In this document: positions 1 to 64,000 of the stretch, one piece after another | Position numbering within the stretch: the first letter of the stretch is position 1 | Layout: each line of letters begins with the position of its first letter | From: an uncultured Bacteroidales bacterium | Lineage (GTDB): Bacteria > Bacteroidota > Bacteroidia > Bacteroidales > VadinHA17 | NCBI GenBank assembly: GCA_963782945.1 | Contig: CAWALO010000015.1 | Location: forward strand, 71,239-135,238 | Reading direction: 5' to 3' | Length of the DNA stretch: 64,000 nucleotides | Translations under genes and position numbers: made by a program | Notes under the pieces: generated by a model | What the model was told of the DNA's origin: nothing | The model's database searches: none | The model's input: only the letters and a program-made list of their open reading frames with translations

Positions 1-3000
1 GTTATGAATGATATAATCATCATTATTAAAGAGATCATCATCTGAAGCATCAGTCAGGTTTACAGTCTCCCTGGTCCTGAGGACATAATTTATGACCACC
101 TGTGCAATATTCTTACTTTCTGCAAGTGGTAAATGGTTCAGGACTCCTATCTTTTCTTTGTCTGTAAACGCTTCTCCCTCAATAAAAAGTTTTTCATCCT
201 CTTTCAAAAGTATATAACCCTTTTCGGCTCCTGCATTTGCAAGAATATTTTTAAGTAGCTTTTCAAGCAGTTTCTCAAGATGAATTTCACTGGAGATTGT
301 TTGTGAAGCTTTCAATGCTGCTGCCACATCAATGCTATCTATAGTGTTATTATACAGATTATTAACATCCCTTTGCTGCAGCCCTTCACCGTTAGCATCA
401 TGATATGAGACTGAGGATAGAAGTGCCGGATATATTTCATCAAGATGTCTGACCTTAGCTTTGGCCCCCCATTTTATGTAGAGATACCTGGCCTCAACCA
501 TATAACTCCTGGCAGTTAGTATATTGTTTTTATGAATATTATACCTGGCTGCAAGTTCGTTGGAGAGTGCTTCCTCATGAATGAATCCATTTTTATGAGC
601 AAACAAAATAGCTTTATCATAGTGATCCCTGGCCACTTGATCCCTTCCCCTGAGCCTGGCTCTTTCTGCTTCCACAAGATGCCATTTGTGAAGATGGTTT
701 TCCGGGGCATTTACTGCCCATTTCCTCAGAAGCCTCTGATTGGAATTAACCTTAGTATTCAGGTACTTCCGTTTAGACCATGCCAGCTGAGAACTGCTTT
801 CAAGAAAGATAAGTGAAGAATAAAAATTTAAAAGTGGGAGATATACCATACCGATAAGAGATTCTTTATACTTTTCAGCCAGCAGGGCAGTTTGAAATGC
901 TTCTTTTTTGTTACCAAAAAAGTAATATATCATCCCTTTTAAAGTATATATTATTCCCAGGTGTGTAATGACATTATTTTTTATCAATCGGGGCAATACT
1001 TCATATTCATTGAAATATTCCCCGGCAAAAATCGTTCTGCTGTCAGAAACCCCCATGAAATTCAAAGCAAGCTGGGTGTTCAATCCGATTATATTAAGAA
1101 TCACCTTCTGATTGACTTTTTTTGCAAACTCAAAGGATTTCTTCAATTCAATTTCTGCTGAATCAAGGTTTAGACCGCTATGAAGCGAATGAATGCCAGC
1201 ATAGGCTGAACAATAAGATACATATTCATAATCACCTGTTTCCAGACCTCTCTGATAAGATTCCCTGAGGGGTTCAATTGTTGAACTTAGTTTATCCCTC
1301 CAATGCTTTGTAAACAGATTAAACAGGTAATTAACCTTTGTCTGATATTCTCTTGCATTGAGTTTGTTAAGCAATTCGATAGAGAATAGACCATATTGAT
1401 AGCCCAGCACTATATTACCGGTTACACTGTGCAGGATGGCGCCATATACTTCATATCCATAAGGTGAGAAAACGGAATTTCCATACCTGACTGACAGTTT
1501 TACCATTTTCAATCCCATATTAATGGCGAGCGGAGTATTTCCATAATATGCTGAGCTGGCTGCATTCATCAGGATCCTCATGGCAGCCAGCTTACGATCA
1601 TCCTTCATCGGAGGAAGCTCTCTTAAGTCATCCAATGTCTTATTGATTAACAATAATCTCAGCTTCAACAGGGTAATAAGGACGGTAAATCTTCTTGGCT
1701 CCTTATTAATATAAACCCCAAGTTCTCTCAGGATCTCAATAGCTGTTTCCACTGCATCTTTAAGCCTTGCCCTGGCAAGTAACGATTGAATAATAATTTC
1801 ATTGATCTTTATTTTATCGAGCAGAGATCTTGAGTTGGTCAGGATCTCTTTGGATAGATCATCCATCTCTTCAAAGTTCCCGACAAGATAAGAGGCTTCG
1901 GCTGCTTCAGTGTATAAGGTCAGAGCCAGGGAATAACTATCATGCCAGCAACTTTTTCCTATCAGCTCTATTCCAAGTACATAATAGCGGTAAGCAATCT
2001 CGTATGCTGTTGCAGCCTTTGCCTTTTTGCCTGCGAGGTAATTCAAACGGCCAAGTTTCTCCCTTTCAGCCTTATCCACAATCAATGCAATACCAGAATT
2101 CAAATGGTTGGTTATGTTGAAAATTTTATCTTCAAGTTCTTTCTCATTTGTATTACTCAATAGCAAGCGACCAATTTTCAAATGATATTCTTTCCTCTCC
2201 TTTTCTTCAATTAATGAATAGGCAGCATTATGCACCCTGTCATGTGAGAACCTGTAAAACAGATCCACCTTCCCGCTGTCATAATCAATAAATCTGTAAA
2301 CGTCCACTAAAGGCAGAATAAGCTCTTCCTGCAGTGCCTCCCACAGATCGTCTGCAGTTTCACCAACAGTTTTTTCACTTACTATAGACAGCGTTCTTAA
2401 ATCAAATTGATTTCCTATGCATGCGGCAAGTTTCAATATGTATTGTGTCTTTACAGAAAGCTTTTGAATCTTTTGAACCATTAAATCCACAACATTGTCT
2501 GTCACTTTCATCTCTTCAATCTTTCCGGTTTCCCACTGCCAGACCATCAGTTCATTATTAAATTCAAAAAGATTATTTTTATATACCAGATTCAAAAATT
2601 GAATAAGGAAAAATGGATTTCCATTTGTCTTTTTAAGGCAAAGCTTTGCAAGCTTTTCTGTTTTTGCCGGCTGGCATTTCAATGTATCGGTAAGTAATTG
2701 ATTTACATTGTTAAAATCAAGTGATGTCAGCAAAACGGTGTTGATCCTTGTTCCTGCTTTTCTATTTTTTTCGATAATAGCCAGAAGAGGATGGCTGATA
2801 TCAATTTCATTATCCCTGTAAGCTCCGATGAAAAAAAGATAATTTATGCCGGGGTCTGTCAGTATCAAATCCACAAGATTCAGAGATGGAAGATCAATCC
2901 ATTGCAAATCATCAAGGAAAATTGTCAGGGGATGCCTTTCATTGGAAAATGTTCCAATGAAATTGCTGAAATAGAGATTAAACCTGTTTTGTGATTCCTG

Positions 3001-4305
3001 GGTTGGCAGCTGAGGTACCGGAGGTTGAATTCCAATAATAAGTTCCACCTCTGGAATGACATCTATTATTACCTGACCGTTTGGCCCTACAGCTTCCATG
3101 ATTTTTGCTCTCCATGAAGTAATTTGCTCTTCATTCTCTGTCAGAATCTGTCTTATTAATTGCTGAAAAGCCTGAATAATGGAGTGATATGGAATATTTT
3201 TCTTGAACTGTTCAAATTTTCCTGAAATGAAATATCCTCTCTTTGCAACAACTGACTTATGGATCTCATTAACAAGGGCAGATTTTCCTATCCCTGCATA
3301 ACCACAGACCATTGTCATCTCCTTGTTCCCCTGGCAAATCCTGTCAAAGGAATCCAGCAGCATCTCAATCTCTTTTTCCCTGCCATACAATTTTTGAGGG
3401 ATCTGAAACCTGTTGGAAAAATCCTTTCCGGCAAATTTAAATCCGCATATCTTACCTGTACTGTTCAGTTGTTCAAGACAGTTTTCCAGATCAGCTTTTA
3501 ATCCGAATGCATTTTGATAACGTTCTTCCGCACTTTTTGACATTAATTTGAAAATGATTGCCAAGAGAATCTCATAACTTGCCTTCTCCGTACTTCTGAA
3601 AGGAACTTTGATCCGGGAGAGTGGAACAGGATCTCTGGCTATATGGCAATGAACCAATTCCATAGGATCACTGGACTGAAAAGGCAGTTGGCCTAAAAGT
3701 ACCTCATAAAAGGTCACTCCAAGGGAATACAAATCGGTACGATAATCAAGCATCCTGTTCATCCTCCCTGTCTGCTCCGGAGATATATAACTGATTGTGC
3801 CCTCAAACTCCCTGGGATTCTGAATAAATGCAACCTCACGTGACAGTATTGTGGAAATACCAAAATCAATGATCCGGACCTGCCCATTCTCCTGATTCCA
3901 GACTATGTTGGTTGGATTAATGTTTTTATGAATGATATTGAACTGGTGCAGCCTACCCAGGATATCACAAAGCTTTATTGAAAGTTTAAGAAATTCATTA
4001 AGATCAAGCCTGCGGATTTCAATTATTTTCTTTAATGATTCTCCATTAAAATCCTCCATGACAAGAGTATAATTGTTATTAAAGTTTTCAAATCCCAAGA
4101 CTTTAATAATACCTTCAAGGCTTATACTCCTGAGTATCTCATATTCATGCCTTAAACGATTGATCCTGTCAGTACCCGGATATTCACCCTTCAGGATCTT
4201 TAAAATAACCGGTTTTTGCATTTCGTCGTTGAGAGCCCGGTATACGTAGGAATTATAGCTTTCATAGAGCTTTTCTCTAAGTTGATATCCAGGTATAGCA
4301 ACCAT
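1..4305 (-). CDS. Multidomain sensor protein: Ser/Thr-kinase-like domain, AAA_16/STAND-type P-loop ATPase, TPR-like helical region and the start of a GAF domain. The 3' end runs off the left window edge.
   Basis: Absent from the ORF track because it has no stop in the window. My minus-strand translation from the ATG (complement of 4303-4305) stays open for 1,435 codons to position 1; the in-frame upstream stop is at 4381-4383. The N-terminus reads MVAIPGYQLREKLYESYNSYVYRA. Kinase-like motifs: VILKILK, IIHKNINPTN, IIDFGIS, ISPEQ. Walker A is GYAGIGKSAL and Walker B is IFLDDLQWID. A long helical repeat region follows, and a GAF-like segment (LKASQTISSEIHLEKLLEKLLKNILANAGAEKGYILL) lies near the edge. 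Confidence 0.8.
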   Translation of the reverse strand, partial: MVAIPGYQLREKLYESYNSYVYRALNDEMQKPVILKILKGEYPGTDRINRLRHEYEILRSISLEGIIKVLGFENFNNNYTLVMEDFNGESLKKIIEIRRLDLNEFLKLSIKLCDILGRLHQFNIIHKNINPTNIVWNQENGQVRIIDFGISTILSREVAFIQNPREFEGTISYISPEQTGRMNRMLDYRTDLYSLGVTFYEVLLGQLPFQSSDPMELVHCHIARDPVPLSRIKVPFRSTEKASYEILLAIIFKLMSKSAEERYQNAFGLKADLENCLEQLNSTGKICGFKFAGKDFSNRFQIPQKLYGREKEIEMLLDSFDRICQGNKEMTMVCGYAGIGKSALVNEIHKSVVAKRGYFISGKFEQFKKNIPYHSIIQAFQQLIRQILTENEEQITSWRAKIMEAVGPNGQVIIDVIPEVELIIGIQPPVPQLPTQESQNRFNLYFSNFIGTFSNERHPLTIFLDDLQWIDLPSLNLVDLILTDPGINYLFFIGAYRDNEIDISHPLLAIIEKNRKAGTRINTVLLTSLDFNNVNQLLTDTLKCQPAKTEKLAKLCLKKTNGNPFFLIQFLNLVYKNNLFEFNNELMVWQWETGKIEEMKVTDNVVDLMVQKIQKLSVKTQYILKLAACIGNQFDLRTLSIVSEKTVGETADDLWEALQEELILPLVDVYRFIDYDSGKVDLFYRFSHDRVHNAAYSLIEEKERKEYHLKIGRLLLSNTNEKELEDKIFNITNHLNSGIALIVDKAEREKLGRLNYLAGKKAKAATAYEIAYRYYVLGIELIGKSCWHDSYSLALTLYTEAAEASYLVGNFEEMDDLSKEILTNSRSLLDKIKINEIIIQSLLARARLKDAVETAIEILRELGVYINKEPRRFTVLITLLKLRLLLINKTLDDLRELPPMKDDRKLAAMRILMNAASSAYYGNTPLAINMGLKMVKLSVRYGNSVFSPYGYEVYGAILHSVTGNIVLGYQYGLFSIELLNKLNAREYQTKVNYLFNLFTKHWRDKLSSTIEPLRESYQRGLETGDYEYVSYCSAYAGIHSLHSGLNLDSAEIELKKSFEFAKKVNQKVILNIIGLNTQLALNFMGVSDSRTIFAGEYFNEYEVLPRLIKNNVITHLGIIYTLKGMIYYFFGNKKEAFQTALLAEKYKESLIGMVYLPLLNFYSSLIFLESSSQLAWSKRKYLNTKVNSNQRLLRKWAVNAPENHLHKWHLVEAERARLRGRDQVARDHYDKAILFAHKNGFIHEEALSNELAARYNIHKNNILTARSYMVEARYLYIKWGAKAKVRHLDEIYPALLSSVSYHDANGEGLQQRDVNNLYNNTIDSIDVAAALKASQTISSEIHLEKLLEKLLKNILANAGAEKGYILLKEDEKLFIEGEAFTDKEKIGVLNHLPLAESKNIAQVVINYVLRTRETVNLTDASDDDLFNNDDYIIHN

Positions 4306-4665
4306 AAAAGCTGATTTTATCGTATCTCCACCCACAAACTGAATTTGCGTCAGCAGCGCAAGTGCTGTGAGAACAAAGGTTTAGATGGAATTTTGTTTAA
4401 GGAGAGATAATTAAGAGTTCTCTGATTAAATAAGACATAAATTATCCCTGTATAATTATTTACAGGATCAATTCAACATCACCTTAATCTGACTTTTAAG
4501 GGCCTGTTCCAATAAAAAACAGGATCGTCAGCTCAGGCATCTGCCTGATAAACAATATTTCAGTAAATTTATTTAATAAATCAGCACAAAGCAAATAAAC
4601 TTTTAGCCCTTCAGCGTAGTCCCATTTAAAAATAAATTAAATTACACCCTTTAATTATTATTATT

Positions 4666-5598
4666 ATGCATCAGGAGCCCGTTATAGAGGTAATTAATGT
4701 CTGGAAATCCTTCAAGACAGTTCAGGCGGTGAGGGGCATTAATCTTAAAATAACCAAAGGGCAGTTTATTGCTTTGCTGGGGCCTAACGGAGCCGGGAAA
4801 ACCACCCTCGTGGAGATGATTGAGGGAATCCAGAAACCGGATAAGGGAGAAATAATGATTATGGGCAAGAAATGGAGAGGCAATGAGGATGAGCTTCATC
4901 ATATAATTGGTCTTTCTCTGCAGGAAACAAGGTTCATTGACAAATTGAGGGTTTCGGAAACCCTTCTGTTGTTCGCCGGATTTTTTAACCTCGGCAAAGA
5001 ACGCGTAAATGAAATAATTGAAATAGTAGGACTGGAGGAAAAACGAAAATCTTATGTTGTTAATCTATCAGGAGGACAAAGGCAGAGACTTGCTATCGGA
5101 ATAGCACTCATTAATAAGCCGGCAATTCTCCTTCTTGATGAACCTACTACCGGGCTGGATCCAAACGCGCGACGTGAGATATGGGAGATCCTGAGGAATC
5201 TGAAGGAAAAGTCGGAAACATCAATGATCCTGACCACGCATTATATGGAAGAAGCCGAAAACCTCTGCGATTATATTGTGATAATGGACAGCGGAACAAT
5301 ACTTAAAGAAGGGACATTAAATCAGCTTCTGGAGGAGGAAACTAACGAAAAGGTTGTTGAATTCACTGTTGAAAACGGATTACCTGATTTTGTCAAAGCT
5401 GACTGGCTGCCATTCCTGATTCATCCCGGGGAAACCAGAGATAAAGGATTTGTAACACTAAGGGATTTTGAAACCGATCTTCCTGCTTTCATGACAATCA
5501 TGAAATCGAATAATATAACTCTTAAACACATGGAATGCCGGCGGAAAACCCTTGATGACCTGTTTGTTTCACTAACAGGAAGGAAGATCAATGACTAG
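4666..5598 (+). CDS. ABC transporter ATP-binding protein (ABC-2 exporter type)
   Basis: Walker [10 protein letters not shown], signature LSGGQRQRL, Walker B ILLLDEPTTGLD. Its stop overlaps the start of the downstream permease gene (ATGACTAG). Confidence 0.9.
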   Translation: MHQEPVIEVINVWKSFKTVQAVRGINLKITKGQFIALLGPNGAGKTTLVEMIEGIQKPDKGEIMIMGKKWRGNEDELHHIIGLSLQETRFIDKLRVSETLLLFAGFFNLGKERVNEIIEIVGLEEKRKSYVVNLSGGQRQRLAIGIALINKPAILLLDEPTTGLDPNARREIWEILRNLKEKSETSMILTTHYMEEAENLCDYIVIMDSGTILKEGTLNQLLEEETNEKVVEFTVENGLPDFVKADWLPFLIHPGETRDKGFVTLRDFETDLPAFMTIMKSNNITLKHMECRRKTLDDLFVSLTGRKIND

Positions 5599-6733
5599 AT
5601 TGTTAAGATTCAGACAGCTGGGCCAGCTTATTGCGGCACTTTTCCGCGAAATCATACGTGAACCCGGGGTGCTGTTCTGGGGGATCCTCTTCCCTATTCT
5701 GATGTCACTCGGGCTCGGTTTGGCTTTTGCCAAAAAAGCTGACGTTACGAGAAAAGTTGCTGTCATATCTGGCTCTGAGGTCCACTCTGCAGAAAAGGAA
5801 ACCGGGGCTGCCGATGATTTTTTTCAGAACAGTTGCGAACGGAATACTTCTGAAGAAAAGGAAGAATGGAAATGGAAATATGTTATAAAAGATGAGAAAC
5901 TCGGCAACTCAATCTTCCTTTTTTACTCTATGCCCTGGAAAGAGGCCATGCAGCTGCTGAAAAGAGGCACAATCAATGTCCTTCTTATTGACCGCAACGG
6001 CTCCGTTGAATATCATTTTGACCCGATGAACCCTGATGCACAGCTCACCTATCTAAAACTCGGCAATATTATCGGAAAGGGTGAAATAATTCAGGAAAAG
6101 AGCCACTCGGAAATAAAACCGCTCACTGTCACAGGAACCCGGTATATTGATTTTCTTGTTCCCGGTCTTATTACAATGGGAGTTATGATGTCATGCATGT
6201 GGGGCATCAGCTACGGGATAATTGAAAAGAGATCCAAAAAGCTTTTACGAAGGCTGGTTGCCACACCCATGAAGAAATCGCATTTCCTTATTGCGCTGAT
6301 AACAGTAAGGATTGCCATGAATTTTATTGAATCAGGCATCCTCTTTCTCTTTTCTCTTATCGCATTTAATATAACAATACAGGGGGATCTCTCCGCACTC
6401 ATCCTTATGTTCCTCGCCGGAAATATCGCTTTTTCCGGGATAGCTGTTTTAGTCTCATCCCATACTTCAAATACGGAAGTAGGAAACGGACTTATTAATT
6501 TTGTTGTCTTCCCGATGATGGTACTGTCAGGTATTTTCTTCAGCTACCAGAATTTCCCTGACTGGAGTCTTCCTGTGATAAGAAACCTGCCGCTTACGAT
6601 TCTCACCGACGGTATAAGAAGTATTTTCAATGAAGGTGCCGGGTATAATGAAGTGGCACTTCCCATAATTATACTGCTTACAACCGGAGTCCTCTTCTTT
6701 TCTGCAGGACTAAAAATATTCAAGTGGCACTAA
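5591..6733 (+). CDS. ABC-2 family transporter permease
   Basis: 380 aa with an N-terminal TM segment, a large loop and a C-terminal cluster of hydrophobic helices. Translationally coupled to the upstream ATPase gene. Confidence 0.8.
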   Translation: MTRLLRFRQLGQLIAALFREIIREPGVLFWGILFPILMSLGLGLAFAKKADVTRKVAVISGSEVHSAEKETGAADDFFQNSCERNTSEEKEEWKWKYVIKDEKLGNSIFLFYSMPWKEAMQLLKRGTINVLLIDRNGSVEYHFDPMNPDAQLTYLKLGNIIGKGEIIQEKSHSEIKPLTVTGTRYIDFLVPGLITMGVMMSCMWGISYGIIEKRSKKLLRRLVATPMKKSHFLIALITVRIAMNFIESGILFLFSLIAFNITIQGDLSALILMFLAGNIAFSGIAVLVSSHTSNTEVGNGLINFVVFPMMVLSGIFFSYQNFPDWSLPVIRNLPLTILTDGIRSIFNEGAGYNEVALPIIILLTTGVLFFSAGLKIFKWH

Positions 6734-6811
6734 AATTTATATTTTAATGCATCAGATTGATTTTTCTGCTGTCTTTATTGTGAATTACGTAAATCCTAAT
6801 AAAGTAGAAAT

Positions 6812-7531
6812 ATGAAAAATCTGAGATTATTAATTTTTGCCATCACTGTTCTTGGGATCTCCTGTTCTGTCGATGGTCAGTGGGGGAAAACAGTCCACGG
6901 GAACCACAATGTCATCAAATCTGAAAGAAAACTGGATTCCTTCACAGGGATCAAGGTAAGCTCAGGTGTCGACGTTTATCTTAAACAGGGAGATAATGAA
7001 TCCGTAACAGTGGAAGCGGATGAGAACCTTCATGAATATATTATTACAGAAATTAAAGGAGGAGTGCTTCATGTTTATACTGAGGTTAGTATAAGAGATG
7101 CTTCTAAAGAACGGGTTTATGTCACTATGAAAGAGATAAAAAGTGTTGAGACAAGCAGTGCAGGTGACATTGTAGGTGAATCGCCTGTCAGGAGTGATGA
7201 ACTCAGATTATCGGCCAGCAGTGCCGGAGACATTAAACTGGAAGTGTATGCCAGAGAAATAGATCTGAATATAAGCAGCTCAGGGGATATGACTCTCACC
7301 GGGGAGACGGACGAACTCGATGCAGATCTCAGCAGCGCCGGCGATCTGAATGCCTTCGAACTGAAGGCTAAAGAGGCTGAGATCTCTGTTTCAAGTGCTG
7401 GAGATGCTGATATCAATGTTTCGGAAAAAATTACTGCAAGAGCATCCAGTGCAGGTGATATAAATTATAAAGGAGATCCGAAATACGTGGATGTCCATAC
7501 TTCCAGTGCAGGTGGAATACATAAGAGATAG
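6812..7531 (+). CDS. Secreted or lipoprotein with a DUF2807/GIN-like (adhesin-head-like) beta-helical repeat domain
   Basis: Signal peptide with a Cys (LGISCSVDG). SSAGD occurs about 8 times at a period of roughly 20 aa, resembling the SGSGD repeats of DUF2807 proteins. Confidence 0.6.
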   Translation: MKNLRLLIFAITVLGISCSVDGQWGKTVHGNHNVIKSERKLDSFTGIKVSSGVDVYLKQGDNESVTVEADENLHEYIITEIKGGVLHVYTEVSIRDASKERVYVTMKEIKSVETSSAGDIVGESPVRSDELRLSASSAGDIKLEVYAREIDLNISSSGDMTLTGETDELDADLSSAGDLNAFELKAKEAEISVSSAGDADINVSEKITARASSAGDINYKGDPKYVDVHTSSAGGIHKR

Positions 7532-7566
7532 TTACTTTTCAATATATAGATCCCATCATTATTATG

Positions 7567-7598
7567 AGCCGCCGGAATGTTTCCGACGGCTTATTTTA
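7567..7598 (+). terminator. Candidate intrinsic terminator after the DUF2807-like gene
   Basis: Hairpin AGCCGCCGG-aatgttt-CCGACGGCT (8 of 9 bp paired) followed by TATTTTA. The T-tract is weak. Confidence 0.45.
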
Positions 7599-7625
7599 TA
7601 GCTTTCTTATCAGGATCAAAAAAGG

Positions 7626-7699
7626 TTTCCCGCTGAAATCGCTGATTTTCGCAGATATATCTTTTGTAATCTGCGCAGATCTGCGATATCAGCGGGAAA
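7626..7699. repeat. Imperfect inverted repeat with 31-nt arms (27/31 complementary) and a 12-nt spacer. Each arm is three heptamers.
   Basis: Left arm is tttcccgctgaaatcgctgattttcgcagat (7626-7656). Right arm is atctgcgcagatctgcgatatcagcgggaaa (7669-7699). The right arm reads ATCTGCG(7669) ATCTGCG(7679) ATCAGCG(7688). The left arm carries the complements at 7631, 7640 and 7650. It sits between two convergent genes. Confidence 0.75.
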
Positions 7700-7703
7700 T
7701 AAA

Positions 7704-9044
7704 TTAATTAAGCTTATGCTTCTCAATAAAATCATCAATCACCTCTGAAAGATCTGGTTTCCCAATCTCCTGAAGATCATAATAAACCCTTGTGTTTGGT
7801 TTTGTTATTTTTATAATTCTGTTCAGGTCGATAGGCGTGGCAATGATTACACTGTCGCAATCAGTATTATTTATTGTGGTTTCCAGATCTTTTAACTGTT
7901 GCTCACCATAACCCATTGCGGGCAGCAGGGTACCGATTCCAGGATATAACCTGAACGTCTCGCTGAGTCGTCCAACTGTAAACGGTCGTGGATCAACAAG
8001 CTCTGTTGCTCCGAATTTTCTTGCAGCAACAACGCCTGCCCCAATTTTCATCTCACCATGTGTGAGTGTCGGGCCATCCTCAACCACAAGAACTCTCTTT
8101 CCCCTTATCAATGATGCATCATCGACTTTTATCGGAGAAGCGCCATCAACAACAATTGCTTTTGGATTAACCTTCTCAATACTCTCACGAACTACCTGAA
8201 TTGCTTCCGGGGATGCGCTGTCGATCTTGTTAATCACAACAACATCAGCAAGCCTTAGTGTTACCTCTCCAGGGTAATACCTCAGTTCATGACCGGCACG
8301 GTGAGGATCGGTGACCGTTATCATAAGATCAGGCTTGTAAAAAGGGAAATCATTATTGCCTCCATCCCATAGAATTACATCACATCCGGAAGGATCCTTT
8401 TCGGCAGCCCTGAGTATTGCCTCATAATCAACCCCTGCATATATCACATTTCCCCGTACTACATGCGGTTCGTATTCTTCCATCTCTTCAATGGTGCATC
8501 TATGCGCTTCAAGATCCTTTACCTCAGCAAACCGCTGAATTTTCTGGGCATTGAGATCCCCATAAGGCATGGGGTGACGTACTGCAACCACTTTCAAACC
8601 TCGTTCCATAAGAAGCTCAATTACCCTTCTTGAGGTCTGACTCTTTCCACAGCCTGTCCTTATCGCGCCAACAGCTATAACCGGCCTGGTGCTTTTTACC
8701 ATAGTAGCTGCAGGACCAAGGAGAACAAAGTTGGATCCTGCCGAATTCACTATTGCTCCTACAGACATAACTTTCTGGTACGTAATGTCGCTGTAGGAGA
8801 ATACACAATCAGATACATTAAACTCTTTTATCAGGTCGGGCAGGCTATCTTCATTATAAATCGGAATGCCATCAGGATAGAGTTTGCCGGCAAGTTCACC
8901 GGGATATTTTCTACCGTCAATGTCTGGTATCTGTGCTGCAGTAAATGCAACCACATTACAGTTCTCATTATCCCTGTAACAAGTATTGAAATTATGGAAA
9001 TCACGCCCTGCAGCGCCAATTATGATGACATTTTTCCTTATCAT
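7704..9044 (-). CDS. COG2403-type predicted P-loop NTPase (cyclic 2,3-diphosphoglycerate synthetase-like family)
   Basis: 446 aa. N-terminus is IIIGAAGRDFHNF and the P-loop is GAIRTGCGKSQT. Overall resemblance to the family annotated as predicted GTPase / cDPG synthetase-like is from memory, not searched. Confidence 0.55.
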   Translation of the reverse strand: MIRKNVIIIGAAGRDFHNFNTCYRDNENCNVVAFTAAQIPDIDGRKYPGELAGKLYPDGIPIYNEDSLPDLIKEFNVSDCVFSYSDITYQKVMSVGAIVNSAGSNFVLLGPAATMVKSTRPVIAVGAIRTGCGKSQTSRRVIELLMERGLKVVAVRHPMPYGDLNAQKIQRFAEVKDLEAHRCTIEEMEEYEPHVVRGNVIYAGVDYEAILRAAEKDPSGCDVILWDGGNNDFPFYKPDLMITVTDPHRAGHELRYYPGEVTLRLADVVVINKIDSASPEAIQVVRESIEKVNPKAIVVDGASPIKVDDASLIRGKRVLVVEDGPTLTHGEMKIGAGVVAARKFGATELVDPRPFTVGRLSETFRLYPGIGTLLPAMGYGEQQLKDLETTINNTDCDSVIIATPIDLNRIIKITKPNTRVYYDLQEIGKPDLSEVIDDFIEKHKLN

Positions 9045-9057
9045 AAATCCTCCCTGT
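9045..9057 (-). promoter_or_regulatory. Shine-Dalgarno-like ribosome-binding site (CAGGGAGGATTT-ATG)
   Basis: The minus strand immediately upstream of the 9044 start reads cagGGAGGatttATG. No other gene start I inspected in the window has a comparable GGAGG. Confidence 0.45.
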
Positions 9058-9088
9058 TCTGTTAATATTTATTTGCTTTAATAATAAG

Positions 9089-9106
9089 ATTCATTTTAAA
9101 ATGAAT
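9089..9106. repeat. Perfect 18-bp palindrome ATTCATTTTAAAATGAAT in the divergent promoter region
   Basis: Read directly from the sequence. Lies 45-62 nt upstream of the COG2403-type gene start and about 190 nt upstream of acpH. Confidence 0.7.
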
Positions 9107-9298
9107 GAACAAATTTATACTTTGCGTACTGAAATTCCGAGCATTTTCAGGTATTTTTTGAAATGCCGATTCTATACTTTAATTTTCTTATTTACAATTA
9201 GTTATCTGGCATCTTAAGGGGTACTGAAAACATGTTAAAGAAAATGTTTTCTGTCAGGTAAACAATATGGCAAATTCTTTGTACTATTATGTCATAAT

Positions 9299-9910
9299 AT
9301 GAACGTGCTGGCTCACATATATCTCTCTGGTGATTCTGATAAGATAATCATTGGCAATTACATTGGTGATTATGTTAAGGGACGCGATTACCTCAATTAT
9401 CCTGATCTGATAAGAAAGGGGATTATTCTTCACCGGCATATTGATGGTTTTACAGATCGTCATCCTGTGGTTCACCGCAGCAAGATTTTCTTTACCAGGA
9501 AGTATCACAAATATGCCGGGGTCGTTACTGATATAATATATGACCATTTTCTTACCAAGGAGTGGGATTTTTTTTCAAGAAGACCGCTTGAAAGTGTCAC
9601 TTATAATTTTTACAGAGCCCTGGTAAATAATTATGAAATAATGCCTCCCAATGTCAGGGAGATGATGCCGTTCTTTATAATCAACAACTGGATTGAATCG
9701 TACCAGACCTTAAATGGAATACGCCATGTACTGACCACATTAAGCAAGCGGTCAACCCTTCCCAAGGAGACAAGATTTGCCATGCATGCCCTTAAAAAAA
9801 ACTATTATTCGCTTCAGGACGATTTTATGGAATTTTTTCCGCAGCTGATTGACTATGTTGAGAAGGATTTTGGCATTGAAATCTCTCACCGGATCACAAT
9901 GCCTTTCTGA
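9299..9910 (+). CDS. acpH: Acyl carrier protein phosphodiesterase (AcpH family)
   Basis: The N-terminus MNVLAHIYLSGDS, plus HRHIDGFTD and DHFL, are colinear with E. coli AcpH (MNFLAHLHLA..., HRRID.LTD, DHFL). Confidence 0.8.
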   Translation: MNVLAHIYLSGDSDKIIIGNYIGDYVKGRDYLNYPDLIRKGIILHRHIDGFTDRHPVVHRSKIFFTRKYHKYAGVVTDIIYDHFLTKEWDFFSRRPLESVTYNFYRALVNNYEIMPPNVREMMPFFIINNWIESYQTLNGIRHVLTTLSKRSTLPKETRFAMHALKKNYYSLQDDFMEFFPQLIDYVEKDFGIEISHRITMPF

Positions 9911-11335
9911 TCATACAAGATATTCAGTGCGGCTTGCATCCAATCGCAGGAAAATAAACAAAAGAATTGTAAATCCCCATAATGAGCTGCCACCATAACT
10001 AAAGAAAGGCAAAGGAATTCCTATTACAGGAACGAGTCCTACTGCCATTCCGATATTTATGAAGAAATGAGTAAAAATGATTGAGACCACACCGTATCCG
10101 TAAATCCTGGAAAAGACAGATCGCTGCCGCTCCGCGAGAAAAATTAGTCTAAGCAACATGGCCAGATACATTCCGATTACCACAAAGGATCCAAGAAATC
10201 CCCACTCTTCACCCACAGTGCAAAAGATAAAATCGGAACTCTGCTTGGGGACAAACTTGAACTTCGTCTGGGTGCCCTTAAGAAATCCTTTTCCCAGAAA
10301 ACCTCCGGATCCGATCGAGATTATCGACTGGTTAACATTGTAACCTGTACCGTGCAGATCTGATTTCAATCCGAGGAGTATGTTAACCCTATCCTTCTGG
10401 TGAGGCTGAATTATATTATTGAATGCATAATCAACAGAGTTGACATACAGGATACTTCCTGAAAGGAACAAATAGATCACCATTGCGGTTACAGCTTTCT
10501 TATTATAAAAGTAAAATGCATAAATGGCACCTGAAAGTAAAAGGGAGATAAAAATTACCAGCTCAGCACCAATAGATTCCAATACATAATAGTCAAGCAA
10601 GTATAAAAGGCCTGTGATAAAAATTAAAATCGCAGCCCCTACGGTCACCAGCTTCCATTTTCTGGTGGCAAACCATAAGAGGATAAATGCTGCTATAATC
10701 AAGGCAATGGTGAGATAGAGATTATTAATAAGCAATGTCAGAAAGAACAGTATAACCATAAGTAAACCTGACACGAAGATATAAGGACTCATTCCTTCCC
10801 TGAAAAGAACAAGGAACAGAGCAAAATAGACTATTGTAGAACCCATATCAGGCTGAAGGGCTGTCAGTAATGCCGGAAGAAATATAATCGCCAGGGCAGG
10901 AATAAAAACGTCAAGCCTCGTAAGGTCATGCCGCTTGGAACTAAGATATACTGCCAGGGCCAGAGCTGTTCCAAACTTGGCAAACTCAGAAGGCTGAAGG
11001 CTGAAACCTCCAAATTCGAACCACGATTTTGCTCCGTTAATTTCCTTGCCGAATAATAGTACAAGTAAAAGTATCAGCATCAGCGCTCCGTATATGAACC
11101 ATGAAAAGAAGAAATAGAACCTGCTGTCAATAATTACCACAAAGATTGCAACAACAATTGCTGCTACTATCCAGATAAACTGCTTTCCATACCTCTGGGT
11201 AAAGTCGAACATTCCTGCGCGCTCTTCATTAAACACAGCTGCATAGATATTGAACCATCCGATAATAATCATCAGCAGAAACAAGATGATGGTCATCTTG
11301 TCTATTCTGTTCCATATATTGAGATCCCGTTTCAC
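9911..11335 (-). CDS. rodA: Rod shape-determining protein RodA (SEDS/FtsW-RodA family)
   Basis: Polytopic membrane protein with the C-terminal motif GIPLPFFSYGGSS. Follows mrdA with a 4-nt overlap. Confidence 0.9.
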   Translation of the reverse strand: MKRDLNIWNRIDKMTIILFLLMIIIGWFNIYAAVFNEERAGMFDFTQRYGKQFIWIVAAIVVAIFVVIIDSRFYFFFSWFIYGALMLILLLVLLFGKEINGAKSWFEFGGFSLQPSEFAKFGTALALAVYLSSKRHDLTRLDVFIPALAIIFLPALLTALQPDMGSTIVYFALFLVLFREGMSPYIFVSGLLMVILFFLTLLINNLYLTIALIIAAFILLWFATRKWKLVTVGAAILIFITGLLYLLDYYVLESIGAELVIFISLLLSGAIYAFYFYNKKAVTAMVIYLFLSGSILYVNSVDYAFNNIIQPHQKDRVNILLGLKSDLHGTGYNVNQSIISIGSGGFLGKGFLKGTQTKFKFVPKQSSDFIFCTVGEEWGFLGSFVVIGMYLAMLLRLIFLAERQRSVFSRIYGYGVVSIIFTHFFINIGMAVGLVPVIGIPLPFFSYGGSSLWGFTILLFIFLRLDASRTEYLV

Positions 11336-13146
11336 TGTGGTGCTATAAGATTAAGATTTAGCATTCTCTGTTCCCTTGCCTTATCGGTTATGCTTCCTGT
11401 GAGGTATTTTTCAATCATAAGGCTTGCGATCGGGGCGGCATAAGTTGCTCCAAAACCAGCATTCTCGACAAAAACCATTATAGCGATTTTCGGATCATCT
11501 TTCGGTGCGAATGCAACAAATACTGAGTGCTCTTTTCCATGAGGGTTTTGGGCAGTTCCTGTTTTCCCGCAAACAATAATATCTTTCAGGGCAGCCACGC
11601 CTGCAGTTTTTCCTGCTCCGCCGTTCACCGCAGCCTCCATGCCGAGAACGACTTCTTCGAAGTTCAATGAGTCAATATTGATGATATGTTTTTTAACGAA
11701 ACGGGGGTCAATCCTGCCATCATGACCAACCTCCCTTACAACATGAGGTGAATAATAATAACCTCTGTTGGCTATTGCAGCCGTCATGTTGGCCAACTGC
11801 AAAGGTGTTGTTCCGATCTCACCCTGTCCGATTGCCATCGAAATAACGGTGAGTGCCCTCCACCTGTTCTTGCCATAATATCTGTCATAGTAGCCGGTAG
11901 CAGGAATGAAGCCAGGCAGTTCATTTACAAAATCAGTCCCCAGTCTGTTCCCGAAGCCAAACTGATTAAGATATGACTTCCATTTATCATAGGCTTCCGA
12001 GACAGATTTGTACTTTGGATTTTCAAGTGTCCTTCGGAAGGCCTGGCAGAAGTATGAATTGCACGAGTTCATTACAGCACCTTCCATATTCAGGGGAGAG
12101 GCATGTGAATGACATCCGACAAACATATAACCATTGTCGCAGCCAAAAAGAGTGTTCGGACTGATCACCTGTTCCTGGAGGGCTATCAGCCCATTTATCG
12201 GCTTAAAAGTTGATCCCGGAGGATAAGATGCCATAAGAGCCCTGTTAAACAAAGGCTTTAATGTATCTGCTGATAGTTTTGCAAAATTTTCTGACCTGAT
12301 CCTTCCAACAAGCAGGCCCGGATCATAATCAGGAGAGGAGACAAGTGTAAGGACCTCCCCGGTTTTTGGCTCCAGTGCAACGATGCTGCCTTTCTTATTC
12401 TTCATGAGAAGCTCTCCGTATTCCTGCAGATCTATGTCAATGCCTGAAATAATATCATTCCCCTGAACAGCAAGGGTATCGAAGCTGCCACCGGCATAGG
12501 AGCCTTTGATCCGGCTATAGACATCAACAAGGTAAATCTTCACGCCTCTTTTCCCCCGAAGTGCATTTTCATAAGCTTCCTCAATTCCGCTCTTCCCTAT
12601 ATAATCTCCCTGCTTATAATAGGGATCCTTCCTGATGACTCCCTCATCAACTTCACTGACATATCCAAGAATATGTGAAGCTATTGGTCTTGAATATTTC
12701 CTCAGAGTTCTTGGCTGCACATAAAAACCGGGATACATAAACATTTTCTCCTGCAACCTTGCATAAGTCTCATCAGAAATTTGCTTAAGAAAAACGGACG
12801 GCGCACGTCTTGAATAGCTGAAAGCTGCTGACATTCGTTCCCTGAATATATCTTCCGTGATTCCAAGGAGAGTGCAAAATGCCCCGGTATCAATTTTTGA
12901 AGTCTGGGAAGGAATTACCATCAGATCATAAGCTGCCTGGTTGTAAACTATAAGTTCCCCATTCCTGTCGTAGATAAGTCCTCTGGCCGGATACTGGGTC
13001 ACATACCTGAGAACATTATTATCGGCAGACAACCTGTATGAATCATTAACGACCTGGATAAAGAAAAGCCTTATAAGCAAAACGAGGGAAGCAAGAACAA
13101 TCAGCCCCATTATAAGATACTTCCTGTTAATAAATGGATCTTTCAT
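11332..13146 (-). CDS. mrdA: Penicillin-binding protein 2 (elongasome transpeptidase)
   Basis: 604 aa with an N-terminal TM segment and the STFKP, SCN-like and KTGTA motifs of class B PBPs. Located in the mre/rodA cluster. Confidence 0.9.
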   Translation of the reverse strand: MKDPFINRKYLIMGLIVLASLVLLIRLFFIQVVNDSYRLSADNNVLRYVTQYPARGLIYDRNGELIVYNQAAYDLMVIPSQTSKIDTGAFCTLLGITEDIFRERMSAAFSYSRRAPSVFLKQISDETYARLQEKMFMYPGFYVQPRTLRKYSRPIASHILGYVSEVDEGVIRKDPYYKQGDYIGKSGIEEAYENALRGKRGVKIYLVDVYSRIKGSYAGGSFDTLAVQGNDIISGIDIDLQEYGELLMKNKKGSIVALEPKTGEVLTLVSSPDYDPGLLVGRIRSENFAKLSADTLKPLFNRALMASYPPGSTFKPINGLIALQEQVISPNTLFGCDNGYMFVGCHSHASPLNMEGAVMNSCNSYFCQAFRRTLENPKYKSVSEAYDKWKSYLNQFGFGNRLGTDFVNELPGFIPATGYYDRYYGKNRWRALTVISMAIGQGEIGTTPLQLANMTAAIANRGYYYSPHVVREVGHDGRIDPRFVKKHIINIDSLNFEEVVLGMEAAVNGGAGKTAGVAALKDIIVCGKTGTAQNPHGKEHSVFVAFAPKDDPKIAIMVFVENAGFGATYAAPIASLMIEKYLTGSITDKAREQRMLNLNLIAPQ

Positions 13147-13157
13147 GATCGTATCAT

Positions 13158-13664
13158 TTACCTTCCCTTCCTGTAAAATTCAATGAGCACAATAAATATC
13201 GAGGTGAACAGCGAACTCAGGAGCACTCTGAGCATGGTTCTGAAAAAATCGGCAAAACGGAATACTTCCAGATAAAAAAGAGCTGTATGATGGACCAGAA
13301 CTATTAACAGTGTATAGGTAAGGAACCATCTGAAACCGTAACTCAGTATTGATGGTTCTGATCGTGGCTCATAACCATCTCTGGGAGAAACTATCCTGAG
13401 AACAGCCGGACGGAGGAACCCTGCAAGAACAGTAGCGGAAGAGTGCATACCGGGAGACCCTGAAAAGAAATCAATGATGATACCTGTCATGAATGACAAT
13501 AACAACAGAAGCCATGATGGAATCTCAACCGGCAGAAGGAGAATAAACATTATATAAACGTACGGATTTATATATCCACTGAACTGGATATTGTTAAATA
13601 ACACTACCTGCAACAATATCAATATAACAAAAATCAGACTAAACCTTAAAATTGAATTTATCAT
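13158..13664 (-). CDS. mreD: Rod shape-determining protein MreD
   Basis: 168-aa multi-TM protein. Sits between mreC and mrdA and overlaps the mreC stop by 4 nt. Confidence 0.8.
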   Translation of the reverse strand: MINSILRFSLIFVILILLQVVLFNNIQFSGYINPYVYIMFILLLPVEIPSWLLLLLSFMTGIIIDFFSGSPGMHSSATVLAGFLRPAVLRIVSPRDGYEPRSEPSILSYGFRWFLTYTLLIVLVHHTALFYLEVFRFADFFRTMLRVLLSSLFTSIFIVLIEFYRKGR

Positions 13665-14482
13665 TTAAATTGCTTTTCAAGTTCATCCTTTTCAGCTTTC
13701 TCAAGGTTCCCTATTACATCCACAAAGTGAAGTTTCTTAAAATCGGATGTCAGCAGGACTGTTATTTTATAAAAATCTCCGCCACGCCGCTCAAAATCGC
13801 TGATAGTTCCTATTGTCAATCCCTCCGGGAAAATGGCTGAATAGCCGGTGGTTTCTATTGTATCACCCACAGTTACATTAATATGCTGGGGTATCTCACC
13901 TAAGACAGCATGACGGTAATCTCTCCCATCCCAGCTGAGTGAACCAAAATAGCCATTTGATTTTATCCTTACACTCAGCCTGAAATCCAGATTCAGCAGT
14001 GACATGGCAACTGAAAAGTTCTCGGAACATCCCACAATAACTCCGGCTACTCCATCAAAAGAAGTTACCGCCATATCTGTTGAAATTCCCTGAAGTTTAC
14101 CCTTGTTAATTGTAAAGAAATTCTTCTGCCTGTTTATCGAATTCTCAACTACTTCAGCCGATGTATGAATGTACTGTTGCTTGTAGAGCGTGTCTGTAAC
14201 AGAAAAAAAAAGCGAATTCTCTCTCCTGACCAGCCTTTCGATGCTGTTTCTGAGAGCAATGTTTTCTGCGCCAAGGTTTTCGTTAATCTCACGCAGGCTG
14301 AGATAATTCCTGGTGTTATTTATTTTCGTCTCGATCCCATGTGTTACTCCTCTAATCCCCTTTGCAACCCTGGTATTATGATAGCTATTCCCGGTAGTAA
14401 GTAAATAAAATGTTATTCCTTCAAGGATCAGAAAGATTATCAGGTTATTGAATCGTATCAGAAAATTCAGAAGATTCCTCAT
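13661..14482 (-). CDS. mreC: Rod shape-determining protein MreC
   Basis: 273 aa with an N-terminal TM segment, a coiled coil and beta-rich domains. Located downstream of mreB. Confidence 0.9.
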   Translation of the reverse strand: MRNLLNFLIRFNNLIIFLILEGITFYLLTTGNSYHNTRVAKGIRGVTHGIETKINNTRNYLSLREINENLGAENIALRNSIERLVRRENSLFFSVTDTLYKQQYIHTSAEVVENSINRQKNFFTINKGKLQGISTDMAVTSFDGVAGVIVGCSENFSVAMSLLNLDFRLSVRIKSNGYFGSLSWDGRDYRHAVLGEIPQHINVTVGDTIETTGYSAIFPEGLTIGTISDFERRGGDFYKITVLLTSDFKKLHFVDVIGNLEKAEKDELEKQFK

Positions 14483-14495
14483 TCATTAAGAAGGG

Positions 14496-15518
14496 TTATC
14501 TCATTAGAAATTGAAATCTCTCCACATTTTTCAAAGCGACCCCAGTGCCTCGTGCCACAGCATGCAGCGGATCTTCAACAACATTAAAGTTAATATTGAT
14601 TTTATCTGAAAGTCTACGGTCAAGTCCTCTTAAAAGTGCACCGCCCCCTGCAAGGTATATCCCCTTATTAACAATATCAGCATACAGTTCAGGAGGTGTC
14701 TGCTCAAGTACGCTTAATAAAGCAGCCTCCACTTTGGATAAAGATTTATCAAGGCAATAAGCAATCTCCTGGTAGGATACCGGTATCTCGATCGGAAGAG
14801 CTGTCATGATGTTTGGCCCCCTTACCACAAAATCGGCAGGAGGATTATCAATATCCGGCAGGGCAGCACCAACAGCGATCTTTATGTCTTCCGCCGTTCT
14901 TTCACCGATTTTTATATTATGCTGATGACGCATATATGCCTGTACATCAGCAGTAAATCCATCTCCTGCAATCCTTATGGATTTATTGCATACAATCCCG
15001 CCAAGTGCAATCACGGCAATTTCAGTTGTCCCCCCCCCTATATCAACAACCATACAACCTTCAGGTGCCTCTACATCCAGTCCGATACCTATTGCAGCAG
15101 CCATTGGTTCATATATCATGTAAACATCGCGCCCGCCCGCGTGCTCAGAAGAGTCGCGGACTGCACGTATTTCGACTTCAGTACTTCCTGACGGAATGCA
15201 AACAACCATTTTCAGCGATGGAGAGAAGAGACGAGGTCCCTTATTTATCATCTTTATCATTCCCCTGATCATTAGCTCGGCGGCATTGAAATCAGCAATA
15301 ACCCCATCCCTCAAAGGCCTTATCGTCTTGATGTTTTCATGCGTCTTACCGTGCATTTGCCGTGCAACCTCACCAATAGCTATCAGCTTCCCGGTATTCT
15401 TATCTATTGCCACTATAGATGGCTCATCAACAACAACTTTATCATTATGAATAATAATTGTGTTGGCTGTTCCCAGATCGATTGCAATCTCTTGTGTTAA
15501 AAATGAAAATAGTCCCAT
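14496..15518 (-). CDS. mreB: Actin-like rod shape protein MreB
   Basis: Contains IAIDLGTANT, DIGGGTTE and YLAGGGALLRGLD, the typical MreB phosphate and adenosine motifs. Confidence 0.95.
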   Translation of the reverse strand: MGLFSFLTQEIAIDLGTANTIIIHNDKVVVDEPSIVAIDKNTGKLIAIGEVARQMHGKTHENIKTIRPLRDGVIADFNAAELMIRGMIKMINKGPRLFSPSLKMVVCIPSGSTEVEIRAVRDSSEHAGGRDVYMIYEPMAAAIGIGLDVEAPEGCMVVDIGGGTTEIAVIALGGIVCNKSIRIAGDGFTADVQAYMRHQHNIKIGERTAEDIKIAVGAALPDIDNPPADFVVRGPNIMTALPIEIPVSYQEIAYCLDKSLSKVEAALLSVLEQTPPELYADIVNKGIYLAGGGALLRGLDRRLSDKININFNVVEDPLHAVARGTGVALKNVERFQFLMR

Positions 15519-15543
15519 TATATTGAGATGATTAATTAATGAT

Positions 15544-17067
15544 TTAATGTTTAAAGTGTCTGATTCCGGTAAATACCATTGCTACATTATTTGAAGAACA
15601 GTAGTCTATTGAATCCTGATCCCTGACAGACCCCCCTGGCTCGACAATTGCTGTGATACCTGCCTTATGAGCTATCTCCACGCTGTCAGGAAATGGGAAG
15701 TATGCATCGGAAGCCATCACGGCACCCTTCAGGTCGAATCCGAAAGACCCTGCTTTCTCAATTGCCTGCTTCATAGCATCCACCCTCGATGTTTGCCCGA
15801 TTCCGCTAGCACATAACTGCCTGTTCTTAGCTATGACAATAGCGTTGGATTTACTGTGCTTGACAATAATATTTGCAAACACAAGGTCATCAAATTCTTC
15901 AGGCCGTGGTACTCTGATGGTTACAGGTTTCATCCCAGGCGCCCTTTCGGTGCTGTTATCTCTCTGCTGCCAGAGTACTCCGCCAAGCAATGAGCGGAAG
16001 ACAAACTCATCCCGCCCTGAATGTTTTCTCAGGAGAATTATCCTGTTTTTCTTCTGCTTCAGAATTTCCAGAGCCGCAGGAGAGTAACCTGGGGCAATGA
16101 TAATCTCAAAAAATATCTTGTCTATCTCCCCGGCAGTAGATTCATCAACATCTGCATTAGTTACAATGACACCCCCGAATGCAGATACCGGATCGCAGGC
16201 AAGGGCATCTTTCCATGCTGTCAGTCCGTCCTTCCTTGAGGCAACACCACAGGCATTGTTATGCTTTATTATCACAAAAGTGGTACTGTCAAACTCGTCA
16301 ATGAGATTAAGTGCTGCATCAAGATCGAGAAGGTTATTGTATGAGATCTCTTTCCCATGAAGCTTATCGAAAACCAGGCCGGGATTACCATAAAAAATAC
16401 CTTTCTGATGCGGATTCTCACCATAACGCAGGGGATAGGATGTATCAATGCTCTCCCTGAACGCCTCTATTCCTTCTTCCCTGTTGAAATAGCTGAATAT
16501 TGCTGTATCGTAATTTGAGGATGTCTGAAATGCCTTTGCGGCATAATACCTTCTCTCCTCCAGGACAGTAAAACCTTTCCTCTCATTCAGCAGTGCAAGC
16601 AACCCCGGATACTGCTCTCTGCCCGAGATGATAAGAACATCGCTGTAGTTTTTAGCGGCAGCCCTTATGAGGGAGATCCCGCCTATATCTATCTTTTCAA
16701 TTATAGCCTCATTGTCAGTTACACTTTTCAGAGTCTCCTCAAAAGGATAAAGATCCACAATTACAAGATCAATCTGGGGGATCCTGTATTTTTCAAGCTG
16801 CTCCAGATCCTCCGCCAGTTCACGCCTGGCAAGGATTCCCCCAAATACGGAGGGGTGAAGAGTTTTTACCCTTCCTCCCAGAATTGAGGGATAGGTCGTA
16901 AGATCTTCAACTTTTTCAGCAGGTATGCCCAGTTCATTAATGAAACTGAAAGTGCCCCCGGTCGAGAATATTTTTATGTCAAGAGAGTGAAGCATCCTGA
17001 CTATATTATCCAGCCCATCTTTATAATAAACTGAAATAAGTGCACTCCTTATTTTTTTCTCACTCAT
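15544..17067 (-). CDS. purH: Bifunctional AICAR formyltransferase / IMP cyclohydrolase
   Basis: 507 aa. Contains ALISVYYKDGL, RVKTLHP, KHNNACG and a C-terminal FTGIRHFKH. Confidence 0.95.
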   Translation of the reverse strand: MSEKKIRSALISVYYKDGLDNIVRMLHSLDIKIFSTGGTFSFINELGIPAEKVEDLTTYPSILGGRVKTLHPSVFGGILARRELAEDLEQLEKYRIPQIDLVIVDLYPFEETLKSVTDNEAIIEKIDIGGISLIRAAAKNYSDVLIISGREQYPGLLALLNERKGFTVLEERRYYAAKAFQTSSNYDTAIFSYFNREEGIEAFRESIDTSYPLRYGENPHQKGIFYGNPGLVFDKLHGKEISYNNLLDLDAALNLIDEFDSTTFVIIKHNNACGVASRKDGLTAWKDALACDPVSAFGGVIVTNADVDESTAGEIDKIFFEIIIAPGYSPAALEILKQKKNRIILLRKHSGRDEFVFRSLLGGVLWQQRDNSTERAPGMKPVTIRVPRPEEFDDLVFANIIVKHSKSNAIVIAKNRQLCASGIGQTSRVDAMKQAIEKAGSFGFDLKGAVMASDAYFPFPDSVEIAHKAGITAIVEPGGSVRDQDSIDYCSSNNVAMVFTGIRHFKH

Positions 17068-17223
17068 AATCTGACAATTACGATTAGGTTAGGACAATTA
17101 TTAAAGGTGCTTAAAAATAGATATTTTTTTAATACCCGTTACATTAAAATAATTGATTCTCAAAGGAGCATAATTAAAAATGTATTTTGACCAACCTTCA
17201 TAGTCCAATATTACAGGTTTTAG

Positions 17224-17231
17224 TATCTTTG
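17224..17231 (+). promoter_or_regulatory. Bacteroidota-type -7 promoter box TATCTTTG (TAnnTTTG)
   Basis: Exact match to TAnnTTTG, 33 nt upstream of the 17264 start. I saw no convincing -33 TTTG at canonical spacing. Confidence 0.4.
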
Positions 17232-17263
17232 AACAATCAGAAAATTGCAACAAATAGTGTAAG

Positions 17264-18511
17264 ATGTTTCTCAGACTTTTTAAAGAGGGGTTTTTATTCG
17301 CAGTTAACTCTATTATTGTTAATAAGTTAAGGACATTCCTTTCTCTTTTTGGAATTACAATTGGTATTTTTTCGATAATATCGGTTTTTACAGTGCTGGA
17401 CTGGATGGCTAAATCGATTCACGATAGTATCTCCACCCTGGGAGATAATGTTATCTATGTCGAAAAGTGGCCATGGTCATTTGATCCTAATTTTGCCTGG
17501 TGGGATGTTGTTAAATGGCCGGCAGTTACAATAGATGACTATCAGGCAGTCCAAAACAGATCAACCAAAGCCTCATCTGCATGTTTTTCTGTATTCCAGA
17601 CGAAACAGATTAAGTATAATAAAAATCTTGCCAGCGATGTTGTAATCTGGGCAGCTACTCATGAGTTCGAGAATATTAGATCATTTGAGATTGAGAATGG
17701 CCGGTTTTTTTCACCTGATGAATCAGGTTCAGGAAAAAATGTTGCAATCCTGGGTGCTGTAATGGCCGAAAAACTATTTGATAAGGTAAACCCGGTCGGG
17801 AAACAGATATCGATAGATGGGAATAAAACAAATGTCATCGGTGTGTTTAAGAAGGAAGGAAAGGGTGGGATTGGTGATAATGGAATGGATGAGATGACAC
17901 TTGTTCCTTTAAATTATGGAAAGACCTTCATAAACCTGAGAAATAAATTCCTCGATGCAACCCTTATGATAAAGGCGAAAGAGGGGGTACAGATCCAGGA
18001 GCTAAGTGATGAGACTACAATGATACTGCGGGCAGCAAGAAGGCTGCACCCCGATGAGCTAACCAACTTCTCAGTAAACCAATCAAGCCTTCTCTCTCAG
18101 GGGTTTGATTCTGTCTTTGCAGGAATCAAGATCGGCGGATGGGTAATCGGTGGTTTTGCTATACTTGTCGGTGGATTCGGTATTGCAAATATCATGTTTG
18201 TATCTGTAAGGGAAAGAACTAATATTATTGGCATACAGAAAGCCCTTGGAGCAAAAAGGTTTTTCATTCTTCAGCAATTTCTTGTTGAATCTGTCCTGCT
18301 TTCTGTAATTGGCGGACTGCTGGGAGTTCTGATGATTTTCATCGGCACCCTCGTTATAAACTACCTCTATGATCTGAATATTTACCTTACTGTGGCAAAT
18401 ACCATGCTGGCAATATTCATATCGGGAATTATCGGGGTGGTGGCGGGTTATGCTCCTGCCTATGCTGCTGCAAAAATGAATCCGGTAGAAGCAATCGGCT
18501 TCTCATTCTGA
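17264..18511 (+). CDS. ABC transporter permease, FtsX/MacB-like
   Basis: 415 aa with an N-terminal TM segment, a large periplasmic domain and a C-terminal FtsX-type 3-TM bundle ([11 protein letters not shown]). No ATPase gene is adjacent. Confidence 0.8.
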
Positions 18512-19285
18512 GATTTTCCTGTTCTCTTCTATCCATCTTGTCAGTTTAACAAACTGTTCTACAGAGAGTTGTTCTGGTCTCAACCCAAATTCAGGATAGT
18601 CCTCCCGCTTCAGATCAAAAGCAGCTTTAACAGAGTTTCTTAATGTTTTTCTTCTCTGGTTAAAACAAGCCTTTACCACTCTCAGAAAAAGCGACTCATC
18701 ACAGTCAAGACTTTTAACATCATTTCTTATCAGCCGTATAACACCTGATTTTACTTTTGGAGGCGGAGAGAATACATGTTCATGCACGGTAAACAGATAT
18801 TCCGGCCTATAGTAAGCCTGAAGCAGTACACTAAGTATTCCGTAAGCTTTTGAACCAGGTCCGGAACAGATTCTTTCTGCAACTTCCTTCTGCAACATCC
18901 CTGCAATCTCTGCCACTTTTTCACGGTGTTTGAGAGCTTTGAACAATATCTGGGTTGAGATATTATAGGGAAAATTCCCTATTATGGCAAACTTTTCAGA
19001 GAAACAGGCGTCAACATCAAATGTCAGAAAGTCACCCCTGATTATCTCTTGCAGCCCGGGGAACTTTGTCCTGAGGTAATGAACCGATTCGTTGTCAATC
19101 TCAATGACCCTGAAATCCTCAAACCCTCTTGCAATCAGATGAGATGTCAGCATACCCATTCCCGGACCTATCTCCAGCACTGAACTATACCCTGTTCCTG
19201 TAAGGGCAGCTGCTATTTTTGAGGCAATTACCTCATCCTTAAGAAAGTGCTGTCCAAGATTTCTTTTTGGCTGTACTCTGCTCAC
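18503..19285 (-). CDS. rsmA: 16S rRNA (adenine1518/1519-N6)-dimethyltransferase
   Basis: Contains LGQHFL, the SAM-binding VLEIGPGMG motif and GNFPYNIST. Confidence 0.9.
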
Positions 19286-19311
19286 AATATTCTTTGTTTG
19301 GGATTAAGCAA

Positions 19312-22300
19312 CTAAACCTGCAGAAGGTCTCTCCCATACTTTCGCAGGATTGGCAATTTGAGCGATTCAAGAAAAGCAATAAACCTCTTGAGCACATTAA
19401 AATATAATGTAACAAAAAGCGACAGTACCATGACCCATATAATCATCGCATTAAACAGGAGAGTACTGATCTTCATATCTCCAATCTGTTTATAGGGAGC
19501 ATAGAAATGTGAACGCCCCGTTCTGGAACCAGGATGCATAAAGACCGGATCAGCTTTTTGGATGAACCTGTCGCCTGCATCATATATCTTGCTTGTTGCG
19601 AGATTATTCAATACAATGTCGGCCAGGTTTTCATTATAATCCTTCTCCTTCATTTTAATAAACTCAGCCTCTCCCATCCTCGATGAAATCTGCTGATATA
19701 ATGAATCATGGAGGTTAGTAAAATATCTGCTTTTTGCCCTGAATACTGTACTAAGGCTATCAAGAAATGACTTTGCTTCAACTGCTGTAAACTCGTTGAA
19801 ATCATCATAGGTCATCTTTGCAATCCACTCTCCTGGTTTAACCCCGGAAATGGATGAGAGCTCATTAATATGATATCTGACTTTATTCAGATTCCGGATA
19901 GTATTATTCCTGCGCTCAGTCTTTTTTCCGTCAGCCAGAGCCTCATTGATCTTGGATTTCAGTGTAGGGAGCAAGAATGAGGCATACCACTCGTTCTGGC
20001 TTATCTCCATATCATAATTAAAGAAAGGCTTTTCAAATTTATTGCTTCTGAACTGTTCCACACTTATAGCCTCATATGCCCATCTGGTAACCATAATATC
20101 TCCTACAACCGGTACATAGATCTTTCGGCTCATCGATCTGGGAAGTTCATCAAATTTAATCATGGTGCCTCCAAGTAACAGCTGAGGCACCAGTATAAGA
20201 GGAATCAGGATATAAATGCTCACAGCAGACCTCATACCTGCAGAAATATTAAGTCCCAGAAGGTTTCCGAAACATGCTGTTGAGAACAATATAATCCACT
20301 GCTGAAGAAGCATTCCCCTCACCTGAAGTATCAGGCTGGCAACCAAAATAAATGACAACGACTGAATGGCCGAGAGGGTAAACAGGAAATTAATTTTCGA
20401 TATAAGATAGCTAAACCTGCTAAGATTCAGGAATTTCTCCCGCTCCAGAATTTTCCTGTCCCTGAAAATCTCCTCCGCGCTTACGGTCAATCCAATGAAA
20501 AGAGCAACAATAACTGCCATGAATAGAAAAACAGGGTAGTTCTTGTTGGCAGCAAAAGTGTAAACACCATTCTCACTGAACTTCGAAATATATCCCAATA
20601 TGAAAGCCAGCAAGGGTGCTTCAAGAAGGTTAATAGTCATATACTGACGGTCAGCGAACTTCCTTGTAAGGTTGCGCCTGATGAAAGTCCGTATCTGATC
20701 TGATTTTGTGGGAACCTTGTAGTTACTTGGGGGGATGGCTGTTTTATATGGCTTTTCCCCAAGAACAGGCATCATCTTCTTTATATATTTTTCATTCCAC
20801 TCCTTTGGACTGATCTGCCTTTCCATCCCGGGGTAACCAGAATTGTCAATTACTTTGGTCTCAATGATGTGCAGGATGTCATCGGTTTCTACATTGCCGC
20901 AATTGGGGCATTCACTCTCTGCAGCATTTGCCTGCGATGTTTCCGTTTTGAAATAAACAAGTGCCTCCACAGGATCTCCGTCATAGATCATGTAGCCGCC
21001 TTTGTCAAGAATCCATAACCTGTCAAACATCTTTAAAATATCGGAAGATGGCTGATGAATTATTGTAAAGACAAGCTTCCCCATAAGTGACTGATTCCGG
21101 AGCAGGTTCATAACTTTTTCAGAATCAGAAGAGGATAATCCGGAGGTAGGTTCATCGACAAATAATACGACAGGTTCCCGCATTAACTCAAGCCCTATGT
21201 TCAGCCTTTTGCGCTGCCCCCCGCTTACCTTCTTGTTCATGAGATCTCCAACCTGCAGGTCTTTAATTTCGAAAAGCTCGAGAGCCTGGAGAACCTTTTC
21301 AACGGTCTGGATTAACTGCTCTTCATTATAATCCCCAAAACAAAGCCGCGCGTTAAAATATAAATTCTGATATACAGTGAGTTCCTCGATAAGCATATCA
21401 TCCTGCGGAACATAGCCTATCAGACCCTTTAGCTCCTCAGAATCTAATGTAATATCATAGCCATTTATATAGATATTCCCTGATGTTGGCCTGATCTTTC
21501 CGTGGAGCAGATTGATAAGTGTCGTTTTGCCTACACCGCTGCCCCCCATAATTCCAATAAGGTTTCCCGATTCAATACGGAAATTCATCTTCTGAAGCCC
21601 ATTATCTGAGTTTCTGAACAGGAATTCAACTCCGTGCCCTTCAAAAAATATTTTCTCGGGAAAGTTCCTGGATACAAATTTCTTAAAGATCTTGGAGTAA
21701 TATATCGGTTCAATACCCTGTCCCTTTATATTCACTCCGCGTTCCAGAAGATATGGCCGGCATGCAATTATATCCCTGCCTTTAAAATATAGAATGTGGG
21801 GCCCGTCATAGGTAAAAATAAGACTGCCAGTGCTTTCTATGTGCAAAACTACCAGATGTCCCCTGAATCCCTTTATCCTGATATGCCGCCATTCATCATA
21901 CTTCTTGTAAATGCGGGCGCCGGAGTGATCGGGGCTGTCGCTTTCAATTATAAGTATGCAATCAGGAGATACATTGTCATAGATCCTTCCTATCATAAAG
22001 GCAGAAGCATTGTCATATTCCTTCCTGGATATATTGAAAGTTCTCGCGACAATGTCAATTATAGTCTTCTCCTGAGATGAAATCATTCCATCTTCAAAAG
22101 CAAACTCAATGAGCTGAAGGAATACCAGCATTCTCTCCTCCAGGAATAGACCTTTTTTGATCTGCCTGCAGATATTTGTAATCTGAAATGAAATCAGGGA
22201 TTCGTCGTCCGACAATTCATCCTTATCGACGCTTTTGAGCTCATTGGAATAGAACTCGAGATTATTTTCAAAAAGTGTATAGTATTCTTCTTCAAGTTCC

Positions 22301-22425
22301 CTGTTAAGATATCTTCTGAGATAACTGCGCAGGATCTTTTTGCCTCTTGATGAAATTCCGCCAGGATTAACAGTGGAAACAATGGCGAAAATATGAATTA
22401 AAGCAAGAAGTACTGATTCCCTCAT
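19312..22425 (-). CDS. Large ABC-G-type ATPase/permease fusion with an N-terminal TerB-like and FHA-like region and a C-terminal extension
   Basis: 1,037 aa. Walker A GGSGVGKTT, signature VSGGQRKRL, Walker B LFVDEPTSGL, H-loop IIHQPS and a CPNCGN insert after the NBD. An ABC-2-type membrane domain follows, then about 250 aa ending in one TM segment. The assignment of the N-terminal 270 aa is inferred from sequence patterns only. Confidence 0.8.
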   Translation of the reverse strand: MRESVLLALIHIFAIVSTVNPGGISSRGKKILRSYLRRYLNRELEEEYYTLFENNLEFYSNELKSVDKDELSDDESLISFQITNICRQIKKGLFLEERMLVFLQLIEFAFEDGMISSQEKTIIDIVARTFNISRKEYDNASAFMIGRIYDNVSPDCILIIESDSPDHSGARIYKKYDEWRHIRIKGFRGHLVVLHIESTGSLIFTYDGPHILYFKGRDIIACRPYLLERGVNIKGQGIEPIYYSKIFKKFVSRNFPEKIFFEGHGVEFLFRNSDNGLQKMNFRIESGNLIGIMGGSGVGKTTLINLLHGKIRPTSGNIYINGYDITLDSEELKGLIGYVPQDDMLIEELTVYQNLYFNARLCFGDYNEEQLIQTVEKVLQALELFEIKDLQVGDLMNKKVSGGQRKRLNIGLELMREPVVLFVDEPTSGLSSSDSEKVMNLLRNQSLMGKLVFTIIHQPSSDILKMFDRLWILDKGGYMIYDGDPVEALVYFKTETSQANAAESECPNCGNVETDDILHIIETKVIDNSGYPGMERQISPKEWNEKYIKKMMPVLGEKPYKTAIPPSNYKVPTKSDQIRTFIRRNLTRKFADRQYMTINLLEAPLLAFILGYISKFSENGVYTFAANKNYPVFLFMAVIVALFIGLTVSAEEIFRDRKILEREKFLNLSRFSYLISKINFLFTLSAIQSLSFILVASLILQVRGMLLQQWIILFSTACFGNLLGLNISAGMRSAVSIYILIPLILVPQLLLGGTMIKFDELPRSMSRKIYVPVVGDIMVTRWAYEAISVEQFRSNKFEKPFFNYDMEISQNEWYASFLLPTLKSKINEALADGKKTERRNNTIRNLNKVRYHINELSSISGVKPGEWIAKMTYDDFNEFTAVEAKSFLDSLSTVFRAKSRYFTNLHDSLYQQISSRMGEAEFIKMKEKDYNENLADIVLNNLATSKIYDAGDRFIQKADPVFMHPGSRTGRSHFYAPYKQIGDMKISTLLFNAMIIWVMVLSLFVTLYFNVLKRFIAFLESLKLPILRKYGRDLLQV

Positions 22426-22438
22426 ATTGACATCTGGT

Positions 22439-22472
22439 AAAAAAAAGACCGCAAAGGCATATGCTTTGCGGC
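22439..22472 (-). terminator. Intrinsic terminator after the lipoprotein gene, 13 nt before the ABC gene start
   Basis: On the minus strand, an 8-bp stem CCGCAAAG/CTTTGCGG with a 7-nt loop is followed by T8 (plus-strand A8 at 22439-22446). Confidence 0.65.
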
Positions 22473-22490
22473 CAATTATTCATGAACTTA

Positions 22491-23312
22491 TTATTGAACA
22501 ATTAGTTCTCTGACGGTTGTTATAGCAACAGTTATATCTTTAATATTCTCATCGGTAAGACTTGTTCCGAGTCCTTCGTAAACTTTCTTGATAGGGTCAA
22601 GCTTTGCCACAAAATCACTTACGCTCGGATCGTTGCCATAAGGCTTTGTAATTTCCAGGAAGAGCTCAAACGACTTTTTCTGCTCGAGCAGAACCTTTGA
22701 AATACCGGCAACCTGGTAAGCAGCCTCTGATACGTGCGTGGTAAGATACATTCCCTCAACCCAGGCACCGCCAACAACCAGCAAGGCCAAAGGCTGCTGA
22801 TCGTTATCAGAAAGATAGACGTAAGTGTCATTGAACGCGTTTGTCAGTATTCTTACAAGCTCATCCCTGTTGTCATAATTCTTTTTAATGCTGTCATAAA
22901 GCGCAGCATTGTAGATCTTTGACATATTCAGCTCATTTGAAAGAGATCTGATTGCATCAAGATAATTAATAACCATCTGCTGCATATTGTAAAGAGTGGC
23001 ATAACTAAGATCAGCTCCGTATACCCCCATATTAATTGCTCTTTTCGTGCTGCTGAAATATTTTTTGGTGTTTTCAACAGGGTTTGATATTCCTATTATA
23101 TATCCTACCTCAAGGTCGGTAAGCATTTTGATCACCTCTGCGGATGTCGGCAAGGGATAAACATTTTCTTCAATCTGATTTTCAAGTGTCTGAACTTGAT
23201 CCTTCTCCACTTTTTCCTGCTGTTTCTCAGCTGCCCTGTTTTTGCAAGAAGTCAGAAAAATGAAGCTTATCATCATGATTGGCAGAAATATACCTGCTAA
23301 AATCTTTTTCAT
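22491..23312 (-). CDS. Hypothetical lipoprotein
   Basis: Lipoprotein signal MKKILAGIFLPIMMISFIFLTSC. The rest is helical-looking and I do not recognise a family. Confidence 0.6.
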   Translation of the reverse strand: MKKILAGIFLPIMMISFIFLTSCKNRAAEKQQEKVEKDQVQTLENQIEENVYPLPTSAEVIKMLTDLEVGYIIGISNPVENTKKYFSSTKRAINMGVYGADLSYATLYNMQQMVINYLDAIRSLSNELNMSKIYNAALYDSIKKNYDNRDELVRILTNAFNDTYVYLSDNDQQPLALLVVGGAWVEGMYLTTHVSEAAYQVAGISKVLLEQKKSFELFLEITKPYGNDPSVSDFVAKLDPIKKVYEGLGTSLTDENIKDITVAITTVRELIVQ

Positions 23313-23457
23313 ACTAACTCTTTTTTTAAATTATAATTATCATTTAAAACCGGATATAAAAGTAATAAATTATATTGAAACTAATCCGCTCTGATTGTTT
23401 TGAGTGACTAAAATATTTTTATGTACCTTTAGGCCCCTGAATTTATATCATTTTCTG

Positions 23458-24633
23458 ATGATGTGGAATTTCGATGAGCCTGCGTTAAGAGAAGGAACAA
23501 ACTGTATCAAATATGACCGCAGGGAGGAGATTTTCGGTAGAAAAGATATCATCCCGATGTGGGTTGCAGATATGGATTTTAATACTCCCGGTTTTGTAAC
23601 ATCCGCAATCAGGGACCAGCTTAAAAATGAGATTTTCGGATATTCCTTCCGCCCTCCTGAATACTACTCTTCTATAATCGACTGGCATGAATGCCGCCAT
23701 AACTGGCGCATACAAAGGGAGTGGATAACTTTTACACCAGGTATTGTTCCAGCACTTAACTTTTGCACACTGGCTTTTACCATGCCCGGAGACAAAATCC
23801 TGGTGCAGCCGCCTGTATATTTTCCTTTCTTTTCGGCAGTAGAATCTCATTGCCGTACACTGGTATATAACCAGCTTAAGGAGAAAGATGGCAGATGGGA
23901 AATGGATTTTGGATCGCTGGTTGAGTCAATTGACTCTAAAACAAGAATGATAATCATTTCAAATCCGCATAACCCCGTTGGACGCGTATGGACAGATGCA
24001 GAGCTGTCCCAACTTGCAGATATCTGTATTAAGAACGATATACTTATCCTTTCAGATGAGATCCATTGCGATCTTGCTCTACCCGGTTTCAATCATATAC
24101 CTCTTGCTTCACTTTCAGAGGAAATCGCAGAAAACACCATCACCTGTATAGCGCCAAGCAAGACATTTAACCTTGCTGGATTATCAACATCAAATGTTAT
24201 AATTTCAAATCCTCTCCTGAGAAAATCGTTTAACAGGATTGTAGATAACCTGCATGTCGGAAACGGAAATATATTTGGCACGGCAGCCTCCGTTGCCGCA
24301 TATACTTATGGAAATGAATGGCTTGATGCACTACTTGTCTATATTGACAAAAATGTTGATTTCGTTAAAGATTATTGCACGAAAATGATTCCGGAAATTA
24401 TTCCCGTCCAGCCCGAGGCGACTTACATGATCTGGCTTGATTGCAGGAAGCTTGGCATGACCGGAAAAGAACTTCAGCAATTTTTCGTAAACAAGGCATA
24501 TATAGGAATGAATGAAGGATCAACATTCGGTCCGGGCGGAGAAGGATTCATGAGGATGAACGTGGGCACAACGCACCAGACTGTCATTAAAGCTATGGAG
24601 CAGATTGAAAAAGCCGTCTCCTCGTTGAGGTAA
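23458..24633 (+). CDS. PLP-dependent aminotransferase class I/II, MalY/PatB-type cystathionine beta-lyase
   Basis: Contains WNFDEP..REGTNCIKYD and WVADMDF, a typical PatB/MalY N-terminus. The start is moved to the ATG at 23458; the track uses a GTG at 23404. Confidence 0.8.
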   Translation: MMWNFDEPALREGTNCIKYDRREEIFGRKDIIPMWVADMDFNTPGFVTSAIRDQLKNEIFGYSFRPPEYYSSIIDWHECRHNWRIQREWITFTPGIVPALNFCTLAFTMPGDKILVQPPVYFPFFSAVESHCRTLVYNQLKEKDGRWEMDFGSLVESIDSKTRMIIISNPHNPVGRVWTDAELSQLADICIKNDILILSDEIHCDLALPGFNHIPLASLSEEIAENTITCIAPSKTFNLAGLSTSNVIISNPLLRKSFNRIVDNLHVGNGNIFGTAASVAAYTYGNEWLDALLVYIDKNVDFVKDYCTKMIPEIIPVQPEATYMIWLDCRKLGMTGKELQQFFVNKAYIGMNEGSTFGPGGEGFMRMNVGTTHQTVIKAMEQIEKAVSSLR

Positions 24634-24653
24634 AACTTTATAATTATAATAGT

Positions 24654-25736
24654 ATGGAAAACAGTGTACAGGTAAGGTTAACTCTTGAAGATGGAACCAT
24701 CTACCATGGCCGGTCATTCGGGTCTCCAGTCGCTGCGGCAGGAGAGGTGGTATTTAATACCGCAATGACTGGATATCCCGAGAGCTTGACTGATCCCTCA
24801 TACAGGGGACAGATCCTTTGTCTCACATATCCTCTGGTAGGAAATTACGGAGCCCCCGTTAAAAGCGAGGAGAATGACCTTTATCGTTTTTACGAATCCG
24901 GTTCAATTCATATTTCAGGACTCATTGTCTCAGACTATTCGTTTGACTACAGCCACTGGAACGCTGCGGAAAGCCTCGATGAATGGCTGAAGAGGAATAA
25001 CGTTCCCGGAATATATGGCATTGATACCCGCGCTCTTACAAAGAGAATCCGTGAAAAGGGAGCAATGCTGGGGAAAGTTGAACCCGAGGGAACAAATACT
25101 GAATTTTACGATCCCAACAAAGTAAATCTGGTGGCCGAGGTAAGCACACATGAGAAAAAAGTTTATGGCTCAGGAAAGTATAAAATATTGCTTGTTGATT
25201 GCGGAGTAAAATATAACATTATAAGGCACTTTCTTAAAAGAGATACGACAATCATAAGAGTCCCGTGGAACTATGATTTTAATGCAGAGGAATGCGATGG
25301 ATTATTCCTATCAAACGGCCCCGGAGATCCTAAAATGTGTGATGTTACAATTGCCAACCTTAAGAGAGCCTTTAACGGTAATAAACCGGTATTTGGAATT
25401 TGCCTTGGCAACCAGCTAATGGCTCTCGCTTCAGGAGCAGATACATATAAACTTAAGTACGGACACAGGAGTCATAACCAACCCGTCCTTCAGGTAGGTA
25501 CTGATAAGGCATATATTACATCACAGAACCATGGATTCGCAGTTGATAACCGAACCCTGGGAAGTGACTGGGAGCCGCTGTTCATTAATATTAATGACCA
25601 GACAAATGAGGGGATGAGACATAAAACAATGCCCTTCTTCTCAACACAGTTCCACCCTGAAGCCTCTGGCGGACCAACCGATACGGATTATCTGTTCGAT
25701 ATATTCCTTGACAACATAGAACAATCCATGAAGTAA
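24654..25736 (+). CDS. carA: Carbamoyl-phosphate synthase small (glutaminase) subunit
   Basis: The triad region GICLGNQL and FHPE, plus FNTAMTGYPE. Confidence 0.95.
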   Translation: MENSVQVRLTLEDGTIYHGRSFGSPVAAAGEVVFNTAMTGYPESLTDPSYRGQILCLTYPLVGNYGAPVKSEENDLYRFYESGSIHISGLIVSDYSFDYSHWNAAESLDEWLKRNNVPGIYGIDTRALTKRIREKGAMLGKVEPEGTNTEFYDPNKVNLVAEVSTHEKKVYGSGKYKILLVDCGVKYNIIRHFLKRDTTIIRVPWNYDFNAEECDGLFLSNGPGDPKMCDVTIANLKRAFNGNKPVFGICLGNQLMALASGADTYKLKYGHRSHNQPVLQVGTDKAYITSQNHGFAVDNRTLGSDWEPLFININDQTNEGMRHKTMPFFSTQFHPEASGGPTDTDYLFDIFLDNIEQSMK

Positions 25737-25756
25737 AGACGCATGGCCATGCGTCT

Positions 25757-27100
25757 TTACATGGTAACATGCTTCATCAGCTTGTCTGCCAGCTCGTCAG
25801 CCGGGGTGCTGTTGAAGCTTCCCATCCTGATTTCGAAAAGGTCTGAGATTTCTTTGGTGCAGAGATTGCCGATACTCCCTTCATGAACATAATCTGATAA
25901 ATTGGTTTTTGAGAAAGTTGAATTTTTCACCATTTGTGAAACTGCTTTATACGCATCCCTGAATGGAATGCCCTGCTTAACAAGCCTGTTTACTTCCTCA
26001 GTACTGAATATACTATTGTAGAGAGGATTCTCTGTAATATTCTTCCTGACTTTTATATTATTGAGCATCAACAACATAATTTCGACACATTCTCTGACCT
26101 CCTCGAATCCTCCAAAAATCAGCTGTTTCAACAGTTGAAGATCCCTGTTATAGCCCGACTGCAGATTACTGTTGAGTATTGCTATCTGACCGGGAAGGGA
26201 TTGAATCACATTAGATCTTCCCCTGATGAGTTCAAACACGTCCGGGTTTCTCTTTTGCGGCATTATGCTTGAACCGGTTACATACTCATCAGGAAAATCA
26301 ACAAACCTGTATTCCGAGCTCATATAGAGGCATATATCCATTGAAAACCTTGAAAGAGTCTGTGCAACTGATGCCAGGGCAGATGCGATTGACATCTCTA
26401 TTTTACCCCTGCTCAGACTGGCGTATGCCGAATTGTATAAAAGATTGTCAAATTCAAGCAGTTCTGAAGTAAGCTGCCTGTTAACCGGGAGTGTAGTGCC
26501 ATAACCTGCAGCAGTGCCGAGTGGATTCTGGTTGTTCAGGGCTCTTGCCCCGGCCAGCAGAAGTACATCATCCGCAAGGCACTCCGCATATGCCCCAAAC
26601 CATAATCCGAATGATGAAACCATAGCCGGCTGCATGTGAGTATACCCTGGAAGCAATACCTCTTTATGCTTCTCACTAAGTTCCTGGAGCCTTGCGAAAA
26701 GCTTCCGGATCAGAACAGAAAGCCGGTCGATCTCTTCCCTTGTATATAAACGTATATCTACCAGCACCTGGTCATTCCTTGAACGGCCGGTATGTATTTT
26801 CTTGCCTGTCGGACCAAGGATGGAAGACATCTCCTTTTCAATCTGAGAATGGATATCCTCCATATCCTTCTCTATCACCAGATGTCCCTGATTATCAGTA
26901 ATGAAAAGAGAATGAAGGGCTTTCAGCATATCATTTTTCTCCGCTTCAGTAAGCAAACCCACATCCTGTAACATTATTACATGAGCCATAGAGCCTATAA
27001 TATCCCACTTGGTAAGAGCGAGGTCGGTCTTCCTGTCTTTGCCAGCAGTGAATTCAATTATTGCAGGTTCGGGATTAATCCCTTTTTCCCAGAGTTTCAT
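25757..27100 (-). CDS. argH: Argininosuccinate lyase
   Basis: 447 aa with the fumarate-lyase signature GSSIMPQKRNPD. Located downstream of argG. Confidence 0.95.
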   Translation of the reverse strand: MKLWEKGINPEPAIIEFTAGKDRKTDLALTKWDIIGSMAHVIMLQDVGLLTEAEKNDMLKALHSLFITDNQGHLVIEKDMEDIHSQIEKEMSSILGPTGKKIHTGRSRNDQVLVDIRLYTREEIDRLSVLIRKLFARLQELSEKHKEVLLPGYTHMQPAMVSSFGLWFGAYAECLADDVLLLAGARALNNQNPLGTAAGYGTTLPVNRQLTSELLEFDNLLYNSAYASLSRGKIEMSIASALASVAQTLSRFSMDICLYMSSEYRFVDFPDEYVTGSSIMPQKRNPDVFELIRGRSNVIQSLPGQIAILNSNLQSGYNRDLQLLKQLIFGGFEEVRECVEIMLLMLNNIKVRKNITENPLYNSIFSTEEVNRLVKQGIPFRDAYKAVSQMVKNSTFSKTNLSDYVHEGSIGNLCTKEISDLFEIRMGSFNSTPADELADKLMKHVTM

Positions 27101-27131
27101 ACATTTCAGATAAGTTTAAATCAGACATTCA

Positions 27132-28364
27132 CTACTTCTTCTGGCTAGCCTCAACAATTGCCCTGTGAGCCATGAGCCTTATTGCATTAATTCTTATGAA
27201 GCCCTTGCTGTCGGTCTGGTCAAATCCGCCCTCAATATCCATACTTGATAACTTCTTATCATATAAAGAGGAAGGAGACTCACGGCCCTCAATAATTACA
27301 TTGCCCTTGTACAGACAGAGGTGTACACTTCCGTCAATAAGTTCCTGACTTTTTTCAATCGCTGCCATGAGGAAATCCATTTCCGGACTGAACCAGAAAC
27401 CATTATATATTATCTCTGCAAATTTTGGAGTGAGCATGTTCACAAGCCTCATCACCTCCCTGTCCATTGCTATCCCCTCTATATCCTTGTGAGCGATATG
27501 AAGCACTGTTGCAGCAGGTGTTTCATATACACCCCTCGACTTGATCCCCACAAACCTGTTTTCAACCATATCGAGAAGCCCTATCCCATTCTTACCTGCA
27601 ATACCATTCAGATAAACATACATATCATAAGAGTCTTCCTTAACGGTCCCGTCCTCCTTGTTTACGAGCTTTACAGGTTTCCCGTTCCTGAAATGAATGA
27701 CTATGCGAGTCTCCTTGTCAGGAGCATCCTGTGGCATCACCATTTTTTCAAGCATGCTCTTATGCAACGTATACATCGGATCTTCAAGAACACCTGCCTC
27801 ATGACTGATATGCATCAGATTATCGTCCTCGCTGTAAGGCTTGGCGATACTGGCCTTTACCGGGATCTTTTTCTCGGCAGCATATTTCAGCAGATCGGTC
27901 CTTCCTTTGAACTGTCCAAGGAATTCTTTATCCTTCCATGGGGAAATAACTTTTACCCCCGGCATCAAAGCATAATAACAGAGTTCGAAACGAACCTGGT
28001 CATTCCCTTTTCCCGTTGCTCCGTGTGCTACTGCAGTTGCTCCCTCCTGCTTTGCAACTTCAATCTGTTTTTTTGCTATCAATGGCCTGGCAAGGGCAGT
28101 CCCAAGAAGATACCTGTCTTCATAAATGGCATTCGCCATTATTGCCTTCAGAACATATTCGTCAATGAATTCCCTTTTCAGGTCGGCAATTATAACTTTA
28201 GATGCGCCAAGAAGCAACGCCTTCTTCCGGCATTCTTCAAAATCCTCTGCCTGACCGACGTCTGCAACAAACGCTATCACTTCATAATTCTTCTCTATTA
28301 ACCATTTTAGAATAACCGAGGTATCCAACCCGCCACTGTATGCGAGAACAACTTTTTCTTTCAT
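27132..28364 (-). CDS. argG: Argininosuccinate synthase
   Basis: Contains AYSGGLDTS and [13 protein letters not shown]. Confidence 0.95.
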
Positions 28365-28390
28365 TATTTTAATTTTAATATTTGAGTTTA

Positions 28391-28870
28391 CTACTTCTTT
28401 TTTATCTGTTTATGTATTCCCGGGAGAATAATTTCAAGACAGGTATGCACCTGCTGCAAATTTATACCATCCCGGGGAATCACAAGTATTGTATCATCTC
28501 CGGCTATTGTACCGGCAATCTCATACCTGCGGGCGCCATCAATAACAAAAGCGGTATTGCTTGCGTTTCCCGGAATTGTCCTGATAACCATAAGCCCCTT
28601 TGCTTCAACAATATCCTGAATTACAGGTACGATATTCAATTTCACAGGAGAACCCGGTGAATTTATGATGTTTTCCGACAATGAATATTTGTAATTGCCG
28701 ATCCCGTCGGGGATCCTGCTCACTCCCAGCTGTCTCAGATTGCGGGACAGCGTAGCCTGAGTACAGCTTATCCCTTTCCCTTTCAATATTTTCAGCAACT
28801 CCTCCTGAGTAGATATATTAACCTCAGTTAATATATTTTCAATAGCAAGAAGTCTTTTTGCCTTTTGCAT
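28391..28870 (-). CDS. argR: Arginine repressor
   Basis: 159 aa with an N-terminal winged-helix region ([28 protein letters not shown]) and a C-terminal oligomerisation motif [11 protein letters not shown]. Confidence 0.9.
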
Positions 28871-28902
28871 ATTTATTCATTTACGGTGCAAATATATTCA
28901 TT
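28864..28902. promoter_or_regulatory. Two tandem ARG-box-like operators (18 bp each, start-to-start spacing 21 bp)
   Basis: Box 1 (28864-28881), ttTGCATatttATTCAtt, has 1 mismatch to wNTGAATwwwwATTCANw. Box 2 (28885-28902), ggTGCAAatatATTCAtt, has 3 mismatches. Box 1 covers the argR start codon and box 2 covers the argR -7 box. Confidence 0.6.
28889..28896 (-). promoter_or_regulatory. argR -7 promoter box TATATTTG (TAnnTTTG)
   Basis: The minus strand reads TATATTTG 19 nt upstream of the argR ATG, with a TTTG about 18 nt further upstream. Confidence 0.4.
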
Positions 28903-28938
28903 TTTTTACAAATACAAATCCTAATTGAAAAATTGTAC

Positions 28939-28946
28939 TATTTTTG
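28939..28946 (+). promoter_or_regulatory. carB -7 promoter box TATTTTTG (TAnnTTTG)
   Basis: Exact TAnnTTTG match 18 nt upstream of the carB ATG at 28964. Confidence 0.4.
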
Positions 28947-28963
28947 CACCTCAAACAGTTACG

Positions 28964-31900
28964 ATGAAAGAAGTTGTAAAGAAGGTGATAATCCTTGGAT
29001 CAGGTGCGCTAAAAATCGGGGAGGCCGGAGAGTTTGATTACTCAGGCTCACAAGCACTTAAAGCATTGAAAGAGGAGAATGTTGAAACAGTGCTTATTAA
29101 TCCCAATATCGCTACAGTTCAGACCTCTGAAGAGCTTGCTGACAAAATATATTTTCTTCCGGTCACCCCTTATTTTGTTGAAAAAGTTATTGCAAGGGAA
29201 AAACCTGATGGCATTCTTCTTTCATTCGGAGGCCAGACAGCTCTTAACTGTGGTACAGAACTGTTCAGGGCTGGCATCTTTGAAAAATATAATGTAAAGG
29301 TGCTTGGTACCCCCGTCTCAGCAATCATGGAAACAGAGGACCGGGAGCTGTTCGTGAAGAAACTCGATCAGATAAATGTCAGAACCCCAAGAAGTATTGC
29401 CGCTCTGGGAGTTGATGAAGCTATAGATGCTGCAGGCAAACTCGGGTTCCCTGTTATCATCCGGGCAGCTTATACACTCGGAGGACAGGGCAGCGGTTTT
29501 GCATCAGGCATTGATGAACTGAGAGCTCTTGCCGCCAGGGCATTCTCCTATTCAAATCAGATACTTGTAGAGGAATCTCTTAAAGGATGGAAAGAGGTTG
29601 AATATGAAGTTGTAAGAGACAGATTCGACAATTGCATCACAGTATGCAATATGGAAAATTTTGATCCTCTGGGTATTCATACAGGAGAAAGTATTGTGGT
29701 TGCTCCATCCCAGACCCTTACAAACAGTGAATATCATAAGCTTAGAGAACTGTCTATAAGGATTATCAGGCATATAGGCATTGTAGGGGAGTGTAATGTA
29801 CAGTATGCCCTGGCTCCCGATTCAGAGGATTACAGGGTGATAGAGGTTAATGCACGTCTTTCAAGGTCAAGTGCGCTTGCCTCAAAGGCAACTGGTTATC
29901 CGCTTGCATTTATTGCTGCAAAGCTTGGCATGGGATACGGACTCCATCAACTGAAAAATTCTGTAACAAAAAATACAACCGCATGCTTCGAACCGGCTCT
30001 TGATTATATTGTCTGTAAGATACCCCGCTGGGACCTGAATAAATTTGAGGGAGTTTCTCACCTCATCGGCAGCAGCATGAAAAGTGTTGGTGAGGTGATG
30101 GCAATAGGAAGGACATTCGAGGAGGCGATCCAGAAAGGATTGAGAATGATCGGTCAGGGGATGCATGGTTTCACGGGCAACCGCAACCTTGGCTTTGAAG
30201 ATGTTGAGAGGGAACTTTCCGAGCCTACCGATATGCGGATCTTTTCAATTACGGAGGCTCTGGATATGGGAATGGCTGTTGACCGGATCTATGAACTTAC
30301 CAAAATCGACAAATGGTTCCTGTACAAGCTCAGAAATATTATAGAGATAAAAAATAAGCTCTGTCATTTTAAGACGCTTGAGTCAATTCCTACTGATCTG
30401 CTCTCACACTCCAAGATCTATGGATTCAGTGATTTCCAGATTGCAAGGCATGTACTCAGATCGGATCCATCTGACATACATGATGATCTCATGAAGGTCA
30501 GGAGTTACCGTAAATCGCTGGGGATCGTTCCGTATATAAAACAAATTGATACCCTGGCTGCCGAATATCCGGCCGTTACAAATTATCTCTATCTTACTTA
30601 TAGTGGTTCAGAGCATGACATAATATGCGAAAACGATAAAAGATCTATTATCGTACTCGGCTCAGGGGCCTACAGGATAGGCTCAAGCGTTGAATTTGAC
30701 TGGTGCTCCGTCAATGCGATAGATACTATAAAAAAGGAGAAGTTCAGGTCAGTAATGATAAATTATAACCCTGAAACTGTAAGTACCGATTACGATATCT
30801 GCGACAGACTATATTTCGATGAGCTGACATTTGAAAGGGTTATGGATATTATTGACCTTGAGAATCCTGGCGGAGTTATTGTGTCAGTCGGCGGTCAGAT
30901 CCCCAACAACCTGGCTATGAGGCTGTATAATGAGAATGTTCCTGTTATGGGGACCTCTCCCATTTCTATTGACAGGGCAGAAAACAGACATAAGTTTTCA
31001 GCAATGCTCGATAATCTTGCTGTTGATCAGCCACGATGGAAAGAACTATCTTCAATTGATGATATTCATGAGTTTGTCGACCGTATCGGATTCCCGGTCC
31101 TGATCAGACCATCATATGTCTTATCCGGAGCTGCAATGAACGTTGTCTCAAATAAAAATGAGCTTACTCATTACCTTGAACTGGCAGCCCGGGTATCAAA
31201 ACAGTACCCTGTGGTAGTTTCAGAATTCATCGAAAATGCCAAGGAGATAGAGATCGATGCAGTGGCACGCGATGGTGATATGGTTGCCTATGCAATCAGT
31301 GAACATGTGGAGTTTGCCGGCGTACATTCCGGTGATGCTACAATGGTTTTCCCTGCTCAGAAAATATATTTTGAAACTTCCAGGCGCATAAAAAGAATTT
31401 CCCGTGAGATAGCAAAAGAACTCAATATTTCCGGTCCGTTCAATATTCAGTTTCTTGCAAAAGACAACGACATAAAAGTTATTGAATGCAACCTTCGCGC
31501 AAGCCGGAGCATGCCCTTTGTCTCAAAAGTTCTTAAATCAAACCTTATTGAGCTGGCGACAAAAGTAATGCTTGGCCTTCCAGCGGAAAAGCCATCCAAA
31601 ACAGTCTTCGAAATCGATTATGTAGGGGTTAAAGCTCCTCAGTTCAGCTTTTCAAGGCTCGCAAAAGCTGACCCGGTCCTTGGAGTTGATATGTCTTCCA
31701 CCGGTGAAGTCGGCTGTATAGGGGAAGGATTTTACGAAGCAATCCTTAAGGCAATGCTGTCTGTAGGTTACAGGGTGCCTAAAAAGAGCATCCTTCTGTC
31801 CACAGGGCCTGCACGGTCAAAAGTTGAACTGCTGAACAGCGCCAGGGCACTTCGTGAAAGAGGCCATAAGCTTTATGCCACCAGGGGAACACAGCAGTTC

Positions 31901-32185
31901 CTCGAAAATGCCGGAGTAGAAGCCCATGTGGCATACTGGCCGGATGAGAATCAATCTCCAAATACAATTGATCTCATCAAATCACGCGAAATAGATCTTG
32001 TGATCAACATTCCAAAAGATCTCAGTGCAACGGAACTCAATAATGACTATACAATAAGAAGAAGCGCAGTTGACTTCAATGTGCCGCTCATTACAAATGC
32101 AAGGCTGGCCAGTGCATATATACTCGCTTTCTGCAAACTCAGCATTGACGACCTTGCTATAAAGAGCTGGGATGAGTATAAGTAA
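28964..32185 (+). CDS. carB: Carbamoyl-phosphate synthase large subunit
   Basis: From MKEVVKKVIILGSGALKIGEAGEFDYSGSQA the length is 1,073 aa. The ATP-grasp halves are duplicated (a second ILGSGAYRIGSSVEFDW). The track's TTG start at 28925 is probably too far upstream. Confidence 0.95.
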   Translation: MKEVVKKVIILGSGALKIGEAGEFDYSGSQALKALKEENVETVLINPNIATVQTSEELADKIYFLPVTPYFVEKVIAREKPDGILLSFGGQTALNCGTELFRAGIFEKYNVKVLGTPVSAIMETEDRELFVKKLDQINVRTPRSIAALGVDEAIDAAGKLGFPVIIRAAYTLGGQGSGFASGIDELRALAARAFSYSNQILVEESLKGWKEVEYEVVRDRFDNCITVCNMENFDPLGIHTGESIVVAPSQTLTNSEYHKLRELSIRIIRHIGIVGECNVQYALAPDSEDYRVIEVNARLSRSSALASKATGYPLAFIAAKLGMGYGLHQLKNSVTKNTTACFEPALDYIVCKIPRWDLNKFEGVSHLIGSSMKSVGEVMAIGRTFEEAIQKGLRMIGQGMHGFTGNRNLGFEDVERELSEPTDMRIFSITEALDMGMAVDRIYELTKIDKWFLYKLRNIIEIKNKLCHFKTLESIPTDLLSHSKIYGFSDFQIARHVLRSDPSDIHDDLMKVRSYRKSLGIVPYIKQIDTLAAEYPAVTNYLYLTYSGSEHDIICENDKRSIIVLGSGAYRIGSSVEFDWCSVNAIDTIKKEKFRSVMINYNPETVSTDYDICDRLYFDELTFERVMDIIDLENPGGVIVSVGGQIPNNLAMRLYNENVPVMGTSPISIDRAENRHKFSAMLDNLAVDQPRWKELSSIDDIHEFVDRIGFPVLIRPSYVLSGAAMNVVSNKNELTHYLELAARVSKQYPVVVSEFIENAKEIEIDAVARDGDMVAYAISEHVEFAGVHSGDATMVFPAQKIYFETSRRIKRISREIAKELNISGPFNIQFLAKDNDIKVIECNLRASRSMPFVSKVLKSNLIELATKVMLGLPAEKPSKTVFEIDYVGVKAPQFSFSRLAKADPVLGVDMSSTGEVGCIGEGFYEAILKAMLSVGYRVPKKSILLSTGPARSKVELLNSARALRERGHKLYATRGTQQFLENAGVEAHVAYWPDENQSPNTIDLIKSREIDLVINIPKDLSATELNNDYTIRRSAVDFNVPLITNARLASAYILAFCKLSIDDLAIKSWDEYK

Positions 32186-32190
32186 AGAAA

Positions 32191-32306
32191 GGGAGAAGGG
32201 GAGAATGGGAGAATGGGAGAAAGGGAGAAGGGGAGAATGGGAGAATAGAGGACTGAGAGGGGAGAATGGGAGAAGGGGAGAATGGGAGAGGAGAATGAGA
32301 GGAGAA
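32191..32306 (+). repeat. Polypurine tandem array of the octamer N-GGGAGAA in strict 8-nt phase
   Basis: GGGAGAA starts at 32191, 32199, 32207, 32215, 32223, 32231 and 32239. A 13-nt break (tagaggactgaga) follows. The array resumes at 32260, 32268, 32276 and 32284 (the last is GGGAGAG), then a degenerate GAGAAT GAGAG GAGAAT tail. Spacer bases a,g,t,t,a,g,t imply a 32-nt higher-order unit. I counted 9 pyrimidines in 32186-32306. Confidence 0.9.
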
Positions 32307-32310
32307 TCGA

Positions 32311-32349
32311 AGCCGTGTTACTCCGTGAAAAACTCAGTGTAACTCAGTG
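32311..32349 (+). repeat. Heptamer module AGCCGTG / CTCCGTG / CTCAGTG / CTCAGTG
   Basis: Heptamers start at 32311, 32321, 32333 and 32343 (spacing 10, 12, 10), followed by gttaaaaag. Related modules occur at 7626-7699 and 42031-42058. Confidence 0.6.
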
Positions 32350-32380
32350 GTTAAAAAGAAACGAGAATAATTAAGACAAG

Positions 32381-32830
32381 ATGATAACCATCCGTAAAGC
32401 AACACCAAAGGACGCAGAAGTAATTATAGATTTTCAGCAGAAGATGGCATGGGAAACAGAAATGATGACTCTTGCGACAGATATTGTCACCAAAGGAGTT
32501 AATGCAGTATTCTCCAATACTGCTTTAGGACAGTATTGGGTCGCAGATGATGATGGTCAGGTTGTGGCCTCCCTGCTTATAACTTATGAATGGAGCGACT
32601 GGAGGAATGCAAATGTCTGGTGGTTTCAGTCAGTTTACGTCCTACCTTCACACAGAAGGTCAGGCATCTTCAGATCCATGTACATGCATATCAGAAATGA
32701 GGGCGAACTCACCGGAGTAGCCGGACTTCGTCTTTATGTTGAAACAAATAATACGAGAGCACATAAAACCTATGAAGCTCTAGGAATGAAGCGTGAGCAT
32801 TATGCAATGTATGAGTGGATGAAGGAATAA
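32381..32830 (+). CDS. GNAT family N-acetyltransferase
   Basis: 149 aa. The acetyl-CoA-binding-type segment VLPSHRRSGIFRSM is in the usual GNAT position. Confidence 0.8.
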   Translation: MITIRKATPKDAEVIIDFQQKMAWETEMMTLATDIVTKGVNAVFSNTALGQYWVADDDGQVVASLLITYEWSDWRNANVWWFQSVYVLPSHRRSGIFRSMYMHIRNEGELTGVAGLRLYVETNNTRAHKTYEALGMKREHYAMYEWMKE

Positions 32831-32833
32831 GCA

Positions 32834-33922
32834 ATGCATTGGCTGCCGGTTATACTGATACTGCCATATTTTTTTCTGATTCTGAAGATCTACAGGAATC
32901 TGCTGAAGATAATTCCTTTCAATGCCTCATCGGCTCCTTCAACATATGTCTCGGTTATAATTGCCTGCAGGAATGAGCAGGAGAAACTCCCGTTAATTCT
33001 TAAAAGCATTTCGGGGCAGGATTATCCCGAAGAGTTATTCGAAGTATTAATAGTTGATGATAATTCAACTGATAATACATTTGAAACAGCTTCAGAAAAT
33101 ATCAGTTCTGACAGATTCTTTGTATTGAAAAACAGAGGAGAGGGAAAGAAAGCTGCGATAAGAACCGGGATTCATGCTTCCGCAGGCAGGCTCATTATCA
33201 CTACAGATGCTGATTGCACAATGGGGAAAAGCTGGATAAAGATGATAGCAGCTTTTTATGAGAAGACAGATCCGGATATGATTATATGTCCTGTTCAGCT
33301 TGCAGAACATTGTGGATTTTTCTCAAGGTTTCAGGAGCTGGAATATTTGAGCCTGCAGGGTATCACAGCGGGAAGCGCAATTGCAGGTAACGGAATTATG
33401 TGCAATGGTGCTAATCTTGCCTTTACCAGGGAGGCCTATCTGAGGCAGATTGATAATCTGCATCAGGAGTTAGCCACCGGGGATGATGTTTTCATGCTGC
33501 ACAGTCTGAAAAAAGAAATTGAATCACGAATCATGTGGCTTGAATCAAATGATGCTGTTGTTTCAACTGCCCCTTCATCATCCGTATCTTCCTTTCTCCG
33601 CCAGAGAAAGAGGTGGATCTCCAAATGGAATGCCTACACAGACAAAACTACAATACTTGCCGGTATTGTGACATTTGCTGCAACACTGGTGCAGTTATAT
33701 GCTTTTATTTCTGTTTTCTTCAATATCTCTTTTATCTGGACCTTCCTGTCAGTGCTGATTATAAAATCTTCGGTTGATTTTCTGATTCTCCGGAATACAA
33801 CTTCGAGATATGGGAAAACACATCTGTTGTACTGGTTTATTCCGGCACAGCTTATATATCCTATTTATGTAATGGCTGTTATATTGTACTCCCTGATTCC
33901 TGTTTCAGACAAGGCTGGCTAA
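32834..33922 (+). CDS. Membrane-bound family 2 glycosyltransferase (processive-type motifs)
   Basis: N-terminal TM segment, VSVIIACRNE, DDNSTD, TDADC, the Q-x-x-RW-like QRKRW and C-terminal TM helices. Confidence 0.8.
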   Translation: MHWLPVILILPYFFLILKIYRNLLKIIPFNASSAPSTYVSVIIACRNEQEKLPLILKSISGQDYPEELFEVLIVDDNSTDNTFETASENISSDRFFVLKNRGEGKKAAIRTGIHASAGRLIITTDADCTMGKSWIKMIAAFYEKTDPDMIICPVQLAEHCGFFSRFQELEYLSLQGITAGSAIAGNGIMCNGANLAFTREAYLRQIDNLHQELATGDDVFMLHSLKKEIESRIMWLESNDAVVSTAPSSSVSSFLRQRKRWISKWNAYTDKTTILAGIVTFAATLVQLYAFISVFFNISFIWTFLSVLIIKSSVDFLILRNTTSRYGKTHLLYWFIPAQLIYPIYVMAVILYSLIPVSDKAG

Positions 33923-36099
33923 TTTCCCATTTCTGAGAGGAATTTGATCCTCATCAACCTTATCTCATCTTCCTCGAAATCGTTTCCCAGCTCTTTTATG
34001 GCGTCAGCAAGCGAGTCAGATTCAGCCTCTTCCCTGAAATATGCGTAGATATCGTGTTGACGTTCTTCATCAATTACTGAATTTATGTAATAGTCGAGGT
34101 TTATCCTTGTTCCGGAATTGACAATGGCTTCAATCTCAGATAAAAGTTCTCCCATCTCCATCCCTTTTGCCTCGGCAATATCCTCAAGCGATCTTTTCAT
34201 ATCGATACTCTGGATAATATAGACTTTAATGCCGGATTTATTGACAACAGATTTTACCACCATATCGAGAGGCCGGATTATCTCTTTTTCCTCAACGTAC
34301 CTCTTAATGATTTCAATAAATTCTTTCCCGTACCGCTGCGCCTTACCTGCGCCTACTCCTGAAATATTCTGAAGTTCATCAATTGTAATCGGGTACTGGA
34401 TGGCCATATCTTCAAGTGATGGATCCTGGAATATAACAAACGGGGGCACTTCTTTTATCTTGGAAAGTTTTTTCCGCAAATCCTTCAGGATACTGAAAAG
34501 CTCCTCATCAACAGCTGCGGTTCTTGCTCCGAAAGCATTCTCTTCATCCACAGTATCTGCATAATCATGATCCTCAGCGAGCATGAATGAGAAAGGCTTT
34601 TCGAGGAATTCAATTCCTTTCTGTGTAAGCTTCAGAAGGCCGTAATTCTCAATATCCTTTGTAAGAAATTTGGCAATAAGCGCCTGCCTGATAACCATAT
34701 TCCAGAATTTCTCATCCTTGTCGTCCCCTATTCCGAAGAATTCGAGTTTATGGTGTTTATATGATTTGATTGCGGAGGTAACCTTTCCCGAAAGGATATT
34801 TGAAATATGATCGGCCTTAAATTTTTCCTTTACGGCGAGGATAGTCTCAAGAACACTGACAACTGCTTCATTCCCTTCAAACTGTGCTTTAGGATGAAGG
34901 CAGTTGTCGCACGCTTCGCAGTTTTCCTTCTGATACTCTTCCCCAAAATAGTGAAGCAGCAGCTTCCTCCTGCAAACAGATGATTCAGCATATGAAACAG
35001 TCTCAAGAAGAAGTTGTTTGCCTATCTCCTGTTCTGCAATCGGCTTTCCCTGCATGAACTTCTCAAGTTTCACTATATCATTGTAACTGTAATATGCTAT
35101 ACAATTCCCTTCACCGCCATCACGGCCTGCACGTCCGGTCTCCTGATAATAACCTTCAAGGCTTTTCGGAATATCGTAGTGAATCACAAACCTGACATCA
35201 GGTTTATCAATCCCCATTCCAAAGGCGATAGTTGCAACAATGATATCTGCCTCCTCCATCAGGAACTTATCCTGGTTGGCCGTTCGTGTGGCAGAATCCA
35301 TTCCGGCATGATAAGGCAGCGATTTGATGCCGTTTACCTTAAGTACTTCTGCAATTTCCTCAACCTTCTTGCGGCTAAGACAATAAATTATCCCTGATTT
35401 ACCCGCATTGTTCTTTATATATTTTATTATCTCCTTTGTTACATCCTGTTTCGATTTTACCTCATAATATAGGTTTGGCCTGTTAAAGGATGATTTGAAT
35501 ACATCTGCATCAAGTATTCCAAGGTTTTTCTGAATATCATGCTGAACTTTCGGTGTGGCTGTTGCAGTAAGTGCTATGATCGGCGATCTTCCTATTGTAT
35601 CAATAATAGGCCTTATGCGTCTGTATTCAGGACGGAAATCATGACCCCATTCCGAAATGCAGTGAGCCTCATCAATAGCGTAAAAGGAGATCTTTATATT
35701 TTTAAGGAATTCAATATTTTCCTCTTTTGTAAGGGATTCCGGTGCAACATAAAGCAACTTTGCACTACCCGACAGTACATCCTTCTTGACCCTGTTAATC
35801 TCAGTCTTTGTCAGTGATGAATTCAGAAAGTGCGCTACATCATCATCAGTACTGAAGTTGCGCATCGCATCCACCTGATTCTTCATGAGGGCTATAAGCG
35901 GAGAAATAACAATTGCAGTACCCTGCTTCATTACTGCAGGCAACTGATAACAAAGCGACTTCCCCCCCCCTGTCGGCATAAGCACGAAGGTATCCCTGCC
36001 TTCGAGGACATTCTTTATTATAGGCTCCTGATTCCCCTTGAAAGTACCAAATCCAAAATACTTTTTAAGGTAATCATGTATATTATCATCATTAAGCAT
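33919..36099 (-). CDS. recQ: ATP-dependent DNA helicase RecQ
   Basis: 726 aa. Contains FGFGTFKGNQ, PTGGGKSLCYQ, DEAHCISEWGHDFRP and a Zn-binding C4 region. The C-terminal HRDC region is GVGAGKAQRYG. Confidence 0.95.
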   Translation of the reverse strand: MLNDDNIHDYLKKYFGFGTFKGNQEPIIKNVLEGRDTFVLMPTGGGKSLCYQLPAVMKQGTAIVISPLIALMKNQVDAMRNFSTDDDVAHFLNSSLTKTEINRVKKDVLSGSAKLLYVAPESLTKEENIEFLKNIKISFYAIDEAHCISEWGHDFRPEYRRIRPIIDTIGRSPIIALTATATPKVQHDIQKNLGILDADVFKSSFNRPNLYYEVKSKQDVTKEIIKYIKNNAGKSGIIYCLSRKKVEEIAEVLKVNGIKSLPYHAGMDSATRTANQDKFLMEEADIIVATIAFGMGIDKPDVRFVIHYDIPKSLEGYYQETGRAGRDGGEGNCIAYYSYNDIVKLEKFMQGKPIAEQEIGKQLLLETVSYAESSVCRRKLLLHYFGEEYQKENCEACDNCLHPKAQFEGNEAVVSVLETILAVKEKFKADHISNILSGKVTSAIKSYKHHKLEFFGIGDDKDEKFWNMVIRQALIAKFLTKDIENYGLLKLTQKGIEFLEKPFSFMLAEDHDYADTVDEENAFGARTAAVDEELFSILKDLRKKLSKIKEVPPFVIFQDPSLEDMAIQYPITIDELQNISGVGAGKAQRYGKEFIEIIKRYVEEKEIIRPLDMVVKSVVNKSGIKVYIIQSIDMKRSLEDIAEAKGMEMGELLSEIEAIVNSGTRINLDYYINSVIDEERQHDIYAYFREEAESDSLADAIKELGNDFEEDEIRLMRIKFLSEMGN

Positions 36100-36326
36100 A
36101 TCTATTCAAAATGATATAAACGGGATTCTGTAAATAAAATGTTATTTACAGGTAATATAAAGTTAATAAAATTCCTGATGAAACAATTGTTTTTTTTTAT
36201 TATTAACATTAATGACTTTATAAGGCTGAAAATAGTTTTTCTGGTATCAAAGAATTAGATGTTGTTTTGCAGAAGAAGATTTATCATCTTTACAGGCTGA
36301 TTTTAAACCAATTTATATAACTTTTC

Positions 36327-37202
36327 ATGGCAACGTTTTGGAATAAGGGGAAGAAGGGTGAAAAAGAGATGTCATTTCTTGAACATCTCGAAGAGTTAAG
36401 ATGGCATATTATACGTTCAATTTTGGCTGTCTTAATTCTTATGATAATAGCGTTTATCTTTAAAAACGTCATTTTCAATACTGTAATTCTTGGTCCCAAA
36501 AATCCGGAATTTATTACAAACAGGCTGCTTTGTCAGCTTGGTGATTATTTCAATACATCGGCATTATGCATCAATACAAAACCACTTAATCTCATTAATA
36601 TTAAGATGTCGGGCCAGCTGACTACTCATATTACAGTATCTATGGTCGCAGGTGTGATACTTGCCTTTCCTGTTATACTCTGGGAGTTCTGGCAATTCTT
36701 CAAGCCTGCCCTGCGTCCCAATGAGGCCAGGTATGCCCAGGGGGCCGTCTTTGCAGCTTCAATGCTTTTTTTTACAGGTGTCCTTTTTGGATTCTTCTTG
36801 CTGGCTCCCCTCTCAATTCACTTTCTGAGCTCCTATGAAATAAGTGCAGATGTTGTCAATCAGATAAATGTCAGGTCATATATCGGCACTCTGACATCTA
36901 TATGTCTTGCTACAGGTCTTGTATTCGAACTTCCTATAGTAGCTTTCTTCCTTACAAAAATTGGTATTATTACTCCAACCTTCATGAGAAAATACAGGAA
37001 ACATGCTATCGTTGTAATATTTATTCTCGCCGCCATCATAACCCCTCCCGATGTTTTCTCACAGACACTTGTCTGTATTCCGCTCCTGATTTTGTATGAG
37101 GTTAGTATTCTCATATCCGCGAGGGTTATGAAACAAAAAGAAAAAGATCATGAAGATTTCCTCAGGGATGATGAAGCCAAGACTGAAACGGTAACTTCAT
37201 AG
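36327..37202 (+). CDS. tatC: Twin-arginine translocase subunit TatC
   Basis: Contains SFLEHLEELRWHII and six TM helices. An alternative start at the ATG at 36369 (MSFLEH) is possible. Confidence 0.9.
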   Translation: MATFWNKGKKGEKEMSFLEHLEELRWHIIRSILAVLILMIIAFIFKNVIFNTVILGPKNPEFITNRLLCQLGDYFNTSALCINTKPLNLINIKMSGQLTTHITVSMVAGVILAFPVILWEFWQFFKPALRPNEARYAQGAVFAASMLFFTGVLFGFFLLAPLSIHFLSSYEISADVVNQINVRSYIGTLTSICLATGLVFELPIVAFFLTKIGIITPTFMRKYRKHAIVVIFILAAIITPPDVFSQTLVCIPLLILYEVSILISARVMKQKEKDHEDFLRDDEAKTETVTS

Positions 37203-37210
37203 CAGCATAA

Positions 37211-37936
37211 ATGAAACTTTATACTGAAAATCTGGTAAAAAAATACCGCAGCAGGACCGTCGTTGACAATGTTTCAGTTGAGGTTGAACAGGGGGAGATC
37301 GTTGGATTGCTGGGGCCCAATGGTGCCGGTAAAACCACAACATTTTACATGATCGTCGGACTTATAAGGCCCAGAGAAGGGAAAATATTCCTCGATGATG
37401 AAGATATCACTACCCTGCCTGTATATAAGCGAGCCAGGAAAGGCATAGGGTATCTTGCCCAGGAGGCTTCAGTATTCAGAAATATGTCAGTTGAAGATAA
37501 TATCAGAGCTGTTCTGGAGATGTCTGGATTCCCTGTTGAAGAACAGAGAGAACGTCTCGAGAGTCTTCTTGGTGAATTCGGACTGAATAAAATAAGAAAA
37601 AGCAAAGGTATCCAGCTCTCCGGTGGTGAAAGAAGACGTACTGAAATTGCAAGAGCACTCGCACTCAAGCCCAAGTTCATATTGCTTGACGAGCCCTTTG
37701 CGGGTGTTGACCCCATTGCCGTTGAAGATATTCAGGAAATTGTATCAAAACTAAGGGATAAACAAATAGGTATCCTCATAACCGATCATAACGTCCATGA
37801 GACACTTTCTATTACCGATCGGGCATACCTCCTGTTCGAGGGACGTATCCTTAAATCAGGGACAGCAATTCAACTGGCAGATGATGAGCATGTAAGAAAA
37901 GTCTACCTGGGAAAGAACTTTGAGCTGCGCAAGTAA
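37211..37936 (+). CDS. lptB: LPS export ABC transporter ATP-binding protein
   Basis: 241 aa. Contains [28 protein letters not shown] and the LptB-typical C-terminus VRKVYLG. Confidence 0.9.
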
Positions 37937-37945
37937 TACAACAAG

Positions 37946-37976
37946 TTTGTTTTGATGATAATTTATTATACTTTTG
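37946..37976 (+). promoter_or_regulatory. Bacteroidota sigma-A-type promoter for tRNA-Leu/tig (-33 TTTG, -7 TACTTTTG)
   Basis: TTTG at 37946-37949, 19 nt of spacer, then TACTTTTG at 37969-37976. The tRNA starts at 37991. Confidence 0.5.
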
Positions 37977-37990
37977 CGAAAATTTTTACC

Positions 37991-38073
37991 GCGGATGTGT
38001 CGTAATTGGTAGCCGAGCAAGACTTAGGATCTTGTGTCTTCGTGACGTGGGGGTTCGAGTCCCTTCATCCGCA
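37991..38073 (+). tRNA. tRNA-Leu (anticodon UAG), type II with a long variable arm
   Basis: Folded by hand. Acceptor stem GCGGATG/CATCCGC with discriminator A. D arm TCG-TAATTGGTAGC-CGA. Anticodon stem CAAGA/TCTTG with loop CTTAGGA. Variable arm about 15 nt. T arm GGGGG-TTCGAGT-CCCTT (two G-U pairs). No CCA is encoded. Confidence 0.9.
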
Positions 38074-38097
38074 CAAATGTTTCAAACAAATAATACA

Positions 38098-39447
38098 ATG
38101 AATATCACAAGAGAAAACATCGACGATCTGAATACAGTATTAAAGGTTGAAATCAAAAAACCGGATTATGAGGAAAAGGTTGAAAATGTATTGAAGGACT
38201 ACAGGAAAAAAGCAAATATCAAAGGATTCCGCCCTGGCATGGTACCAATCGGCCTTGTGAAAAAAATGTACGGTAAAGCTGTACAGATTGATGAGATCAA
38301 CAAAATTGTCACAGAAAACATACAGAAATATATTGCAGACGAAAAACTTGAAATACTTGGCGATCCGATTCCAAGGCTCGATGAGCAGGAGCATATCGAT
38401 TTTGACACACAGGAAGAATTCACCTTTTCTTTCGAACTTGGACTAACACCCGTCATTGACCTGAAACTTAATAAAAAGAACAAGGTAACCCATTATGAAA
38501 TAATCGTCGACGAAAAGATGAAGAACGATTATCTTGAAAATTACAAACGACGGTTTGGAGAATTAAAGAGTGCCGAAATCACAGAAGAAAAAGATGTGCT
38601 GAAAGGCAAGCTGGAAGCTATTGATAATAGTGGAATGCCAATTCCTGAAGGGCCTGCCGTTGACTCTACTTCACTTAGTGTTGATATCATAAAGGATAAT
38701 AAAATCAGGAAACAGTTTATCGGAATAAGCCTGAATGACATCATCGATTTTGACCTTAGAAAAGCATATCCCAATGATTCGGAAATTGCAGGGCTCCTTC
38801 AGAAGAAAAAGGAAGATGTGGCTGGACTTGAAGGCAATTTCAGGTTTACAGTAAATGAAATCAGCCGCTTCCATCCTGCTGAATTAGGCCCGGAACTCTA
38901 TTCCAGGATTTATGGTGAGGGAGTAGTTACCTCTGAAGAGGAATTCAGGAACAAAATCGAACAGGAGATATCTTCAAGCCTTAAAAAGGAAAGTGATTAT
39001 AAGCTGATGCTTGACATCAAAGCTCATACACTGGAAAAAGCAGATTTCCCGCTTCCTGAAGAGTTCCTTAAAAAATGGCTTCTTAGAGTGAATGAGAATA
39101 CAACAAATGAGCAAATAGAAAAAGAATTCGATAATTTCAGAAAAGACCTCAGATGGCAGTTGATCAGGAATAAAATTGCACGGGAAAATGAAATAAAAAT
39201 AACCGAGGAAGAACTACTTCAGGAAGCTGCCAATATTACCCGGCATCAGTTCCAGCAATACGGATTATTTTATGCCACCGATGAGCAGATCAACAATTAT
39301 GCAAAGGAGACCCTAAAACGAGAGGAGGATGCAAAGAGAATAGCAGACAAGATACTTGAAGAAAAGGCAATCGAGATCATAAAAGATCTGCTTAAGCTCG
39401 AAAACAAAAGCATCTCCATCGAAGAATTCAATAAGCTTTTTGAATAG
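38098..39447 (+). CDS. tig: Trigger factor
   Basis: MNITRENIDDLNTVLKVEIKKPDYEEKV...FRPGMVP is a typical Bacteroidota trigger-factor N-terminus. The track start at 38032 lies inside the tRNA. Confidence 0.9.
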   Translation: MNITRENIDDLNTVLKVEIKKPDYEEKVENVLKDYRKKANIKGFRPGMVPIGLVKKMYGKAVQIDEINKIVTENIQKYIADEKLEILGDPIPRLDEQEHIDFDTQEEFTFSFELGLTPVIDLKLNKKNKVTHYEIIVDEKMKNDYLENYKRRFGELKSAEITEEKDVLKGKLEAIDNSGMPIPEGPAVDSTSLSVDIIKDNKIRKQFIGISLNDIIDFDLRKAYPNDSEIAGLLQKKKEDVAGLEGNFRFTVNEISRFHPAELGPELYSRIYGEGVVTSEEEFRNKIEQEISSSLKKESDYKLMLDIKAHTLEKADFPLPEEFLKKWLLRVNENTTNEQIEKEFDNFRKDLRWQLIRNKIARENEIKITEEELLQEAANITRHQFQQYGLFYATDEQINNYAKETLKREEDAKRIADKILEEKAIEIIKDLLKLENKSISIEEFNKLFE

Positions 39448-39481
39448 TAATCAAGGCTTTCGCAGAAATATTTTATTTAAT

Positions 39482-39489
39482 TATCTTTG
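39482..39489 (+). promoter_or_regulatory. -7 promoter box TATCTTTG upstream of clpP
   Basis: Exact TAnnTTTG match 27 nt upstream of the clpP ATG. Confidence 0.35.
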
Positions 39490-39515
39490 TAAGTTAATTT
39501 TTAAATACTGAAAAT

Positions 39516-40193
39516 ATGAATATCCTTGAAGATTTTGGGAAATTTGCCAGAAGCAAGCGCGGGGTTAGCAGCCTGAGCCTGCACAAGTTTTCATCAATAT
39601 ACGGAAGTTATATATCACCAACAATTATTGAAGAGAGACAACTGAACGTTGCATCAATGGACGTTTTTTCACGTCTGATGATGGACAGGATAATCTTCCT
39701 CGGTTTACCTATTGATGACTATGTCGCAAATATCATCCAGGCACAGCTCCTCTATCTCGATTCATCCGATCCCGGAAAAGATATCCAGATATATTTCAAC
39801 ACACCCGGAGGATCAGTGAATGCAGGATTGGGTATATATGACACAATGCAATATATATCAGCTGATATCGCTACAATATGTACAGGAATGGCAGCTTCAA
39901 TGGGTGCAGTTCTCCTCACTGCCGGAAAGAAAGGTAAAAGATCGGCCCTGAAACATTCCAGGATAATGATCCACCAGCCAATGGGAGGTGTTGAAGGACC
40001 AGCTTCAGACATTGAGATCACCGTCCGTGAAATAGTGAAACTCAAAAAAGAACTTTATGAAATAATAGCACTTCATTCAGGTAATACTGTTGAAAAAGTC
40101 GAAAAAGATTCTGACAGGGATTACTGGATGACTTCACAGGAGGCGAAAGAGTACGGTATGATAGACGAGATTCTCCAGAAAACACAAAAATAG
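39516..40193 (+). CDS. clpP: ATP-dependent Clp protease proteolytic subunit
   Basis: Contains TICTGMAASMGA (catalytic Ser) and IMIHQP (His). Confidence 0.95.
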   Translation: MNILEDFGKFARSKRGVSSLSLHKFSSIYGSYISPTIIEERQLNVASMDVFSRLMMDRIIFLGLPIDDYVANIIQAQLLYLDSSDPGKDIQIYFNTPGGSVNAGLGIYDTMQYISADIATICTGMAASMGAVLLTAGKKGKRSALKHSRIMIHQPMGGVEGPASDIEITVREIVKLKKELYEIIALHSGNTVEKVEKDSDRDYWMTSQEAKEYGMIDEILQKTQK

Positions 40194-40199
40194 TGTATT

Positions 40200-41414
40200 A
40201 TGGATAAGTGTTCATTTTGCGGCAGAACAAAAAAAGAGGCCAATATGCTTATTGCAGGCCTCGAAGGATTTATCTGCGATCACTGTATCGAACAGGCTCA
40301 CAGCATAATGAACGAGGAACTCGGGAATAAGAAAAATGTTAAGTTCGACACAATAAACCTTCTTAAGCCAACCGAGATAAAGAATTTTCTCGACCAGTAT
40401 GTCATTGGCCAGGAAATGGCAAAAAAGATCATCTCCGTAGCAGTCTATAACCATTACAAAAGGCTGATGCAAAAGCCTGATCCCGAGGACATTGAAATAG
40501 AGAAATCAAATATTATCCTTGTAGGGGAAACAGGAACAGGTAAGACTCTTCTTGCACGAACTGTAGCTAAAATGCTTCATGTCCCATTCACAATTGTCGA
40601 TGCGACCGTACTTACCGAAGCGGGGTACGTGGGTGAAGATATTGAGAGCCTCCTCACAAGACTGCTGCAGAATGCGGATTATGATGTTAAGGCTGCAGAG
40701 AAAGGAATCGTATTTATCGACGAGATCGACAAAATTGCCAGGAAAGGAGATAATCCTTCAATTACCCGTGACGTATCCGGTGAGGGAGTTCAGCAGGGCC
40801 TTCTTAAACTGCTGGAAGGCTCAATTGTCAATGTGCCACCACAGGGAGGACGGAAACATCCCGAACAGAAAATGATCCCTGTCGATACAAAAAATATACT
40901 TTTTATCTGCGGAGGAGCATTCGAAGGGATTGATAAGAAAATAGCTCAAAGACTTAATACGCAGATAGTCGGCTTCGGAGCTTCAAAAATCAGGGAAAAG
41001 GTCGATAAGGATAACCTTCTTCAATATATAGCTCCCCAGGATCTACGGGCCTACGGACTGATCCCCGAGATCATCGGCAGGCTGCCTGTACTCTCGCATC
41101 TCAATCCGCTCGACAGGGATGCCCTGAGAGCAATCCTGACAGAACCTAAAAATGCACTGGTAAAACAGTATATCAAGCTTTTCAGGATGGATAATATAGA
41201 ACTTACCTTTACTGAAGAAGTTCTGGAATATATTGTTGACAAGGCAATTGAATTCAAGCTTGGTGCACGGGGTTTAAGGTCCATCTGCGAGGCAATAATG
41301 CTCGATGCAATGTTCGAAATGCCTTCAGTTGAAACCAATGAACTGGAAATTACTGTCGACTATGCAAGCCATAAACTGGAACGGATTAACCTTAAGGTTC
41401 TGAAGGCATCATAA
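40200..41414 (+). CDS. clpX: ATP-dependent Clp protease ATP-binding subunit ClpX
   Basis: N-terminal zinc ribbon CSFCGR...CDHC, Walker [10 protein letters not shown] and Walker B VFIDEIDK. Confidence 0.95.
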
Positions 41415-41426
41415 AATTTTTGCGGC

Positions 41427-41457
41427 GCGATGAATCGCATCGCTCTTTCATTTTTTT
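41427..41457 (+). terminator. Candidate terminator after clpX (hairpin plus T-run). The T-run overlaps the 3' end of the convergent folA.
   Basis: GCGATG-aatcg-CATCGC followed by tctttcattttttt. Confidence 0.45.
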
Positions 41458-41936
41458 CTTACGTATATTGTATATGTATACGGGATCTTCTCATCCCCTG
41501 ATCCCGGAAATTCCTCTCTTTCCACCACCTCCCAGATCTTAAGGTCAATCTCCGGGAAGTAAACATCGGCAGGCGCTTTGAGATGAACATGAGTAATATA
41601 GAGTTTGTCAGCCAATGGCATGAACTGCCTGTAGATGCTTCCTCCTCCAATAATAAATATCTCTTTATCTTTATCGCATTTGCTTAGTGCATCCTCTATT
41701 GAATATGCTGTGAACGAGCCTTCTATTCTCTCATGAGGAATATCTGTAAGAACAATATTTTTACGATCCGGCAGCGGTCTTCGTGGAAGAGATTCCCAGG
41801 TCTTCTTCCCCATTATGATTGCATTGCCTGTTGTGAGTCTCTTAAATCTCTTCAGATCTTCAGGCAAGCGCCACAGAAGCTCATTGTCCTTACCTATGCC
41901 CCAATCCTCCGATACTGCTACAATAATTGAAATCAT
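41448..41936 (-). CDS. folA: Dihydrofolate reductase
   Basis: 162 aa. Contains ISIIVAVSEDWGIGKDNELLW, LTTGNAIIMGKKTWESL and FIIGGGSIY. Confidence 0.9.
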   Translation of the reverse strand: MISIIVAVSEDWGIGKDNELLWRLPEDLKRFKRLTTGNAIIMGKKTWESLPRRPLPDRKNIVLTDIPHERIEGSFTAYSIEDALSKCDKDKEIFIIGGGSIYRQFMPLADKLYITHVHLKAPADVYFPEIDLKIWEVVEREEFPGSGDEKIPYTYTIYVRKK

Positions 41937-41961
41937 AATTTCTTATTATTTATTTTTACAT

Positions 41962-42058
41962 CCCCCCTGATTTCGCTAAAGCTTCAGCAGGCAAAGCTGG
42001 CCCCCTTCAAAGGGGGAATCAAGAACATTTCTCAGTGTCTCTCTGTGCATCCTCTGTG
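41962..42058. repeat. Composite repeat block in the thyA-folA spacer: C6, an internal hairpin, C5-ttcaaa-G5, then three CTCNGTG heptamers
   Basis: C6 at 41962-41967. CCCCC ttcaaa GGGGG at 42001-42016. CTCAGTG at 42031, CTCTGTG at 42041 and CTCTGTG at 42052. A pyrimidine tract at 42059-42094 is the complement of GGAGAA-rich purines. Confidence 0.6.
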
Positions 42059-42094
42059 TTTTATTCTTCTACTTTCGCCTTTCTCCTTTTTCCT

Positions 42095-42889
42095 CTAAAC
42101 CGAAATATCTCCTTTAATATTCGGATGCGCCACATAATTTGTCAGCGTAAAATCCTCATACCTGAAATTGAGGATATCATTTACAGCCGGATTAATAACC
42201 ATCTCAGGCAGCTTATAAGGTTCTCTTGACAGCTGAAGCTTAACCTGTTCAATGTGATTCAGATAAATATGTGCATCTCCCAGTGTGTGCACGAAATCTC
42301 CGGGCTTCAGCCCTGTAACCTGTGCAACCATATGTGTAAGAATCGCATAGGAGGCAATATTGAAAGGTACTCCAAGAAAGATATCAGCACTGCGCTGATA
42401 CATCTGGCATGATAATCTCCCATTTGCCACATAGAACTGGAACATTATATGGCATGGAGGCAGGGCCATCTTATCCAGTTCTCCCACGTTCCATGCGCTT
42501 ACTATGTGGCGGCGGGAGTCGGGTGAGTTTTTAATTGAGCTTATAACATTCAGAAGCTGGTCAATCTTTCTGCTTCCGTCAGCCGGCCATGATCGCCACT
42601 GGTATCCATAGACAGGACCAAGGTCTCCGTTTTCATCAGCCCATTCATCCCAGATCTTTACTCCATTATCATTGAGGTATCCTGTATTTGTATCTCCGGA
42701 GATAAACCACAGTAATTCATGAATTATTGATTTAAGGTGTAGTTTCTTCGTAGTAAGCACCGGAAAGCCTTCGTCAAGACTGAACCTCATCTGATAACCA
42801 AAGACGCTTATTGTACCAGTACCTGTCCTGTCTGATTTTTCAGTGCCGTTTTTCAGTACATGATCAAGAAGCTCCAGATATTGCTTCAT
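42095..42889 (-). CDS. thyA: Thymidylate synthase
   Basis: From [12 protein letters not shown] the length is 264 aa. Contains DRTGTGT and the active site PPCH. The track start at 42937 would overlap the GH97 gene. Confidence 0.95.
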
Positions 42890-42909
42890 AAAAGTCAGAT
42901 ATTCTTTTT

Positions 42910-44856
42910 CTAAATTGGTACTATTCTTGCTGCCCATCCGCCACCGGGAGCAAGATGGATCTTCATTCTTTCTCCCGATTTTACATTTACTTTGAAATGC
43001 TTATAATCACTGGCATACCTGTCGGCATTAATTCCATCCTGAAATATCTCCATACTATATTGTCCGACCGGCAGGAAGGACAAATCCAGATCCATATCAC
43101 GGCTGGTCCAGTCTGTCAGTGCCCCTACGAACCATTCTTTTCCCGAACGCCTGGCAAGTAGCAGATAATCTCCTACTTTTGCATCGAAAACTTTTAAATC
43201 GTCCCAAACGACTGGAATATTAACTATGAAATTGGTTGACTCCTGCTCTTTCATATAGTTTGAAGGGCAGTCTGACAGCATCTGCAAAGGACTCTCATAA
43301 ATTACATACAAGGCAATCTGGTGAGCGCGGGTTCCCTGGCTCTCAGGACGGGTAAACTTAGGTGTAAAATTTGTGCTGTCCATGTTTACCATTGCACCGG
43401 GAGTATAATCCATCGGACCTGCCACCATTCTTGTAAAGGGGAGGGTTACATCATGGTCAGGATTAATATCCCTGCTCCACTTATTATTCTCCATTCCCTT
43501 AACACCTTCCCTTGTAATAGCATTTGGCCAGGTACGCCCTGTACCGTCAGGTTTGTAGGCTCCATGGAAATCAATAAGTAGATGATGATCGGCAGTTTTC
43601 TTTATCGCTTCAAGATAAAAATTCACAACTTTCTGATCATCACGCTGCATAAAATCAACCTTCACTCCCTTTACTCCCCATTTTTCATAAAGAGCCACTG
43701 CCTCATCAATATCGTCCCAGAAAGATTTCCATACTACCCACAGTATTACTCCTACATTTTTGCCGGCCGCATATTTACATAGTTCCTCAACATCAATGCC
43801 GGGGACCTCTTCAAGGACATGTCCCAGGTTGTACCATCCCTCATCAAGAATGATATATTCAATCCCGTTTTTTGAGGCAAAATCGATATAATATTTATAG
43901 GTATCGTTATTTATACCTGACCTGAAATCTACTCCATATATGTTATTCGCATTCCACCAGTCCCAGGCTACCTTTCCGGGCTTTATCCATTTTGTATCAG
44001 CAATCCTGCATGGAGCTGCAAGTTTATAGACCAGGTCACTCTCAATCAGTCCGGCATCATTTTTTGATATTACAAATACTCTCCAGGGGAATAATCTTGT
44101 TCCACTAGTTTTTGCAATATAGTTTTCGGTACTGGTGACATACAGGTTCCGGTCGGATTCAAGCTTTTCACTTTTTGGATATTGGGGCCACCGGCCCGAG
44201 ATATTTCCGGATCCTTCGCCACGGATCCACATCCCCGGGTAATCTTCAATATCTGATTCCGTAACAAGTACGTTTACCCCGTTTGCCTGGAAAAGAGTTG
44301 GCAGGCTTGCAAGGTGTTTTTCACCAATTGTATCGAGGGAAGAATAGATAAACGTCCTTTCATTATGAGACATAAAACTTGTTTCAAGGGGATACCATGA
44401 ATGAGAACCTGCCGGAAATGCAAGTTCGGAAATTTCATTGGTGACTGTTATATCACCTTTAATAAAGGTCCCAAACCTGTAAGCTACTCCATCATTATAT
44501 GCTCTGAATTCAACAGAATAACCCGACTTGAAATATATTTTAAGGATATTGCAATTATCCGTAATCTCAGACCGTTTGTATGGAACAACAGGGGAACTGA
44601 CCTCATGCATCTGACTGACAGAGGCCCGTGCCACTTTTTCATTTCCGCCAAGTATCCTGCCATCAGCAAGAACCATTGCAATCTTTGCAGAAGTAAGTAT
44701 CTCCTTACCTTCATATGTGGCGGACCACTTCAATTCATTTCCTGCTGCAACAGTGATCCCGGCTTTACCATCGGGTGAGTTTACCTTGTAATCTCTTGAA
44801 TATGTGTGACTTGCTGTCAATACAAACAGAATAACCAGAAAAAAACTTCTTGTCAT
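42910..44856 (-). CDS. GH97 family alpha-glucosidase (SusB-like)
   Basis: 648 aa with a signal peptide. The N-terminal beta-sandwich pattern (YKVNSPDGK...) and central TIM-barrel segments ([22 protein letters not shown]) are typical of GH97. Family call is from memory. Confidence 0.85.
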
Positions 44857-44903
44857 AATAAAAATTATTTATAATTTATTGATTCCAAATTATGCAGGAG
44901 GCA

Positions 44904-45500
44904 TCAGCCCTTCTTCTTATTTCTCTTTTCAATCTCATCCCTGATAGAAGCAGCTCTTTCATAATCTTCTGTCTTTACTGCCTCATCTATCATTTTATAA
45001 AGTTCCTCATCCGAGTAAGATCCGTATTTGGCATGTTCGGTTTCAAATATCGTGTCAGTATCACTGGTGGCAGTTACTTCTCCGTCAGAAGGACTTATAG
45101 TTATTCCTGCTTTCTCAAGGATCTCCTCGGTAATATATATCGGACAACCAAAGCGCAGAGCAATTGCAACAGCATCAGAGGTCCTGCTGTCGATAGAATA
45201 AGTTTTTTCTTTGTTGCTGCAAACCAGCTTTGAGAAGAATACTCCCTCTTCAAGCTTGTAAATCATCACCTCTGTAATGGAAATATTGAACTCATCTGCA
45301 AATTTTTTGAAAAGATCATGAGTCAATGGGCGGGGCGGATCGAGGTTTTCAAGCTTGATAACAATTGCCTGAGCTTCAAATCCTCCGATAATTATAGGAA
45401 TCCTTCTCTCTCCGTTTTCTTCAAGCAGAATCAAAGCATAAGCGCCAGACTGAGTCTGACTGTAGGATATCCCCATCACCTTAAGCTTAACTCTCTTCAT
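44904..45500 (-). CDS. Bifunctional nuclease family protein (DUF151) with a C-terminal UVR motif
   Basis: Contains YALILLEENGERRIPIIIGGFEAQAI and RPLTHDL. C-terminal helix is DEAVKTEDYERAASIRDEI. Confidence 0.8.
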   Translation of the reverse strand: MKRVKLKVMGISYSQTQSGAYALILLEENGERRIPIIIGGFEAQAIVIKLENLDPPRPLTHDLFKKFADEFNISITEVMIYKLEEGVFFSKLVCSNKEKTYSIDSRTSDAVAIALRFGCPIYITEEILEKAGITISPSDGEVTATSDTDTIFETEHAKYGSYSDEELYKMIDEAVKTEDYERAASIRDEIEKRNKKKG

Positions 45501-45710
45501 AACAATGATTTATGCATCAAGGAAAATCTCATTAATTAAATGCATCTGACAAATATAAAGATAATCGAAGTAAGACTATGGTTACTGGATTCTTTTTTTT
45601 CAACACCATTAAAACAAAAACTTCATTCAATCTTTATTTTTAAAATTGATAATCAAATCTTCACCCTGTTACAATGATTTGTCTTCCTGATAAAAAAATT
45701 ATACTATTGA

Positions 45711-45740
45711 TTTGTAAATAATCTAATTTGTATATCTTTG
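45711..45740 (+). promoter_or_regulatory. Promoter for rplU-rpmA (-33 TTTG, -7 TATCTTTG)
   Basis: TTTG at 45711-45714, 18 nt of spacer, then TATCTTTG at 45733-45740. This leaves a leader of about 85 nt before the ATG at 45834. Confidence 0.45.
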
Positions 45741-45833
45741 CAGTCCGAATTTAGATAAATCCGCAGGGGCAATTGAAGTTACATGATCAAAGGATCGGGT
45801 ACGCCTCACGGAAAAACGAAAAAAAATAAGAAA

Positions 45834-46349
45834 ATGTACGCAATCGTAGAAATTGCAGGTCAGCAGTTTAAGGTAGAAGCAGGAAAGAAGATCTTTGTTC
45901 ACCGGCTGGAAGCTGAAGAAGGAAAAAAGGTAGAATTTGATCAGGTACTTTTAATTGAGGAAGAAGGGAAGATCACCATTGGAGAACCAACTATTAATGA
46001 AGCAGTTGTGGAAGGCATGGTTCTTGATCATATGAGGGGCGACAAGGTAATCGTGTTCAAAAAGAAGAGAAAGAAGGGCTACAGGATTAAAAACGGACAC
46101 AGGCAGAACTTCACCCAGGTAGAAATATTAAGCATAAACGGCAAAGCTTCATTGAAAAAAGCAACCACCAGGAAAGAAGTGGCAGCAGTTTCTGAGGCAG
46201 CCGATATTGAAGAGCCTGCAAAAGTGAAGAAAGCTGCAGCTAAAAAATCTGACGGAACAAAAGAAAAAGCCGTGGCAAAGAAAGCTGTTGAAAAGAAACC
46301 GGCTGAAAAGAAACCTGCAGCAAAAAAAGCTTCAAAAACAAAAGAATAA
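45834..46349 (+). CDS. rplU: 50S ribosomal protein L21 with a Lys/Ala/Glu-rich C-terminal extension
   Basis: MYAIVEIAGQQFKV is the canonical L21 start. The tail is KKAAAKKSDGTKEKAVAKKAVEKKPAEKKPAAKKASKTKE. Confidence 0.9.
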   Translation: MYAIVEIAGQQFKVEAGKKIFVHRLEAEEGKKVEFDQVLLIEEEGKITIGEPTINEAVVEGMVLDHMRGDKVIVFKKKRKKGYRIKNGHRQNFTQVEILSINGKASLKKATTRKEVAAVSEAADIEEPAKVKKAAAKKSDGTKEKAVAKKAVEKKPAEKKPAAKKASKTKE

Positions 46350-46385
46350 TAAAACAGAAGTCTAAGCAATTAAAAAGATAATATT

Positions 46386-46643
46386 ATGGCACACAAGAAA
46401 GGGGCAGGCAGTTCACGCAACGGTCGCGATTCTCAGAGTAAAAGACTGGGTGTGAAGCTGTTTGGCGGTCAGATAGCCAAAGCTGGCAACATCATTGTTC
46501 GCCAGAGAGGTACCAAACATAATCCGGGACTTAATGTTGGCCTTGGAAAAGATCACACTCTTTTTGCACTCATCGACGGAGAGATTGAGTTTAAAAGAAA
46601 AGGTGATAATAAAACCTATGTTTCAGTTAAGGAAGTGAAATAA
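46386..46643 (+). CDS. rpmA: 50S ribosomal protein L27
   Basis: [24 protein letters not shown] is canonical L27. Confidence 0.95.
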
Positions 46644-46736
46644 TAACCTTATCTCTGAAATCCCATATTAATTCGTAAATAAGCAGATTCATACCCTCAC
46701 CGGTCACTGAAAAACCCTGCATAATAAAAAATCGTG

Positions 46737-46790
46737 CTCCCGAAATTCTTTTCTGAACTTGGAAAGAATTGTCGGGAGTTTTTAATATTT
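46737..46790 (+). terminator. Strong intrinsic terminator of rplU-rpmA
   Basis: The stem is CTCCCGA/TCGGGAG plus AATTCTTT/AAAGAATT, about 15 bp with one bulge. The loop is tctgaacttgg, followed by TTTTTAATATTTTT. Confidence 0.75.
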
Positions 46791-46835
46791 TTACCACTGG
46801 CTTTACAGCCTTTTTTTATTAATACCTGACTGAAT

Positions 46836-48110
46836 ATGTTAACGATTAATCTGATCCGGGAAAAGAAAGAATTTGTTATTGAACGGCTTAAAGTAAAGAA
46901 CTTCAAAGCTGAAGAAATTATTAACAGAATTATTGCACTTGATACTTCACGCCGTGAAATCCAGACCAGGACGGACCTTATGCTGAGTGAGATGAACCGT
47001 ATTTCAAAAGAGATAGGAGTCCTTATGAAAAACGGAAAGAAAGATGAAGCTGAAGCTGCAAAGGAAAAGACCTATGCCCTTAAGGAAGAAATCAAATCAC
47101 TTTCAGATAAGCTTATACCAATTGATAATGAACTGAAAACCGAAATAGTCAGTCTTCCCAATCTCCCGCACGAATCTGTTGCACCCGGACAGAGTCCGGA
47201 TGATAACGTCAAGGTAAAAGAAGGCGGAGTTATGCCTCTTATTTCTGAGAATGCACTGCCTCACTGGGAACTGATCAAAAAATATGACATCATTGATTTT
47301 GACCTCGGGATAAAACTTACCGGAGCCGGATTTCCTGTGTATCTGGGGAAAGGAGCAAAACTTGAAAGATCGCTTATCAACTTCTTTCTCGATGAAGGAG
47401 CCAAAGCGGGATACAGGGAGGTGATGCCGCCTATAATGGTTAACGAAGATTCCGGATTCGGAACAGGCCAGTTGCCTGACAAGGAAGGGCAGATGTACCA
47501 TGCAACGCTTGACAATTTCTATATGATCCCTACAGCAGAGGTACCTGTAACCAATATCTACAGAGATGTAATACTGAATGCTGATATTCTTCCTGTCAGA
47601 AATATTGCATATACACCATGCTTCAGAAGAGAGGCAGGGTCATGGGGAGCACACGTAAGGGGACTTAACCGCCTCCATCAGTTTGACAAGGTTGAAATTG
47701 TCCAGATTGCACATCCTGATCATTCATATGAATCTCTTGAACAGATGGTTAATCATGTGGAAAGCCTGATCAAAAAACTTGAGTTGCCGTATCGGATTCT
47801 GAGACTATGCGGAGGCGATATGTCATTTACATCTTCGCTGACATACGATTTTGAAGTATGGTCAGCCGCACAGAAACGCTGGCTGGAGGTAAGCTCAGTA
47901 TCAAACTTTGAATCATTTCAGGCTAACAGGCTGAAATGCAGATTCAAGGATAAAGGGGATAAACAGACCCGTCTGGCTCATACACTTAATGGAAGTGCTC
48001 TCGCCCTGCCCAGGATAGTAGCTGCAATCCTTGAAAACAATCAGACTGATTCAGGTATAAAGGTGCCGAAAGTACTGGTTCCATATACCGGATTTGAAAT
48101 GATTGACTGA
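46836..48110 (+). CDS. serS: Seryl-tRNA synthetase
   Basis: 424 aa with an N-terminal coiled-coil arm and class II motifs (FRREAGS, GSALALPR). Confidence 0.95.
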   Translation: MLTINLIREKKEFVIERLKVKNFKAEEIINRIIALDTSRREIQTRTDLMLSEMNRISKEIGVLMKNGKKDEAEAAKEKTYALKEEIKSLSDKLIPIDNELKTEIVSLPNLPHESVAPGQSPDDNVKVKEGGVMPLISENALPHWELIKKYDIIDFDLGIKLTGAGFPVYLGKGAKLERSLINFFLDEGAKAGYREVMPPIMVNEDSGFGTGQLPDKEGQMYHATLDNFYMIPTAEVPVTNIYRDVILNADILPVRNIAYTPCFRREAGSWGAHVRGLNRLHQFDKVEIVQIAHPDHSYESLEQMVNHVESLIKKLELPYRILRLCGGDMSFTSSLTYDFEVWSAAQKRWLEVSSVSNFESFQANRLKCRFKDKGDKQTRLAHTLNGSALALPRIVAAILENNQTDSGIKVPKVLVPYTGFEMID

Positions 48111-48139
48111 AGATAATAATCCCTTCTATGAGAGCTTTA

Positions 48140-48216
48140 CCCCCCCATCCCCCCAAGGGGGGGCTAAATTATGCTTCATAATTGCTTTTATACCCCTCTT
48201 CAGGGGGGCAGGGGGG
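48140..48216. repeat. 77-nt nested inverted-repeat element built from C and G homopolymer runs
   Basis: The order is C7 at C6 aa G7, then ctaa ATTATG ctt CATAAT tgcttttata, then C4 tcttca G6 ca G6. The outer C-runs complement the outer G-runs, the inner G7 complements C4, and the centre is a 6-bp palindrome. It ends 10 nt before the next gene's ATG. Confidence 0.65.
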
Positions 48217-48226
48217 CAATAAAAAT

Positions 48227-49123
48227 ATGAGCAAGACCCGTCAATCATATATCTATGCCGGACTGGCGATTTTTTTCTGGTCAACGGTCCCTACTGTGTT
48301 CAAGATAAGCCTTGGAGAGCTGGATGTCCTGACTATGCTCACCATTGCCGTCATAACCTCAACACTCGTTCTTCTGATAGTGGTTGTTTATTCCGGGAAA
48401 TGGCATCTGATAAGAGAGAACAGCGGCAAAGATCTTCTCAATTCAGCGATACTAGGTTTGGTTAATCCTTTTCTCTATTATCTGATCCTTCTTAAGGCTT
48501 ATAAGCTGCTGCCTGCACAGGTAGCACAACCGCTGAATATGATCTGGCCCATAATACTTGTCTTTCTCTCGGGCCCTCTCCTGGGGCAGAAAATTGAACG
48601 AAAAAGTTTTATCGCTCTTTTTATAAGCTTTATCGGAGTATATCTGATCTCCTCCCAGGGGACACCCTTTCATCCTGGCGGGTCTGACCTGACAGGTGTT
48701 TTAATGGCAGCAGGCAGCTCCATTTTCTGGGCATTCTATTTTATCCTGAATGTAAAGGATAAAAGGGATGAAGCTGTTAAGTTATTTCTCAACTTTCTCT
48801 TTGGCTCCGCTTACCTGTTAACCGCAATGATTCTTACCGGGAACTGTCAGCCGGTGATAAGCTTCAAGGGTGCTGCAGGATCGGTCTATATCGGGATCTT
48901 TGAAATGGGGTTAACTTTTTTCTTCTGGCTAAAGGCTCTAAGCCTCGCAACAACGACTGACAAAGTAAGCAACCTTGTATATTTTGCTCCATTTATTTCT
49001 CTTCTGTTTGTACACTTTTTCCTCAACGAACCCGTTTATTATACAACTCCGGCAGGATTATTGCTGATTATTGCTGGAATTTTAATCCAGAACAGGAAAA
49101 CCTTGAGGATAAAAAATATTTAA
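48227..49123 (+). CDS. EamA/DMT family transporter
   Basis: 298 aa from MSKTRQSYIYAGLAIFFWS, with ten predicted TM segments. The track start at 48182 translates the repeat element. Confidence 0.8.
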   Translation: MSKTRQSYIYAGLAIFFWSTVPTVFKISLGELDVLTMLTIAVITSTLVLLIVVVYSGKWHLIRENSGKDLLNSAILGLVNPFLYYLILLKAYKLLPAQVAQPLNMIWPIILVFLSGPLLGQKIERKSFIALFISFIGVYLISSQGTPFHPGGSDLTGVLMAAGSSIFWAFYFILNVKDKRDEAVKLFLNFLFGSAYLLTAMILTGNCQPVISFKGAAGSVYIGIFEMGLTFFFWLKALSLATTTDKVSNLVYFAPFISLLFVHFFLNEPVYYTTPAGLLLIIAGILIQNRKTLRIKNI

Positions 49124-49152
49124 CTTTGCGACAATTTAAAACAATACTTTAA

Positions 49153-50451
49153 ATGAATATTAGTAAACTTTTTTTCGTAGTAATTTTATCACTTTCCCTT
49201 TTTGCATCCTGCAAAAAAGATAAGGTGAATCCTCCTGAAGGCTTTACCGATGCTATGGCCAGAGATACCCTGTATGATATTATGAACGATTGGTATTTCT
49301 GGAATGATGTCATGCCTACAGTTACCAAAACGGACTATGCAGATCCATACCTACTGATGGATGCAATGAGATACAAGCCTCTCGACAAATGGAGCTTTGT
49401 CTCCGATTATAATGAGTTCGTGGCTCAGATGCAGGGAACATTTGTCGGTCATGGATTCAGGATGGGTCTGGACGACGCAGATAATGCCCGTATCTCACTT
49501 ATCTACTCCGGATCACCGCTTTATGCCAAGGGAGTCCGCAGAGGCTGGATCGTAAAAAAAATCAATGATAAGGATGTTGCTCCCATTCTCTTATCGCAGG
49601 ATAGTGATGCATATTTAAACCTTATAGGCCCCGGCGAGGCTGGCATAACAAACAAATTCCTGTTTGAGACACCTGATGGAAAAGATTCGACTATATCTTC
49701 AACCAAAAAGTCATTTACCCTGAATTCGGTTCTGCTCTATGATACTCTTCATCTTGCATCAGGTATAACTGGACATATAGTCTTTGATTCTTTCATACAG
49801 CCATCAGAACAGGAACTTGCTGCCGCATTTTCTTACCTTGAATCAAACGGCGCTCAGGATCTCATCCTCGATCTGAGGTATAATGGAGGCGGCTATCTCT
49901 ATATTGCCCAGCAACTTGCAAGCTATATTGTAGGAAATGCAAACCAGGGTAATGAATTCATCAGGCTGGAATTTAATTCCAATCATCAGGCAAGCAACGG
50001 AACTATTCCTCTTATAGCAACTGATTCTCCGCTATCGCTTTCCAGGATTTTATTTATAACATCCCGTGGAACAGCATCAGCAAGCGAATCAGTTATGAAT
50101 GGACTTTTACCCTACATGAACGTTATTTGCATAGGTGATACAACAGACGGAAAACCAGTGGGTATGAGTACCGGAGATATAGGGAAAAAGTACTTTATTG
50201 CCCCTATTACATTCAAATATGTCAATAAAAATGGCGAGGGTGATTTTTTTGATGGGATCGCTCCGGATGTGCTGGTTTCAGATGATATATCACATGATTT
50301 CAATGACCGGCAGGAACTTTGCCTGAAAGCTGCTATCAGCTACCTGGAAACCGGGTCTGCTTCCAGTAAGAGCTTTCCGGAATTCAAAAAACATCCTCAG
50401 TATTCCGAGAAGCCTGAATGGATGAAAAATGCATTTTTCCCTGCCAAATAA
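49153..50451 (+). CDS. S41 family peptidase-like lipoprotein
   Basis: Lipobox LFASC, LDLRYNGGG, GTASASE (Ser) and TDGKP (Lys). Confidence 0.8.
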   Translation: MNISKLFFVVILSLSLFASCKKDKVNPPEGFTDAMARDTLYDIMNDWYFWNDVMPTVTKTDYADPYLLMDAMRYKPLDKWSFVSDYNEFVAQMQGTFVGHGFRMGLDDADNARISLIYSGSPLYAKGVRRGWIVKKINDKDVAPILLSQDSDAYLNLIGPGEAGITNKFLFETPDGKDSTISSTKKSFTLNSVLLYDTLHLASGITGHIVFDSFIQPSEQELAAAFSYLESNGAQDLILDLRYNGGGYLYIAQQLASYIVGNANQGNEFIRLEFNSNHQASNGTIPLIATDSPLSLSRILFITSRGTASASESVMNGLLPYMNVICIGDTTDGKPVGMSTGDIGKKYFIAPITFKYVNKNGEGDFFDGIAPDVLVSDDISHDFNDRQELCLKAAISYLETGSASSKSFPEFKKHPQYSEKPEWMKNAFFPAK

Positions 50452-50475
50452 TACTATTGATAATAATTTAAGCTT

Positions 50476-51042
50476 TTGAATGTAAAACCGAAAGAGAGGA
50501 TAATTCTAGGGATTGACCCCGGGACAAATATCACCGGATATGGAGTTATTAAAACTGTTGGAACAGTCCCTGAACTCATTGCGATCGGATCGGTCGATCT
50601 TTCAAAATTTGATGATCACTACCTGATAATTAAGCATATCTTCGACAGGACAATTGGTATAATTGATGAGTATCATCCTGATGAACTTGCCATTGAGGCA
50701 CCGTTCTTCGGAAAAAATGTGCAGTCGATGCTTAAGCTCGGAAGAGCGCAGGGGGCAGCAATCTCTGCAGCACTAACACGCTCCCTCCCGATATTTGAAT
50801 ATGCGCCAAGGAAGATCAAAATGTCAATAACAGGTCAGGGAGCAGCATCAAAGGAACAGGTGGCAGCAATGCTGATGAACATTCTTAAATTTGACATGAA
50901 GGATATTAAGCTGGATGCCACCGACGGACTTGCAGCTGCACTTTGCCATTTTTACCAGACAAATAATCCGACAAGCGCAAAAGCCTACAACAGCTGGAAG
51001 GATTTCATGAATAAGAATCCAAAAAGAGTGAAACTGAAATAA
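50476..51042 (+). CDS. ruvC: Crossover junction endodeoxyribonuclease RuvC
   Basis: Contains RIILGIDPGTNITGYG, LAIEAPFFGKNVQS and DATDGLAAALCH. An apparent TTG start. Confidence 0.9.
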   Translation: MNVKPKERIILGIDPGTNITGYGVIKTVGTVPELIAIGSVDLSKFDDHYLIIKHIFDRTIGIIDEYHPDELAIEAPFFGKNVQSMLKLGRAQGAAISAALTRSLPIFEYAPRKIKMSITGQGAASKEQVAAMLMNILKFDMKDIKLDATDGLAAALCHFYQTNNPTSAKAYNSWKDFMNKNPKRVKLK

Positions 51043-51047
51043 TCCCG

Positions 51048-51749
51048 TCAGACAACTGCATACCCTATTGCTATCACACTTACTTTTACATCATCAACTT
51101 TCATAAGCTCATTGACGCACGATTCTATTGTAGAACCGGTTGTGATAACATCATCCACCAGTAAAATATGCTTTCCTCTTATTGCCCCGGCATCAGCAAC
51201 ACTGAATATCCCTTCAACATTTGTCCATCGTTCATACCGCGACCTGTTTGTCTGGGTGGCAGATAATCCTATTCTGGTCAGGGAATGCGTATCAACAGGT
51301 AATCCTGTAACATCAGATACTCCCCATGAAATGTATTCGCTCTGGTTGAACCCACGGATGCGCTTTTTTGAGGGATGTAGGGGAACCGGAATTATCAAAT
51401 CGATGCCTCCTGTGAAACCTGAAGCTTTCAATGGGACTGCATAAATACGTCCTAGTTCATACCCTATCTCCTTAATCCCAGAATACTTAAGTTTGTGAAT
51501 CAGATTCCTGATCCGGCTTCCCCTGGTATAGAATGAGAAGGCAGCGGCCTTTTCTACCATACATCTTCCCCAGAAAAGCTGTGCAACCGGATTTTCAGCC
51601 TGGAGGTGATAATTTGTCCTTGGAATAGATACAAAACAACCTGTACATATCAGGCTTTCATTTCTTAGAAGATGGTTGCCACAGGCATAACAGAGCCTCG
51701 GAAAGAGAAGACTGATGAAATCGTCCCACAAATCATAGAAGTAATTCAT
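51048..51749 (-). CDS. ComF family protein (phosphoribosyltransferase domain with an N-terminal Cys4 finger)
   Basis: Contains CYACGN...CTGC and the PRTase motif ILLVDDVITTGST. Confidence 0.8.
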   Translation of the reverse strand: MNYFYDLWDDFISLLFPRLCYACGNHLLRNESLICTGCFVSIPRTNYHLQAENPVAQLFWGRCMVEKAAAFSFYTRGSRIRNLIHKLKYSGIKEIGYELGRIYAVPLKASGFTGGIDLIIPVPLHPSKKRIRGFNQSEYISWGVSDVTGLPVDTHSLTRIGLSATQTNRSRYERWTNVEGIFSVADAGAIRGKHILLVDDVITTGSTIESCVNELMKVDDVKVSVIAIGYAVV

Positions 51750-51770
51750 GCAGCGGGCTCAATTATTCCT

Positions 51771-52169
51771 TTAAAGAATTACCTTGCTGGCTATTTTTGA
51801 AGCGATTGCCTTGAATTCCTCAGGTGAAAACTTAAGTTTCGGATTTTTGAAGTTTACATCGTCCATGGAATCCATAGGTACAAGGTGGATATGAGCATGG
51901 GGAACTTCGAGACCAAGAACCGCAACTCCTATTCTATTACAGGGGATAGCCGTTCTAATAGCTTCAGCAACCTTTTTTGAAAAAAGGATCAGGCCGGAAA
52001 GCTGATCATCTTCAAGGTCAAAAAGATAATCCGTCTCTTCTTTTGGCACTGCAAGAGTATGTCCGGCTCTCAGGGGATTGATATCGAGAAATGCAAAATA
52101 CCTGTCATCCTCGGCGATTTTATAGCACGGAATTTCCCCCTTAATGATCTTAGTGAAAATTGTTGCCAT
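51771..52169 (-). CDS. HIT family hydrolase
   Basis: Contains IFTKIIKGEIPCYKI and the histidine triad HAHIHLVP. Confidence 0.85.
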   Translation of the reverse strand: MATIFTKIIKGEIPCYKIAEDDRYFAFLDINPLRAGHTLAVPKEETDYLFDLEDDQLSGLILFSKKVAEAIRTAIPCNRIGVAVLGLEVPHAHIHLVPMDSMDDVNFKNPKLKFSPEEFKAIASKIASKVIL

Positions 52170-52190
52170 AATGATTGAAAAAATGTATTT

Positions 52191-52664
52191 TTAAAGTGAT
52201 ATCGAAATTATTTCGAATGGAATTATTCCTGAGGGCACTTTTATCTGAACAATATCTCCCACCTTCTTACCGATCAATCCCTGGGCAATAGGAGAACTGA
52301 CAGCGATCTTGCCAAGCTTAAAATTAGCTTCACTCTCAGGCACCAGCTGATACTCCATAACTGACTTGTTGGTTTGATTCAGGATCTTTACTTTATGAAG
52401 AATCCTGACTGATGAAATATCAATTTTTGTCTCATCTATTACTCTTGATCTTGCAACTAAATCCTGGAGTTTGGATATCTTCATCTCAAGCATACCCTGA
52501 GCTTCCTTTGCGGCAGCATACTCAGCATTCTCAGAAAGATCACCCTTATCCCTTGCATCAGCTATCTGCCTGGATATCAAAGGCCTTTCAATATTTCTCA
52601 GAAGGTCGAGTTCCTCCTTAAGTTTATGAAGGCCATCCGCTGTCACATAAATAATTTCTGACAT
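52191..52664 (-). CDS. greA: Transcription elongation factor GreA
   Basis: 157 aa. Contains ARDKGDLSENAEYAAAKE and the C-terminal SSPIAQGLIGKKVGD. Confidence 0.95.
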   Translation of the reverse strand: MSEIIYVTADGLHKLKEELDLLRNIERPLISRQIADARDKGDLSENAEYAAAKEAQGMLEMKISKLQDLVARSRVIDETKIDISSVRILHKVKILNQTNKSVMEYQLVPESEANFKLGKIAVSSPIAQGLIGKKVGDIVQIKVPSGIIPFEIISISL

Positions 52665-52681
52665 GTCGCTCTCTTATTATT

Positions 52682-52713
52682 AAAAAATAAGAAGAATTCC
52701 GGTTTTGCCGGAA
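52682..52713 (-). terminator. Candidate intrinsic terminator after the Lys-rich protein gene
   Basis: On the minus strand, TTCCGG-caaaa-CCGGAA is followed by ttcttcttatttttt. Confidence 0.5.
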
Positions 52714-52809
52714 CTCTTCAACAACAAATATAATGAATTTTTTTTATTAATTCACAAAATAATACTGTTAATAAGTGTTTTACAGGGAATTAAAAATCAA
52801 GAACCAATA

Positions 52810-53202
52810 TCACTTATATTTTTTGCCGGCCTTCTTCGAACTCTCCTTTACTTTCTTCTTTTTTTCTTTATTCCTGAGTGCTGTATCTTTCTGATTCTGC
52901 TTCATACGCGCCTTAACTTCAGGCGATTGAATATCATAGGATCTCTGTTTGGATCTCTCCACCGATTGTGCATATTCCTTTTTCAGCCTTTTCTCATTTT
53001 TCTCCTGCTCCCTTTTTGCTTTATGTACAGACCTGGGTTCTCTGACATTTGCATTTCTTGAATTGCTGCTTCTTTTCCCGAACAGCCCCTTTTCCGGATT
53101 TTTAGGGCTTGCTTTATGTGAAGACTGAGCTGTGCATGTTCCCACGATAAATATTGACAGAAATATAAATAAAATAAATCTTCTTATATATAAGTAATTC
53201 AT
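52810..53202 (-). CDS. Secreted Lys/Arg-rich hypothetical protein
   Basis: A signal peptide (FIVGTCTAQS) followed by a highly basic low-complexity sequence. Called as coding because of its signal peptide, ORF length and the terminator just downstream. Confidence 0.5.
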   Translation of the reverse strand: MNYLYIRRFILFIFLSIFIVGTCTAQSSHKASPKNPEKGLFGKRSSNSRNANVREPRSVHKAKREQEKNEKRLKKEYAQSVERSKQRSYDIQSPEVKARMKQNQKDTALRNKEKKKKVKESSKKAGKKYK

Positions 53203-53283
53203 ATTCAGTTGTTACAATAAATATTTAATGATAACGTTAATTTCCGGAAGGTATTATTACTTTTGCAACTTAAATCAATTTCT

Positions 53284-53754
53284 GTGAAAACAGCATCAAA
53301 AATAGTTTTTTTTTCATTTACAATGGCTTTTGCCATCTCAATTGGTTCCTGCACTAAGGCCAAGAACGATGTCATACCAGATGTTTATGTCAACTTTACC
53401 CTTGATATCAATGATCCGGAATTCGTAAACCTCTCAGCAATAGGGTCTGATACTGTTGATGCTAAAACAAATAACTGGGGATCGGGCGCTGCAGGTTTTG
53501 ATGGAAATGGCATCATTGTATATAACGGAGGGGATGCTTTTTACGCTTTTGACCGCACATGTCCTCATGATTATGAAGTCAATGGCCTCAGCGTAAAGGT
53601 TAAAATTGATTTTACTATAGCCACTTGTCCAACATGCGGAACGGTATATTCGCTCTCAGCCTCAGGGACACCCGCTTCCGGTGTTGGAAGGTATCCGCTG
53701 AAGAATTACAGGACAAGCTTTGACGGAAGGTTTTTGAGGGTATGGAATAACTGA
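53284..53754 (+). CDS. Lipoprotein with a Rieske-like fold signature (CPH ... CPTCG)
   Basis: A GTG start at 53284 gives the lipoprotein signal MKTASKIVFFSFTMAFAISIGSC. The C-terminal half, AFDRTCPHDY-x17-CPTCGTVY...YPLKNYR, resembles a Rieske domain with the second His replaced by Cys. Confidence 0.5.
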   Translation: MKTASKIVFFSFTMAFAISIGSCTKAKNDVIPDVYVNFTLDINDPEFVNLSAIGSDTVDAKTNNWGSGAAGFDGNGIIVYNGGDAFYAFDRTCPHDYEVNGLSVKVKIDFTIATCPTCGTVYSLSASGTPASGVGRYPLKNYRTSFDGRFLRVWNN

Positions 53755-53758
53755 ATGG

Positions 53759-55174
53759 TTAATACCTGTAATGATCCGGCTTATATGGTCCTGAGGCAGG
53801 TACACCAATATACTCCGACTGTTCCTTTGAAAGTATTGTGAGTTTCGCTCCCAGCTGATCAAGATGTAACCTTGCAACCTCCTCATCAAGTTCTTTGGAA
53901 AGTCTGAAGACTCCGATTTCATATTTATTCTTCCACAGGTCAATCTGCGCGAGCGTCTGATTGCTGAATGAGTTGCTCATTACAAAGGAGGGATGGCCGG
54001 TGGCACAACCAAGATTCACAAGTCTTCCTTCTGCGAGCAGAAAGATTGAATGTCCGTCAGGAAAAAGGTATTTGTCAACCTGGGGCTTGATGTTGATTTT
54101 CCTGACCTGTTCCATGCTATTCAGGTTATCAACCTGTATCTCATTATCAAAATGGCCTATATTACAAACAATAGCCTGATCCTTCATCTTCATCATATGA
54201 CTGACAGTGATAATATCCATATTGCCAGTGGCAGTTACAAAGATATTCCCCTCGCTGAGTGACTCTTCAACAGTCTTCACTTCGAAGCCTTCCATAAGAG
54301 CCTGAAGTGCGCATATAGGATCTATTTCCGTAACAATAACCCTGGCACCGTATGATTTCATCGAACGGGCACAACCTTTTCCAACATCTCCATATCCGCA
54401 AACTACAACAACCTTACCGGCTATCATCACATCAGTTGCCCTTTTTATACCATCGGCAAGAGATTCACGGCATCCGTAAAGGTTATCGAATTTTGATTTT
54501 GTGACGGAATCATTAACATTTATTGCAGGTACCAGCAGTTCTCCATTTTCGAGCATCTGGTACAACCTGTGGACACCTGTAGTTGTCTCCTCTGAAATCC
54601 CCTTAAGCTCACTTACTGCACGCTTCCACTTTCCGGGCTCAGTGGCAAGGATCTCCTTTAATGTCGCCAGGATAATTGACTCCTCCCTGTTGGATGGTTT
54701 TTTATCAAGTATTTCCGGAGATTTTTCAGCTTTATATCCCAGATGGACCATGAGGGAGGCGTCTCCGCCATCATCAACAATAAGATTCGGCCCTTTGCCT
54801 CCGGGAAATGAGAGAGCCTGTACTGTACACCACCAGTATTCCTCCAGAGTCTCGCCTTTCCAGGCAAATACAGGGATCCCTGCAGCGGCTATAGCGGCGG
54901 CGGCATGATCCTGAGTTGAGAATATATTGCAGCTTGCCCACCTTACATCGGCACCAAGCTCTGCCAGTGTCTCAATAAGTACTGCAGTCTGAATTGTCAT
55001 ATGAAGCGAACCAGTGATCCGGGCTCCTTTCAGTGGTTTCTCCGCAGAATATTTTTTTCTGATTGCCAGTAATCCCGGCATCTCTTTTTCAGCTATCTCA
55101 ATCTCTTTTCTTCCAAATTCCGCCAGAGAAATATCTTTTACCTGGTATTGCAAAGTATCAACTGCTTGATTCAT
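53759..55174 (-). CDS. ahcY: Adenosylhomocysteinase
   Basis: 471 aa. Contains EMPGL, the NAD-binding motif [16 protein letters not shown] and the C-terminal YKPDHYRY. Confidence 0.95.
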
Positions 55175-55196
55175 GATTTCAATATTTTTGAAGAGG

Positions 55197-55204
55197 CAAA
55201 GTTA
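55197..55204 (-). promoter_or_regulatory. ahcY -7 promoter box TAACTTTG
   Basis: The minus strand reads TAACTTTG 22 nt upstream of the ahcY ATG, inside the 51-nt ribF-ahcY spacer. Confidence 0.4.
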
Positions 55205-55225
55205 ATAAAAACAATTTTCATATTT

Positions 55226-56155
55226 TCAGGAGAAAAGCCGAATGGTGCATTGTTTATCAAGTTCCATCTGTTCAGTAAGTTCAGTTATATTGTCAAACTT
55301 TATCTCATCACGAAGCCTTTTCCTGAAAACCACAGAGATTGATCTTCCGTAGATATTTCCGTCAAAATTTAAAATATGAACCTCTATGCTCCTTAATCCG
55401 GAATCACTGTTGACAGTGGGATTGGAACCAATGCTAAGCATTCCGGGATACAATTGTCCACCGAGATTGACTTCTACTGCATAGACCCCATTCCCAGGTA
55501 TTAGTTTATGCTGATCAGAAGGCATTATATTGGCGGTGGGAAAACCTATTGAACGGCCTATTTTGTGGCCTTCAATAACAATTCCGCTTACGGAATAGGA
55601 ATATCCCAGCAATTTATTTGCTTCCTCCGGCTGACCCATCTTTAACGCCTGACGGATCAAAGATGAACTGACAGCACTTCCGTCTGAAAGCAGTCCCTCC
55701 ACCTGTTCAACTTTAAAATCAAGTGATTCTGTACATTGCCTGACAGTATTAAAATCGCCTTCCCCTTTTCTTCCAAAATGATGATCATACCCTATTATAA
55801 GGTGTCTCGTCCCAATCTTTTCAACAAGAACATCTCTCACAAAATCACATGCAGCTATCCTGCTGAATTCCCTGTTAAATTCAATTATAATCAAATGATC
55901 GACTTTAGCCTTGTCCAGCAGGTCTATCTTCTCCTCCATTGTTGTGAGGAAAGTGAGAGACGAACTATCCTTGTCAAGAACAAGCCTTGGGTGCGGAGCA
56001 AAGGTAATTACCGCCGCATCACCTTTTACCTCTCTTGCGCTTGAGACGACACGATCAATAAGAGCCTTATGCCCAAGGTGCACACCGTCAAAAATTCCAA
56101 GCGTTACAACCGGACTCTTCAGATTAAGATTTTCATATCCCCTGTGAATACGCAT
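55226..56155 (-). CDS. ribF: Bifunctional riboflavin kinase / FMN adenylyltransferase
   Basis: Contains LGIFDGVHLGH, the GFPTAN region and the riboflavin-kinase C-terminus. Confidence 0.9.
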   Translation of the reverse strand: MRIHRGYENLNLKSPVVTLGIFDGVHLGHKALIDRVVSSAREVKGDAAVITFAPHPRLVLDKDSSSLTFLTTMEEKIDLLDKAKVDHLIIIEFNREFSRIAACDFVRDVLVEKIGTRHLIIGYDHHFGRKGEGDFNTVRQCTESLDFKVEQVEGLLSDGSAVSSSLIRQALKMGQPEEANKLLGYSYSVSGIVIEGHKIGRSIGFPTANIMPSDQHKLIPGNGVYAVEVNLGGQLYPGMLSIGSNPTVNSDSGLRSIEVHILNFDGNIYGRSISVVFRKRLRDEIKFDNITELTEQMELDKQCTIRLFS

Positions 56156-56260
56156 ATATTAAGAATCTGGCTGCAAAATTAACAAAGCCTGTGAAAGTGA
56201 CCCAATAAAATGATTTTGTTTTAGTACTTTTATAGTAAGAAAAGTCTTACACAATATGTT

Positions 56261-58288
56261 ATGAATCCTGCCAGCTTCTATTCGTCTGACCCATGGCTGA
56301 AACCTTTCACACATGTCATTGACAAAAGGATTGGTAAATGCCTCTTAAAAGAAAAGCAACTGACAGGTAACAAGTCGCTGAGCGACTTCGCACTTGGGCA
56401 TCATTATTACGGGCTGCACCGGAACAATGAAAGCTGGATTTTCAGGGAGTGGGCACCCAATGCAACTGCCATTTTCATAACCGGAATATTCTCCGGTTGG
56501 AAGGAGAAAGATAATTTCCTGCTTAAAAGGATAAATACTTATGGAGACTGGGAGATTATCCTGCCATCTGAAGCTCTGAAGCATGGTGACCTCTACAAAC
56601 TTTCAGTGCATTGGAAAGAGGGACATGGAGAACGGATACCGTCATATGCCACCCGTCTGGTGCAGGATGATGACACCAAAATCTTCAGTGCACAGGTCTG
56701 GCATCCTGCAGAAGAATACCTGTGGAAAACAGCTGATTTTAAAATCCCCGGTACCGCACCAGTGATCTATGAGGCTCATATAGGTATGGCAACTTCAGCT
56801 GAAAAAGTCGGGACTTACCGGGAATTCACCCTGAATACCCTGCCTGTCATAATCAAAGCAGGGTATAATACAATTCAGCTGATGGCCATACAGGAACATC
56901 CCTTCTACGGATCGTTCGGATACCATGTGTCAAGCTTTTTTGCTGCTTCATCAAGATATGGTACACCTGAAGAGCTGAAGGAACTTATAGATGCAGCCCA
57001 TGGCGCAGGACTAAGGGTAATTATTGACCTGGTACACTCCCACTCAGTCAGAAATGTCAATGAAGGACTTGGCCTGTTTGATGGCTCACCCGGACAATAT
57101 TTCCATTCCGGAGAGAGGAGAATCCACCGTGCGTGGGATTCTTTGTGCTTCGACTATGGCAAGGATAGTGTGATTCACTTCCTTCTGTCCAACTGCAATT
57201 ACTGGCTGGAAGAGTACAAATTTGACGGATTCAGGTTTGACGGTATCACAAGCATGATATATTTTGATCATGGCCTGGAAAAGAGTTTTACTTCATACAA
57301 TGAATATTTCGACGGGAACCAGGACGAAGATGCGCTGGTCTACCTTTATCTGGCCAACAAGCTGATACAACAGATCCGACCTGGCGCCCTGACAATTGCA
57401 GAGGAGATGAGCGGAATGCCGGGGATAGCTGCTCCACAGGATATAAAAGGCTATGGATTCAGCTACAGGCTCTCAATGGGAGTGCCTGATTTCTGGATAA
57501 AACTGGTTAAAGAAACGATGGATGAAAACTGGGATATGGGCAAACTGATGTATGAACTGACACAGCACCGTCCCGAAGAAAAAATAATCTCTTACTGTGA
57601 ATCGCATGATCAGGCTCTGGTTGGGGATAAAACATTAATATTCAGAATGATTGATGCAGAAATGTATACAGGGATGGCTAAAACTTATCATAGCTTCACT
57701 GTCGACAGGGGAATTGCGCTGCATAAAATGATAAGGCTGATTACATTCAGCACTTCGGGCGGAGGGTATCTGAACTTCATGGGGAATGAATTCGGCCATC
57801 CTGAATGGATTGATTTTCCCCGGGAAGGTAATAACTGGAGTTTCAAATATGCACGCCGCCAATGGCAGCTTGCTGAAAATAAAAACCTGAAATACTCCGA
57901 GCTTGCAAAATTTGACAGAAAAATGGTAAAACTACACCATGATTTTAAAATTCTCGATGATATGACTATTACCAGAATCTTTGAGAATAATAATGATAAA
58001 GTAGTTGCTTTTATGAGGGGAGAGTTCCTCTTTGTTTTCAACTTTAATCCAACACAGTCATTCACAGATTATGGGATACCTGTTAAAGGAAAATTCAGGA
58101 TTGTTCTTGACACAGATGATCCCGACTTTGGGGGATTCAACAGGATTGACAGAAATGCTGTTTACCTCTCAGTAAAAAAAGGAGAAAGGGGCATCATTAA
58201 TGCCCCCATGTATCTCTATCTGTATCTCCCTTTAAGAACTTGCCTTGTATTGAAAAGAGAAGCCATAAGGAGAGCAACTGATATTTAA
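56261..58288 (+). CDS. glgB: 1,4-alpha-glucan branching enzyme, eukaryote-like GH13 type
   Basis: 675 aa. Contains YEAHIGM, DLVHSH, FDGFRFDGITSM, IAEEMSG, ESHDQALVGDK and NFMGNEFGHPEWIDFPR. These are colinear with eukaryotic-type branching enzymes. Confidence 0.9.
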   Translation: MNPASFYSSDPWLKPFTHVIDKRIGKCLLKEKQLTGNKSLSDFALGHHYYGLHRNNESWIFREWAPNATAIFITGIFSGWKEKDNFLLKRINTYGDWEIILPSEALKHGDLYKLSVHWKEGHGERIPSYATRLVQDDDTKIFSAQVWHPAEEYLWKTADFKIPGTAPVIYEAHIGMATSAEKVGTYREFTLNTLPVIIKAGYNTIQLMAIQEHPFYGSFGYHVSSFFAASSRYGTPEELKELIDAAHGAGLRVIIDLVHSHSVRNVNEGLGLFDGSPGQYFHSGERRIHRAWDSLCFDYGKDSVIHFLLSNCNYWLEEYKFDGFRFDGITSMIYFDHGLEKSFTSYNEYFDGNQDEDALVYLYLANKLIQQIRPGALTIAEEMSGMPGIAAPQDIKGYGFSYRLSMGVPDFWIKLVKETMDENWDMGKLMYELTQHRPEEKIISYCESHDQALVGDKTLIFRMIDAEMYTGMAKTYHSFTVDRGIALHKMIRLITFSTSGGGYLNFMGNEFGHPEWIDFPREGNNWSFKYARRQWQLAENKNLKYSELAKFDRKMVKLHHDFKILDDMTITRIFENNNDKVVAFMRGEFLFVFNFNPTQSFTDYGIPVKGKFRIVLDTDDPDFGGFNRIDRNAVYLSVKKGERGIINAPMYLYLYLPLRTCLVLKREAIRRATDI

Positions 58289-61200
58289 TCAATCCACCTG
58301 AGCAGGTAGAAATCCTGCTTATGCGGAAGATCCCTGTGTTTTGGATAGATGCGTATGCCATAAAAGAAAGAACCGGCTTTTTCCGGAACAAGATGTGTCC
58401 TGTAAAGGCATTTCCCGCTTTTACAGCTTATAGGCTTAAGCTCTTCACTTGCAACAAACCTGTGTTCTCCCTGTTTGTTCATCCGGGTTATTATAAATTC
58501 CACCCCAACATTTTCCCTTGGAATCTTATTGACATTCAAGGCAATCTCTGCCGTATAATCCTGTCCCGAGCGGTAAACATTATCCTTTGACTTTTCGAAG
58601 CTATAATTTAGCACTTCAATATTATCCCACTCCTCCCTCATCGACTTTTTCCAGGCAGCCAGTTCCTTCGCCTTCTCAAAGTTGTTTTCTGTCAGATATT
58701 TATGCCGGGGTGAGAGTTTTGTATAATATCTCTCATAGTAGTCATCAAGCATCCTTTTCATCGTAAATTCAGGAGCAACTTTAACCATTGTGTTCTTTAT
58801 ATAGCTTATCCATTCAGCCGGCACACCCTGTTCATTGAATGAATAATAGGCGGGTACAATTTCATATTCCAGCATATTATAGATTGTCTCAGCATCAATG
58901 TCATCCTGCAAATCCTGGTTTTCAAAAGTTCTTTCCTTTGGCAGAGCCCATCCTGCAAATGCCCGGTAACCTTCCACCCACCAGCCGTCGAGGACGCTGA
59001 AATGCAATGTCCCGTTCATCACAGCCTTCTCGCCACTGGTACCTGATGCCTCAAGAGGTCTGGTAGGTGTATTAAGCCAGATATCAACACCTCTCACAAG
59101 ATGCTTGGCCAGCTCAATATCGTAATTCTCGATGAATATTACTTTCCCTGAAAATTTGGGCATCTGTGATATTTCAAAAATCCTTTTTATAAGATCCTGT
59201 CCGCCGCCGTCATTAGGATGAGCTTTACCCGCATATATAAACTGAACCGGCTTCCCCGGATTACTGACTATACGTTCCAGCCTGTCCAGGTCCCTGAAGA
59301 GAAGTCCGGCTCTCTTATAGGTTGCAAATCGTCTGGCGAAACCAATTGTAAGAGTTTTTTCATTCAGATGAGTGCTTATACTAAGGAGTTTGCGCGGACT
59401 AACATGTTTATCGATCATCTCACCCTGAAGACGCTTTCTTATATTGGTAAAAAGACTCTCCTTAAGACTTGTTTTAATATCATAAATCTTCTTATCATCC
59501 ACTCCATAAAGCTTTTCCCACTGTGTACTGTCGGTCTGGTCAAAATTTATGTTCCCGGTTATTTCCTTGTATACCCCTCTCCATTCAGGAGCAGTCCAGG
59601 TAGGATGATGAACTCCGTTTGTCACATATCCTATGAAGAGTTCTTCTTTAAGATATCCCGGCCATAATTTATTAAACATTCTCTGACTTACCTGACCATG
59701 CAGCTTGCTGACGCCATTAACCTCCTGCGACATCCGGGTTGCGAGATAACTCATATTAAATTTCTTATCCTGATCTCCATCACATTGTCCGAGAGCCATG
59801 AGTTCTCCCCATGATATGTTCAGCCTGCCAGGGTAAGGAGAAATATATTTACGCAGAAGTTCCTCTTCAAAAGCATCATGTCCGGCAGGGACAGGGGTAT
59901 GAGTAGTAAAAAGTGTTGATGACCTTATAGTTTCCAGCGCCTCACTAAAAGTAAGATGATGATTTTCAATCAGGATCCGGAGGCGTTCAAAGCCTATAAA
60001 TGCAGAATGGCCTTCATTGCTGTGAAAGATGTCAGCTTTAATACCCATCGCTTCAAGCGTTCTTATCCCGCCAATGCCAAGGATTAATTCCTGTCTGAGC
60101 CTGTTTTCGTTATCTCCGCCATAAAGATGGTGCGTAACATCCCGGTCCTCCTGTGCATTATCGCCTGTGTCGGTATCAAGCAATACAAGCCTTACCTTTC
60201 CGACCATAGCTTCCCACACCCGTATCCTGACATTCCTCCCAGGCCATACCTGGTAGACATTAAGATTTTTTCCTTCGGAATCTTTAACCCTGTTTATCGG
60301 AAGACGGGAAAATTCTTCAGCCTCATACACTGCAAGCTGTTCACCCTTCGGACCAAGTTTCTGGTTAAAATAACCATATCTGTAAAGCAGTCCTACACCT
60401 GTTATATTCATATTTGAATCACTGGCCTCCTTCAGATAGTCGCCGGCAAGTATACCAAGTCCTCCTGAATAGATCTTAAGGCAGGGATGGATGCCAAACT
60501 CCATGCTGAAGTAAGCAACTGACGGATGAGTCAGATCATCCGGGCGGTCCATATAAGCCCGGAATTCATCATAAACCTTTTTCAGGTGAGCTACAAATTC
60601 ATCATCATCCTCGAGCACCAGAAGCCTTTTATAGTCAATTTTTTCAAGGAGGAGCTTAGGATTATGTTTCACTTCCTCCCAAAGAGAGGGATCCATACTT
60701 CTGAATAATGCTTCTGCTTCAATATTCCACGACCACCAAAGATTATTGGAGAGTTCTTTCAGCGTTATAAGTTTTTCAGGGACGTCACTCTGAACATAAA
60801 TGGCTTTCCACACCGGTACCTGGTGTGGTTTGCGAACTGGGACACCGGGATCTTCAACAAACCTGGCAAATTCCCTGGGCTCACCTCTTCTTTCCCGGCT
60901 GATCTCAAGGGCCAGCTCGTAAGCAGTAAAATAATATTTCACCAGGCTGTCCCACATTGCTATTCTGGAAACTTCATGCGCTTTCTCCCTTGCCTCCCTT
61001 ATCTCTGCGTCATTTAATCCGAAAAACATTGTAATGAATTTCCGGATGTCTTCGACAACTGTAACTTCATTGTCATCAGTTCTTTCAATTATAGAAACCC
61101 CATTCCCATGATCCGCAAAATAATTCTTTACCCAAAGACCAAATCCTGAAAGTGATGTTGTAACTGTTGGTATGGAAAACATCAGGCTTTCAAGAGGCGT

Positions 61201-62508
61201 GTATCCCCATGGCTCATAATATGATGGAAAAACAGAAAGATCAAATCCTATAAGAAGATCAAAGTATGGCATATTGAAAATACCATCATTGCCATTCAGA
61301 TAGGATGGAACAAATATAATTTTAACCTTTGAGCTCTGATCATTATCAAGGTGATTGTCAATTATCCGCTGCAAGATAGGATCAGAGGCCGGGTAGTGAA
61401 GATTATGTGTAAGGTATTTGTTCCCGGTATTTTCCTGCCCGTTATTATAAAGGATATCAATAATATCATGACGCGGACCTTTATGATATGCCGGCATAAG
61501 AATGAAGGCCACACACTCTTTATTTATTTTATCCTCCTTTTGTATTGCACCCAGTGCATCAATAAAAATATCAACTCCCTTGTTTCTGAATTCATATCTG
61601 CCGCTGTTCACCAGCAGGGCACAATCTTCGGAAAGCTGGTAGCCAAGAACTGCCCCGGCAACACTCTTCAGCTTTTGTCTGGCCAGTTGACGCCTCTCCT
61701 CAAATATGTCAGATGACGGAACAAATGAATCCTCAAACCCATTTGGAGTTACTATATCTACATCCCTTCCAATAAAATGGCTGCATTCACGTGAAGTTAT
61801 TTCACTTACTGTTGTAAAGACATCAGCTTCCGTAGCTGAGATTTTTTCCAGGGACTGCTTTGCAGCAACATTGAATTCACGCGCAGCCAGCGCGGGAATA
61901 TATTCTTCCATCTTGCCATAGAGAGGACGATTATTACCAGCAATACACCTTCCAAGAACTGTAGCATGTGTTGTAAATGTAGTCGCGACCCAGGGTGCTG
62001 ATTTTTTCAGGTATAATACCCCTGTTCCGGTCATCCACTCATGAAACTGTGCTATCACAGTATGATGCTCAAGGTAAAAAACGGAGAAGCTTTCAATAAG
62101 TTTTCCTGCAGCATATCCGAAAAGGGCAGGTTCAACGTAATCCCATTGACCCGTAATACTATCGAGTTTATATGTTTCCCAGAATCCTGCAAATATTTCG
62201 TTTTGCTGTCCGAAATATGGTGTGAAATCTATAAGGATTACTATTGGTTTTCCTGCAATGTTCCATCTTCCCGTTTTTACCCTCAAGCCTTCAACAGCAG
62301 CTTTGGTCTTCCATTCAATAAAAAGCTGTTCGTCGGGTATAAACTCGGGATTTGTCATCTCTTCCCTCCACACATCAGGCCCTATTAGTATATAATCATC
62401 CCCCAGGTCATTAACAATATTGAGCGCTTTAGTTGATATTACCGTATGAATACCGCCTACTTTATTACATACCTCCCAACTGGTTTCAAAAATAAATTCA
62501 ACCTTCAT
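58285..62508 (-). CDS. Two-enzyme fusion: N-terminal GT3-type glycogen synthase and C-terminal GT35 alpha-glucan phosphorylase
   Basis: The N-terminus FETSWEVCNKVGGIHTV and the E-x7-E motif YYEPWGYTPLES are GT3 hallmarks. From about aa 590 come a DUF3417-like WWSWN segment, YFSMEFG, GGLGILAGD and the PLP-Lys region EASGTSGEKAVMNG. It is one uninterrupted 1,407-aa ORF. Confidence 0.9.
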   Translation of the reverse strand: MKVEFIFETSWEVCNKVGGIHTVISTKALNIVNDLGDDYILIGPDVWREEMTNPEFIPDEQLFIEWKTKAAVEGLRVKTGRWNIAGKPIVILIDFTPYFGQQNEIFAGFWETYKLDSITGQWDYVEPALFGYAAGKLIESFSVFYLEHHTVIAQFHEWMTGTGVLYLKKSAPWVATTFTTHATVLGRCIAGNNRPLYGKMEEYIPALAAREFNVAAKQSLEKISATEADVFTTVSEITSRECSHFIGRDVDIVTPNGFEDSFVPSSDIFEERRQLARQKLKSVAGAVLGYQLSEDCALLVNSGRYEFRNKGVDIFIDALGAIQKEDKINKECVAFILMPAYHKGPRHDIIDILYNNGQENTGNKYLTHNLHYPASDPILQRIIDNHLDNDQSSKVKIIFVPSYLNGNDGIFNMPYFDLLIGFDLSVFPSYYEPWGYTPLESLMFSIPTVTTSLSGFGLWVKNYFADHGNGVSIIERTDDNEVTVVEDIRKFITMFFGLNDAEIREAREKAHEVSRIAMWDSLVKYYFTAYELALEISRERRGEPREFARFVEDPGVPVRKPHQVPVWKAIYVQSDVPEKLITLKELSNNLWWSWNIEAEALFRSMDPSLWEEVKHNPKLLLEKIDYKRLLVLEDDDEFVAHLKKVYDEFRAYMDRPDDLTHPSVAYFSMEFGIHPCLKIYSGGLGILAGDYLKEASDSNMNITGVGLLYRYGYFNQKLGPKGEQLAVYEAEEFSRLPINRVKDSEGKNLNVYQVWPGRNVRIRVWEAMVGKVRLVLLDTDTGDNAQEDRDVTHHLYGGDNENRLRQELILGIGGIRTLEAMGIKADIFHSNEGHSAFIGFERLRILIENHHLTFSEALETIRSSTLFTTHTPVPAGHDAFEEELLRKYISPYPGRLNISWGELMALGQCDGDQDKKFNMSYLATRMSQEVNGVSKLHGQVSQRMFNKLWPGYLKEELFIGYVTNGVHHPTWTAPEWRGVYKEITGNINFDQTDSTQWEKLYGVDDKKIYDIKTSLKESLFTNIRKRLQGEMIDKHVSPRKLLSISTHLNEKTLTIGFARRFATYKRAGLLFRDLDRLERIVSNPGKPVQFIYAGKAHPNDGGGQDLIKRIFEISQMPKFSGKVIFIENYDIELAKHLVRGVDIWLNTPTRPLEASGTSGEKAVMNGTLHFSVLDGWWVEGYRAFAGWALPKERTFENQDLQDDIDAETIYNMLEYEIVPAYYSFNEQGVPAEWISYIKNTMVKVAPEFTMKRMLDDYYERYYTKLSPRHKYLTENNFEKAKELAAWKKSMREEWDNIEVLNYSFEKSKDNVYRSGQDYTAEIALNVNKIPRENVGVEFIITRMNKQGEHRFVASEELKPISCKSGKCLYRTHLVPEKAGSFFYGIRIYPKHRDLPHKQDFYLLRWID

Positions 62509-62617
62509 TTTAAATTAATATTTGTTTATGTTCAATAATACGCCAAAAAATGTAATATCATTCAATATCAGCCTATTTAGATGGTTGTTGTGAATTAGCC
62601 TGATATGTTCTTTCTGC

Positions 62618-64000
62618 CTATTTTTTCCGGGGTCTGCCAGGTAGTTTCTTTGCCGGTTCCTTAGAAGATTTGGTTTTCTTCACGACTGGCTTTGCAGCTT
62701 CAGTTTCAGGTTTCTTCTTTGGAGGTGATTTAGCTATTATTCTGGATACCTTTTGGGCAACAGGCTTTATCCTGGCAACTTTTTTTGCAAGCTTTGCGAT
62801 CTCTGCTGCCTGATTTTCAATAATCATACCTTTTTCAATAAGCTGTGAATCAAGCTTATATATTTGTTCCTGCTCAGCTGTATCAGGAAACCATTGTTTC
62901 AGCCTGATCTCAAAATCACTGAGTACATTCATATAATTCATGAATGCGTCATAGGGTGTCTCATAAGGATTGAAATAGGCATGCACTGCTCCGTCTGAGA
63001 AGAATTTGGTTGCCATATAATAAAAATGGTCGCTCGACTGCAGAAAGGCCCAGTCTTTTCTTATCTTCTGATCTTCACACTTATTCACCTTCCTTGACAG
63101 ACTGTAAAGCTTATCAAGAGCTGCAACCTGCAGTTCGTTTCCATGCCATGCAGTGATGTCACGCTCTTCATCTGCCCACGAAATTGGTGAATGAATGTTT
63201 ATTGCCGAAACCGGCTGCAATGAATCGGCAACCTCAGTGGGCGTCATGAATTTGAATGGTGTCTTCTTTAATATGGCTGCAGGCATATGACTGAGGAAAT
63301 CAAATATCCCTGAATCCTTCCAGTTATGCTCTCCGAATGTTTCGTAGTCAAGGAATATGTTCAACACCTCACTTGTGGGGGCCAGTTTATTTACCCATGA
63401 AGCATATTTTTCGGCTGTTAGAGGCCATTCGCTCCAATTCCTGTTAGAGAACCTGAAAGCAATATCATCACTCAGGACAAAATTCCTCAGAAGCACCTTA
63501 AGCCTCGGGTTTATGGCATTGCAATAGAGAAAATTCGGGCTCTTCCAACCTAATATATGTTTTGCACCCTCAGTAAGGACAGACTTAAATCCCATATCGG
63601 CAATCCAGGAACCTATATCGTCGGAATAAATCAATTCGGTATTCCTGAATGAGGTTGGTTCCACACCAAGGAATTCTTTCAACATCTCTTTATGAATGTT
63701 CACCTGGCGTTCGAATTCGCTCCTGCTTTTAAGTGAGGCCAGAGAATGGGAACTTGTTTCAGCAAGGAATTCCACCATACCTGTATCTGCAAGGGTTCTG
63801 AAGGAGTCAAGCACTTCCGGAGCATATAATCTGAACTGGTTTATAGCCAATCCTGAAAGTGAGTAAGCGACTTTAAACTTCCCTTTATGCTTCTGTATCA
63901 GATCAAGTATCATTTTATTTGCAGGAATGTAGCATTTATCTGCCACTTTTCGCATTATGGATTCATTTGAATAGTCATCATAATAATAATGATCGTGACC
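62618..64000 (-). CDS. GH57 family glycoside hydrolase (alpha-amylase-like). The 5' end runs off the right window edge.
   Basis: The frame stays open upstream of the track's Met to position 64000 (GHDHYYYDDYSNESIMRKVADKCYIPAN), matching the GH57 N-terminal region. Contains NTELIYS, LDYETFGEH and WADEERD. The C-terminal basic tail ends in LPGRPRKK. Confidence 0.85.
   Translation of the reverse strand, partial: GHDHYYYDDYSNESIMRKVADKCYIPANKMILDLIQKHKGKFKVAYSLSGLAINQFRLYAPEVLDSFRTLADTGMVEFLAETSSHSLASLKSRSEFERQVNIHKEMLKEFLGVEPTSFRNTELIYSDDIGSWIADMGFKSVLTEGAKHILGWKSPNFLYCNAINPRLKVLLRNFVLSDDIAFRFSNRNWSEWPLTAEKYASWVNKLAPTSEVLNIFLDYETFGEHNWKDSGIFDFLSHMPAAILKKTPFKFMTPTEVADSLQPVSAINIHSPISWADEERDITAWHGNELQVAALDKLYSLSRKVNKCEDQKIRKDWAFLQSSDHFYYMATKFFSDGAVHAYFNPYETPYDAFMNYMNVLSDFEIRLKQWFPDTAEQEQIYKLDSQLIEKGMIIENQAAEIAKLAKKVARIKPVAQKVSRIIAKSPPKKKPETEAAKPVVKKTKSSKEPAKKLPGRPRKK

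What the first reader, a model, noticed from the sequence alone, without database searches (positions are those of the whole stretch)
32186..32310. 121-nt polypurine array of the phased octamer N-GGGAGAA between carB and a GNAT-GT2 gene pair
Right after the carB stop the + strand becomes almost pure purine (9 pyrimidines in 32186-32306 by my count). It consists of 10 perfect and 1 variant GGGAGAA cores in exact 8-nt register, in two blocks (7 and 4 copies) separated by 13 nt. A 32-nt higher-order periodicity appears in the spacer base (a,g,t,t / a,g,t,t). It is not coding: no start, and the sequence is too low in complexity. I see four non-exclusive possibilities. (a) A slippage-prone VNTR changing promoter or UTR geometry of the downstream acetyltransferase/glycosyltransferase pair, giving phase variation of a surface glycan. 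(b) An H-DNA/triplex-forming purine-pyrimidine tract. (c) As RNA, an array of at least 11 GGAG/GGA motifs acting as a sponge or standby platform for ribosomes or an RNA-binding protein. That would be notable where SD pairing is normally avoided. (d) Part of a composite repeat with the heptamer module directly downstream, since a GGAGAA-rich tract also flanks the heptamers at 42059-42094.
Basis: partly seen in the sequence, partly recalled or inferred. Interest (0 to 1): 0.6.

Follow-up and report, generated by a model that had tools for sequence, protein, structure and literature searches.

The report
Hypervariable purine octamer repeat after carB
The purine tract is real and is a fast-changing non-coding tandem repeat (8-base unit) filling the gap between carB and the next gene in an uncultured Bacteroidales bacterium, one of a known but poorly understood class of bacterial intergenic repeats, with no sign of a sequence-specific function.

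Summary
Window 32186-32306 is 121 nt with 9 pyrimidines and carries 10 perfect GGGAGAA cores in 8-nt phase (7 + 3, then degenerate copies), starting right after the carB stop codon.

It is a long simple-sequence repeat (VNTR-like) inside a mosaic spacer. In 64 orthologous carB-GNAT spacers of at least 25 nt (window included) from related Bacteroidales, 42 carry tandem arrays of 6-8-nt units that mostly start 1-6 nt after the carB stop. The unit differs between relatives (GGGAGAAN, GAGACTGA, AAGACAA, AGGCGAC, AGGTTA). Perfect GGGAGAA cores range from 0 to 10, and the window has the most. Some relatives have a 7-nt spacer (AGACAAT). Others show 8-nt-phased clines from GGGAGAAN to the pre-ATG AAGACAAT, which points to birth and growth by slippage.

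The same building blocks recur at other loci, including thyA-folA in this window. Contigs encoding identical proteins differ by repeat indels.

- **Phase variation of a glycan:** not supported.
- **H-DNA:** not supported.
- **Ribosome or protein sponge:** not supported.
- **G-quadruplex:** the array is the window's only canonical motif, but only 9 of 71 orthologous spacers have one.

Verdict: new member of a known kind, of modest interest.

The parts
28964..32185 (+). carB (carbamoyl-phosphate synthase large subunit), stop TAA at 32183-32185. A Bacteroidetes-type -7 motif (TATTTTTG) lies at 28939-28946.
   Evidence: Pfam CPSase_L_D1/D2/D3 and MGS domains; ORF list; TANNTTTG scan.
32186..32306 (+). 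The whole polypurine tract: 121 nt, 9 pyrimidines, purine-rich on the sense strand of carB.
   Evidence: It is the only stretch of the window with at least 87.5% purine per 40 nt on the + strand.
32190..32245 (+). Block 1: 7 units of N+GGGAGAA with spacer bases A,G,T,T,A,G,T. It is close to two copies of a 32-nt higher-order unit (32190-32221 and 32222-32253, identical for 27 nt).
32246..32259 (+). Interruption TAGAGGACTGAGAG. It looks like a relic of the GAGACTGA-type octamer that forms long arrays in relatives (L007, L208), and it shifts the register by 5 nt.
32260..32306 (+). Block 2: 3 perfect GGGAGAA (32260, 32268, 32276), a truncated GGGAGA (32284-32289), and a degenerate tail GGAGAATGAGAGGAGAA.
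32191..32282 (+). Canonical G-quadruplex motif region (G3-4 tracts with 4-5-nt loops). All 7 canonical G3+N1-7 motif starts of the 64-kb window fall here.
   Evidence: G4Hunter maximum 1.80. Folding that allows quadruplexes gives -41.3 kcal/mol with two three-tetrad quadruplexes, against -28.6 without.
32315..32357 (+). Heptamer-core module GTGTTACTCCGTGAAAAACTCAGTGTAACTCAGTGGTTAAAAA (CTCCGTG at 32322, CTCAGTG at 32333 and 32343). It is conserved in relatives and present at another locus.
   Evidence: CTCNGTGGTTAA occurs in L002, L059, L068, L207, L208 and L108. L108 has 6 copies of ACTCCGTGAAA followed by ACTCCGTGGTTAAA.
32373..32380 (+). AAGACAAG directly before the GNAT ATG. This is the native pre-start sequence, and it matches the 7-nt minimal spacer AGACAAT of L040 and the last unit of the 8-nt-phased arrays in L066, L025 and L073.
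32381..33922 (+). GNAT acetyltransferase (32381-32830) and GT2 glycosyltransferase (32834-33922), 3 nt apart. They are probably co-transcribed with carB.
   Evidence: Pfam and NCBIfam, which found no specific equivalog. No TANNTTTG motif lies between 31567 and 33076. No sigma-70-like + strand promoter or terminator lies in the spacer.
41937..42094 (-). Second mosaic spacer of the same kind (thyA stop to folA ATG). It is purine-rich on the sense strand (AGGAAAAAGGAGAAAGGCGAAAG...), followed by CACAGAG-type repeats and then a CCCCCTTTGAAGGGGG hairpin.
   Evidence: Orthologous spacers carry (GTCGGAA)n, (GAGACCA)n, (AGGATAA)n and (GGGAGAAT)3.

Best explanation
**What it is.** The tract is a non-coding, hypervariable long simple-sequence repeat (8-nt unit, VNTR-like). 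It makes up most of the intercistronic spacer, or 3' UTR, between carB and the GNAT-GT2 pair in an uncultured Bacteroidales genome.

**How it arose (inferred).** Slipped-strand mispairing, or unequal exchange, acted on the short native spacer (about 7-8 nt, AGACAAT) between the carB stop and the GNAT start. Units then drifted and were re-homogenised, giving clines from GGGAGAAN through GGGAGACN and RAGAGACN to AAGACAAN. In this genome the GGGAGAAN end was recently amplified in 32-nt blocks.

**Why it has these properties (inferred).**
- The purine bias on the sense strand is inherited from the A/G-rich seed sequences next to the stop and start codons.
- Persistence at the same site follows from arrays perpetuating themselves once they exist.
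- The same building blocks (purine octamers, CACNGAG/CTCNGTG heptamer-core repeats, C-run/G-run hairpins) occur in a few other spacers of these genomes, so it belongs to a mosaic repeat family.

**What it does (inferred).** It is most likely transcribed with carB as an unstructured spacer, and the exact sequence has little or no specific function. Copy number may change spacer length without an on/off effect.

**Shown versus inferred.** Shown: the anatomy, the hypervariability, unit turnover at an orthologous site, the recurrence of modules, the lack of RNA structure, and the lack of coding potential and of promoter and terminator motifs. Inferred: the slippage mechanism, co-transcription, and near-neutrality.
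For: **Anatomy.**

**Host and gene order.** GNAT homologues of 86-92% identity are named Bacteroidales, and argR-carB-GNAT-GT2-recQ-tatC synteny is conserved.

**Orthologous spacers.**
- 42 of 64 orthologous spacers of at least 25 nt carry at least one array of period 5-12. Most of the leading arrays start at nt 1-6 after the carB stop.
- Units differ between relatives.
- Perfect GGGAGAA counts are 10 (window, the maximum), 7, 5, 3, 2, 2, 1, 0.
- Spacer length ranges from 0 to 309 nt.

**Signs of origin by slippage.**
- L040 has a minimal 7-nt spacer, AGACAAT. L017 reads (AGACAAA)2 AGGAACA AGACAAT. L066, L025, L073, L208 and L108 show 8-nt-phased clines.
- Block 1 of the window is a 32-nt higher-order duplication.

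**Recent indels between contigs encoding identical proteins.**
- L205 and L206 have 2 versus 3 copies of CAATATATTT.
- L213/L214 and L215 differ by a 68-nt block.
- Short-read contigs of the closest relatives break at this spacer.

**Mosaic at other loci.** L108, L103 and the thyA-folA spacers.

**No structure, family or signals.**
- The sense RNA is less structured than shuffles (z = +2.15).
- There are no inverted repeats.
- There is no Rfam match.
- No + strand promoter-like site or terminator lies in the spacer.

**Not a unique unit.** Other purine octamer arrays occur at a similar order of magnitude in viral contigs: 6 hits against 2, 2 and 2.

**Known class.** Intergenic tandem repeats with 5-11-nt units, and assemblages of heptamer repeats in Bacteroidetes spacers, are described in PMC4679880 (summarising Mrazek 2007).
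Against: - Two thirds of orthologous spacers keep arrays across deep divergence (GNAT identity down to 67%). Only 1-2 of the other 16 co-directional spacers in the window have them. This could reflect selection rather than self-perpetuation.
- The purine strand follows transcription at both window loci. carB is on the + strand and thyA-folA on the - strand, and there is no skew switch between them. More broadly the count is 13 sense to 5 antisense. A neutral model explains this only through the seed argument.
- A 16-nt identity (GTGTTACTCCGTGAAA) between the window spacer and L108, a different locus in another genome, needs inter-locus spread, which local slippage does not explain.
- The array is the only canonical G-quadruplex motif in 64 kb and begins 5 nt after a stop codon, so an effect on carB termination or mRNA decay cannot be excluded.
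- No read-level or expression data were available.
Confidence: 0.68

Rival explanations
1. **Tunable regulatory VNTR.** Array length or sequence sets expression within the carB-GNAT-GT2 transcript. It could change polarity or decoupling of translation, 3'-end decay of carB mRNA, or translation of GNAT-GT2. This would act as an evolvable rheostat or phase switch, which is the first reader's option (a).
For: - Copy number is highly variable.
- Arrays persist at this spacer in 42 of 64 relatives, while most other spacers in the window lack them.
- Minimal spacers of 0-7 nt in some relatives (L047, L082, L040) suggest ancestral translational coupling that expansions would break.
- In Bacteroidia, initiation depends on mRNA structure and upstream A residues (PMC6847099), and a purine tract is structure-free.
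Against: - The array ends 74 nt before the GNAT ATG, and the conserved pre-ATG sequence is outside it.
- No promoter motif lies in the spacer whose geometry could change.
- The same composites sit between convergent genes with no downstream gene (L108, L112, L158).
- The GNAT-GT2 pair is syntenic and conserved like housekeeping genes, unlike contingency loci.
- NCBIfam gives no surface-antigen assignment.
Confidence: 0.14
2. **Non-B nucleic-acid structure element.** The G3-4 tracts would form G-quadruplexes in the mRNA or on the non-template DNA strand, possibly with an R-loop because purine RNA binds pyrimidine DNA strongly. This would happen directly after the carB stop. It could pause ribosomes or RNA polymerase, in the way REP hairpins close to stop codons are reported to act. 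Alternatively the C-rich, G-poor antisense transcript could load Rho and block antisense transcription into carB.
For: - All 7 canonical G-quadruplex motif starts of the window lie in the array. G4Hunter reaches 1.80, and folding that allows quadruplexes gains about 13 kcal/mol.
- The array starts 5 nt after the stop codon.
- The antisense strand is (TTCTCCCN)n, with many C and almost no G (sequence).
- G exceeds C on the sense strand in the first 40 nt of orthologous spacers (G 0.324, C 0.151).
Against: - Only 9 of 71 orthologous spacers have a canonical motif, and most units (AGGTTA, AAGACAA, GAGACTGA) cannot form quadruplexes.
- H-DNA is unlikely because mirror symmetry is absent.
- There is no experimental or transcript-end evidence.
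- The REP and Rho analogies rest on my own knowledge, not on a test here.
Confidence: 0.08
3. **Binding platform or sponge.** The transcribed array of GGGAG/GGA motifs would titrate ribosomes through the anti-Shine-Dalgarno tail, especially ribosomes lacking bS21, or an RNA-binding protein.
For: - There are eleven or more GGAG/GGA motifs in single-stranded context.
- AGAAAGGG would pair with a 16S 3' tail ending CCUCCUUUCU. This is my own knowledge, and the 16S gene is not in the window.
- Ribosomes lacking bS21 regain Shine-Dalgarno recognition in Flavobacterium (PMC9976891).
Against: [quoted passage not shown]
- Orthologous spacers replace the unit with sequences lacking GGA or GGAG.
- There is no own promoter or terminator and no hairpin-presented motifs as in CsrB/RsmZ.
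- There is no Rfam family.
Confidence: 0.04
4. **Mobile or gene-converted composite element.** The purine array, GAGACTNA array and ACTCNGTG...GGTTAA module would travel together as a MITE- or BIME-like unit between 3' ends of genes. This does not exclude internal slippage.
For: - The same module order and a shared GTGTTACTCCGTGAAA...GTGGTTAAA end occur in L108, at a different locus between convergent genes.
- GGGAGAAT arrays occur next to CACAGAG modules in thyA-folA spacers.
- An IS200-type Y1 transposase lies next to the locus in one relative.
Against: - No terminal inverted repeats or target-site duplications were seen.
- Module order differs at thyA-folA.
- The 8-nt-phased clines that run into the native pre-ATG sequence argue for growth in place.
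- Only one full composite is present in the 64-kb window.
Confidence: 0.06

Closest known systems
Long simple sequence repeats (LSSRs) with 5-11-nt units in prokaryotic genomes (Mrazek, Guo and Shah 2007, as summarised in PMC4679880)
   Same: Tandem direct repeats of a 5-11-nt unit, far longer than chance. They are non-coding and intergenic, sporadic across phyla, attributed to polymerase slippage, and of unknown function.
   Different: The survey found 7-nt units most common, while this unit is 8 nt. Shown here for the first time, as far as I could find: persistence at one orthologous spacer across about 60 relatives with turnover of the unit, 8-nt-phased clines, and a mosaic with other modules.
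Intergenic heptamer direct repeats: TAACTGA repeats of Beggiatoaceae, Cyanobacteria and Bacteroidetes (MacGregor 2015, PMC4679880) and cyanobacterial STRR heptamers
   Same: Short-unit tandem arrays in intergenic regions, often mixed assemblages of several units. Indels come in unit increments between close strains. They are present in some Bacteroidetes, are absent from close relatives' orthologous spacers, and cause assembly breaks.
   Different: The unit sequence and length differ. TAACTGA sets in the Beggiatoaceae genome are short (2-6 copies) and lie just upstream of start codons. This array abuts the upstream stop codon and ends 74 nt before the next start.
SSR-mediated phase-variable contingency loci (for example heptanucleotide repeats at Haemophilus hmw1A, PMC8262952)
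   Same: Slippage-prone repeats whose copy number changes.
   Different: Those repeats sit inside ORFs, within promoters or in 5' UTRs of surface or virulence genes of host-adapted pathogens, and they switch expression. Here no promoter is involved and the flanking genes are conserved and syntenic. The organism is known only from metagenomes. Similar arrays lie where there is no downstream gene.
REP/BIME mosaic elements of enterobacteria (own knowledge)
   Same: Intergenic and transcribed, lying just after stop codons or between cistrons. They are built as mosaics of a few short modules, dispersed over many loci, and variable between strains.
   Different: REPs are imperfect palindromes of about 35 nt that form hairpins. 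This array has no inverted repeat and is predicted to be unstructured. No RAYT association was shown.
G-quadruplex-forming sequences
   Same: The array meets the canonical motif (G3+ N1-7) x4 several times over.
   Different: The motif is a by-product of one unit variant and is not conserved at the site: 9 of 71 orthologous spacers have it. Folding was not tested.

Membership tests
Long simple sequence repeat (5-11-nt unit) | Head-to-tail repeats of a 5-11-nt unit, longer than expected by chance | tested here: met
   10 perfect and about 3 degenerate 8-nt units. TRF score 107-131. Only 12 scattered GGGAGAA elsewhere in the window, and shuffles give about 11 in total. Spacings are 8 throughout except one of 13.
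Long simple sequence repeat (5-11-nt unit) | Non-coding location | tested here: met
   Lies between the carB stop (32185) and the GNAT ATG (32381). The overlapping 56-aa ORF has no Pfam hit. Orthologous arrays have units of 6, 7 or 8 nt.
VNTR / slippage-prone repeat | Copy number differs between related genomes, and indels come in whole units | tested here: met
   Perfect cores range from 10 down to 0 across relatives. Contigs with identical GNAT differ by one 10-nt unit. Contigs with identical DHFR differ by a 68-nt block. Within-population variation of the GGGAGAAN array itself was not testable, as no reads were available.
Phase-variable contingency locus | Repeat lies inside an ORF, in a promoter spacer or in the 5' UTR, so that unit changes switch a gene on or off | tested here: not met
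   Not in an ORF. No sigma-70-like + strand site and no Bacteroidetes TAnnTTTG motif lies in the spacer. The array ends 74 nt before the ATG. The promoter scans are consensus-only, so this is weak negative evidence.
Phase-variable contingency locus | Controls a surface or host-interaction determinant | tested here: inconclusive
   GT2 and GNAT have only generic family matches. Synteny with carB and recQ was conserved in the four relatives examined.
Intramolecular triplex (H-DNA) former | Homopurine-homopyrimidine tract | tested here: met
   112 of 121 bases are purines.
Intramolecular triplex (H-DNA) former | Mirror-repeat symmetry of the tract | tested here: not met
   The longest perfect mirror arm is 5 nt, and the best arm identity is 0.64.
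G-quadruplex motif | Four or more G3+ tracts with loops of 1-7 nt | tested here: met
   7 overlapping canonical motif starts, all within 32191-32260. G4Hunter reaches 1.80.
G-quadruplex motif | Actual quadruplex folding in vitro or in vivo | not testable with these tools
   Only the ViennaRNA prediction that allows quadruplexes is available (-41.3 against -28.6 kcal/mol).
CsrB/RsmZ-type sponge sRNA | Independent transcript with GGA motifs presented in hairpin loops | tested here: not met
   No promoter or terminator. The fold is weaker than shuffles, with no hairpins in the array. No Rfam hit. Transcript ends were not testable.
REP/BIME-type mosaic element | Unit is an imperfect palindrome forming a stem-loop | tested here: not met
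   No inverted repeats in 32150-32400.
REP/BIME-type mosaic element | Dispersed mosaic of a few modules in post-stop or intercistronic spacers | tested here: met
   The same modules occur at the carB spacer in relatives, at L108 and L103, and at thyA-folA spacers.
Cyanobacterial STRR / TAACTGA heptamer repeats | 7-nt unit of the defined sequences | tested here: not met
   The unit is the 8-nt GGGAGAAN. This is an analogy only.

The most novel reading that the evidence does not exclude
Selection, not inertia, keeps tandem arrays at particular post-stop spacers in this Bacteroidales lineage. On this reading, sense-strand purine or G-rich short-unit arrays that abut stop codons would be tunable cis elements. 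They could form an RNA G-quadruplex or a structure-free tract that sets ribosome termination or stalling, mRNA 3'-end decay or operon polarity for carB relative to GNAT-GT2. Alternatively they could act as a one-way Rho loading site for antisense RNA. Copy number would serve as an evolvable rheostat, and the modules would spread between loci.
Probability: 0.12. Interest if true: 0.65.

Novelty: new member of a known kind. Interest (0 to 1): 0.33.

Why it matters
Short-unit intergenic tandem repeats have been catalogued in bacteria since 1990-2007, but their function is still unknown.

This locus offers an unusually clean natural series. It is one orthologous spacer with conserved flanking genes, sampled in about 70 relatives. 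The series runs from a 0-7-nt spacer to 309 nt, and it shows visible birth, unit drift and block amplification. That makes it a good model for measuring repeat birth and death rates, and for testing whether such arrays are neutral or tune operon expression in Bacteroidia, which lack Shine-Dalgarno-based initiation.

There is also a practical point. These arrays break short-read assemblies and can be mis-sized, which matters for the quality of metagenome-assembled genomes.

If the array is only slippage debris, as I think most likely, the finding is ordinary.

Tried and rejected
- **Known RNA family:** rejected. Rfam gathering scan of the whole window and an E-value scan of 32100-32450 gave nothing relevant.
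- **Coding small ORF (32172-32342):** rejected. It has no Pfam hit, the 8-nt unit is not a multiple of 3, and orthologues have 6-, 7- and 8-nt units.
- **H-DNA:** rejected for lack of mirror symmetry.
- **Own promoter or terminator in the spacer:** none on the + strand.
- **Exact-protein look-up of the window's GNAT:** not on record, so no second assembly of the same strain could be compared.
- **'Arrays always abut stop codons on the purine strand' across phyla:** only a trend. Counts were 12 versus 4, with 48 of 69 regions having neither (p = 0.077). In low-GC loci the orientation count was 13 to 5. I do not claim it.
- **'GGGAGAA is a special unit':** viral-contig controls gave 6 hits against 2, 2 and 2 for the mirror and two permuted units. 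This is a mild excess at best on tiny numbers.
- **Conservation of G-quadruplex potential at the site:** rejected, 9 of 71 spacers.
- **Literature search for GGGAGAA repeats:** found nothing bacterial. The Mrazek 2007 paper is not held and is cited only through PMC4679880.
Full report
**1. Observation**

The tract is real. Window 32186-32306 (+) is 121 nt with 9 pyrimidines. GGGAGAA occurs ten times on the + strand. Seven copies lie at exact 8-nt steps from 32191 to 32245 and three from 32260 to 32282. A truncated GGGAGA and two GGAGAA follow.

The other 12 copies in the 64 kb are scattered over both strands, and shuffles give about 11 in total. Tandem Repeats Finder reports periods 8, 16 and 24 with scores of 107-131. 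The repeat finder shows start-to-start spacings of 8 throughout except one of 13, and no inverted repeats.

The spacer bases read A,G,T,T,A,G,T,T, so block 1 is essentially a duplicated 32-nt higher-order unit.

The interruption (TAGAGGACTGAGAG, 32246-32259) is 14 nt and shifts the register by 5. An ATG-initiated 56-aa ORF (32172-32342) does run through the array, but nothing suggests it is a gene (and section 3 below).

**2. Setting**

- The upstream gene is carB, with its stop at 32183-32185. Downstream lie a 149-aa GNAT (ATG at 32381) and, 3 nt later, a GT2 glycosyltransferase.
- Further genes are recQ (-), tatC (+) and, upstream, argR, argG and argH (-).
- The closest GNAT homologues (86-92% identity) come from metagenomes and from assembled genomes named Bacteroidales.
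- The order argR-carB-GNAT-GT2-recQ-tatC is conserved in relatives.
- The Bacteroidetes -7 motif TAnnTTTG sits in front of carB (28939) and of many other genes in the window, but is absent between 31567 and 33076.
- The generic scan finds no + strand promoter-like site or terminator in the spacer.

I therefore infer that GNAT-GT2 is read through from carB and that the array is an intercistronic spacer or 3' UTR. This is an inference and was not shown.

**3. Comparative evidence at the same site**

I collected the orthologous spacer from about 70 relatives and extracted the sequence from the carB stop to the GNAT ATG.

- Spacer length ranges from 0 to 309 nt.
- Of 64 spacers of at least 25 nt (window included), 42 carry at least one tandem array with a 5-12-nt unit. 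Most of the leading arrays start at nt 1-6 after the carB stop.
- The unit is not conserved:
  - GGGAGAAN in the window, L003, L006, L019, L065 and L066.
  - GAGACTGA in L005, L208 and L007 (at least 20 copies).
  - AAGACAA or AAGGCAA in many loci.
  - AGGCGAC in L014 and L029.
  - AGGTTA/G in L023, L026, L032 and L036.
  - GACCGCAA next to the GNAT start in L014 and L070.
- Perfect GGGAGAA cores number 10 in the window (the maximum seen), 7 in L003, 5 in L006, 3 in L019, 2 in L208 and L205, 1 in L002 and 0 in L004, whose GNAT is among the most similar to the window's (91% identical).
- The first 40 nt after the stop are A 0.385, G 0.324, C 0.151 and T 0.140. That is 71% purine, against 53% in carB itself.

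**4. Origin**

Some relatives have a minimal spacer, for example L040 with AGACAAT (7 nt). L017 reads AGACAAA AGACAAA AGGAACA AGACAAT, a small array of that same sequence.

In L066 the entire 70-nt spacer is one 8-nt-phased array: GGGAGAGG GGGAGAGG GGGAGAAT AGGAGACT GAAAGACC GCAAGACC ACAAGACA ATAAGACA AT|ATG. L025, L073, L208 and L108 show the same cline from GGGAGAAN through GGGAGACN and RAGAGACN to AAGACMNN. The window ends with AAGACAAG|ATG.

The simplest reading has three parts:
- The spacer grew by tandem duplication of the native A/G-rich sequence between the stop and start codons.
- Units then drifted and were re-homogenised.
- In this genome the GGGAGAAN end was recently amplified in 32-nt blocks.

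This also gives a neutral explanation for the purine bias on the sense strand.

**5. Ongoing instability**

- L205 and L206 encode the identical GNAT but have 2 versus 3 copies of a 10-nt unit in this spacer.
- L213/L214 and L215 encode the identical DHFR but differ by a 68-nt repeat block in the thyA-folA spacer.
- Short-read contigs of the closest relatives end inside the spacer (L204, L206, L207). This is what tandem repeats do to assemblies.
- The exact copy number in the window therefore deserves a read-level check. Independent assemblies, including contigs of several hundred kb, show arrays at this site, so the feature is not an artefact.

**6. A mosaic family, not an isolated array**

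- L208 (GNAT 89% identical) has (GGGAGAAN)4, (GAGACTGA)5, two longer units, then AACTCCGTGAAAAACTTCGTGTAACTCAGTGGTTAAG before the ATG.
- The window has the same heptamer-core module at 32315-32357 and a GAGACTGA relic in the interruption.
- L108 is a different locus in the same assembled genome as L003. There, between convergent genes and starting 9 nt after a TGA, the order is (GGGAGAAT) about 10 times, (GAGACNAA) about 8 times, (ACTCCGTGAAA) 6 times, then ACTCCGTGGTTAAA. It shares GTGTTACTCCGTGAAA with the window.
- L103 has (GGGAGATG/GGGAGAAT), then about 22 copies of GAGACTAA/GAGAATTA, then (CCAGCAA) about 8 times, then the ATG.
- In the window, the thyA-folA spacer (41937-42094, - strand) has a purine-rich tract, CACAGAG repeats and a C5/G5 hairpin. 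Its orthologues carry (GTCGGAA) about 23 times plus (GAGACCA) about 10 times, (AGGATAA) 4 times, or a CACAGAG module followed by (GGGAGAAT)3.

The module order is not fixed, since it differs at thyA-folA. I saw no terminal inverted repeats or target duplications. The 16-nt identity between loci is not explained by local slippage and remains open.

**7. Strand and position rules**

Both window examples are purine-rich on the sense strand although they lie on opposite DNA strands, and cumulative GC skew shows no switch between them.

In low-GC loci, strongly skewed arrays between co-directional genes are 13 sense to 5 antisense.

Across phyla, an ORF of at least 100 codons ends within 30 nt on the purine-strand side in 12 regions and on the other side in 4. 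Five regions have both and 48 have neither (p = 0.077). These are trends only.

**8. Distribution of the unit**

The hosts include many Bacteroidales, Planctomycetota, Acidobacteriota, Gemmatimonadota, Chloroflexota, cyanobacteria, actinobacteria and a Helicobacter.

Many of these arrays adjoin other 7-8-nt arrays or are followed by their own reverse complement, which would form long hairpins (L101, L127, L147, L150). The window array has no such partner.

In viral contigs the unit gives 6 hits, against 2 each for its mirror image and two permutations. The unit is at most mildly favoured, and the class is generic.

**9. Structure and function tests**

- The sense RNA of 32150-32420 folds worse than shuffles (-28.6 against -35.7 kcal/mol, z = +2.15). 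The antisense RNA is unremarkable (z = 0.26). The tract is therefore intrinsically unstructured in Watson-Crick terms.
- It is the only canonical G-quadruplex motif in the window. All 7 motif starts fall in it, G4Hunter reaches 1.80, and folding that allows quadruplexes gives -41.3 kcal/mol with two quadruplexes.
- Only 9 of 71 orthologous spacers have such a motif, so quadruplex potential is not what is conserved at the site.
- Mirror symmetry is poor, with a longest perfect arm of 5 nt, so H-DNA is unlikely.
- A GGAG or ribosome sponge is unlikely for two reasons. Bacteroidia ribosomes sequester the anti-Shine-Dalgarno tail (PMC7797042, PMC9976891), and orthologous units lack GGAG.
- There is no Rfam match.

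**10. Comparison with what is known**

The feature fits the class of long simple sequence repeats with 5-11-nt units. These are scattered across phyla, intergenic and attributed to polymerase slippage (Mrazek 2007, as summarised in PMC4679880). It also resembles the heptamer repeat assemblages reported in cyanobacteria and some Bacteroidetes. That paper likewise notes indels in unit increments, absence from close relatives' orthologous spacers, and contig breaks (PMC4679880).

It works least like a contingency locus. It resembles REP/BIME elements in position and mosaic build, but not in structure.

**11. Verdict**

This is a real, hypervariable, non-coding 8-nt tandem repeat. It is a new member of a known kind and most probably a product of slippage with little sequence-specific function (confidence about 0.68).

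The points worth keeping are the clean comparative series at one orthologous spacer, the mosaic recurrence at other loci, and the unexplained sense-strand purine bias and inter-locus identity. Interest is about 0.33.

Noticed in passing
window 41937-42094 (- strand, thyA stop to folA ATG): Second mosaic spacer. It has a sense-strand purine-rich tract (AGGAAAAAGGAGAAAGGCGAAAG...), three CACAGAG-type repeats and a CCCCCTTTGAAGGGGG hairpin. Orthologues carry long arrays of other 7-8-nt units, including (GGGAGAAT)3.
   Followed up: yes
window 48111-48226: The intergenic spacer holds two C-run/G-run hairpins (CCCCCCCATCCCCCCAAGGGGGGG and CCCCTCTTCAGGGGGGCAGGGGGG). The same family, TTAGCCCCCCTTTAGGGGGGTTGGGGGGCAAAA, appears in many relatives' carB-GNAT spacers (L026, L035, L049, L053, L055). 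It may be a dispersed terminator-like or REP-like element.
   Followed up: partly
L213/L214 1-1200 versus L215 1-1200 (thyA-folA spacer): Contigs from three samples encode the identical DHFR, but their spacers are 234, 234 and 166 nt. They differ by a 68-nt duplication of the CACAGAG module, which is a population-level length polymorphism.
   Followed up: yes
L205 100-154 versus L206 1-56: Two samples with the identical GNAT protein have 2 versus 3 copies of CAATATATTT just upstream of the GNAT start.
   Followed up: yes
L032, L072, L076 (carB-GNAT spacers): Arrays of CACAGAG-core units are followed by arrays of the complementary CTCTGTG-core units. These would fold into long segmented hairpins. 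The window carries only the CTCNGTG half at carB and only the CACAGAG half at thyA-folA.
   Followed up: no
L101, L127, L145, L147, L150 (various phyla): GGGAGAAN arrays are followed within about 10-50 nt by their reverse complement (TTCTCCC arrays), giving potential hairpins of about 30 bp just after stop codons. The window array has no such partner.
   Followed up: partly
L123 and L143 (contigs labelled Metamycoplasmataceae): There are 7-8 separate GGGAGAAN arrays per 8 kb, and one strand is free of stop codons for about 7.8 kb. This looks like satellite DNA or a contaminant rather than a bacterial locus.
   Followed up: no
locus of P0009 (no DNA returned): In one relative an IS200-type Y1 transposase gene (PF01797) is inserted between GT2 and recQ, next to the repeat-bearing spacer.
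   Followed up: no
L204, L206, L207 (contig ends): Short-read contigs of the closest relatives end 42-108 nt upstream of the GNAT start, inside the repeat spacer. The repeats break assemblies, so the copy number in any assembly, including the window, may be inexact.
   Followed up: partly
window 32186-32193 and 32218-32225: AGAAAGGG would pair (7 Watson-Crick pairs plus 1 G-U) with a 16S rRNA 3' tail ending CCUCCUUUCU. This rests on my own knowledge of typical 16S tails. The 16S gene is not in the window, so it is untested.
   Followed up: no
L209 931-1200 and L210 about 990-1200: Two Bacteroidales assembled genomes share (GTCGGAA/GTCCGAA/GACAGAA)n followed by (GAGACCA)n after thyA, but with clearly different copy numbers (about 23 versus about 14 of the first unit).
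   Followed up: partly
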